Program-made: the position numbers and the translations under genes | The notes under the pieces: model-generated | Told to the model about the DNA's origin: nothing | The model's input: only the letters and a program-made list of their open reading frames with translations | Database searches by the model: none | NCBI GenBank assembly: GCA_020632335.1 | Contig: JACKFV010000001.1 | Coordinates: 510,001 to 542,000 of the forward strand | From: Candidatus Saccharimonadota bacterium | Lineage (GTDB): Bacteria > Patescibacteriota > Gracilibacteria > UBA4473 | Reading direction: 5' to 3' | DNA length: 32,000 nucleotides | Part shown: piece after piece, positions 1 to 32,000 of the stretch | Layout: each line of letters opens with the position of its first letter | Numbering within the stretch: position 1 is the first letter of the stretch

Positions 1-614
1 TTGACGGCCTCATAGAGTGTGCGTACGGGCACAATGCAGCTGGCCTCTGCGGAGGACTGCTCCAGGGGGAGGCGCTTCTCGGCCAAGCGGTAGCTGTCGG
101 TCGCGGCCCAGGTCATTTGTTCGGTTGTGGCGCGCATATAGACCCCGCTCAGCAGAGGGCGGGCGCTACGCTCATTGGCACAGAAGGCCACCTGCTGCAC
201 CGCCTGCTGGAAGGCACTCGCGCTGCACTGGTGCGTACTGCCCTCCACGGTGGTGTCTACGCGGGGGTATTCGTCGGCGGCGATGCCCTTGATATCTATC
301 TTGGAGCCCTTGGTTTTCATCTGCAGACTGGTGCCCTTCTTCACCTCCAGCTGGATTTCTTCCTTGTCGGTGGTGAGGCTGACGTAGCTGCTGATGGTCT
401 TGGCCGGCACGGTGATGGCCCCGGGGGTGTCTATGTGCGCGGGGCACTGGGTGATGATGCTGAGGTCGAGGTTAGTGGCGATGCACTGTAGCGTGCCATT
501 CTCGGCCTTCAGTAGGACATTCCCGAGGACGGGCAGCGTGGGGGTAGCGGGTACCACGCGCGCGGCAGCCCGCAGGCACTGGGAGAGGAGCACGGCGTCG
601 ACAGAGAGTTTCAT
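1..614 (-). CDS. dnaN: DNA polymerase III beta sliding clamp, N-terminal part (gene continues past the window start)
   Basis: Absent from the ORF track because it runs off the window start. My reverse-strand translation from ATG at 614..612 gives MKLSVDAVLLSQCLRAAARVVPATPTLPVLGNVLLKAENGTLQCIATNLDLSIITQCPAHIDTPGAITVPAKTISSYV... This fits the beta-clamp domain I pattern (LPxLxNVLL...G.L...ATNLDL). The later SGVYMRATTEQMTWAATDSYRLAEKRLPLE fits the clamp domain II entry (ATDxxRLA). Confidence 0.85.
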   Translation of the reverse strand, partial: MKLSVDAVLLSQCLRAAARVVPATPTLPVLGNVLLKAENGTLQCIATNLDLSIITQCPAHIDTPGAITVPAKTISSYVSLTTDKEEIQLEVKKGTSLQMKTKGSKIDIKGIAADEYPRVDTTVEGSTHQCSASAFQQAVQQVAFCANERSARPLLSGVYMRATTEQMTWAATDSYRLAEKRLPLEQSSAEASCIVPVRTLYEAV

Positions 615-672
615 GAGCGGGAAGCTAGCATACAGCCTGAGCGTAGTGATATAGTGGGTACTTACAAGCGAA

Positions 673-1383
673 TTATGCTGAAGCACTGTGGGAGATGAGG
701 GTACCTACGTCCTCCCCTGCGGCGGCTCTGAGGCTCAGCCCCGGGACGCCAAAGCGCAGTACACGAATGGGGAGACTATTGGCTCTGCATAGCGCGAAGG
801 CCTGCATATCCATTACCTGGAGGTGCTGCTGGAGTACCTCATCATAGGTGCGGTGGGCATAGCGCACGGCGTGGGGGTATTTATTCGGGTCTTGGTCATA
901 TACTCCGTCAGCGCTGGTGAGCTTGATCAGCAGGTCGCACTCTAGCTCCAGGGCGCGTAGGGCGGCGGCGGTGTCAGTGCTGCAGTAGGGGTTGCCGGTG
1001 CCTCCGGCCAGTAGGGCGAGCTCCCCCATAGCGAGGGAGCTGCGCACCCGGAGGGCCTGGTAGGGCTCAGCGAGGGACGGGAGCGCGTGCACCCCCCATA
1101 CGCGGCTGCCCGGCAGGTGGGGCTGCAGCAGGCAGGCGTTGTAGTAGGTGGCCAGCATCCCCAGGCCGTCAGACACCGTGCGGTCGAGGGGCTGCTTGGC
1201 GTGGTCACGGGCGCGCCAGAGGTTGCCTCCGCCACACACCACGGCCACTGTATGTCCCGCGGCGCGGAGGCTCTGTATCTCGCTCGCTAGCCAGTGGAGA
1301 GGCTCTGGGGAGAAGAGGCTTTCTCTGCTGCGGAAGACCTCACCAGAGACCTTGAGCAGCAGGCGCAGAGGGGTAGTGGTCAT
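673..1383 (-). CDS. pyrH: UMP kinase
   Basis: ORF 673..1656 trimmed to the internal ATG at 1383 (MTTTPLRLLLKVSGEVF...). Hallmarks are LLKVSGE, VAVVCGGGNLWR, GGTGNPYCSTDTAAALRA and ADGVYDQDP. The longer N-terminal extension overlaps secY and has no homology logic. Confidence 0.9.
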   Translation of the reverse strand: MTTTPLRLLLKVSGEVFRSRESLFSPEPLHWLASEIQSLRAAGHTVAVVCGGGNLWRARDHAKQPLDRTVSDGLGMLATYYNACLLQPHLPGSRVWGVHALPSLAEPYQALRVRSSLAMGELALLAGGTGNPYCSTDTAAALRALELECDLLIKLTSADGVYDQDPNKYPHAVRYAHRTYDEVLQQHLQVMDMQAFALCRANSLPIRVLRFGVPGLSLRAAAGEDVGTLISHSASA

Positions 1384-1404
1384 GGGTGGGGGGCTATCTG
1401 CTAC

Positions 1405-1433
1405 AGGGTAGTGCGGTGGCAGGGGCTCGTCAA
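1405..1433 (-). promoter_or_regulatory. candidate pyrH promoter (TTGACG-17-TACCCT)
   Basis: On the reverse strand, TTGACG lies at 1433..1428 and TACCCT at 1410..1405 with a 17-nt spacer. It sits about 21 nt upstream of the pyrH ATG. Confidence 0.35.
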
Positions 1434-1477
1434 TGCGCTTTCTCCTGCTGGGGTGGTAGATGAAGAAGCGAGTTTTT

Positions 1478-1505
1478 TTGACACTGGAGCGAATTATGAT
1501 ACGCT
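1478..1505 (+). promoter_or_regulatory. candidate secY promoter (TTGACA-16-TACGCT)
   Basis: A perfect -35 TTGACA at 1478..1483 is preceded by a T-run. A 16-nt spacer leads to TACGCT at 1500..1505. Confidence 0.4.
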
Positions 1506-1548
1506 CCCACACGATAGGCGGTATAGTCCCTCTCTTTAGTCCCCTTGC

Positions 1549-2832
1549 ATGGATCATCTCCTCACGTCCCTCCACCAGATCTGGGTTACCAAATCCCTCC
1601 GGGATAAGCTCCTGTTTACCATCTTTGCGCTGATTGTCTTCCGGATTGCGGCGCATATTTCCATCCCTGGGGCGGACGTGGAGCGTATTCGCTTCCTTAT
1701 GGAGAATGCGGAGCAGGGCGGTGCGCTGGGGGTGTTTAGCCTGCTGACGGGTGGCGCGATGGAGCGATTCTCGCTAGTGCTGATGGGCCTGACGCCCTAC
1801 ATCAACGCCAGCATCATTATGCAGCTGCTGGGGGTGCTGGTGCCCAGCATCGAGAACCTAAAGAAAGAAGGCGAGCAGGGGCAGAAGAAGATCAACCAGT
1901 GGACGCGCCTGCTGACGGTACCGCTGGCCTTTGTGCAGAGCTACGGCATGATGGTGCTGCTGAATAACCTGGCGGGCCAGCAGATAGTGGATACCAGCAA
2001 CCCAGCGGTGGTACTGCCGATGATGCTGATTGTGACCGCGGGGACGATCTTCCTCATGTGGCTGGGGGAGCTCATTAACGAGCGTGGCATTGGGAATGGT
2101 GTGTCTATTCTTATCTTTGCGGGGATAGTAGCCACCGTGCCGCCCCAGCTCTACAGTACCTTCCGCTCGGCGTCTCTGCCGGTGGCGCTGGCGCTGGTGG
2201 CGCTGACGGTGGGGCTGACGCTCTTTGTGGTGTATGTGACGGAGGCGAACCGGAACATCCCCGTGACCTATGCGGTGCGCAAGTCCTCCGCAAGCCAGAA
2301 GAGCTTCCTCCCCCTGAAGATCAACCAGGCGGGGATGATCCCCATTATCTTTGCGGTGAGCCTGGTGAGCCTGCCCAGCATCATCGCGGGGGTCTACCCC
2401 GACAGCACCTGGGGGCAGTTTATTATTGCGCACTTTAGCCCGCAGAACCCCGGATTCTGGTACAATCTGCTCTATGCGGCGCTGATCTTTGCCTTTACTT
2501 TCTTCTACGTGGATATTGTCTTTGAGCCGAAGAAGATCGCGGAGAATATCCAGAAGCGGGGGGGATTTGTGCCCGGGTACCGCCCAGGGCGAGAGACCGA
2601 AGAGTTCATCGCTGGGGTGGCGAACCGGCTGTGCTTCTGGGGCGCTATCTTCCTCACCTTTGTGGCGATAGTGCCGCTGGTGCTGCAGTTTGCGCTCAGT
2701 GGGGGGGTGCAGTCCTCGGCCATTGCACTGCTGGTGAGCGGTGCGGGGATTATCATCATTGTGTCGGTGGTGCTGGATATTATCCGCCGGATAAACGCTC
2801 ACCTGGTGATGCAAGACTACGATAAACTCTAG
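1549..2832 (+). CDS. secY: preprotein translocase subunit SecY
   Basis: 427-aa polytopic membrane protein. The N-terminus LRDKLLFTIFALIVFRIAAHISIPG, the plug and TM2 region, and GGFVPGYRPGRETEEFI are typical SecY signatures. Confidence 0.95.
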   Translation: MDHLLTSLHQIWVTKSLRDKLLFTIFALIVFRIAAHISIPGADVERIRFLMENAEQGGALGVFSLLTGGAMERFSLVLMGLTPYINASIIMQLLGVLVPSIENLKKEGEQGQKKINQWTRLLTVPLAFVQSYGMMVLLNNLAGQQIVDTSNPAVVLPMMLIVTAGTIFLMWLGELINERGIGNGVSILIFAGIVATVPPQLYSTFRSASLPVALALVALTVGLTLFVVYVTEANRNIPVTYAVRKSSASQKSFLPLKINQAGMIPIIFAVSLVSLPSIIAGVYPDSTWGQFIIAHFSPQNPGFWYNLLYAALIFAFTFFYVDIVFEPKKIAENIQKRGGFVPGYRPGRETEEFIAGVANRLCFWGAIFLTFVAIVPLVLQFALSGGVQSSAIALLVSGAGIIIIVSVVLDIIRRINAHLVMQDYDKL

Positions 2833-2840
2833 TGGACCAT

Positions 2841-2868
2841 TTGACAATCCCTCTTTCTCCTGTATAGA
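2841..2868 (+). promoter_or_regulatory. candidate rplU promoter (TTGACA-16-TATAGA)
   Basis: TTGACA at 2841..2846, a 16-nt spacer, then TATAGA at 2863..2868. This leaves a leader of about 60 nt containing a GCGCG/CGCGT hairpin before the rplU ATG. Confidence 0.45.
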
Positions 2869-2936
2869 AGCGCGTGTACTTCCGCGTGATGGGTCTCTAA
2901 ACGTCCTTGACTACCCACTCGCCTCATTTCTCTCTC

Positions 2937-3647
2937 ATGATAGCAGTAGCACACATCGGCGGCCATCAGGCCATTGTACAGGTAGGCGACGTGCTGGAGG
3001 TGGATCGTCTGGCATTTGCACCGGGTGATACCGTGACTTTTGAGGTGATGCTGCTCTCAGAGCCGGACGGGAAGGGTTTTACTGCGGGGCAGCCCGTGGT
3101 GGCGGGCGCGGGGGTGGTGGCCGAGGTGCAGGAGCACACACGCGGCGACAAGATACGGGTATACAAGATGCAGAAGCGTAAGCGCTACCGCAAGACGCTG
3201 GGGCACCGCAGCGAGTACACGGTGGTGGTGGTGAAGGAGATCAAAACCAGTGGCGCGACGCCAGATTTCTCTAGCTTTGGGGAGGCTCCTGCCAAGCCAG
3301 CCAAGAAGCCAGCAGTTGCTACAGTAACGCCTGCTGCTGTGGCTTCCGAGAAACCAGTTGTTCAATCGACACCGAAAGCTGCTAGCAAGGGAGATGACCT
3401 GACCCGCATAGAGGGCGTGGGGCCGAAGATCGCTGACTTGCTGACGGCGGCGGGGTACGAGACCTACGCCAGTGTGAGCGCTGCCACGGTGGCGGACCTT
3501 CAAGCCGTGCTGGATGAGGCAGGGCCACGCTATAGCGTGCACAGCCCAGCCACCTGGCCCGAGCAAGCTGCGCTGGCAGCGGCGGGAGACTTTAGTGCCC
3601 TCACGGCTCTGCAGGAGCAGCTGAAGGGTGGTAAGGAGGCTGCATAG
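2937..3647 (+). CDS. rplU: ribosomal protein L21 fused to an Ala/Pro/Lys-rich linker and a C-terminal helix-hairpin-helix-like domain
   Basis: The N-terminal ~100 aa (MIAVAHIGGHQAIVQVGDVLEVDRL...RGDKIRVYKMQKRKRYRKTLGHRSEYTVVVVKEI) is canonical L21. The C-terminus GDDLTRIEGVGPKIADLLTAAGYETYASVSAATVADLQAVLDEAG...WPEQAALAAAGDF looks like an HhH (GxGPK) module. I prefer the start at ATG 2937 over the TTG at 2907 given in the track. Confidence 0.85.
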   Translation: MIAVAHIGGHQAIVQVGDVLEVDRLAFAPGDTVTFEVMLLSEPDGKGFTAGQPVVAGAGVVAEVQEHTRGDKIRVYKMQKRKRYRKTLGHRSEYTVVVVKEIKTSGATPDFSSFGEAPAKPAKKPAVATVTPAAVASEKPVVQSTPKAASKGDDLTRIEGVGPKIADLLTAAGYETYASVSAATVADLQAVLDEAGPRYSVHSPATWPEQAALAAAGDFSALTALQEQLKGGKEAA

Positions 3648-3673
3648 TTCCCTCCCTTTGTCGAGAGATGATC

Positions 3674-3701
3674 TTGCCCTTCGGGGCATTTTTTTTATGC
3701 T
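3674..3701 (+). promoter_or_regulatory. candidate serS promoter overlapping the rplU terminator (TTGCCC-16-TATGCT)
   Basis: -35 TTGCCC at 3674..3679 lies inside the terminator stem. -10 TATGCT at 3696..3701 follows a 16-nt spacer. The serS ATG at 3709 is 7 nt after the -10, which is leaderless geometry. Confidence 0.4.
3675..3696 (+). terminator. rho-independent terminator after rplU
   Basis: Stem TGCCC (3675..3679), UUCG tetraloop, stem GGGCA (3684..3688), followed by eight T residues (3689..3696). Confidence 0.6.
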
Positions 3702-3708
3702 GGGGGGC

Positions 3709-4953
3709 ATGATAGACATTGTAGACCTTCGTGCGCGACCAGATGCTTATCAGCAGGCCTATGCTGCCCGGCAGCTGCGGGTGGATATAGCGTCGGGGCT
3801 GGTCGTCGACGAGCAGTGGCGGGCGCTGACTACCGAGCTGGACGCCATGCGGCAGCAGCGCAATGCCTATGCCAAGGCGCGGGATATAGAGGGCGGGCAG
3901 CGCCTCAGTAGCGAGATAAAGGCTGCAGAGGAGCGCTTGGCGGTGCTGACGGCGGAGAGGGAACACTTCCTCTATAGCCTGCCGAATCTCCCACTGGAGG
4001 ACGTCCCGATCGGGAAAGACGAGACCGACAACGTGGAGGTGACGCAGTGGGGCACGCCGCGGGAGTTTGCCTTCCCTGTGCGGGACCACGTGGAGATCGG
4101 CCAGCTGACGGGCACCATAGACATCGAGATGGCGCGCAAGACCAGTGGTGCGCGCTTTGCCTTTCTCAAGGGGAAGGGGGCGCTGCTGGAGTACGCAATC
4201 ATGCGGTATATGCTGGAGAAGCTGCTGGCGAAGGGCTTTACTTTTGTGATACCTCCGACGCTGTTGCGGGGGGAGATCCTTCACAATGCGGGGTCTGGGC
4301 CGGGGACGGTGGAGGAGAAGATCCACGCGCAGGAGATGTACACGCTGCCGGAGGATAACCTGGGGATGATCGGCACGGCGGAGCACGCGATGGCGAACAT
4401 GCACCTGGACCAGACGCTGGAGGCGCTGCCACTGCGGTATGCGGGCTGGAGTAGCTGCTACCGACGAGAGGCGGGCGCGGCGGGTAAGGACACCAATGGG
4501 ATACTGCGGGTGCACGAGTTCCAGAAGCTAGAGATGTTCACCTACTGCGCGCCGGAGGAGAGCCCCGCGGAGCACGCGCTGCTCATCGAGACCGCGCAGG
4601 AGCTCTGGCGAGACCTGGGGATCCCTCACCGAGTGTTATTGCTCTGCACGGGGGACATCGGCTGGGCGAGCGCCAAGACCTATGACATTGAGGCGTGGAT
4701 TCCCTCGCAGCACACCTACCGAGAGGTAGTGAGTGGGAGTACCTGTACGGACTTCCAGTCGCGGCGTACGCGCACCCGCTATACCGATGCGGCGGGCAAT
4801 AAGCAGCTGGTGCATACCCTCAACGCTACGGCGGTGGCGGTGCAGCGCTGTATCATCGCGATCTATGAGAACTACCAGAATGCAGATGGTAGCGTGACCA
4901 TCCCCACGGTGCTGCGGCCCTATACTGGGTTTGATACCATATCGGTGGCATGA
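3709..4953 (+). CDS. serS: seryl-tRNA synthetase
   Basis: ORF 3628..4953 trimmed to ATG 3709 (MIDIVDLRARPDAY...). It has an N-terminal coiled-coil arm and a class II core: FAFLKGKGALLEYAIMRYM, SSCYRREAGAAGKDTNGILRVHEFQKLEMF and TLNATAVAVQRCIIAIYENYQ. Confidence 0.93.
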   Translation: MIDIVDLRARPDAYQQAYAARQLRVDIASGLVVDEQWRALTTELDAMRQQRNAYAKARDIEGGQRLSSEIKAAEERLAVLTAEREHFLYSLPNLPLEDVPIGKDETDNVEVTQWGTPREFAFPVRDHVEIGQLTGTIDIEMARKTSGARFAFLKGKGALLEYAIMRYMLEKLLAKGFTFVIPPTLLRGEILHNAGSGPGTVEEKIHAQEMYTLPEDNLGMIGTAEHAMANMHLDQTLEALPLRYAGWSSCYRREAGAAGKDTNGILRVHEFQKLEMFTYCAPEESPAEHALLIETAQELWRDLGIPHRVLLLCTGDIGWASAKTYDIEAWIPSQHTYREVVSGSTCTDFQSRRTRTRYTDAAGNKQLVHTLNATAVAVQRCIIAIYENYQNADGSVTIPTVLRPYTGFDTISVA

Positions 4954-5606
4954 GAGTCATACTCACCGGGGACGACTATGGCTTTACCTCGGGGGTGAAT
5001 AGAGGATTTCGAGAGCTCTTTGCTGTGGGGGTGGCTATGGGGGCCTCGGTCATGGTGGGGGGGCTTGCGGTAGAAGAAGCCGTAGCCATAGCAAAGGAAC
5101 AGGGGGTTACGAGCCGCTGTGGGCTTCATCTTACCCTGCATAGCCTGCGTGCGGGAGACCCGTATATGCGTAAGGGAGACTACGCGCGGTTGCTAGAGAC
5201 GGCGTCGGCGGAGGAGCTCTGGGGGCGTATCGAGCGCGAGATAGAGCACTTTATGTGCTTCTTTGGGCACTTGCCAGCGTATAGAGATAGCCATCAGAAA
5301 ATCCACCAACACCCGAAAGTACTGGCTTTTCTCTACCCGTTTGCGGTGGCGCAGGGCATCCCCTTGCGGTATGTGCCGGGGTTGCCGTCAGCGGTGTCTC
5401 GTACTGCGGCGTGCATTAGCGGTTCTTCGCTATCACTAGCGGTTCTTTATGAGCAGTTAGATGCCCTGCAGCAGGCAGGAGTGGCATCGGTGGAGCTCGT
5501 GTTTCACCCTGGGTATGTAGACGCTCCTCTCCGACAGTATTCGCAGTTGCTGGAGGAGCGTGAGAAAGATAGAGAAAAAATACGAGCCCTAGACCAATGG
5601 CTCTAG
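4950..5606 (+). CDS. YdjC/ChbG-family carbohydrate deacetylase-like protein
   Basis: The N-terminus MRVILTGDDYGFTSGVNRGF matches the YdjC-family ADDFG..GVN motif. ATGA overlap with the serS stop. The family call is from memory of the motif only. Confidence 0.6.
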   Translation: MRVILTGDDYGFTSGVNRGFRELFAVGVAMGASVMVGGLAVEEAVAIAKEQGVTSRCGLHLTLHSLRAGDPYMRKGDYARLLETASAEELWGRIEREIEHFMCFFGHLPAYRDSHQKIHQHPKVLAFLYPFAVAQGIPLRYVPGLPSAVSRTAACISGSSLSLAVLYEQLDALQQAGVASVELVFHPGYVDAPLRQYSQLLEEREKDREKIRALDQWL

Positions 5607-6662
5607 TGCTTTGCGCTGGGCTTTACTGAGTTTCTCTGGATAAGTGTACGCCACGGTGAGGATATGGTCCCCCTGGTGCGAGCCGTTTTTGACGCCCTTG
5701 CCCTTTATCCGCAGCTTTTTGCCGTCGGGGGTGCACTCCTTCAGCGTGAGCTCCACCGTGCCCCAGTAGGTACTCACGTCCATTTTTTTGCCCAGCAGCG
5801 CGTCGAATACCGGTACCGCTAGCGTGCTATGCAGGTCACTCCCCACGCGGGTAAAGCGGGGGTCACTCACCACGCGTATGTGGAGGTAGAGGTCTCCGGC
5901 AGGCCCTCCGCGGCGTCCGGCGTCGCCCTTGCCGCGGATCTTCAGCGTGGCGCGGTCCTCTACGCCGGCGGGTATGTGCACGCTCACCGAGTGCTTCTCC
6001 TCATACCGGCCCTCGCCGTGGCACTGGGGGCAGGGGTGGCGGAAGGTCTTGCCTTCGCCCTGACAGTCGGGGCAGAGGGCCTGCTGCTGTATCGTCCCGA
6101 GGATACTCTGTACGCGCTGGGTGACGACACCGCGACCCTGGCACGTCTTGCAGGTTTCGGGCTCGGTGCCGCCCTTGGCATCGCAGGTGGTGCAGGACAC
6201 ATAGCTCCGTGCAGTGATGCTCTTCTCAGCCCCCTCCATCATCTCGTCGAAGCCCAGCACCACCTCGGCCTCTAGGTCATTGCCGCGCTGCTGTGGGGTG
6301 CGGGTTTGACTCCCCATACCGCCCCCCATTCCACCGCCAAAGAACTGGTCGAAGATGCCTCCCATACCCCCAAATGCGCTCTGGAAGTCCTCATAGTTCA
6401 TCTGCTGGTAGCCTCCTCCACCGCCACCAAAGCCGCCAAAGCCCCCTCCTGCGCGCCCCCCAGCAGCGCCAAACTGGTCATACTGCTGGCGTTTTTTGCT
6501 ATCGCTCAGCACCTCATAGGCCTCGTTAATGGCCTTGAACTGCGTTTCATCGCCGCCCTTGTCGGGGTGGTGCTCCTTGGCTAGTGCACGGTAGGCTTTC
6601 TTAATTTCCGCCTCAGTAGCGGTCTTGCTTACCCCGAGTGTCTTGTAGTAGTCCTGCGCCAT
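5589..6662 (-). CDS. dnaJ: molecular chaperone DnaJ
   Basis: J domain (DYYKTLGVSKTATEAEIKKAYRALAKEHHPDK), a G/F-rich region and four CxxCxGxG zinc motifs (CTTCDAKG, CKTCQGRG, CPDCQGEG, CPQCHGEG). Start set to ATG 6662, supported by a -10 hexamer 6 nt upstream. Confidence 0.95.
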   Translation of the reverse strand: MAQDYYKTLGVSKTATEAEIKKAYRALAKEHHPDKGGDETQFKAINEAYEVLSDSKKRQQYDQFGAAGGRAGGGFGGFGGGGGGYQQMNYEDFQSAFGGMGGIFDQFFGGGMGGGMGSQTRTPQQRGNDLEAEVVLGFDEMMEGAEKSITARSYVSCTTCDAKGGTEPETCKTCQGRGVVTQRVQSILGTIQQQALCPDCQGEGKTFRHPCPQCHGEGRYEEKHSVSVHIPAGVEDRATLKIRGKGDAGRRGGPAGDLYLHIRVVSDPRFTRVGSDLHSTLAVPVFDALLGKKMDVSTYWGTVELTLKECTPDGKKLRIKGKGVKNGSHQGDHILTVAYTYPEKLSKAQRKALEPLV

Positions 6663-6668
6663 AGCGGC

Positions 6669-6697
6669 ATTGTACGCCACATTAGCACTAGCGTCAA
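6669..6697 (-). promoter_or_regulatory. candidate dnaJ promoter (TTGACG-17-TACAAT), leaderless geometry
   Basis: On the reverse strand, TTGACG at 6697..6692, a 17-nt spacer, TACAAT at 6674..6669, then 6 nt (gccgct) to ATG 6662. Confidence 0.5.
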
Positions 6698-6704
6698 ATG
6701 AGTG

Positions 6705-6953
6705 CTAGAGATCTTCATAGTATTCCTCCATGCTGCTCTGGCTCTCGGCACTGCGGCCGGTGAATCCCTTGGCAAAGCACCAGCCCATGATGGTCCCCAT
6801 GCCCAGCATCAGCAGCAGGGGGATAGTAAAGGGCATCGTCGCGTAGGAGAAGAAGTAGTAAAACGGGTAGAGAAAGATAATATTCTCGAACGCGAGGATG
6901 AGCGCTAGCACGAGAATGATCCCTCCAATAGCGAGATACCAGCTCCTTTTCAT
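6705..6953 (-). CDS. small membrane protein, 2-3 TM, unknown function
   Basis: 82-aa ORF with hydrophobic segments (WYLAIGGIILVLALILAF, FTIPLLLMLGMGTIMGWCFA) and an acidic tail. A promoter-like element sits exactly 6 nt upstream of the ATG. Confidence 0.6.
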   Translation of the reverse strand: MKRSWYLAIGGIILVLALILAFENIIFLYPFYYFFSYATMPFTIPLLLMLGMGTIMGWCFAKGFTGRSAESQSSMEEYYEDL

Positions 6954-6959
6954 ACCCCT

Positions 6960-6988
6960 AGTCTAGCGCAGATGAGCAAAGCTGTAAA
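6960..6988 (-). promoter_or_regulatory. candidate promoter (TTTACA-17-TAGACT), leaderless geometry
   Basis: On the reverse strand, TTTACA at 6988..6983, a 17-nt spacer, TAGACT at 6965..6960, then 6 nt to ATG 6953. The same two hexamers recur at 24786..24814. Confidence 0.5.
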
Positions 6989-6994
6989 CGGGAT

Positions 6995-7022
6995 TTGCGC
7001 TCTCAGGCGGAGCTTCTATAGT
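6995..7022 (+). promoter_or_regulatory. candidate lepA promoter (TTGCGC-16-TATAGT), leaderless geometry
   Basis: TTGCGC at 6995..7000, a 16-nt spacer, TATAGT at 7017..7022, then 6 nt (ggggcc) to ATG 7029. Confidence 0.5.
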
Positions 7023-7028
7023 GGGGCC

Positions 7029-8843
7029 ATGGACACTGGCCGTATACGGAATTTCTGCATTATTGCGCATATAGACCACGGGAAGAGCACGCTCGCGGAT
7101 CGCTTCCTGGAGGTGACGGGCACCATGAGCCAGCGGGATATGAAGCACGGACAGATGCTCGACACCATGGAGATAGAGCAAGAGCGCGGCATCACCATTA
7201 AGCTGCAGCCGGTGCGCATGCAGTGGCAGGGCCACCAGCTCAATCTCATCGACACTCCGGGGCATGTGGATTTCAGCTATGAGGTCAGCCGCAGTCTGGC
7301 CGCGTGCGAGGGGGCGGTGCTGGTGGTAGACGCTACCCAGGGGGTAGAAGCGCAGACCATCGCAAATGTGCTGTTGGCTATGGAGCAGGGCCTGACGATC
7401 ATCCCCGTGCTGAACAAAATAGACCTGCCCGCTGCCGAGCCAGAACGCCGCGCAGAGGAGATCCGCACGGTGCTGGGCATAGAGGTGAGCGATATCCTGC
7501 ATGTGAGTGCCAAGGTAGGCACTGGGGTAGAGGCGCTCCTGGACCGCATCATTGACCGTGTACCACCACCGAGCGAGAACCTTATCTTCCTCGAAGACGC
7601 GGTCTTCAGTGACCCGAGCGAGACCAAAGCGCTCATCTTCGATAGTACCTTTGATAGCTACCGAGGGGTGGTGTGCAGCGTGCGGGTGTTCTCTGGCAGC
7701 CTGCAGCGGGGCGACGCGGTGCAACTGCTGCGCACGGGCACCAAGATGCTCCCTACCGAGGTGGGATTCCTCAACCCTCGTTATCAGCCCACAGACTCGC
7801 TCCAGGCGGGGGAAGTGGGCTACATCGTCACGGGGCTGAAAAATGTCATCGACGCGCGCGTGGGCGACACCATCTATAAGGGCAAGCACGCCGAGACGTC
7901 GCTCCCACTGCCCGGCTATAGCGAAGTGACGCCCTTTGTGTACGCGGGGGTCTTCCCCATTGAGGGGGACCAGTTTGGCGCGCTGCGTACCGCGCTGGAG
8001 AAGCTCTCGCTCAATGATGCCTCGCTGCGGTATACGCCCGAGCACAGTGGCGCGCTGGGCCATGGCTTCCGCGTGGGGTTCCTGGGGCTGCTCCATCTGG
8101 ACATCGTGCAGGAGCGCCTGGAGCGTGAGTTTGACCTGGATATCATCATCACCGCGCCCAGTGTGCACTATGAGCTGGTGATGAATGACGGGAGCCTGCT
8201 GACCATCACTAACCCCGCTGACCTGCCCGATAGTGGCGCCTATAGCGAGATCCGGGAGCCCTGGATGCGCATCACCATCCTGGTGCCGGCGGTGTATACG
8301 GGGGCGGTTATTCAGCTCTGCACTGACCGCAGGGGCCTGCACCAGAACCTGCAGTACACGACTGAGGACCGTGTGGAACTGACCTTTGAGATCCCCATGG
8401 CGAGCATTGTAACGGACTTCTATGACGACCTGAAGAGCCAGACCAGCGGCTACGCCAGCATGAGCTATGACCCCATTGGCATGCGTAGCGGGGCCCTGGC
8501 GCGGCTGGATATCCTCCTTGCGGGGGACAAAATAGACGCGCTCAGCCAGATAATCCACCGGCCAGATGCACACCGCATCGGCGAGAAATGGTGCCAAAAG
8601 CTGAAAGAAATCATCCCGAAAGCGCAGTTTGCCATTGCCATCCAGGCCGCTGTAGGGAGCCGTGTATATGCCCGAGAAACCATCTCCGCTATGCGGAAAG
8701 ACGTTACCGCCAAGCTCTACGGGGGGGACGTCACGCGGAAGCAAAAGCTCCTCAATAAGCAAAAGAAGGGCAAAAAGCGCCTGAAAGAAATGGGCAAAGT
8801 CACCGTGCCGCAAGATGCCTTCTTCGCCATGATGAAGAAGTAG
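7029..8843 (+). CDS. lepA: translation elongation factor 4 (LepA)
   Basis: ORF 6972..8843 trimmed to ATG 7029 (MDTGRIRNFCIIAHIDHGKSTLADR...). GTPase G1-G4 motifs are present (AHIDHGKST, DTPGHVDF, NKID). The C-terminal LepA-specific region includes LYGGDVTRKQKLLNKQKKGKKRLKEMG. Confidence 0.96.
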   Translation: MDTGRIRNFCIIAHIDHGKSTLADRFLEVTGTMSQRDMKHGQMLDTMEIEQERGITIKLQPVRMQWQGHQLNLIDTPGHVDFSYEVSRSLAACEGAVLVVDATQGVEAQTIANVLLAMEQGLTIIPVLNKIDLPAAEPERRAEEIRTVLGIEVSDILHVSAKVGTGVEALLDRIIDRVPPPSENLIFLEDAVFSDPSETKALIFDSTFDSYRGVVCSVRVFSGSLQRGDAVQLLRTGTKMLPTEVGFLNPRYQPTDSLQAGEVGYIVTGLKNVIDARVGDTIYKGKHAETSLPLPGYSEVTPFVYAGVFPIEGDQFGALRTALEKLSLNDASLRYTPEHSGALGHGFRVGFLGLLHLDIVQERLEREFDLDIIITAPSVHYELVMNDGSLLTITNPADLPDSGAYSEIREPWMRITILVPAVYTGAVIQLCTDRRGLHQNLQYTTEDRVELTFEIPMASIVTDFYDDLKSQTSGYASMSYDPIGMRSGALARLDILLAGDKIDALSQIIHRPDAHRIGEKWCQKLKEIIPKAQFAIAIQAAVGSRVYARETISAMRKDVTAKLYGGDVTRKQKLLNKQKKGKKRLKEMGKVTVPQDAFFAMMKK

Positions 8844-8855
8844 CCCCGCCGGTGG

Positions 8856-10094
8856 CTAGTGCAGGCGCTGCAGGTACTGGCGTGTGAGTTCCTTACTGCG
8901 CTCCACGCCGGGCTGGTCAAAGGCGTTGATGCCGAGCATCTCCCCCAGCAGCGCCACTGTCCCCTCCAGGAAGAAGAACAGTGCCCCCAGCGTGCGGGCG
9001 TCTAGCTGCGGTATGGTGAGGGTACTGACGGGCCGCCCTAGCTCCTGCAGGCTGTCACGCGTGGCCTGGTACTCGGCGTGCAGCAGCTGGGCAAAATCCA
9101 CCCCGGAGAGATGGGACTGCCAGGGGATATGCTGCTCGGCCATGATGGGCAGCAGCGGTTGCGTCGCTATGGTGAGGAAGGTGAACTGCTTGTCATCTGG
9201 CCCCTCTGCATAGAGCTGCAGCTGGCTGTGCTGGTCTGTGGGGCCCATGGCGGCCACTGGGGTCAGCCCCACGTGCTGGCCTGCGCTGGTGCGCTTACCG
9301 GTGCTCTCGGCCAGCAGCTGCGCGTACCAGCTCCCCAGGGTCTGTAGGCGCTTGCTGTAGGGCATCAGCACGCTGATGTTTCTCCCGGCCTCGGCTTGCT
9401 GGTGGAGTACACAGGCGTACTGGTAGCAGGTATTCTCGGCCACGCTGGAGGAGAGGAAGCGTTCTCGTATAGCGCTAGCACCGCTGAGCATCGCAGTAAT
9501 ATCCACCCCCAGGAGCGCCGCGGGCAGCAGCCCCACGGCCGTCAGCACGCTGAATCGCCCTCCTACATTTGGTGGTATGGGGAAGGCGCGTATGCCCTCT
9601 GCCTCTGCCAGGGGTCGCAGGACCCCGTGGAGGGGGTCGGTGATGAAGAGCATATGCTCCTGCAGTGGCAGTCTGGCTGCTAGGAGCCGGTGTCGGAAGT
9701 AGCAGTACTGGCTGAGGGTCTCGGTGGTGTGGCCAGACTTAGAGATGACGAGAAAAAGCGTGCTGCTGAGCGGGAGGGAGTGGCTGAGGTCTTGCAGCAG
9801 CTGCGGGTCTATGGTATCCACCACATGTAGCCGCGGCACGGTGCTCTGGTAGGGGTTTACCAGTGCATTGCGTATGGTGCGTGCCCCCAGTGCGCTCCCG
9901 CCTATCCCCAGCACTACGATGTCGCTATACCGCCCCTCTACCGCCGCAGCGTAGGTCTGTATATCTCTCAGGAGGGCGGTGTCATCTATACAACTGGCAA
10001 AGCCCTGGCCACGGGCGGCTATGGCGCCCAGCAGGCTGGCGAGCGTGGCGTCTGTGCCGTAGGGGGTGATGGGAGGGGTCGTGAGGGTAATCAT
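8856..10094 (-). CDS. pgi: glucose-6-phosphate isomerase (short form)
   Basis: 412-aa ORF with SIS-domain features: VVLGIGGSALGARTI, LFLVISKSGHTTETL and GGRFSVLTAVGLLPAAL. Its ATG overlaps the stop of the upstream gene (ATGA). Confidence 0.85.
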   Translation of the reverse strand: MITLTTPPITPYGTDATLASLLGAIAARGQGFASCIDDTALLRDIQTYAAAVEGRYSDIVVLGIGGSALGARTIRNALVNPYQSTVPRLHVVDTIDPQLLQDLSHSLPLSSTLFLVISKSGHTTETLSQYCYFRHRLLAARLPLQEHMLFITDPLHGVLRPLAEAEGIRAFPIPPNVGGRFSVLTAVGLLPAALLGVDITAMLSGASAIRERFLSSSVAENTCYQYACVLHQQAEAGRNISVLMPYSKRLQTLGSWYAQLLAESTGKRTSAGQHVGLTPVAAMGPTDQHSQLQLYAEGPDDKQFTFLTIATQPLLPIMAEQHIPWQSHLSGVDFAQLLHAEYQATRDSLQELGRPVSTLTIPQLDARTLGALFFFLEGTVALLGEMLGINAFDQPGVERSKELTRQYLQRLH

Positions 10095-10717
10095 GGGAGG
10101 GTAGCGAGGACGGTTTCTCCGTCTATGACGCTCTGGCCAAGGGAGACGGTGGGGGTGAGGGAGCTGGGGAGCACCACCGAGACTTGGCTCCCCAGGCGGA
10201 TAAGCCCGATGACCTGCCCCTGCGCATAGGTCTCTCCTACCGTGAGGAAGTCCTCTATGCGTCGGGCAAAGGCGCCGGCTATCTGCACCACACTGAACCG
10301 CACGCCTGCCTCGGTCTCAAAGGTGAGGATATTGTGCTCGTTCTCATACCGGGTGGTACCGCTCATGGCGTTTTGTGTATTCCCGGGCACGTAGTGCTTC
10401 TCCACGAGCGTAGTCGTCAGTGGCAGGCGCTGGTAGTGCACGTTCAGCGGCGTCATCTGGATGGAGACCAGCGTGCCATGGGTATCTACCCCGTCCGTCC
10501 AGGTGCGTAGCGCTCCCCGCGCTCCCTTCTCTATGGTGAGCTGTTCCCCTTCCCAGGGCTCGATGAGAATAACGGTGCCATTGGCCGGGCTGAGGAAGTG
10601 GGTCTGGTTCAGCGGTATGTCTCGTGCTGGCAACCGGAGAAAGTAGCCATAGTAGAACCCCAGGCTGAGCGCCGCAGCGCCGAGGAGGCTATAGAGGAGG
10701 GGACGGAGGAGCTTCAT
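10091..10717 (-). CDS. psd: phosphatidylserine decarboxylase-family proenzyme (short form)
   Basis: N-terminal TM helix, a beta-rich body, and the C-terminal GLIRLGSQVSVVLP resembling the (L)GS(T) self-cleavage site of PSD proenzymes. ATGA overlaps on both sides. Confidence 0.65.
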   Translation of the reverse strand: MKLLRPLLYSLLGAAALSLGFYYGYFLRLPARDIPLNQTHFLSPANGTVILIEPWEGEQLTIEKGARGALRTWTDGVDTHGTLVSIQMTPLNVHYQRLPLTTTLVEKHYVPGNTQNAMSGTTRYENEHNILTFETEAGVRFSVVQIAGAFARRIEDFLTVGETYAQGQVIGLIRLGSQVSVVLPSSLTPTVSLGQSVIDGETVLATLP

Positions 10718-12069
10718 ACTGCTGTATCATTACCAAAGAATCGCTGTATCCACCGCTTGGCCGTGCTGAGGGGCCGTGGTTTTACTGTCGGGAGGGGAGG
10801 GGGAGCTATCGCACGCAGCGACTGCGCAAAGCCATCACTCGCGTGGCGGAAGTACACATAGGCCTCATACGGGTCCTTATAGGGCGAGAAATAGGTGTGT
10901 ACGTCGCCATCGCTGAAGTACTTGGTGCTCATGTAGTACACGTGGTCTGAGGTAGAGAGCCGCCCGAGCTTCTCCCACTGGGGGGTCCAGTTTAGGTCTG
11001 GTCGGGCTGTTTGTAGTGCCCGGAGCCTCTGCTCCAGCTCCGCCAGGACAGCCAAGGCGTCGTGCTGCATCTGGTTATCTCGCCAGGCGCTCAGGTCTCG
11101 CTCGGTATCTGCCCAGCTGACCCAGTCATCTGCCCGGTAGCTGCCATAACGCGGGAAGGCCCGCAGTGTCTCTGTCGCTGTGCGGAAGCTAATCCCCTCT
11201 GCCCTGCAGGCCGCCGGCAGATGCTGGAGGAAGGCAAAGATCCCCGTATCCTCCCACTGGTGCTCGCCAAAGGTCTCAAAATCCATACAGATATTCACGC
11301 TCTCTCCCCACGTCTGCTGCACGCGGTGGGCGAACTGCTCGCTCGTCAGCGGCTGGTGGCTGAACCGAAACGCGATGTCATCGCTCAGCCTATAGTGCTT
11401 GGTCAGCACCCCATAGTCTGTTGCCACGCTCTGCTGCGGGAAGACTTCTCGCCGGAAGGCCTCTGCGAGCGCCTGCACCGCTGGCTCCAGCGGCACCAGA
11501 TGCGCCGAGCGCACACGAGTAGCGTGGGGGTCTGGCAGGGCTGTGTGCCATCCCTCGGCCATGATGCCCGCAAAGCCCATCGCTCGCACCAGGGTGGAGA
11601 GGTCATCGCGGTACAGTAGCTCGGTATGGCGGAACACCTGTGGCGTTACGCCAAAGTGCTGTTGCAGGGCTCGGACGTGCTGCCGCACCTGCGTGATGAA
11701 GAGCGCCGGGCTGTAGAGGTAGCTGAGGCTATGGTAGTAGGTCTCGGCCAGCAGCTCTAGCCGCCCGGTGGCCACCATGCGCTGCAGCAGGCTGAGCACT
11801 GGTGCGCCATACTCGGGGTAGGCCAGGCACTGCTCCAGGAGCGTCCCGGTGATGCTGAGCGTGAGGGTTATCTCCCCCGCCTGCAGCTGGGAGAGCAGTA
11901 TCTCCAGCGTGGGGAGGTAAGACTTGGCCGCTACCTTGCGGAAGACCGCTTCATTCCCCTGGCTGTTCTCCGGCCCATGCCACCAGTCTGCCGGCGGAGC
12001 ACTGCGTCTGCTGGGGCTCAGGCGCCATGGCTGGTGCAGGTGCAGGTACAGGCAGATCGACTGGCTCAT
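10714..12069 (-). CDS. glycoside hydrolase family 57 (alpha-glucan-active enzyme)
   Basis: The N-terminal ICLYLHLHQPWRL (HQP motif) and MDFETFGEHQWEDTGIF (catalytic-region ETFGEH motif) are GH57 hallmarks. Confidence 0.8.
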   Translation of the reverse strand: MSQSICLYLHLHQPWRLSPSRRSAPPADWWHGPENSQGNEAVFRKVAAKSYLPTLEILLSQLQAGEITLTLSITGTLLEQCLAYPEYGAPVLSLLQRMVATGRLELLAETYYHSLSYLYSPALFITQVRQHVRALQQHFGVTPQVFRHTELLYRDDLSTLVRAMGFAGIMAEGWHTALPDPHATRVRSAHLVPLEPAVQALAEAFRREVFPQQSVATDYGVLTKHYRLSDDIAFRFSHQPLTSEQFAHRVQQTWGESVNICMDFETFGEHQWEDTGIFAFLQHLPAACRAEGISFRTATETLRAFPRYGSYRADDWVSWADTERDLSAWRDNQMQHDALAVLAELEQRLRALQTARPDLNWTPQWEKLGRLSTSDHVYYMSTKYFSDGDVHTYFSPYKDPYEAYVYFRHASDGFAQSLRAIAPPPLPTVKPRPLSTAKRWIQRFFGNDTAV

Positions 12070-13316
12070 GAGAGATAGGGGCTATAGAGCTGCCGCACGA
12101 GCGAGGCCTGGGTATCCCAGCTCAGCGTGGGGAGTGATTGCAGGGCCTTTTCTCGTAGGGTGCGGCGCAGTGCTGGGTAGGCCGCTAGGTTCAGCAGATG
12201 CTCGGCAAAGAGCGCGCTATCCCACCAGTCAGCGCTCAGCTTGTGGGTGATGAGCTCTGTGGCGCCACAGGTGCTACTCACCACCAGGGGGGTATGGTGC
12301 ATCACGGCCTCCAGGGCGATGAGGCCAAAGGGTTCAGAGACGCTGGGGATGAGCATGGCGTCGGCCCGGGTATAGAGCGCGTCGCGGACTGGCCGGTTGA
12401 TGAACCCCAGGTAGTGCACGTTGTCTCGTAGTGGCGGGGTGCTGACGCTGTACCGCACGTGGTCCTCCAGCTCGCCCTGCCCCCCCGCGAGGAAGAAGTG
12501 CATCTGCGGGTTAGCGGCTATGCAGCGCTGCGCGGTATCCAGCAGTGTGGCAATGCCTTTGTGGTAGGTAAACCGCCCGATAAACAGCACCCAGAACTGC
12601 CCTTGGTCCTTCGGCCAGACCTTCTCGTAGTCCAGCTCCCCCTCGGGTGAGCGGTCGTTGTATGCGTTGTGGACCACCGTTATCTTCTCTGCGGGCACGT
12701 CGTAGTGGTCCATCAGTACCTGCCGGGTGTACTGGCTCACGGCCAGTAGGCGGTCTGCGCCGTGCATGCTGCGGTATTCCCGCTCATAGACCTCCCCACT
12801 GCGGCTGAAGTGCCCCGGGTGCATGTCATAACTGGTCAGGTGCACGTGCATGAGGTAGGGCGTGCCGTAGCGCTGTTTGATCTCCAGCGCGACGGTACCG
12901 GTGATCCAGTCCTGCGCGTGCACCAGGCAAAACTGCCGGTGCGCTAGCTTCGTGAGTGCCTCGGCGGTGTAGCGGTCTATCTCGGCATAGAGGTTTTCTC
13001 CGTATACATTCCGCGGTAGAGAGCCCGTACGCCGCAGCCGGTGGCGGTACTCGGCGGGGGTCAGGTAGGGCGAGAAGAGCGTGGTACTCACCCGCAGCGT
13101 CTCGAGGGGAGGCGTGTCTCCATCGAGCAGGGGGAGCAGCGCATTCTCCGGTGCGAGGACTACCCGCCTGGCGATGTAGTCTGGCAGCAGCAGCGTCATG
13201 GGGACTCCCTGCAGCAGGAGTGCTCGCAGTAGCTGGTCTGTCACCACTCCCAGCCCTCCAGACATCTCTGGCGGATACTCCCACCCCAGCAGCAGCACAC
13301 CATCAGCAGTAGGCAT
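12066..13316 (-). CDS. glycosyltransferase, glycogen/alpha-glucan synthase-like (GT4/GT5 fold)
   Basis: ORF trimmed to ATG 13316 (MPTADGVLLLGWEYPPEMSGGLGVV...). It has a GGLG-type N-terminal motif and a C-terminal PSVSEPFGLIALEAVMHHTPLVVSSTCGATELI (E-x7-E-like GT-B motif). Confidence 0.8.
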   Translation of the reverse strand: MPTADGVLLLGWEYPPEMSGGLGVVTDQLLRALLLQGVPMTLLLPDYIARRVVLAPENALLPLLDGDTPPLETLRVSTTLFSPYLTPAEYRHRLRRTGSLPRNVYGENLYAEIDRYTAEALTKLAHRQFCLVHAQDWITGTVALEIKQRYGTPYLMHVHLTSYDMHPGHFSRSGEVYEREYRSMHGADRLLAVSQYTRQVLMDHYDVPAEKITVVHNAYNDRSPEGELDYEKVWPKDQGQFWVLFIGRFTYHKGIATLLDTAQRCIAANPQMHFFLAGGQGELEDHVRYSVSTPPLRDNVHYLGFINRPVRDALYTRADAMLIPSVSEPFGLIALEAVMHHTPLVVSSTCGATELITHKLSADWWDSALFAEHLLNLAAYPALRRTLREKALQSLPTLSWDTQASLVRQLYSPYLS

Positions 13317-13324
13317 CTGTGCCC

Positions 13325-13353
13325 ACTCTATGCATTGCCGCTGCGCTTGCCTA
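13325..13353 (-). promoter_or_regulatory. candidate promoter of the GT-GH57-psd-pgi operon (TAGGCA-17-TAGAGT)
   Basis: On the reverse strand, TAGGCA at 13353..13348, a 17-nt spacer, TAGAGT at 13330..13325, then 8 nt to ATG 13316. The -35 is weak. Confidence 0.3.
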
Positions 13354-13430
13354 CCCAATGCACTTGCCAGGCCAAGAACTCATGGTAATGCTCTGGTAGA
13401 CAAGCGCGGGAGAATCAGTACAGGGAGACT

Positions 13431-14522
13431 ATGCAACTCACCATTGGTATTGTCGGCCTGCCGAATGTCGGCAAAAGTACCCTCTTCAACGCGCTGACCG
13501 GCTCGTCTCAGGCTGCGGCGGCTAACTTCCCCTTCTGCACCATTGACCCCAATGTCGGCCTTGTGGAGGTGCCCGACCCGCGTATAGACGCGCTGGCGGC
13601 CATCGTGCAGCCCGAGAGAGTGGTGCGTTCGGCGGTGGAGTTTGTGGATATTGCGGGGCTGGTGGAGGGCGCTAGCAAGGGCGAGGGCCTGGGGAATCAG
13701 TTCCTCAGCCACATCCGCGAATGCCAGGCGATCTGCCATGTGGTGCGTGCCTTTGAGGGGAGTGACATCCACCACGTGCACGGCAGCACTGACCCTGCTC
13801 GGGACCTCAGTATCATCATGACCGAGCTTATCTTGGCGGACCTGGAGAGTGCCGAGCGGCAGCGAGAGCGCCTCCTGCGTAAGGCCAAGAGTGGGGATAA
13901 AGAGGCCATAGCCGATAGTGCGCTGCTGGAGCGTATCATCGCGCACCTGCAGGCGGAGCAGCTGCTGCGTACCCTCCCCATGACGGAGGAGGAGCAGGAG
14001 CGGGCTCGGCGGTTCCAGTTGCTGACGGGCAAGCCCTATCTCATCGTGGCTAATGTGGCGGAGGACGCGCTGGCGGACTTCAGCCCTGAGGCCTTCGCGA
14101 CTGAGCTGGGGCAGAGCGGCATGACGGTGATCCCTATCTCAGCGCAGGTGGAGAGCGAACTTTCGGGCCTGAGTGAGGTGGAGGCGGCCGAGTATCTCTC
14201 CAGCATAGGGGTGAGCGAGTCGGGGCTGTCGCGGCTCATCCACGCGGCGTTTGCGCTGCTGGGGCTGCAGAGCTACTTCACCGCCGGGAAGAAAGAAGTC
14301 CGCGCCTGGACTATCCGCCAGGGAGACACCGCACCGCAGGCCGCGGGGGCCATCCACTCTGACTTTGAGCGCGGATTCATCAAGGCGCAGGTCATTGGGT
14401 ATGAGGATTTCATCGCCGCGGGGAGCGAGCAAGCCGCTAAAGACGCTGGCAAAATGCGCCAAGAAGGCAAGACCTACCGCATGCACGACGGTGACGTGGT
14501 GCACTTTCAGTTCAATGTGTAG
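13431..14522 (+). CDS. ychF: ribosome-binding ATPase YchF (Obg-family GTPase/ATPase)
   Basis: IGIVGLPNVGKSTLFNALT (G1), DIAGLVEGASKGEGLGNQFL (G3) and a C-terminal TGS-like domain (RAWTIRQGDTAPQAAGAIHSDFERGFIKAQV). GGGAGA lies upstream of the ATG. Confidence 0.95.
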   Translation: MQLTIGIVGLPNVGKSTLFNALTGSSQAAAANFPFCTIDPNVGLVEVPDPRIDALAAIVQPERVVRSAVEFVDIAGLVEGASKGEGLGNQFLSHIRECQAICHVVRAFEGSDIHHVHGSTDPARDLSIIMTELILADLESAERQRERLLRKAKSGDKEAIADSALLERIIAHLQAEQLLRTLPMTEEEQERARRFQLLTGKPYLIVANVAEDALADFSPEAFATELGQSGMTVIPISAQVESELSGLSEVEAAEYLSSIGVSESGLSRLIHAAFALLGLQSYFTAGKKEVRAWTIRQGDTAPQAAGAIHSDFERGFIKAQVIGYEDFIAAGSEQAAKDAGKMRQEGKTYRMHDGDVVHFQFNV

Positions 14523-14537
14523 CTCTGTAGAGGAACG

Positions 14538-14558
14538 AAAAAGCCCCGTGGTGGGGCT
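14538..14558 (-). terminator. rho-independent terminator of rpmH, possibly bidirectional with ychF
   Basis: Stem AGCCCC (14542..14547) and GGGGCT (14553..14558) with a 5-nt loop. On the reverse strand the hairpin is followed by TTTTT (14542..14538). It lies between the convergent ychF and rpmH. Confidence 0.6.
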
Positions 14559-14589
14559 CTTATAGGTGTTCTCTACAGGGGGGAGGGGG

Positions 14590-14748
14590 CTAGTACTCCA
14601 CGCGTTTAGGCGCTACGCTGAGCCGATAGCGGCCCTTGGCACGGCGTCTTGCTAGCACCCGGCGGCCGGTGGGCGTCTCCATCCGCGCACGGAATCCATG
14701 CGTACGCAGGCGTTTTCTCCATCGGCGGGTTTTGTCCATCACGGGCAT
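14590..14748 (-). CDS. rpmH: ribosomal protein L34
   Basis: Below the size cutoff of the ORF track. My reverse-strand translation is [60 protein letters not shown] and GRxVLxRRRxKGRxxLSV are the L34 signature. An alternative start is ATG 14739. Confidence 0.9.
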
Positions 14749-14769
14749 AGCGTCGTCTTAGCGATGGTG

Positions 14770-14797
14770 ACGGTATCCCGCCTCGCTCATTTGTCAA
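14770..14797 (-). promoter_or_regulatory. candidate rpmH promoter (TTGACA-16-TACCGT)
   Basis: On the reverse strand, a perfect TTGACA at 14797..14792, a 16-nt spacer and TACCGT at 14775..14770. Confidence 0.4.
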
Positions 14798-14820
14798 GGG
14801 AAAGCCGGGTAACTCTGGCA

Positions 14821-16677
14821 TTACGGCGTGACTGCCCTGGCGATGCTCTGGGCGTCTATCCCGGCTCTTGCATAGAGCTCCTTGGCCTCTCCACTCAGCT
14901 GGTATTCTCGCACCCCTAGCGTGGTGTAGCGCTGCGGACGTATGCCGCGCGTGAGTAGCCAGTGTGAGAGCCCTCCCCCTAGGCCAGTGTAGGGGTTATG
15001 GTCCTCCACCGTGAGGATATGCTCGGCCCCCTGCAGCGCCTGCAGCAGCGTGTGGTCAAAGGCCCTGGGGCTACTGGTCACCACTATAGAGGCGGGCATA
15101 CCCAGCCGCTCATACGCGTCTAGCGCTTCTCTGGCCGTGGCGCCTACACACACCACCACCGTGCTGCTGGTGTGCTGGCGCAGCAGGTCACACTTGCCGT
15201 AGGTGTACTGGTAGTCAGGGGTGTAGAAGGCCCGGCCGCTGGTGTCGGTCAGTACCGCGAACTGGTGCCGCCCCATACGCATATACACCGGCCCATAGTG
15301 CTGCGCTGCATACCGGGTGAGGTGCGCGCAGTGGTTGGCGTCGGCGGGGCTGAGCACCTGGGTGTGCAGGTGTCCGCTCATGGCGCCCATGTCGTCTATG
15401 GCCTGGTGGGTGGGGCCGTCCTTCCCCACGCTCAGCCCACAGTGGGTGGCCACCACCTTCACGTTCATCTGGTTGATGTCATTTACCCGTGCTTGGTCCT
15501 TGGCTCGGCTGGTGGCAAAGGCGCCAAAGGTACTCACAAACGGTACCTTCCCGCGTAAGCTCAGCCCGGCGGCGGTGCTCATCATGTGCTGTTCGCAGAT
15601 CCCACACTCGATGAACTGCTCTGGCAGCTGCTCGGCGAGTGCGTCCATCTTCACGCTCTCGCTGAGGTCTGCCGTGAGCGCCATGACCTGGGGGTTTTGC
15701 TGTGCTAGCATGAGCAACGTCTGCCCGTAGGCCGAGCGGCAGTCGGTGACCGTGCCAGCGGGGGAGTGGGGCACTGTAGGCAGCTGCACCGGGTGGGCAC
15801 GCTGTGCCTGCTGGAGCGCAGTGCTACTGGGGGGCAGCTGCGTGAGCTGTGGCACCTGAGCCAGTAGGGCAGGGTCTGGCAGGGGGAGCTCCGCGAGCCA
15901 GGCCGTTACCTGCGCGGTACTCGGCGCTTTGCCATGCCAGGTGCTGTGGTGGGCCTCTCCTTCGCGCTCCATGGTGGGGATGCCCCTCCCCATCACGGTG
16001 TGGCAGTACACCAGCCGTGGTTGCCCGGTGGGGGGCGCAGCGATCACGCCGCAGAGCCCTATGGGGTCATGTCCGTTTACCTCGGTGACGTCCCACCCGT
16101 GCGCGAGGAAGAGCTCCTGCACTGGTGTGGGCATGATGCGTTGCAGGCTACCGCTCAGCTGTACGGCGTTCCCGTCTACCAGTACCGTCAGCTGCCCGAG
16201 CGCGTACTTTCTCGCAAAGAGGGCCATCTCGTGTAGCTGGCCCTCCTGGCATTCGCCGTCGCCCACCACTACCCAGGTGCGCTGAGAACGGTCATCACGC
16301 TCATCAGCTATAGCAATGCCGCACCCTACGCTCGCGCCTATCCCCAGTGGCCCCGTGCCGTACCACACCCCTGGGACGTGCCGAGTGATGTGCCCCTCGT
16401 ACCGGCTGCCGTCGTGACGGAACCCGGCTATGAGCTCCTCCAGCGGGAAGACCCTGAGGCCCGCCAGTACGCTATAGACCCCAGGGCTGATGTGCCCGTT
16501 GGAGATGATGACCGCCTCACCAGTGGGGAGGATCCGCTCCAGGTACAGCGTGCAGAGGATATCCAGACTGCTGAGGCTGCCCCCCGGGTGCCCCGACTGT
16601 GACTGCTCCAGCATCTGCAGTATGGCCCGCTGGCACTGGGTACGGAAGGCCTCATAGACCGGGAGGGGCGTCTGCAT
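14821..16677 (-). CDS. tkt: transketolase (single-chain, N- and C-terminal halves fused)
   Basis: 618 aa. TPP-binding region (GHPGGSLSSLDIL, GPLGIGASVGCGIA, VVGDGECQEGQLHEMALFA), then pyrimidine-binding and C-terminal domains (ECGICEQHMMSTAAGLS, THCGLSVGKDGPTHQAIDD). Confidence 0.93.
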   Translation of the reverse strand: MQTPLPVYEAFRTQCQRAILQMLEQSQSGHPGGSLSSLDILCTLYLERILPTGEAVIISNGHISPGVYSVLAGLRVFPLEELIAGFRHDGSRYEGHITRHVPGVWYGTGPLGIGASVGCGIAIADERDDRSQRTWVVVGDGECQEGQLHEMALFARKYALGQLTVLVDGNAVQLSGSLQRIMPTPVQELFLAHGWDVTEVNGHDPIGLCGVIAAPPTGQPRLVYCHTVMGRGIPTMEREGEAHHSTWHGKAPSTAQVTAWLAELPLPDPALLAQVPQLTQLPPSSTALQQAQRAHPVQLPTVPHSPAGTVTDCRSAYGQTLLMLAQQNPQVMALTADLSESVKMDALAEQLPEQFIECGICEQHMMSTAAGLSLRGKVPFVSTFGAFATSRAKDQARVNDINQMNVKVVATHCGLSVGKDGPTHQAIDDMGAMSGHLHTQVLSPADANHCAHLTRYAAQHYGPVYMRMGRHQFAVLTDTSGRAFYTPDYQYTYGKCDLLRQHTSSTVVVCVGATAREALDAYERLGMPASIVVTSSPRAFDHTLLQALQGAEHILTVEDHNPYTGLGGGLSHWLLTRGIRPQRYTTLGVREYQLSGEAKELYARAGIDAQSIARAVTP

Positions 16678-16683
16678 ACTCCC

Positions 16684-16712
16684 ACTCTAGCGCGCTAGAG
16701 GTTATCTGTCCA
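16684..16712 (-). promoter_or_regulatory. candidate tkt promoter (TGGACA-17-TAGAGT), leaderless geometry
   Basis: On the reverse strand, TGGACA at 16712..16707, a 17-nt spacer, TAGAGT at 16689..16684, then 6 nt (gggagt) to ATG 16677. It overlaps the 3' end of the upstream small ORF. Confidence 0.45.
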
Positions 16713-16883
16713 CTGGGCCTGGCGGTCCCAGGCCTGCAGCTGCTCGTCGATGTCTTGGGTGATCTGCCCGGTGATGTCTCGTAGCCGCTGCGCATACTGC
16801 GGGGTAATGGGTAGCGGCACGGTGTAGCTGCGGTGGAGCACCACGCGGTCACTGGCGGAGAGGAGGTCGATGAAGAGGCGCAT
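16695..16883 (-). CDS. hypothetical 62-aa protein
   Basis: The ORF has a strong G/C third-position bias like the surrounding genes. No motif recognised (MRLFIDLLSASDRVVLHRSYTVPLPITPQYAQRLRDITGQ...). Confidence 0.5.
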   Translation of the reverse strand: MRLFIDLLSASDRVVLHRSYTVPLPITPQYAQRLRDITGQITQDIDEQLQAWDRQAQWTDNL

Positions 16884-16904
16884 GGGAGAAAAAGAGAGGA
16901 AATA

Positions 16905-17084
16905 CTAGAGGAAGCGGTCTTGGTCTTCGTTCTGCAGGCCATTTATACGGTTATAAAAGTTCAGCTGCCGCAGTGTGTCCAGCGCTCTGTCATCTGTAGG
17001 GCGCTCTGTCGCTAGTGGGGTATAGAGCGACGCGGCGAGTTTCTGCGATTTTTTCTTGTGCCAGAGGGCGAGGAGGAGTGACAT
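16905..17084 (-). CDS. hypothetical 59-aa protein (below the track cutoff)
   Basis: My translation is MSLLLALWHKKKSQKLAASLYTPLATERPTDDRALDTLRQLNFYNRINGLQNEDQDRFL*. Third-position G/C bias is moderate. No promoter geometry or SD is evident. Confidence 0.3.
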   Translation of the reverse strand: MSLLLALWHKKKSQKLAASLYTPLATERPTDDRALDTLRQLNFYNRINGLQNEDQDRFL

Positions 17085-17133
17085 AGGACGGGAAAAAGCA
17101 CCCCCTGTATACCAGAGAGCGCTCTGTATTCCC

Positions 17134-17165
17134 TAATAAATATTTATATATTTATAAATATTTAT
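17134..17165. repeat. 32-bp A/T-only tract containing two copies of the perfect 12-bp palindrome ATAAATATTTAT
   Basis: ATAAATATTTAT occurs at 17136..17147 and 17154..17165, so the starts are 18 bp apart. The whole tract 17134..17165 has no G or C in an otherwise GC-rich window. It overlaps the tsaD stop codon (17152..17154). Confidence 0.9.
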
Positions 17166-18195
17166 CCAGTTCCCAACGCGGCAGTGGCTGCACGGTAGGC
17201 GTTGCAGGCAGAGGGAGCCCCTCATGGAGGTAGCGCCAGTGGGCACTGCAGCCTATCATCGCGGCGTTATCAGTACAGTAGAGCATTTTTTTCGGCGTGA
17301 GGAGCGGGACGCCGCAGTGCAGCGCTCCCTCCTGCAGGGCAGCCTGGAGGCCCTTATTAGCGCTTACCCCTCCTACAAAGTGCAGCTGTTGTACCTCCGG
17401 AAAGCGTTCTAGTGCCCGCGTTACCTTGGTAGTAAAAATAGTCTGCATACGGTGCTGCAGGCTGGCGCAGATGTCAGCTTTGGTCTGCTCTGGGAGGGGC
17501 TCGCCAGGCACCTGGAGCGCTGTGACCAGTCGGTAGATGGCTCCCTTCAGCCCGCTGAAGCTATAGTCCAGTGAGGAGGACTCCAGCAGCATGGTGGGCA
17601 GTGCATAGGCCTGAGGATCCCCCAGCGCGGCGTACTGCTCTACCAAGGGGCCACCAGGGTAGCCAAGCCCTAGCATCTTGGCGGTTTTGTCATAGCATTC
17701 GCCGGCAGCGTCGTCTAGCGTGGTGCCCAGGCATATAATGCTGCGCCAGCTGCGTACCAGGTGCAGCTGCGTGTGCCCACCACTCACCGTCAGGCAGAGG
17801 AAGGGAAAGACGATTTCTTCGGGGGGTCGATTGCAGACATTACTGAGTATATGCCCGTAGATGTGGTGTACGGGGAGGAGGGGTACCCCCAGTTGCTGGG
17901 CGATGACGGCCGCCGCCGTGGTGCCGATGAGCAGGCTGGTCTGTAGCCCTGGGCCGGCTGTTACGGCCACGGCGTCTAGAGCCTCCAGAGGGAGAGACGC
18001 CTGCTGCAGTGCCAGGTCAACGGTGCTCCGCCAGTGCAGACTGTGGAGCCTGGCAGCGAGTTCGGGCACCACGCCACCATAAGGGCTGTGGCTCTGCGCT
18101 TGACTCACTGTGGCATGCCCCAGCACCCGGTGGCCAGCCTCCGTTACGGCTACTGCGGTGTCATCACACGAGGTCTCAAAGGCGAGAATACGCAT
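17152..18195 (-). CDS. tsaD: tRNA N6-adenosine threonylcarbamoyltransferase TsaD
   Basis: MRILAFETSCDDTAVAV, HSPYGGVVPELAARLH, VHHIYGHI (metal-binding His pair) and LTVSGGHTQL are Kae1/TsaD family hallmarks. Confidence 0.93.
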   Translation of the reverse strand: MRILAFETSCDDTAVAVTEAGHRVLGHATVSQAQSHSPYGGVVPELAARLHSLHWRSTVDLALQQASLPLEALDAVAVTAGPGLQTSLLIGTTAAAVIAQQLGVPLLPVHHIYGHILSNVCNRPPEEIVFPFLCLTVSGGHTQLHLVRSWRSIICLGTTLDDAAGECYDKTAKMLGLGYPGGPLVEQYAALGDPQAYALPTMLLESSSLDYSFSGLKGAIYRLVTALQVPGEPLPEQTKADICASLQHRMQTIFTTKVTRALERFPEVQQLHFVGGVSANKGLQAALQEGALHCGVPLLTPKKMLYCTDNAAMIGCSAHWRYLHEGLPLPATPTVQPLPRWELDKYL

Positions 18196-18198
18196 ACC

Positions 18199-18297
18199 CT
18201 AGGTACCGAGGAAGAGCGGTAAGAGGCTCGCGATGAGCATCCCCACCACGCCCACAATGGCAATCACCCGCACGATTCGTTTTCGATTATTCGTCAT
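18199..18297 (-). CDS. possible 32-aa single-TM peptide upstream of tsaD
   Basis: My translation is MTNNRKRIVRVIAIVGVVGMLIASLLPLFLGT*. The basic N-terminus followed by one hydrophobic helix looks membrane-anchored. The stop lies 3 nt before the tsaD ATG. A TTGACA promoter lies upstream. Confidence 0.35.
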   Translation of the reverse strand: MTNNRKRIVRVIAIVGVVGMLIASLLPLFLGT

Positions 18298-18324
18298 AAG
18301 AAGGTCTACAGGAGCACTATCGCT

Positions 18325-18352
18325 ACCCTAGTACTTGGGTATTCTCTGTCAA
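18325..18352 (-). promoter_or_regulatory. candidate promoter of the small-ORF/tsaD unit (TTGACA-16-TAGGGT)
   Basis: On the reverse strand, a perfect TTGACA at 18352..18347, a 16-nt spacer and TAGGGT at 18330..18325. Confidence 0.4.
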
Positions 18353-18356
18353 TGCC

Positions 18357-18384
18357 TTGTAGCGGAGCCGGGCGCCTCTATACT
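18357..18384 (+). promoter_or_regulatory. candidate holB promoter (TTGTAG-16-TATACT), leaderless geometry
   Basis: TTGTAG at 18357..18362, a 16-nt spacer, TATACT at 18379..18384, then 6 nt to ATG 18391. Confidence 0.45.
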
Positions 18385-18390
18385 CTCGCT

Positions 18391-19125
18391 ATGGTATGGG
18401 ACTCCCTCACACAGCAGGCACGCGCTGGTACGCTCCCCCATGCGCTGCTCCTCACCAGTGATGGCCCGGTGCGCACGCCGGTGCTCCAGCTGGTGGCGGC
18501 GCTGCAGGGTTGCCCGGTAGACGCTATAGACAAGGGGCTGCATAGTGATGTCCTGGTGCTAGAAGACACCGGCCTGCAGCTGCGGGTAGACCACACCGAT
18601 GCCGCCAAGCGTGACCACCAAGCCATTACACAGACGGCTCGTGGCATTGTGCAGTGGGTGTGGGAGACCCACCAGAGCCCCGCACGGGTAGTGGTACTCT
18701 TTGCGGCCGAGCGGCTGAATACTCCTGCGCAGAATGCCCTGCTGAAGGTACTCGAAGAACCTCCGCCCGGGGTGTATTTCCTCTGCACTACCACGAATGA
18801 ATACCAGTTGCTGGAGACCCTCCGGAGCCGTATGCGGATACAGCGTGTCTCTGCAACTCCTGCTGTAGCGCTAGCGCCCTGCCCCCTGGCTGAGGCGTTC
18901 TGGCGGGGGGATCTCTTCGATCGCTTTGCCATAGCTGAGCAGCTCCACAAGGCTGAGGACTCCAGCCGTCAAGAAGTCATGGCGGTGCTCCGGTGGCTGC
19001 TGCAGCAGAGTAAAACCTCTGGCCGGTACGCCTTCCTCAGCCCGCTACAAGAGGCCTATAAGCAGTGCAGAGAGAGCGGGAATGTGCGCCTGCACCTGGA
19101 GTACCTTGCCCTGCAGATGGTCTAG
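18391..19125 (+). CDS. holB: DNA polymerase III delta-prime-like clamp-loader subunit
   Basis: ORF trimmed to ATG 18391. GTLPHALLLTS sits in place of a Walker A. AERLNTPAQNALLKVLEEPPPGVYFLCTTTNEYQLLETLRSRMRIQ is the clamp-loader sensor-1/SRC-region pattern. Confidence 0.75.
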   Translation: MVWDSLTQQARAGTLPHALLLTSDGPVRTPVLQLVAALQGCPVDAIDKGLHSDVLVLEDTGLQLRVDHTDAAKRDHQAITQTARGIVQWVWETHQSPARVVVLFAAERLNTPAQNALLKVLEEPPPGVYFLCTTTNEYQLLETLRSRMRIQRVSATPAVALAPCPLAEAFWRGDLFDRFAIAEQLHKAEDSSRQEVMAVLRWLLQQSKTSGRYAFLSPLQEAYKQCRESGNVRLHLEYLALQMV

Positions 19126-22064
19126 AGGCTGCTACTGAGTGGCGTGAAGTCCAGTGCCAGGAGCTTTGCATGACAGGCCTGCAGCTCGGCGATGAGGTGC
19201 GCGCGGTCACTCTCTTGTACGGTGAGGGCCCGCAGCGGAAAGATACCGTTTTTCTCTGGCCGGAGGAACTGTAGCTGGCAGGCCGTCACCTGGTAGGGCA
19301 GGGGGCTGAGGCGCACGAGCAGATCATAGAAGACCAGTTGTCGCCAGTAGCCAGTACCGTCAGCGGTGTCGCCCAGGTGCTGTGGCGGGGTGATTTTCTG
19401 CGCGCTGCCGCTTTTATAGTCCGTCACGGTGCAGCTGTTGCGGCGTCTGTCTACGCGGATCATATCGATCTTCCCATCTATCGGCACGCCCTCGGCCTGC
19501 AGGTGATAGCGGCGGAAGGACTGCTCCAGCAGATACTCGCCGGGGAAGTCCCCCTGGTGTGCGGTGTAGTACTGGCTGAGGCGCTCTATTCCCTCGGCGG
19601 TGGCGTGCTCCATCTCGCTCTGGGTGAGGGGCTGATGAGCGATCTCCTCGCGGAAGCTCTGCAGCAGTGCCTCCAGTGGTGGTACGGCCTTGTGCTGGCT
19701 CACGGTGCGGAGGAAGACCTCCAGCGCGCGGTGCAGGGCCGTCCCCAGCGCAAAGTGCTTACTCGGGGGCAGGGGGACGCGCAGTAGCCGCTCGGTGAAG
19801 AAGGTCTCCGGGGCCTCGATGAAGCTTTGCAGGCTACTGGGACTCCAGCGGAACTGCCCTACGAGCGTCTGGAGGTAGGCAGATTCCTCAGTGGTGTAGA
19901 GCGGCGTGGTGACCCCCAGCGCCGCCATGGTGAGGCTGTCACGGCTAGTAGGCTCCGTGGGAGTGACAGAGAAGAGCGAGAGCATCGGGCTGGGGAGGCG
20001 CGTCTTCTGGCGGTCGTCGGTGGCGCTATAGAGCAGGTGCAGTGTAGATTTGGCCCGAGTCATCGCCACATACAGCAGGCGCCGGTCGTCGGCTGCGGTG
20101 TGGTCCGCGGTATCCTCTGCCACTGGCTGCCCGAGCAGAAGCGACAGCGGTGGCAGTGCTATACCACCACCAGAGCGCCGGTGCTCCCACATGCCTTTAT
20201 GGAGGTTAGGGAGGATCACCGTGGGGAATTCCAGCCCTTTGGCCTTGTGCGCGGTCATGATGTGCAGGGCGTCGACCGGGTGTGGCAGGTGCACGGGCAC
20301 GGGTTCTCGGAGCGTCTGGTGCTGCTCCAGCCGCTCGAGGACCTCACTGAGGCTGAGCGTGGGGTAGCGCTTGATGTACTGCAGCAGCGCCTCGATGAGG
20401 TGGAGATCTCGCACTCGCTCTGGGTTTGCCTCCCGCGCCAGGTATGCGGTAAAGCCGGATTCTATCAGCAGCAGCCGTGCCTGACCAAACGCCGTCATGG
20501 CGCTCGTGCGGCCCTCGAGCTCTCGGAGGAAGATGAAGACGTCTTGCACGGGCTGGAGGGGGTGCTCGTGGTTGCCTTCTAGGAGCCACTTCATGAAGAC
20601 CATGTCACGCGGGCGCTCGGCCGTCAGCCAGTAGAGCAGAAGCGGAGTGACGCCTTTGGCTCGCCAGTGGGGCAGCTGCACTGAGGCCATGAAGTCCCAG
20701 CTGGTGCTGGAGATGAGGGAGCGCAGTAGCCGCCGGGCCTCGGTAATGACGGAGAAGGAGAGCAGGTCTGCCGCTGCGGGTGACTGTGTGGGGATGCCCA
20801 GCGCTGCGCAGTACTGGCTGCACTCGCGGACTTCAGCGTTGCTGCGGACTATCACCGCGGTGTGGCTGAGCGGCTGGCCGGACTGCTGCACGTACTGTAC
20901 CACCTGCTGCCACTGCTGCAGCGGCGTGGGGACGGACACCGCCGTCACGGTAGCGCGGGCCTCGCTGCCACTGGCGACGAGTGCTGTCCCCTCACTCAGG
21001 CGGCCTGGGTTCTGGCAGATGAGCGCCTCTGCGGCGTCGAGTATGCCCTGCCGTGAGCGGTAGTTCTCGCTGAGGGTGATCTTTTTCGCATGAGGAAAGC
21101 GCTGCTGGAAGGCCTGGATATTCGCTACGCTGGCCCCCTGGAAGCGGTAAATCGCCTGGTCGTCATCTCCCACGACAAAGAGATTGGGCTCGGCCCAGAA
21201 GTCACTGAGCTGCCACAGCAGGGTATTCTGCACGCTGTTGGTGTCTTGGTACTCGTCTACCAGCAGGTACTGGTAGCGCTCTTGCAGCAGTGACTGCAGC
21301 GTTGGGGTGCGCTCTATGGCCTCCACCACCCAGAGCAGCAGCTCGTCATAGTCGTAGAGGTTACGGTCACGCAGTTGCTGGGTATATCCTTGCCAGAGGA
21401 GGCTGAGGTCCTGGACGCGCTCTCCCCACTCGTCTATCTCGGCCAGGGCGCCTGGCTTTATGTCTCCCTTCTTATGGCCCTGGTAGTTGCGTTTATAGTG
21501 TCGCTCGGGGTCGGCTCGGAGCAGTTCTCGCCACGGCGCTATGGCGCTCTGGAGGGAAGCGGGGGTCACGCCCTCACGCCGGAGCTGGCTGATGGCCTGC
21601 ATGGCGCTGACACGCCAGTAGTGGGGGTCGCCCCAGGGCCGGAGTTGCTGCAGCTGGGTGCCCAGGGCCTCTACTGCGGCGGTGTAGCACTGGGCTTGGT
21701 CGATGCTATCAGCGAGCTGGGGGGCACTCTGGAGCTGGGGGAAGTACTCGGGGTAGGTCTCCATCACCTGCGCGGCAAAGCCATGGAAGGTGAAAATTCC
21801 TACGCGGTGTGCCTCGGTGCCTATCCACTGCTGGAGCCGCTCCTGCATCTCGCTAGCGCCTGTATCGGTGAAGGTCAGGCAGAGGAGAGCGCTGGGCTGG
21901 GCGTCGGTAGTCTGCAGTATCTGCGCTATGCGCATGGTCAGCAGGTGGGTCTTGCCCGTGCCGGGCCCGGCCACTACCAGCACGGGGCCCTCGGTGTGCT
22001 CGACGGCGGCACGCTGAGCGGGGTTGAGCTGCTGGAGCCGGTCGTGATGACGGAGAGGACACAT
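19122..22064 (-). CDS. UvrD/PcrA-family SF1 helicase fused to a C-terminal PD-(D/E)XK (RecB-type) nuclease domain
   Basis: LNPAQRAAVEHTEGPVLVVAGPGTGKTHLL (motifs Q and I), LLVDEYQDTN (II), VGDDDQAIYRFQGA (III), ENYRS (IV), TAHKAKGLEF (V) and LLYVAMTRAK (VI). The C-terminus has GKIDMIRVDRRRNSCTVTDYKSG plus RQLVFY (QxxxY), matching the RecB/AddA nuclease motif. Confidence 0.88.
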   Translation of the reverse strand: MCPLRHHDRLQQLNPAQRAAVEHTEGPVLVVAGPGTGKTHLLTMRIAQILQTTDAQPSALLCLTFTDTGASEMQERLQQWIGTEAHRVGIFTFHGFAAQVMETYPEYFPQLQSAPQLADSIDQAQCYTAAVEALGTQLQQLRPWGDPHYWRVSAMQAISQLRREGVTPASLQSAIAPWRELLRADPERHYKRNYQGHKKGDIKPGALAEIDEWGERVQDLSLLWQGYTQQLRDRNLYDYDELLLWVVEAIERTPTLQSLLQERYQYLLVDEYQDTNSVQNTLLWQLSDFWAEPNLFVVGDDDQAIYRFQGASVANIQAFQQRFPHAKKITLSENYRSRQGILDAAEALICQNPGRLSEGTALVASGSEARATVTAVSVPTPLQQWQQVVQYVQQSGQPLSHTAVIVRSNAEVRECSQYCAALGIPTQSPAAADLLSFSVITEARRLLRSLISSTSWDFMASVQLPHWRAKGVTPLLLYWLTAERPRDMVFMKWLLEGNHEHPLQPVQDVFIFLRELEGRTSAMTAFGQARLLLIESGFTAYLAREANPERVRDLHLIEALLQYIKRYPTLSLSEVLERLEQHQTLREPVPVHLPHPVDALHIMTAHKAKGLEFPTVILPNLHKGMWEHRRSGGGIALPPLSLLLGQPVAEDTADHTAADDRRLLYVAMTRAKSTLHLLYSATDDRQKTRLPSPMLSLFSVTPTEPTSRDSLTMAALGVTTPLYTTEESAYLQTLVGQFRWSPSSLQSFIEAPETFFTERLLRVPLPPSKHFALGTALHRALEVFLRTVSQHKAVPPLEALLQSFREEIAHQPLTQSEMEHATAEGIERLSQYYTAHQGDFPGEYLLEQSFRRYHLQAEGVPIDGKIDMIRVDRRRNSCTVTDYKSGSAQKITPPQHLGDTADGTGYWRQLVFYDLLVRLSPLPYQVTACQLQFLRPEKNGIFPLRALTVQESDRAHLIAELQACHAKLLALDFTPLSSSL

Positions 22065-22070
22065 AGCGTG

Positions 22071-22098
22071 AGTATGCTGCTGGCGCGCCAGAGTGCAA
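22071..22098 (-). promoter_or_regulatory. candidate helicase promoter (TTGCAC-16-CATACT), leaderless geometry
   Basis: On the reverse strand, TTGCAC at 22098..22093, a 16-nt spacer, CATACT at 22076..22071, then 6 nt to ATG 22064. Confidence 0.4.
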
Positions 22099-22112
22099 GG
22101 GAGAGCAGGCGG

Positions 22113-22787
22113 TTACTCGCGCACAATGTAGCCATAGCCGCGCACGGTCTCCACCAGGGGCTCACCGCTGAAGGGCTTATCAATGGCCTTGCGCAGTGAC
22201 TTAATATGCACGTCGATGCTATTGCTCTGGACTTCGGTTCGCTTGCGGCCCCAGACTTTCTCTAGCAGCATGTCACGCGTGACCACGCTCCCCTTGTGCT
22301 CGAGCAAAATAATGAGCAGTTTGAGCTCGGTTTTGGTCAGGAGGATTTCTTTGCCCTGGCGCTGGACCTCCATGGTGGAGGTGTCGATCATCACGTCTCG
22401 GCACTTGAGGATATTGCGCCGATTACTGCTCTTGCGGCGGCTGACGGCCTTGACTCTGGCAATGAGTTCTTGCATATCAAAGTCCTTGACGAGGAAGTCA
22501 TCGGCTCCCATATCCAGCGCGCGGACGCGGTTATCTATCTGCCCTAGGCTGCTGATGACCAGCACTGGGGTCTGGATGCCGATGGTCCGCATAGAGGCAA
22601 TGAGCTGCATGCCGGTCATCCCGGGGATTTTGAGGTCGAGGATGAGGCAGTCGTACTCGGTTTTTTGTACCATCTGGAGGGCTGTCTGGCCGTTGTCGGT
22701 CTCGTCTACTGTGAAGTTGGATTCGTCCAGCACACTGGCGATCATCTCTCGTACGGGTTTTTCGTCTTCAACTAGGAGCACTCTCAT
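22113..22787 (-). CDS. OmpR/PhoB-family response regulator (no adjacent histidine kinase)
   Basis: Receiver domain (MRVLLVEDE..., DCLILDLKIPGMTG, PVLVISS...D, DDFLVKDF) and a winged-helix output domain (LTKTELKLLIILLEH..., VDVHIKSLRKAID, ETVRGYGYIV). Confidence 0.92.
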   Translation of the reverse strand: MRVLLVEDEKPVREMIASVLDESNFTVDETDNGQTALQMVQKTEYDCLILDLKIPGMTGMQLIASMRTIGIQTPVLVISSLGQIDNRVRALDMGADDFLVKDFDMQELIARVKAVSRRKSSNRRNILKCRDVMIDTSTMEVQRQGKEILLTKTELKLLIILLEHKGSVVTRDMLLEKVWGRKRTEVQSNSIDVHIKSLRKAIDKPFSGEPLVETVRGYGYIVRE

Positions 22788-22848
22788 GAATGGTTTATGA
22801 TAACGTGCTCAGCATAGGAATGCATTTCATGAAGTACAAGTCCCCCTA

Positions 22849-22866
22849 TTTCATACTTTCTTCATA
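22849..22866. promoter_or_regulatory. two TTCATA direct repeats with 11-bp periodicity upstream of the response regulator
   Basis: TTTCATA at 22849..22855 and CTTCATA at 22860..22866. A third TTTCAT at 22825..22830 sits inside the palindrome TTCATGAA. The repeats lie between the regulator ATG (22787) and the tRNA-Cys promoter. Confidence 0.3.
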
Positions 22867-22885
22867 AAACTCAGTTCTGCGTCTT

Positions 22886-22913
22886 TTGACAGGGTGCGTT
22901 TTTTGGGTAGCGT
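22886..22913 (+). promoter_or_regulatory. candidate tRNA-Cys promoter (TTGACA-16-TAGCGT)
   Basis: A perfect TTGACA at 22886..22891, a 16-nt spacer and TAGCGT at 22908..22913. The predicted start is about 3 nt before the mature tRNA 5' end. Confidence 0.45.
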
Positions 22914-22922
22914 GCGGCATGT

Positions 22923-22996
22923 GGTGCTGTGGCGGAGTGGTTACGCAGAGGCCTGCAAAGCCTTGTACCCGGGTTCGATTCCCGGCGGCACCTCCA
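22923..22996 (+). tRNA. tRNA-Cys (anticodon GCA), CCA encoded
   Basis: Folded by hand. Acceptor GGTGCTG/CGGCACC, anticodon stem GAGGC/GCCTT with loop CTGCAAA, T arm CCGGG-TTCGATT-CCCGG, discriminator T, then CCA. Confidence 0.92.
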
Positions 22997-23013
22997 GCAT
23001 AGGGTTTGTCTAG

Positions 23014-23041
23014 TTGCGCGTTGGCGTGGTTTTTTTATGCT
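23014..23041 (+). promoter_or_regulatory. candidate tRNA-Arg promoter (TTGCGC-16-TATGCT)
   Basis: TTGCGC at 23014..23019, a 16-nt spacer ending in a T-run, and TATGCT at 23036..23041. The predicted start is about 2 nt before the mature tRNA 5' end. The 13-mer TTTTTTTATGCTG is shared with the serS promoter. Confidence 0.4.
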
Positions 23042-23049
23042 GCGGCTGT

Positions 23050-23124
23050 GTCCCCGTAGTTCAATGGATAGAACGACACCCTTCTAAGGTGAAAATCGAG
23101 GTTCGATTCCTCGCGGGGACGCCA
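23050..23124 (+). tRNA. tRNA-Arg (anticodon TCT), CCA encoded
   Basis: Folded by hand. Acceptor GTCCCCG/CGGGGAC, D arm GTTC-AATGGATA-GAAC, anticodon loop CTTCTAA, T arm CGAGG-TTCGATT-CCTCG, discriminator G, then CCA. Confidence 0.9.
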
Positions 23125-23125
23125 C

Positions 23126-23519
23126 AGAGAGAGGCCTTATACTCCGCACCGTAAGCCGAGTTCTGTCATCGGACAGCCATTTCTCTTGCGCAACTTCAGC
23201 TGCTTCATCTGCCAGAGTCTTCCCACCTATTGCGATGCAGTGCACTTAGCACTGTGGGTCGACGCCACTGGCATTTCCATCCGCAGGGGTTTACCATGAC
23301 GCGGCCTTGCGACAGCGCCCTCTGGGAGTATCCCCTCCCAGGATATTTCACCGGAGCCCCCATAGGGGGACGTATTATTTCTGTGGCACTTTCCCTTGCA
23401 GAGGGTTACCCCCCTGCCGACACGCCGTTAGCGGTCTGCGTACTGCATAGATGGCTCGGACTTTCCTCACATGCCGGGGCATGCGCGGCTGTCTCATGCG
23501 GAGTAAAAGACCTCTCTTG
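23126..23519 (-). ncRNA. rnpB: RNase P RNA, bacterial type A
   Basis: The reverse strand carries the universal conserved regions GAGGAAAGTCCGAGCC (23470..23454), GGGAAAGTGCCACAGAAA, GGTAAACCCC and ACAGAACTCGGCTTAC. P1 forms between AGAGAGGTCTTTTACTCCGCA (5') and TGCGGAGTATAAGGCCTCTCT (3'). The ends are approximate, within a few nt. Confidence 0.92.
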
Positions 23520-23525
23520 CGCGGC

Positions 23526-23554
23526 AGCATAGCGGTTGACACCCCCGCTGGCAA
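23526..23554 (-). promoter_or_regulatory. candidate rnpB promoter (TTGCCA-17-TATGCT)
   Basis: On the reverse strand, TTGCCA at 23554..23549, a 17-nt spacer and TATGCT at 23531..23526. The predicted start coincides with the 5' strand of P1. Confidence 0.5.
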
Positions 23555-23563
23555 GCCTAGAGT
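23536..23563 (+). promoter_or_regulatory. candidate gatC promoter (TTGACA-16-TAGAGT), leaderless geometry
   Basis: TTGACA at 23536..23541, a 16-nt spacer, TAGAGT at 23558..23563, then 6 nt to ATG 23570. It interdigitates with the divergent rnpB promoter. Confidence 0.5.
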
Positions 23564-23569
23564 GCGGGC

Positions 23570-23860
23570 ATGACGCACATCACCGCTGCGCAAGTACGGC
23601 ACATCGGCACGCTGGCCAAGCTGAACCTGACCGATGACGAAGTGGCCAAATATACCCGAGAGATGGAGCGCATCCTGGACTACTTCACCACACTCCAGGC
23701 GGTGGATACCACGGGCGTCCAGCCCATAGCGCAGGTGACGGGGCAAGAGAATATCACCAGAGACGACACCGTAGCGCCCTACGACGCTATGGCCGCACTG
23801 GTGGCCTGCACGCCGCACGCGGTACAAGACGGCATGGTGGCCCTTCCCAAGATCCTCTAG
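23570..23860 (+). CDS. gatC: Asp/Glu-tRNA(Asn/Gln) amidotransferase subunit C
   Basis: 96 aa. VRHIGTLAKLNLTDDEVAKYTREMERILDYFTTLQAVDTTGVQP is the typical GatC pattern. Confidence 0.88.
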   Translation: MTHITAAQVRHIGTLAKLNLTDDEVAKYTREMERILDYFTTLQAVDTTGVQPIAQVTGQENITRDDTVAPYDAMAALVACTPHAVQDGMVALPKIL

Positions 23861-23875
23861 ATTCTCTAGGGGGTG

Positions 23876-24247
23876 CTAAGAGACGGGGGTGTCGTCAGCA
23901 GTGTCGTCCTCATGGCCTCTCTCTGCACGGGGAGTGGTGACCACTCGCACAAGGAAGAGCCCGTCCAGCACCAGCAGCGCTAAGAAGCACAGCACCACCC
24001 ACAGCCGCATGCTGAGCCACGGCAGGTGCATATAGCGCGCCGCGGCAAAGAATATCCCGGCCCAGGAGAAGAACTCCAGCCAGTGCTGCTGCAGCAGCGA
24101 CCGCAGACGCAGCGGGAGCGACCAGGGTAGCAGCAGGTGGAAGACAAAGAAGAGCAACAGGAGAACCCCGAGCAAGAAGGGGGTATCTGGTAGTGGGTCC
24201 AGGTAATAGTGGAGGCTAGAGAGCTTCTCCGCGTCGAAAAGTACCAT
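23876..24247 (-). CDS. hypothetical membrane protein (about 4 TM)
   Basis: 123 aa with repeated hydrophobic helices and an acidic C-terminal tail. Promoter geometry sits exactly 6 nt upstream of the ATG. Confidence 0.6.
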   Translation of the reverse strand: MVLFDAEKLSSLHYYLDPLPDTPFLLGVLLLLFFVFHLLLPWSLPLRLRSLLQQHWLEFFSWAGIFFAAARYMHLPWLSMRLWVVLCFLALLVLDGLFLVRVVTTPRAERGHEDDTADDTPVS

Positions 24248-24253
24248 GCTGCT

Positions 24254-24281
24254 AGTATGCCACTTCTGCCGCTGAGGGCAA
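24254..24281 (-). promoter_or_regulatory. candidate promoter (TTGCCC-16-CATACT), leaderless geometry
   Basis: On the reverse strand, TTGCCC at 24281..24276, a 16-nt spacer, CATACT at 24259..24254, then 6 nt to ATG 24247. Confidence 0.4.
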
Positions 24282-24286
24282 GTGAT

Positions 24287-24778
24287 TTAGCGTTTGCTGG
24301 CTTTCTTTTTCTTCGGTTTGCCGGTGTTCTCGTCCCCAAAGACCAGAAAATCTGCTGCCCACCCCAGCAGAGGGAACTTGAAATAGTTACCCCGCAGCAC
24401 CTGGAAGATACCCAGAATCACCAGTACCAGGTAGAGAATATAGAGTAATCCGCCAAAGTAGATGAAGAATTCCCACCGCTCAAAGATCTTAATAAACCGG
24501 TACACCAGGTAGAAGAAGAAGAGCAGCATGCCCTGCTTGGCGTGGAGCTGGCTGAAGTAGGTGTCTTTTTTCATCAGCAGGGGGATGACAAAGAGCACGC
24601 TAACGTAGCTGAGTGCCGTGATGAGCCGCGTGGGGGCGTCCAGCACGTCGCCGTACTGGTTAGGCTCGATGACGGGCTCGTACTCACCGGTGTCCATCAC
24701 CTCAGACTCTATCGCCTGCCCAGAGGCGTCTATTTCCTCGGTGATGATTTCTTCGATATAGCTGTCTTTCTTGGCCAT
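24287..24778 (-). CDS. membrane protein, tentatively DUF4870-like
   Basis: ORF 24287..25063 trimmed to ATG 24778 (MAKKDSYIEEIITEEID...). It has an acidic N-terminus. ALSYVSVLFVIPLLMKKDTYFSQLHAKQGMLLFFF resembles the DUF4870 core (..HAKQ..). The C-terminus is lysine-rich. The family call is from memory only. Confidence 0.6.
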   Translation of the reverse strand: MAKKDSYIEEIITEEIDASGQAIESEVMDTGEYEPVIEPNQYGDVLDAPTRLITALSYVSVLFVIPLLMKKDTYFSQLHAKQGMLLFFFYLVYRFIKIFERWEFFIYFGGLLYILYLVLVILGIFQVLRGNYFKFPLLGWAADFLVFGDENTGKPKKKKASKR

Positions 24779-24785
24779 TGTCTCC

Positions 24786-24814
24786 AGTCTACCGAGAGCC
24801 AGCCTGCCTGTAAA
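24786..24814 (-). promoter_or_regulatory. candidate promoter (TTTACA-17-TAGACT), near-leaderless
   Basis: On the reverse strand, TTTACA at 24814..24809, a 17-nt spacer, TAGACT at 24791..24786, then 7 nt to ATG 24778. Confidence 0.45.
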
Positions 24815-24834
24815 GCCGCCCGTGGGAGAAAAGA

Positions 24835-24863
24835 TTGACCGTATTTCTCGTCTGGGGTACAGT
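24835..24863 (+). promoter_or_regulatory. candidate promoter (TTGACC-17-TACAGT)
   Basis: TTGACC at 24835..24840, a 17-nt spacer and TACAGT at 24858..24863. It lies about 25 nt upstream of ATG 24889. Confidence 0.35.
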
Positions 24864-24888
24864 GCAGGGGCATCATAGCCACTGCTGT

Positions 24889-25323
24889 ATGGGACTGGAA
24901 TCACCAGAGAAATTCCGACACAAAGGCCCCGAGAGTGACACCGGGCTGGAGTACCGCGAGTCTGACACCGCACGAGACGCACGGCTAGCCCGGGAGGCAG
25001 AGAAAGATTTTGAAGCCGGGATGAAAGCCCACCAGGGCATAGAAGCGCAGCAGCGCCAGGCACAGAGCGCCGCAGAGAAGGCTCAGCAGCAGCAAGGGCG
25101 CACCACCACAGCAGAGGGCAAAGACAAAAGTGCAGCGGAGAAGCTCCTCTCAGACACGCTGGGAGTGAAAGCCCCGGAGGACATGGAAGCGATGTCTGGC
25201 GCTGCTATAGAGGACTCCACGCTGATGTCTGGTGCTGAGAAAAACCTGGTACGGAAGACGAGTAATGAGACAGAGGCAGAGCGAATCAAGCACGAACACG
25301 CCGAAAAACAGAAGACCCCCTAA
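24889..25323 (+). CDS. hypothetical highly charged, low-complexity (probably disordered) protein
   Basis: ORF 24835..25323 trimmed to ATG 24889. It is rich in E, K, Q and A, has no TM segment and no recognised motif, and shows moderate third-position G/C bias. The stop is 1 nt from tRNA-Leu. Confidence 0.45.
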   Translation: MGLESPEKFRHKGPESDTGLEYRESDTARDARLAREAEKDFEAGMKAHQGIEAQQRQAQSAAEKAQQQQGRTTTAEGKDKSAAEKLLSDTLGVKAPEDMEAMSGAAIEDSTLMSGAEKNLVRKTSNETEAERIKHEHAEKQKTP

Positions 25324-25324
25324 T

Positions 25325-25409
25325 GCCGAAGTGGCGGAATTGGTAGACGCGCACGACTCAAAATCGTGTTCCGCAAGGAGTGTGGGTTCGATTCCCACCT
25401 TCGGCACCA
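25325..25409 (+). tRNA. tRNA-Leu (anticodon CAA), long variable arm, CCA encoded
   Basis: Acceptor GCCGAAG/CTTCGGC, anticodon stem CACGA/TCGTG with loop CTCAAAA, a long variable arm, T arm with TTCGATT, discriminator A, then CCA. Confidence 0.92.
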
Positions 25410-25481
25410 TCATGAGGAGGAGCTCTTCTGCAGGCAGTAGCAGGGGTAGAAGCTTGCTCACTCGCTCACTTGCTTGTCGCC

Positions 25482-25934
25482 TCACTCTAGGCTATTTTTT
25501 CCGATGGATTTCTCTAACCACCATGCCCCCAGTGCGCCACCGCCGCAGCACACTATGAGGAAGACACACAACGCGAGGAAGCCCGCGGGGTCATCTGCTG
25601 GGTGGTGGTATAGGCGTATATAGAGGCCCGCTAGCACCAGGAGTATGCTGCAGAGCAGTGCCTTCCAGCGTATGCTTCGGAGCGTATGGAGCGCGGCCGC
25701 TGAGCCGAGAGTACCGTGTTTGCCATGCTCCAAGAGCTGGAAGATGTGGTAGAGAAGCAGCAGCCCGAGCACGGCTATGAGAGCGCCGTAGAGGATAAAC
25801 GGGTCAGTGTATACCTCCAGCAGCGGCAGGCCCTGGGCGCGGCCTTCGGTCAGTGGTAGCCACACCAGAGCCCCGAGTACGGCTATACTCAGCAGTATGA
25901 GGAGTCCTTGGAGGAGGGTGAGGAGGGGCCTCAT
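25482..25934 (-). CDS. small 4-TM membrane protein (tentatively DUF2975-like), third gene of the RT operon
   Basis: ORF 25482..26096 trimmed to ATG 25934 (MRPLLTLLQGLLILLSIAVLGALVWL...). It has four hydrophobic helices. Its ATG overlaps the TGA of the upstream ABC-like gene (ATGA at 25931..25934). Confidence 0.65.
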   Translation of the reverse strand: MRPLLTLLQGLLILLSIAVLGALVWLPLTEGRAQGLPLLEVYTDPFILYGALIAVLGLLLLYHIFQLLEHGKHGTLGSAAALHTLRSIRWKALLCSILLVLAGLYIRLYHHPADDPAGFLALCVFLIVCCGGGALGAWWLEKSIGKNSLE

Positions 25935-27571
25935 AGGGTGGGGGATGCTGTGTGGTTGGCCATCACCATGACGGTATGCGCAAAAGCCTGGTCTTTCTCG
26001 GCGAGGAGGAAGGGCTGGAGCCAGGCGTATTCCTCGTGGAGGATGAGCAGCTGTGGTGGCCAGAGCAGTGCTCTGAGGTACTGGAGGGTTCCCCACTGCT
26101 GCTGGGTGAGGGCGCTGGGGGGCAGTGGCTGGCGCAGGTCATGGTGCTGGAGGAAGGCAAAGAGCGGCGCTTGCAGGTACTGGCTCAGGCGTGGGAGTAC
26201 GGTGAGCGGATCGCCTCCTGCCTGGCTGAGGTAGTGGATGAGCGGCAGGCTGGTGATAGTGTGGGGGCTTATATACTGCCGCGTGATGCTCGCTCGGGCA
26301 TAGGCATTGCCCTGCAGGCGGTAGCGACGCTGGGCTGTCTGGAGGATGACCATCCATACGCGTTGCTGAGAGGGCGTGAGCTCCCCCATGAGGGCCTGGA
26401 GCACCACCGGGGTCTCTGCAGTGGAGAGGTGCGTGAGCTCTCCCACCGGGAAGGCGTGGCTATAGTGCGGCTGCACCGTGCCGTCTGCCAGGCGCAGGTG
26501 CCGCGTACGGAGTGTGATACCGGGGGCATGCAGCTGTGGGAAGCGATGCCGGGGTAGTGGAGCACCAGACTCTGGCAGGCAGAGCACCAGCCCCAGTTGC
26601 AGCGGGAAGGCATAGAGCCCCACCCGGAGCGCGAGGAAGAGCAGTTGCACCGCTACCCCCATCAGCAGGCCATAGCTGAGCAGCCCACCGTTGAGGTGCT
26701 CCAGCCCCAGAGGCACATAGAACTGCACCCAGTACCCCAGTGCTGCCAGCAGTGTGAGCAGGGCAAAGAGCACATACTGGGGGAATTGCATCCCCAGTTC
26801 TCGGGCGGTGCGGAGTGTGGTGTCGGTCTCCATGAGTTGCTGGTAGTGGCGCAGGGCAGGGCCGAGTGTGGCCGTCTGGCGGTAGTGGGACTGCTCTTTG
26901 CTCAGCACGGTGGCCTCCACCAGCAGCTTGCTATAGAAGGTCTGCTCGCGGCTCACCACTCGGCGCACATAGGCGTAGCCGCCCAGGCCCAGCCCCACAC
27001 TGGCCAGCAGTACCCCCATACCCAGCCAGAGCAGACTGCTGTGCATGGTGGCACTGCTGATCATATACATCGTCCAGAGGAGCAGCCACTCCGCGCCGTG
27101 CAGGAGGGTCTGCCTGAGGCCCATACTCAGCAGACCGAAGTGGTAGGTCAGCAGAGAGAGGAGCTGCCCGGTGTCCCTCGCACTGGGGGGGGGAGTACGC
27201 TGCAGGTGGTGCTGGAGCTGGGTGAGGCGCAGCCGGTGCAGGCGCTGGGTGAGGAAGCGCTCGGTAGTGCGGATGTAACGCCAGCGAGCCATGAGATAGA
27301 GCAGGAGAATCCCCGCCACGATGAGGAGCGAGACTACCACCGCGTGCTGCTGGAGCGCGGTAAACTCGGCCCGTATGGTGTGGTGGACGTAGAGCGGGAG
27401 GGCTAGCTCTGCTGCGCTGCAGAGGGTGAGCAGGAGCCCTATCTGCCGGAGGGGCCGGCGTGACCGCTGCCACAGGAGCCGCAGCTGCCGCCATTGCCCG
27501 GGGCTGAGCTGCAGGAGCCGGAGGCTGGTGATGGTATTCAGGAGGCGTCTAGTAATACTGGGACTGTGCAT
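25931..27571 (-). CDS. ABC-exporter-like fused TMD-NBD protein with degenerate ATPase motifs
   Basis: ORF 25931..27724 trimmed to ATG 27571 (MHSPSITRRLLN...). It has about six TM helices and the type-I exporter coupling-region pattern (SARDTGQLLSLLTYHFGLLSMGL). The C-terminal NBD-like domain has substituted motifs. Walker A is replaced by GELTHLSTAETPV, with no GK(S/T). The signature LSGGQ is replaced by LTQQQ. Walker B hhhhDE is replaced by LLILHEE. The Q-loop Q and H-loop H are apparently retained. Its start overlaps the RT 3' end by 23 nt. Confidence 0.7.
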   Translation of the reverse strand: MHSPSITRRLLNTITSLRLLQLSPGQWRQLRLLWQRSRRPLRQIGLLLTLCSAAELALPLYVHHTIRAEFTALQQHAVVVSLLIVAGILLLYLMARWRYIRTTERFLTQRLHRLRLTQLQHHLQRTPPPSARDTGQLLSLLTYHFGLLSMGLRQTLLHGAEWLLLWTMYMISSATMHSSLLWLGMGVLLASVGLGLGGYAYVRRVVSREQTFYSKLLVEATVLSKEQSHYRQTATLGPALRHYQQLMETDTTLRTARELGMQFPQYVLFALLTLLAALGYWVQFYVPLGLEHLNGGLLSYGLLMGVAVQLLFLALRVGLYAFPLQLGLVLCLPESGAPLPRHRFPQLHAPGITLRTRHLRLADGTVQPHYSHAFPVGELTHLSTAETPVVLQALMGELTPSQQRVWMVILQTAQRRYRLQGNAYARASITRQYISPHTITSLPLIHYLSQAGGDPLTVLPRLSQYLQAPLFAFLQHHDLRQPLPPSALTQQQWGTLQYLRALLWPPQLLILHEEYAWLQPFLLAEKDQAFAHTVMVMANHTASPTL

Positions 27572-28778
27572 GGTGGAGGGAGATATGTCCGTGGTGGACC
27601 TGCAAATACAGCCGGTAGAGCGACGGCCAGGGCAGGCTATGGCGCGCAAAGAGGGCCTGGGTATGGCGGTGCAGGCGTGGGCTGTAGTCCCCATAGACTG
27701 CCCGTACCAGCTGCCGCTGCCCATACCGGGTGAGGGAGCGCAGCTGCGGGAGGTCCGTTACGTGGGGCGCTGATTGGATCAGCTGCAGGTGCTGCTGGTG
27801 CACTGCGGGGAGGATACGCCACCGCAGGCGGGAGAGCAGGGCGTGCTGGGGGAGGGCATAGTGCCGACAGAGTGCCCGGTAGGTGGCCTGGAGGCGTACT
27901 ACGCGCTTCTGGCTGAGGGAGAGAATCCCATCGCTGAAGTGGTAGCCCAGGTAGGTAAAGGCCGTCGTGTGGAGGGGCCCGGTGGTGGTTTTCTCCGGTT
28001 GGATGGGCAGGCCACGCGCTGCGGTGGTGGCCTCGAGCCACTGGGCTGCGTGGGCAACGCGTGCGGGGTGAGGATCGATGAGGAGGATGTCATCGCCTAC
28101 CCGCCTATAGAGCTGCACCTGGCGTGAGAGGGTGTGGTCTGCGTCGCTGAGGTAGAGATTCGCAAAGAGCGCCATCAGCGGGACGCCCTGCACCACCCCC
28201 TCGCTGAGGTAGCGAAGCTGCCCCTGCTGCCAGAGCGGCACGTGCAGGTAGCACTGCAGCGCGGTGAGTACGGCGGGTTCTAGCCCCAGGGCTGCCAGCT
28301 GGGTGAGGAGAAGATCGTGCTGGAGGTGCTCGGTGTACTCGGTGATGTCGGTCTTATAGAGGGTATCACCGGGTAAGTGGCGGTGGTAGCGGCGCACTAC
28401 ACTGCGGGCGGCACGGTGGCTGGGGTGGCTGCTGCGGTAGGAATAGAGGCTGGGGGAGAGCGTTGCCTCGACCACAGGAGAAAGCGCCTGAGAGAGCGCC
28501 TGGGCACGCACGCGGTCCCGCAGGGTGTAGAGGTAGATGGTGCGGGTTTTCCCCTCGCCTTTGGGTATGGTGCGCACTTGCACGGGGTCCAGCGGGTGGT
28601 GGTGTACCAGGCGCTCGTGTACCTGGGTGAGGAAGGGCACGGGGTCTGCGATGATGCGCTGCATCTGTATGGCATCTAGCCCGGCATAGCGGGAGAGCTT
28701 ACTCTGGAGGGTCAGCTGCTGCACTACCGCAGTGAGGGCCTCTAGCAGGGCGGGTATGCTGGTGAGCTGCTGCCACAT
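27549..28778 (-). CDS. standalone reverse transcriptase (RT fingers/palm motifs 1-7 plus a helical C-terminal domain)
   Basis: Motifs read from the translation are VRTIPKGEGKTRTIYLYTLRDRV (1-2), YSYRSSHPSHRAA (3), KTDITEYTEHLQHDLL (4), GVVQGVPLMALFANLYL (5), LYRRVGDDILLI (catalytic, VGDD in place of YxDD), GLPIQPEKTT (6) and FTYLGYHF (7). I prefer the start at ATG 28778, which has TACTAT 6 nt upstream. The track ORF extends to GTG 28838. Confidence 0.85.
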   Translation of the reverse strand: MWQQLTSIPALLEALTAVVQQLTLQSKLSRYAGLDAIQMQRIIADPVPFLTQVHERLVHHHPLDPVQVRTIPKGEGKTRTIYLYTLRDRVRAQALSQALSPVVEATLSPSLYSYRSSHPSHRAARSVVRRYHRHLPGDTLYKTDITEYTEHLQHDLLLTQLAALGLEPAVLTALQCYLHVPLWQQGQLRYLSEGVVQGVPLMALFANLYLSDADHTLSRQVQLYRRVGDDILLIDPHPARVAHAAQWLEATTAARGLPIQPEKTTTGPLHTTAFTYLGYHFSDGILSLSQKRVVRLQATYRALCRHYALPQHALLSRLRWRILPAVHQQHLQLIQSAPHVTDLPQLRSLTRYGQRQLVRAVYGDYSPRLHRHTQALFARHSLPWPSLYRLYLQVHHGHISLHHAQSQYY

Positions 28779-28807
28779 GCGTGCATAGTAGTACGGGTGG
28801 GCGCCTA

Positions 28808-28989
28808 CAGCAAGCTCTCTGGGAGGGACTGGCCCCACCAGAGCTATGAACGATATATTAGGTTCGTGCCTTCGGGTAGGTCCCTGGATATATCACAGTA
28901 TACGTCGCCATAGGAGCGCTCTCTCCGGAGCGGGGTGCTCCTGGGCCGGTATATACGGAGACACCATTACGGTGAAAGGCTTGCTGCCT
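28808..28989 (-). ncRNA. candidate structured ncRNA or long 5' leader upstream of the RT gene (hypothetical)
   Basis: It lies downstream of a strong promoter-like element (28994..29022). An 8-bp inverted repeat brackets the region: CAGCAAGC at 28986..28979 and GCTTGCTG at 28815..28808 on the reverse strand. An internal hairpin reads AGGAG-cacc-CCGCTC-cggaga-GAGCG-CTCCT (about 28913..28943). There are several A/T-core palindromes (GATATATC, GTATATAC). No convincing ORF is present. Confidence 0.25.
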
Positions 28990-28993
28990 GTAT

Positions 28994-29022
28994 AGGGTAG
29001 AGGGTGCTTTCTCAGGTGTCAA
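28994..29022 (-). promoter_or_regulatory. candidate promoter upstream of the RT locus (TTGACA-17-TACCCT)
   Basis: On the reverse strand, a perfect TTGACA at 29022..29017, a 17-nt spacer and TACCCT at 28999..28994. The predicted start near 28987..28989 is about 210 nt upstream of the RT ATG. Confidence 0.45.
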
Positions 29023-29120
29023 TGCTGCTATTGTCGTTGGGATATCACAATGCAATATCTGCTGTATGGCACAAGAGAAAAGAGTGGATCGGTGGTTGCT
29101 TCCTCCGGTAAACTGCCCTG

Positions 29121-32000
29121 ATGACTCTTCTTTCCATGCGTCACTTCTTCTCCGTTTCGGCTCTGCTTTCTCTGGTATGTTCTTGGCTCCTCCCGCTGGT
29201 ACCCGTCCAGCAGGCCCTGGCGAACATGACCGTGAATAACGACACGGGCCAGGTGCATATTGACTTCACCAACGGGGTGGGCATAGCGCCTGATGGGGCT
29301 CCGCTGCGGGAGAACGTCACTATCAACGGTGGTGGTGGGGGGAGTATCACCATCGCCGGAGGGCAGAACAGTGGCTACTTCACCACGGTAGATATCGCTC
29401 CGGTGAGTTTTGACTCCTGGGGGCAGATCACTCTAGGGGGTATCTACCCCAGTACCACCAGTACTACGGTGAGCCTCTACGAGTGTACCGGGGTGGGAGA
29501 CATCCCCATAGCGGGCTACCAGAATATGACCCCGGTGGCGGGAGTGGTGAACATCAGCACCCTGCCGACGAGCACCAGCTGTGTGCGTGCCCGAGTAGAC
29601 ATGAGCCGCAACGGGGGCACGCTGGCTCCCACGATGACCGACTTTACCCTCAGCTGGACGCCACTGCCGGTACTGCTGACGAACATCACCGGGACGCCCA
29701 CCACCGCGGTAGGCACGCACCTGAACTACAACGTGCAGTACAGTGTGAGCTACTCGCAGGACTCTGGCGTGGTGCTGTGGGTACCACTCCCTGAGGCAGG
29801 GAGCGGCATCGGCTGCCAGACGCTGAGCTTTAACCAAGACGTAACGCCGGCCTTTGTGAGTGCGACTAATGGCGGACTGCTGAATACCACCGGAGGGCCG
29901 ATAACCGTAGCGGGGGTGAGCGTGCCAGACAACGCCGTGTACTGGAATCTGGGAGCTATAGACGCCGGAATAACGGACATTGTGAGCTTTGAGCTCAGCA
30001 CCCAGAATGGCTGGCAAGATGGCATCTGCTATAGCCTGACCAGCTACGCGGATAGCGTGGAGAGTGCCCTGGCAGTGAGCGACAGTAACCCCAGCACTGC
30101 TGGGGCACAGCCCTTTGTGAGTACGCTGACCAGCGAGCCGGCGCCAAGCATCGTGAAGAGAGTGGCTGGTACCATCAGCCTGGATGGCGAGAACCACGTG
30201 TACTTCTTGCCCCCGTATGGGCCACAGGTGACGTATAGCATCCAGATAAAAAATACCGGGGCCATCACGGGGCGAGAGGTGATCTTTGACTCGGTGATTA
30301 CTGATGACCTGAGCGATATCTTCGCTCAGCTGGAGGGGAGCTGTGGGGTGAGTGCCGGCAGCGCTGCTACGCGCATCAGTGGCATCAGCAGCCCTGGGGT
30401 ACTGAGTGGGAATAGCATTGTGTGGGACTTTACGGGGGATCACCTGGCGCCGTATGCCACGCGTACGGTGAACTTTATGGTGGACTACACCGGCTGTGAC
30501 GCCGCCCCCGGGCTGGAGGTAGATAACACCGCTATGCTCGGCGGGGCTAATATGCTGCCCCTGCAAGATAGCGAGGCCGTGGTGATGGATATCCCGCTGA
30601 CGCCCAGTGGGAGCTTTGCCAAAGGGGACGAAGTAGTAGGGGTAGAGATACGCGCGGGGCGAGACGACAACGTACAGCCGAATGACCTGACGACGTACGG
30701 AGACACCGCCACGTACTTCCTGTATACGCAGAACCCCAGTACCGTGCGGCTAGACGACATCGTGATGCTGGATATGGTGCCCGAGGGGGAGACCTTCCAG
30801 AGTGCTTCTCTGCCACCACTGGCCAACGGGACGGTGTGGTACTCGACCGATACGGGCGCTACAGACCCCGCCATACCACCAGCGTATGACTACACGCAGA
30901 TGGCCACCGGTACCCCGCACATGGGGTGGAGCACTACCCTGCCCAGCCCGGCCAGTAGCGTGACGTGGGTGGCCTTCTATATACCGTGTTTGAACTCGCC
31001 CTTCTTCCCCGCGCCGAGTGGGGACGTCTGCGCGATGGCGCCTACCAGCGTCCGCGGGACGATCAAAAATACGGTCGATATTCCGGCGGACCTCTGTAGT
31101 GCCTATAGCATCTTGAATACCGGGAACTTTGCCATCTATGAGGCCAGCACGAGTGTAGTGAATGCGGACACCGACGTGAGCGCGCTGGCTAGCCCTATTA
31201 CCTATACCGATGACACCGAGCAAACCCACGTGACCCCCAGCGTGCCTACCTTCAGCATTAATAGTACTTTCACTGGGCCGTCTACGCTGCCCACCAGTAC
31301 CACGGGGGTGTATACCATTACGCTCAAGAATGACGGTACGGATACCTCTGTGGCTACCACGGTGACGCTGCATATTCCGCAGTTGTTGGTCAATGGAGCG
31401 ATGGAATACCCCTCGGTATTCAACGTAACGGGAGGCACAGCCAACCTCAGCCAGCTGCCTATAGATGGCACGGTGACGGTGACGGTAGGGCCTATCCCTG
31501 CCGGAGCGACCAAGACGGTGCAGTTCAGTGTGCTGGTGCCAGAGGGTATCTTGGTCGGGACTACCCTGAACCTTTCTGCGCAGGTGAGCGCCACGGATAA
31601 TAACGCTTGTACGGTGAATCCGCATACGCTCACGCGCAGTACAGCCCTCACGGCGCTACCAGAGCTCAACGTCTATAAGACGCGGGATGAGGCGCTGATC
31701 GGCTCAGGGGATAGTATCCACTATGACATAGAGCTCTTGAATGTGGGTACGGCCTCCAGCACGCAGACGGTGGTGGTAGACCGCATACCGCAGTACACGG
31801 TGTTTGAGACGGCTTACACCACAGGTACCAATGCAAACGGTACCACCTACACTTGTAGTGGCTGTGATGTCTTCTTTAGCGATGGGAGTACCTTGCCGGT
31901 AGGCTTTGGTACGCCGATAAACCCCATCACTCCTGCGCAGGTGGTGTCGCTCTTTACCCCGGGGGTAGAGACTTCCCCGGGTGTGTGGGGGAGCCCCTTT
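29121..32000 (+). CDS. large secreted/cell-surface protein with DUF11-type (conserved repeat domain) beta-sandwich repeats; 5' partial, continues beyond the window end
   Basis: Absent from the ORF track because there is no stop in the window. The frame is open for 960 codons from ATG 29121. The signal peptide is MTLLSMRHFFSVSALLSLVCSWLLPLVPVQQALA. Repeats are of the type LNVYKTRDEALIGSGDSIHYDIELLNVGTASSTQTVVVDRIP, GVYTITLKNDGTDTSVATTVTLHIP and VTYSIQIKNTGAITGREVIFDSVI. TAAACT sits 6 nt upstream of the ATG. Confidence 0.85.
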   Translation, partial: MTLLSMRHFFSVSALLSLVCSWLLPLVPVQQALANMTVNNDTGQVHIDFTNGVGIAPDGAPLRENVTINGGGGGSITIAGGQNSGYFTTVDIAPVSFDSWGQITLGGIYPSTTSTTVSLYECTGVGDIPIAGYQNMTPVAGVVNISTLPTSTSCVRARVDMSRNGGTLAPTMTDFTLSWTPLPVLLTNITGTPTTAVGTHLNYNVQYSVSYSQDSGVVLWVPLPEAGSGIGCQTLSFNQDVTPAFVSATNGGLLNTTGGPITVAGVSVPDNAVYWNLGAIDAGITDIVSFELSTQNGWQDGICYSLTSYADSVESALAVSDSNPSTAGAQPFVSTLTSEPAPSIVKRVAGTISLDGENHVYFLPPYGPQVTYSIQIKNTGAITGREVIFDSVITDDLSDIFAQLEGSCGVSAGSAATRISGISSPGVLSGNSIVWDFTGDHLAPYATRTVNFMVDYTGCDAAPGLEVDNTAMLGGANMLPLQDSEAVVMDIPLTPSGSFAKGDEVVGVEIRAGRDDNVQPNDLTTYGDTATYFLYTQNPSTVRLDDIVMLDMVPEGETFQSASLPPLANGTVWYSTDTGATDPAIPPAYDYTQMATGTPHMGWSTTLPSPASSVTWVAFYIPCLNSPFFPAPSGDVCAMAPTSVRGTIKNTVDIPADLCSAYSILNTGNFAIYEASTSVVNADTDVSALASPITYTDDTEQTHVTPSVPTFSINSTFTGPSTLPTSTTGVYTITLKNDGTDTSVATTVTLHIPQLLVNGAMEYPSVFNVTGGTANLSQLPIDGTVTVTVGPIPAGATKTVQFSVLVPEGILVGTTLNLSAQVSATDNNACTVNPHTLTRSTALTALPELNVYKTRDEALIGSGDSIHYDIELLNVGTASSTQTVVVDRIPQYTVFETAYTTGTNANGTTYTCSGCDVFFSDGSTLPVGFGTPINPITPAQVVSLFTPGVETSPGVWGSPF

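What the first reader, a model, noticed from the sequence alone, without database searches (positions are those of the whole stretch)
25482..29022. Translationally coupled operon: reverse transcriptase, degenerate ABC-exporter-like protein and 4-TM protein
Three reverse-strand genes are tightly coupled. The RT 3' end overlaps the start of the ABC-like gene by 23 nt. The ABC-like stop overlaps the start of the small membrane protein by 4 nt (ATGA). The RT has all seven RT motifs but no recognisable partner of known RT systems. There is no Avd or TR/VR pair (DGR), no intron ribozyme domains, no Cas genes, and no nuclease, nitrilase or ATPase-HNH effector in the window. Pairing an RT with two membrane proteins resembles defence-associated RT systems (retrons with TM effectors, UG/Abi/DRT families), in which a membrane effector would cause abortive infection. 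I do not recognise this exact RT plus pseudo-ABC half-transporter plus 4-TM combination. The locus is wedged between tRNA-Leu and a giant surface-protein gene, which is an accessory-like context within an otherwise housekeeping window.
Basis: partly seen in the sequence, partly recalled or inferred. Interest (0 to 1): 0.85.

Follow-up and report, generated by a model that had tools for sequence, protein, structure and literature searches.

The report
Membrane-linked reverse transcriptase gene cassette
This is a diverged copy of a seemingly undescribed gene cassette of tiny symbiotic (CPR) bacteria, normally a structured RNA, a group-II-intron-type reverse transcriptase, an inactive ABC-exporter-like membrane protein and a membrane-anchored nuclease; here an ordinary small membrane protein sits where the nuclease should be.

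Summary
The three overlapping minus-strand genes are real. They are an RT (28778-27549), an ABC-exporter-like protein (27571-25931, 23-nt overlap) and a 4-TM protein (25934-25482, ATGA overlap). The organism is a Candidatus Peribacteria (CPR) bacterium.

The RT is a full-length group-II-intron-type enzyme with no intron RNA. It is not a retron, DGR, Cas-linked or defined UG/DRT enzyme.

About 100 related loci, mostly CPR, show that RT plus ABC-like protein belong to a strictly conserved cassette. I found it in no database or paper searched. Its parts are:
- a roughly 190-nt structured ncRNA upstream, with strong covariation and no Rfam match;
- the RT;
- an ABC-exporter-like protein that usually keeps its P-loop but has no catalytic Glu, H-loop His or signature motif;
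- a Nuc/Zucchini-type double PLD with an N-terminal membrane anchor, predicted to face outward.

The PLD is present in 91 of 91 loci with enough downstream DNA.

The window is the only exception. An ordinary DUF2975 protein occupies the PLD slot, the ABC P-loop is lost, and neither ncRNA model finds a match.

The function is unknown. The most likely reading is a retron/DRT-like conflict module acting at the membrane.

The parts
27549..28778 (-). Reverse transcriptase gene, 409 aa (NCBI H6771_02525). It is a group-II-intron-type (G2L-like) RT with a VGDD active site. An alternative GTG start lies at 28838.
   Evidence: ORF and sequence. 100% match to P0001. Pfam RVT_1 E 7.7e-19. TIGR04416 group II RT/maturase 131.7 bits, below its cutoff of 300. 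Family invariant residues are kept. AF2 model pLDDT 95. Foldseek best match is GsI-IIC RT, TM 0.81/0.78 over the full length.
25931..27571 (-). ABC-exporter-like membrane protein, 546 aa. It has a basic N-terminal tail, a transmembrane domain and a degenerate nucleotide-binding domain with Walker A lost. Its start overlaps the RT 3' end by 23 nt.
   Evidence: NCBI calls it 'ABC transporter ATP-binding protein'. 208 bits against a family HMM built without it. The family profile hits ABCB4, ABCB1, MsbA and PCAT1 at about E 1e-17 for both the TMD and the NBD. Motif table. Five hydrophobic segments. N-terminal tail has 9 Arg and no acidic residue.
25482..25934 (-). DUF2975 four-helix membrane protein, 150 aa. 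Its start overlaps the ABC-like stop (ATGA). It occupies the position that a PLD gene holds in every other locus.
   Evidence: Pfam DUF2975 31.8 bits (cutoff 27). 517 homologues at E <= 0.01, the 120 best-listed 40-51% identical. Their contexts lack an RT or ABC-like gene. Unique among 84 loci. No PLD remnant in the window.
28779..29135 (-). Intergenic region upstream of the RT, where the family's structured ncRNA normally lies. Here no match to either covariance model was found. A speculative fold has the same topology as the family RNA (closing stem 28987-28979 with 28815-28807, plus four arms) but has no statistical support.
   Evidence: R1 and R2 searches with filters off. Long-range stems are no better than shuffles. 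MFE z-scores -0.82 and -1.15. For comparison, the family RNA in L072 has z = -4.96. No Rfam hit.
25325..25409 (+). tRNA-Leu(CAA), convergent with the cassette and 72 nt beyond its last stop codon. It marks the cassette's downstream boundary and is context only.

Best explanation
**What it is (well supported).** The locus is the most aberrant known copy of a self-contained cassette that occurs sporadically, mainly in CPR/Patescibacteria. The canonical cassette has four parts:
1. a roughly 190-nt structured ncRNA with its own TATAAT box, and in some loci its own terminator;
2. a full-length group-II-intron-type RT without an intron;
3. an ABC-exporter-like protein. It has a conserved basic cytoplasmic tail and a conserved transmembrane domain. 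Its nucleotide-binding domain usually keeps the P-loop but never has the catalytic Glu, the H-loop His or the LSGGQ signature;
4. a double-HKD PLD of the Nuc/NucT/Zucchini nuclease clade. It is held by one N-terminal transmembrane helix, with the catalytic domains predicted to lie outside the cell.

The genes overlap, so they are made together.

**The window copy.** The RT and the ABC-like gene are intact and coupled. However, the PLD has been replaced in place by an ordinary DUF2975 membrane protein, the P-loop is lost, and no ncRNA is recognisable.

**How it most likely works (inferred).**
- The RT binds the ncRNA and synthesises DNA from it, as in retrons and DRT2/DRT9/DRT10.
- This ribonucleoprotein is tethered to the membrane through the ABC-like protein. 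That protein would act as a nucleotide-gated scaffold or transducer rather than a pump.
- It controls the envelope-side PLD, or DUF2975 in this window, as the output of a conflict (anti-phage or anti-foreign-nucleic-acid) system.

**Status of the window copy.** The RT/ABC-like core is probably still functional. Whether DUF2975 truly substitutes as the output is open.
For: **Membership of the family.**
- RT family: 49 proteins at 24-33% identity across the alignment (best local BLASTP identities 25-36%), plus 80 genome loci and 21 metagenome loci.
- RT then ABC-like then PLD is found in every locus with enough DNA: 74 unique genome loci and 17 metagenome loci.
- Overlaps are family-wide: RT into ABC-like in 60 of 76 loci, ABC-like into PLD in 69 of 72.

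**RT lineage.**
- The family profile hits GsI-IIC RT at E 9e-40. This compares with about 7e-18 for 9ioa (DRT9), 2e-14 for DRT2, 2e-11 for G2L4 and 3e-7 for retron Ec86.
- The model matches GsI-IIC RT at TM 0.81.

**ncRNA.**
- 94% of cells are paired. 24 of 28 pairs show compensatory changes. 0 of 500 shuffles reach this. Slid controls pair at 37-51%.
- The L072 example folds with z = -4.96.
- Two covariance models together detect it in roughly 60-70 of the loci searched. Every hit with E below about 0.005 lies upstream of the RT on its strand; a few much weaker hits (E 0.006 and above) fall on the opposite strand or elsewhere.
- It can be free-standing with its own terminator, as in L045.
- It is not in Rfam.

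**ABC-like protein.**
- Exporter fold by profile search.
- The residue after the Walker B Asp is Asn in 63 of 74 members and never Glu. The H-loop position is Ser or Ala.
- GK[ST] is present in 59 of 74 members.
- The N-terminal tail has a median net charge of +7.5.

**PLD.**
- Best PDB matches are Zucchini/MitoPLD, NucT and Nuc.
- 72 of 75 members have a single N-terminal transmembrane segment. Net charge is +5.4 before it and +1.1 after it.

**Accessory character.**
- Flanking genes differ from locus to locus.
- Paralogues within one genome are 37-63% identical.
- The cassette is essentially absent from viral contigs.

**Window specifics:**
Against: - The defence role is only an analogy. No known defence gene was among the 20 neighbours sampled or the recurrent neighbour families.
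- The third gene does not vary the way defence effectors often do. It is PLD in 91 of 91 loci.
- An outward-facing nuclease is an odd abortive-infection effector.
- The outward topology rests only on the positive-inside rule.
- No cDNA product, template region or priming mode can be read from the sequence.
- For the window, loss of the PLD, the P-loop and a recognisable ncRNA could mean decay rather than rewiring. No close relative exists (36% identity or less), so selection cannot be tested.
- No formal RT phylogeny against the Toro/Mestre reference sets was possible here.
Confidence: 0.5

Rival explanations
1. The cassette is not immunity but a CPR life-style module at the cell envelope. The outward-facing Nuc/NucT-like PLD and the exporter-like protein would process or move nucleic acids or lipids taken from the host cell. 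This resembles the role of NucT or EndA in DNA uptake. The RT-ncRNA pair would serve as a regulator or would handle the nucleic acid inside the cell.
For: - The PLD is predicted to lie outside the cell and is closest to NucT, Nuc and Zucchini.
- The best ABC matches include lipid translocators ABCB4 and MsbA.
- The architecture is strictly fixed.
- Neighbours are often pilin-like, pilus ATPase, coupling-protein or giant surface-protein genes, and are not defence genes.
- The cassette is almost confined to CPR.
Against: - The distribution is sporadic: 86 confirmed stretches among 185,579 species genomes. This argues against a core function.
- Genomes carry divergent paralogues.
- The ABC domain lacks the residues needed for ATP-driven transport.
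- No known uptake pathway uses an RT.
- Enrichment of pilin-like and giant neighbours is modest and partly due to shared ancestry.
Confidence: 0.25
2. In this window the cassette is a decaying remnant. The PLD and ncRNA were lost. DUF2975 is an unrelated gene that landed next to tRNA-Leu and merely abuts the ABC-like gene. The three genes no longer work together.
For: - This is the only locus without a PLD.
- Walker A is lost.
- No ncRNA is detected by two models.
- The RT and the ABC-like protein score lowest against the family HMMs among full-length members.
- DUF2975 homologues live in unrelated contexts.
- A tRNA gene adjoins the cassette.
Against: - Both long ORFs are intact and keep all family-invariant residues.
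- The 23-nt and ATGA overlaps are preserved. DUF2975 sits exactly in the coupled PLD slot.
- At least 8 other family members that still have a PLD also lack GK[ST] or GR[ST] at Walker A.
- Two other singleton lineages also escape sequence-level ncRNA detection; of these, L006 is found only weakly by R2 (E 0.003) and L021 not at all.
Confidence: 0.3
3. It is a mobile retroelement or one of the classical RT systems: a group II intron or its remnant, a retron, a DGR or a CRISPR-associated RT.
For: - The RT is group-II-intron-like in sequence and fold.
- The family has an upstream ncRNA closed by a terminal stem, which is superficially retron-like.
- CPR genomes are rich in DGRs (PMC8632793).
- Giant surface-protein genes lie nearby.
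Against: - No group II intron RNA match, and the ABC-like gene overlaps the RT 3' end.
- Paralogues within a genome are only 37-63% identical, so there has been no recent transposition.
- Retron motif NAxxH is present in 0 of 49 members and VTG in 1 of 49. Retron Ec86 matches only at E 3e-7.
- No TR/VR repeats in the window or in loci with an upstream giant gene.
- No cas genes flank the RT.
Confidence: 0.04

Closest known systems
Group II intron RTs (GsI-IIC RT, PDB 6AR1/7K9Y) and domesticated group-II-like (G2L) RTs such as G2L4
   Same: - Best sequence match (E 9e-40) and best fold match (TM 0.81 over the full length, including the C-terminal helical region).
- Motif 7 is FLGY-type.
- There is no intron RNA, which matches the G2L definition (PMC8632793).
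   Different: - It scores 131.7 bits against the 300-bit cutoff of the intron RT/maturase model, and no GIIM domain is detected.
- G2L4 itself is a much weaker match (E 2e-11, TM 0.70) and works alone in DNA repair (PMC12337344).
- This family has a dedicated ncRNA and two membrane partners.
ncRNA-dependent defence RTs (DRT2, DRT9, DRT10/UG17) of the UG/Abi family
   Same: - A structured ncRNA is encoded immediately upstream of the RT.
- DRT9 is the second-best structural neighbour (TM about 0.69).
   Different: - The RT is not a member of any UG model. The best is UG26 at 99 bits over part of the model. NCBIfam Drt2 and Drt3a score 41 and 40 bits against cutoffs of 390 and 200.
- UG26 is linked to a Vsr-like endonuclease (PMC9226505).
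- No DRT has ABC-exporter-like or PLD partners.
- The ncRNA is unrelated to any Rfam family.
Retron type I-A (Retron-Eco7/Ec78: ncRNA + RT + PtuA ABC-type ATPase + PtuB nuclease)
   Same: The logic is the same four parts: an ncRNA closed by a terminal stem, an RT, an ABC-superfamily protein and a nuclease, all in one operon.
   Different: - The RT lineage differs (no NAxxH or VTG motif).
- From general knowledge, PtuA is a soluble, catalytically competent ATPase and PtuB a cytoplasmic HNH nuclease.
- Here the ABC protein has an exporter-type transmembrane domain and a catalytically dead site. The nuclease is a membrane-anchored PLD predicted to lie outside the cell.
Degenerate or non-transporting ABC exporters (type IV exporter fold, e.g. 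MsbA/ABCB1-like half transporters)
   Same: The family profile matches both the ABC_membrane and the ABC_tran regions of ABCB1, ABCB4, MsbA and PCAT1. The half-transporter layout is the same.
   Different: - There is no catalytic Glu (Asn instead), no H-loop His and no LSGGQ anywhere in the family.
- Walker A is lost in the window.
- A conserved basic N-terminal tail is present.
- The gene is always coupled to an RT.
DUF2975 membrane proteins (Pfam PF11188)
   Same: The window's 4-TM protein is an ordinary member, 40-51% identical to its 120 best-listed homologues (of 517 at E <= 0.01), and keeps the invariant loop motifs.
   Different: Elsewhere these proteins stand alone or next to a small HTH_26 regulator. 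None of the contexts looked at lies beside an RT or an ABC-like gene.

Membership tests
Mobile group II intron | RT of the group II intron lineage | tested here: met
   TIGR04416 E 3.3e-38. GsI-IIC RT E 9e-40. TM 0.81.
Mobile group II intron | Ribozyme domains (DI-DVI) surrounding the ORF | tested here: not met
   No Intron_gpII or group-II-D1D4 match in window 25000-29600 at E <= 1, nor in L072. The ABC-like gene overlaps the RT 3' end.
Mobile group II intron | Score above the curated RT/maturase threshold, and a maturase (GIIM) domain | tested here: not met
   131.7 bits against a cutoff of 300. No PF08388 on any family member, whereas true intron RTs in the same search carry it.
G2L (group-II-like RTs without an intron) | [quoted passage not shown] | tested here: met
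   Definition taken from PMC8632793.
G2L (group-II-like RTs without an intron) | Placement within a named G2L clade (G2L4, G2L5 and others) in a reference phylogeny | not tested
   No reference RT set was available. G2L4 structures match only weakly (E 2e-11; TM 0.70), so the family is not G2L4.
Retron | Retron-clade RT with NAxxH and VTG motifs | tested here: not met
   NAxxH in 0 of 49 members, VTG in 1 of 49, and neither in the window RT. Ec86 E 3e-7.
Retron | msr/msd ncRNA next to the RT that yields msDNA | tested here: inconclusive
   The family has an upstream ncRNA with a closing stem, but no conserved branching G is evident. Nothing is detected in the window. msDNA cannot be tested here.
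Diversity-generating retroelement | TR/VR near-repeat pair and a target gene | tested here: not met
   No repeat links the RT-upstream region to neighbouring genes in the window, L031, L048 or L054.
UG/Abi/DRT families | Match to a family-specific RT model at member level, with the typical partner genes | tested here: not met
   The best specific PADLOC model is UG26 at 99 bits over part of the model. Drt2 and Drt3a score far below their cutoffs. The partners described for UG groups differ.
CRISPR-associated RT | Fusion or adjacency to cas1/cas genes | tested here: not met
   The RT-Cas1 model matches only the RT part, positions 49-280 of 617. The flanking genes are the ABC-like gene and a surface-protein gene. 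The other window genes checked are housekeeping.
ABC exporter (type IV fold half transporter) | Transmembrane domain plus nucleotide-binding domain homologous to ABCB/MsbA | tested here: met
   The family profile matches both domains at about E 1e-17. The window protein belongs to the family at 208 bits.
ABC exporter (type IV fold half transporter) | Catalytic motifs: Walker A, the Glu after Walker B, the LSGGQ signature and the H-loop His | tested here: not met
   Window: Walker A is absent. Family: Asn in place of Glu (63 of 74, never Glu), Ser or Ala in place of His, and no signature motif.
ncRNA-RT-ABC-like-PLD cassette (defined here) | RT and ABC-like proteins of these two families, overlapping and in this order | tested here: met
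ncRNA-RT-ABC-like-PLD cassette (defined here) | Membrane-anchored double-HKD PLD as the third gene | tested here: not met
   Present in 91 of 91 other loci with enough DNA. Absent from the whole window. DUF2975 takes its place.
ncRNA-RT-ABC-like-PLD cassette (defined here) | Structured ncRNA (P1, P2, pseudoknot, P6) upstream of the RT | tested here: not met
   No hit with R1 or R2 with filters off. The candidate fold is not better than shuffles. It may be too diverged to detect.
DUF2975 (PF11188) | Pfam score above the gathering threshold and conserved loop motifs | tested here: met
   31.8 bits against 27. The precomputed Pfam field lists PF11188 for all 120 homologues shown. Invariant PLTEGRA and DDPAGFL motifs are kept.

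The most novel reading that the evidence does not exclude
The cassette is a new functional class of domesticated reverse transcriptase. In this reading, an RT-ncRNA particle is wired through a catalytically dead ABC-exporter scaffold to an extracellular nuclease. RNA-templated DNA synthesis in the cytoplasm would then be coupled to an event on the outer face of the membrane. Examples would be envelope-level immunity against incoming nucleic acid, or control of DNA uptake from the host cell in episymbiotic CPR bacteria. The window would show that the output module can be exchanged for a small membrane protein.
Probability: 0.25. Interest if true: 0.9.

Novelty: new variant of a known kind. Interest (0 to 1): 0.7.

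Why it matters
- Prokaryotic RT systems such as retrons, DRTs and G2L4 have repeatedly revealed new biochemistry and tools. This family adds a well-defined group-II-intron-derived RT, with a high-confidence fold, to that set.
- It also adds a new ncRNA family backed by strong covariation, and two partners never seen before with an RT: an ATPase-dead ABC exporter homologue and an apparently outward-facing Nuc-type PLD.
- The cassette is almost confined to CPR bacteria, whose defence and host-interaction biology is barely known.
- The ncRNA and RT pairs are compact (about 190 nt and about 400 aa) and can be tested directly in vitro.
- The window copy itself is mainly of evolutionary interest. 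It shows that the RT/ABC-like core can persist without the PLD.

Tried and rejected
- **DGR:** no TR/VR repeats.
- **Group II intron:** no ribozyme match.
- **Retron:** the signature motifs are absent.
- **Known defence families:** PADLOC and NCBIfam give only weak, partial RT hits, and nothing for the two membrane proteins.
- **ncRNA in the window:** two covariance models with filters off, nhmmer seeded with the window sequence, a stem search and folding z-scores were all negative or non-significant.
- **PLD remnant in the window:** tblastn and a six-frame HMM search found none.
- **Structure of the ABC-like protein:** The word-based search found only one distant homologue. I therefore relied on the family profile against the PDB.
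- **DUF2975 structure:** pLDDT was 62, too poor for a fold search.
- **Riboswitch or leader reading of the ncRNA:** I considered this because P1 ends a few bases before the RT start codon and some loci have terminators. I judged it less likely for three reasons. Every hit with E below about 0.005 lies upstream of an RT of this family. It can be free-standing, 2 kb away with its own terminator (L045). It also occurs in tandem copies. The reading is not excluded.
- **Link to giant or pilin-like surface genes:** the enrichment is modest and partly due to shared ancestry.
- **Literature:** six searches and four papers found no description of this cassette.

Full report
**1.

On the minus strand there are three overlapping ORFs.
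- The RT ORF runs from 28838 (GTG) to 27549. The start supported by the family alignment and by NCBI's 409-aa protein H6771_02525 is the ATG at 28778.
- The ABC-like gene starts at ATG 27571, 23 nt before the RT stop (TAG 27551-27549). It ends at TGA 25933-25931 and encodes 546 aa, the same protein that NCBI calls 'ABC transporter ATP-binding protein'.
- The 4-TM gene starts at ATG 25934, forming ATGA with that stop, and its stop codon is at 25484-25482 (150 aa).

It is a TTGACA hexamer inside the 357-nt spacer that separates the RT from a divergently transcribed gene. That gene starts at 29136 on the plus strand, encodes a signal peptide and DUF11 repeats, and runs off the window.

tRNA-Leu(CAA) lies 72 nt beyond the last stop codon. 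The other window genes I checked are housekeeping: a response regulator, an AddA-like helicase-nuclease, pol III delta', TsaD, transketolase, GH57 and PGI. The source is a Candidatus Peribacteria bacterium, which is a CPR lineage.

**2. The RT**

- Pfam RVT_1 matches the whole model at E 7.7e-19.
- The best curated model is the group II intron RT/maturase at 131.7 bits, well below its cutoff of 300.
- PADLOC gives only generic or partial hits. The best specific one is UG26 at 99 bits. The RT-Cas1 model matches only its RT part.
- A profile of the RT family hits GsI-IIC group II intron RT at E 9e-40. This compares with Cas6-RT-Cas1 at 1e-34, 9ioa (DRT9) at 7e-18, DRT2 at 2e-14, G2L4 at 2e-11 and retron Ec86 at 3e-7.
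- The AlphaFold model of the window protein has pLDDT 95. It superposes on GsI-IIC RT over its full length (TM 0.81/0.78). DRT9 and G2L4 follow at about 0.7.
- Retron motifs are absent: NAxxH in 0 of 49 members and VTG in 1 of 49.
- There is no group II intron RNA and no TR/VR pair.

The enzyme is therefore a domesticated, group-II-like (G2L in the broad sense) RT. It keeps all catalytic residues, including D144 and the G228-D229-D230 of VGDD.

**3. Related loci change the picture**

The RT has about 50 homologues of roughly 400 aa at 25-36% local identity, mostly from CPR lineages. I fetched 80 loci from species-representative genomes and 21 family loci from metagenomes.

In every locus with enough downstream DNA, two genes follow the RT. 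This is 74 unique genome loci and 17 metagenome loci.
- The first encodes a roughly 570-aa ABC-exporter-like protein.
- The second encodes a 400-500-aa protein with two PLDc_2 domains.

Two genome loci (L068, L081) and one metagenome locus (L104) have the ABC-like and PLD pair on the opposite strand, divergent from the RT.

The overlaps are a family trait. RT into ABC-like overlaps in 60 of 76 loci (median 14 nt). ABC-like into PLD overlaps in 69 of 72 loci (median 29 nt).

The window is the only locus where the third gene is not a PLD. No PLD remnant exists anywhere in its 32 kb.

**4. The ABC-like protein**

- The family profile matches both the transmembrane and the nucleotide-binding domains of ABCB4, ABCB1, MsbA and PCAT1 at about E 1e-17. 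Single members reach the Pfam ABC_membrane and ABC_tran models only weakly.
- The nucleotide-binding domain is degenerate across the whole family. The Walker B Asp is kept in 72 of 74 members. The next residue, the catalytic Glu of working ABC ATPases, is Asn in 63 of 74 and is never Glu. The H-loop position is Ser or Ala. There is no LSGGQ signature.
- The P-loop is kept in most members (GK[ST] in 59 of 74). It is GR[ST] in five and lost outright in about ten, one of which is the window.
- The transmembrane region and the linker after TM6 hold the invariant residues.
- A fixed-length N-terminal cytoplasmic tail is strongly basic. The median is 10 K/R against 2 D/E. The window has 9 Arg and no acidic residue.
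- The window protein alone hits nothing in Pfam or the PDB. It scores 208 bits against a family HMM built without it.

**5. The PLD**

- The first HKD motif is canonical (MHHKFxIxD ... GSxNxT). The second reads LHHHxLIID ... GTNNWS, with His in place of Lys.
- The closest solved relatives belong to the nuclease branch of the superfamily: Zucchini/MitoPLD, NucT of Helicobacter pylori and Nuc.
- 72 of 75 members have exactly one hydrophobic segment near residue 20. Net charge is +5.4 before it and +1.1 after it. By the positive-inside rule this puts the catalytic domains outside the cytoplasmic membrane. This is an inference, not a demonstration.

**6. A structured ncRNA**

Almost every locus has at least 240 nt of non-coding DNA before the RT. 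This spacer is conserved at the nucleotide level across loci whose RTs are only 30-60% identical.

The consensus fold has these elements:
- a 12-17-bp closing stem (P1). In one subgroup its 3' strand ends roughly 10-15 nt before the RT start codon;
- a short hairpin (P2);
- a long stem capped by a hairpin whose 7-nt loop pairs with the strand after P2, forming a pseudoknot. The pairing ATATTAG/TTAATAT covaries to ATGCCGG/TCGGCAT, GTTATCA/TGATAAC and CACTAG/CTAGTG;
- a variable hairpin;
- a conserved single-stranded UUGRAUUUA;
- a hairpin (P6) with a GG-AUUU-CC or CC-GUUU-GG apex.

The statistics are strong. On 29 sequences, 94% of cells are paired and 24 of 28 pairs show compensatory changes. 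None of 500 shuffles reaches these values, and slid controls pair at 37-51%. One example folds with z = -4.96.

Two covariance models detect the RNA in roughly 60-70 of the loci searched. Every hit with E below about 0.005 lies upstream of the RT on its strand. A few much weaker hits fall on the opposite strand or elsewhere. nhmmer adds further subgroups.

Other features of the RNA:
- It occurs in tandem copies: three in L001, and two in L004, L037, L042, L064 and L075.
- Many loci have a TATAAT box just upstream.
- Some loci have an intrinsic terminator after it.
- In L045 it is free-standing, 2 kb from the RT.
- Rfam 15 has no matching family.

**7. The window copy is aberrant**

- Neither model finds anything in 25300-29400 (R2) or 28600-29300 (R1), even with filters off.
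- Long-range stems in the spacer are no better than in shuffles.
- Folding z-scores are -0.8 and -1.15.
- The minimum-energy fold of 28995-28800 does have a closing stem (28987-28979 with 28815-28807) and four arms, which is the family topology. I regard this only as a lead.
- The 4-TM protein is an ordinary DUF2975 protein. It is 40-51% identical to its 120 best-listed homologues (of 517 at E <= 0.01), many from Bacteroidota. Their genes lie in unrelated contexts, for example next to an HTH_26 regulator in Runella. Its AlphaFold model was too poor to use (pLDDT 62).

The window therefore retains an intact, coupled RT/ABC-like core. It has lost the PLD, the P-loop and a recognisable ncRNA. No relative closer than 36% identity exists, so neither selection nor the recurrence of this arrangement can be tested.

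**8. What it most likely does**

Shown by the data:
- a self-contained, co-translated cassette made of ncRNA, RT, a pseudo-ABC protein and a PLD;
- a sporadic distribution (86 confirmed stretches among 185,579 species genomes);
- variable flanking genes;
- divergent paralogues within single genomes (37-63% identity);
- near absence from viral contigs (one hit).

Inferred:
- The RT uses the ncRNA as partner and template, as in retrons and DRT2, DRT9 and DRT10.
- The ABC-like protein acts as a membrane scaffold or transducer, gated by nucleotide binding but not by hydrolysis. Its basic tail may bind the RNA or the RT.
- The PLD nuclease on the outer face is the output.

A conflict or defence role is the most likely frame, by analogy with every other ncRNA-dependent domesticated RT. 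The nearest logical parallel is Retron-Eco7, which combines an ncRNA, an RT, an ABC-type ATPase and a nuclease.

Three observations count against this frame. No defence gene was found among the sampled neighbours. The third gene is invariant rather than modular. An outward-facing nuclease fits abortive infection poorly.

The main rival is a CPR-specific envelope function, such as handling host-derived nucleic acid or lipid. Two observations favour it. The PLD resembles NucT and Nuc. Pilin-like, pilus ATPase and giant surface-protein genes often lie nearby. That enrichment is modest and partly due to shared ancestry.

**9. Novelty**

The combination is absent from PADLOC 2.0, NCBIfam 20 and Rfam 15. 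It does not appear in the RT surveys and reviews I read (PMC9226505, PMC8934634, PMC8632793, 10.64898/2026.05.14.725207) or in six full-text searches.

I rate it a new variant of a known kind, namely domesticated RT plus ncRNA plus partner proteins. Its unusual feature is membrane and extracytoplasmic partners. The window locus is a one-off derivative of that family and not a recurrent 'RT + pseudo-ABC + 4-TM' system.

Noticed in passing
L001:5135-5947; L064:7507-8003; L037:7610-8003; L042:909-1541; L004:2570-3302; L075:7550-7958: The upstream ncRNA occurs in two or three tandem copies in several loci. In L064 the duplication includes the first codons of the RT gene.
   Followed up: partly
L045:4794-8001: The ncRNA (5793-5987) is followed by an intrinsic terminator (about 5991-6022). 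Two near-identical pilin-like (N_methyl) genes then lie before the RT. A third copy lies upstream of the ncRNA. The ncRNA is therefore a free-standing gene 2 kb from its RT.
   Followed up: yes
L024, L027, L031, L048, L054, L170 (upstream of the RT, same strand); window 29136-32000 (+): A giant protein gene (1400-2150 aa) ends about 300 nt before the RT in several loci. Five of these proteins (L024, L027, L031, L048, L054) form one homologous family with internal repeats; L170 was not compared. The window's DUF11 giant showed no detectable similarity to them. No TR/VR-type repeats link these genes to the RT region.
   Followed up: partly
L015, L024, L025, L027, L030, L031, L036, L039, L042, L048, L054, L055, L071 (downstream of the PLD): A roughly 196-aa N-terminally anchored protein with no Pfam match directly follows the PLD. 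One or two cupredoxin-like anchored proteins often come next. In L053 and L080 the 196-aa gene lies upstream of the cassette instead.
   Followed up: partly
PLD family alignment A5 (e.g. L006:10859-12361): The second HKD motif is HxH(x)4D (LHHHxLIID) rather than HxK. About a third of members have an extra C-terminal domain of roughly 90 aa with conserved cysteines.
   Followed up: no
L006 (CBDFMQ010000002.1, 2.96-Mb contig) and many 'binchicken' MAG records: A full cassette lies on a 2.96-Mb Longimicrobiales contig with about 58% GC in the 326 nt upstream of the RT, so the family is not strictly confined to CPR. Many loci come from MAGs titled 'uncultured Gammaproteobacteria'. That label looks doubtful, because the closest RT relatives are CPR.
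   Followed up: no
window 28844-28814 (-): A stable hairpin (GCUCUGG...CCAGAGAGC) spans the alternative GTG start at 28838. This fits with 28838-28779 being untranslated leader and ATG 28778 being the true start.
   Followed up: partly
window 12066-13358 (-): A GT4 glycosyltransferase also matches Pfam PF20706, 'GT4 in conflict systems' (E 7.6e-18). It sits among glycogen and sugar metabolism genes (GH57, PGI).
   Followed up: no
upstream of the ncRNA in L001, L009, L010, L026, L028, L035: A TATAAT box lies just upstream (about 8-20 nt) of the P1 5' strand. This suggests the ncRNA has its own promoter and that transcription starts close to P1.
   Followed up: no
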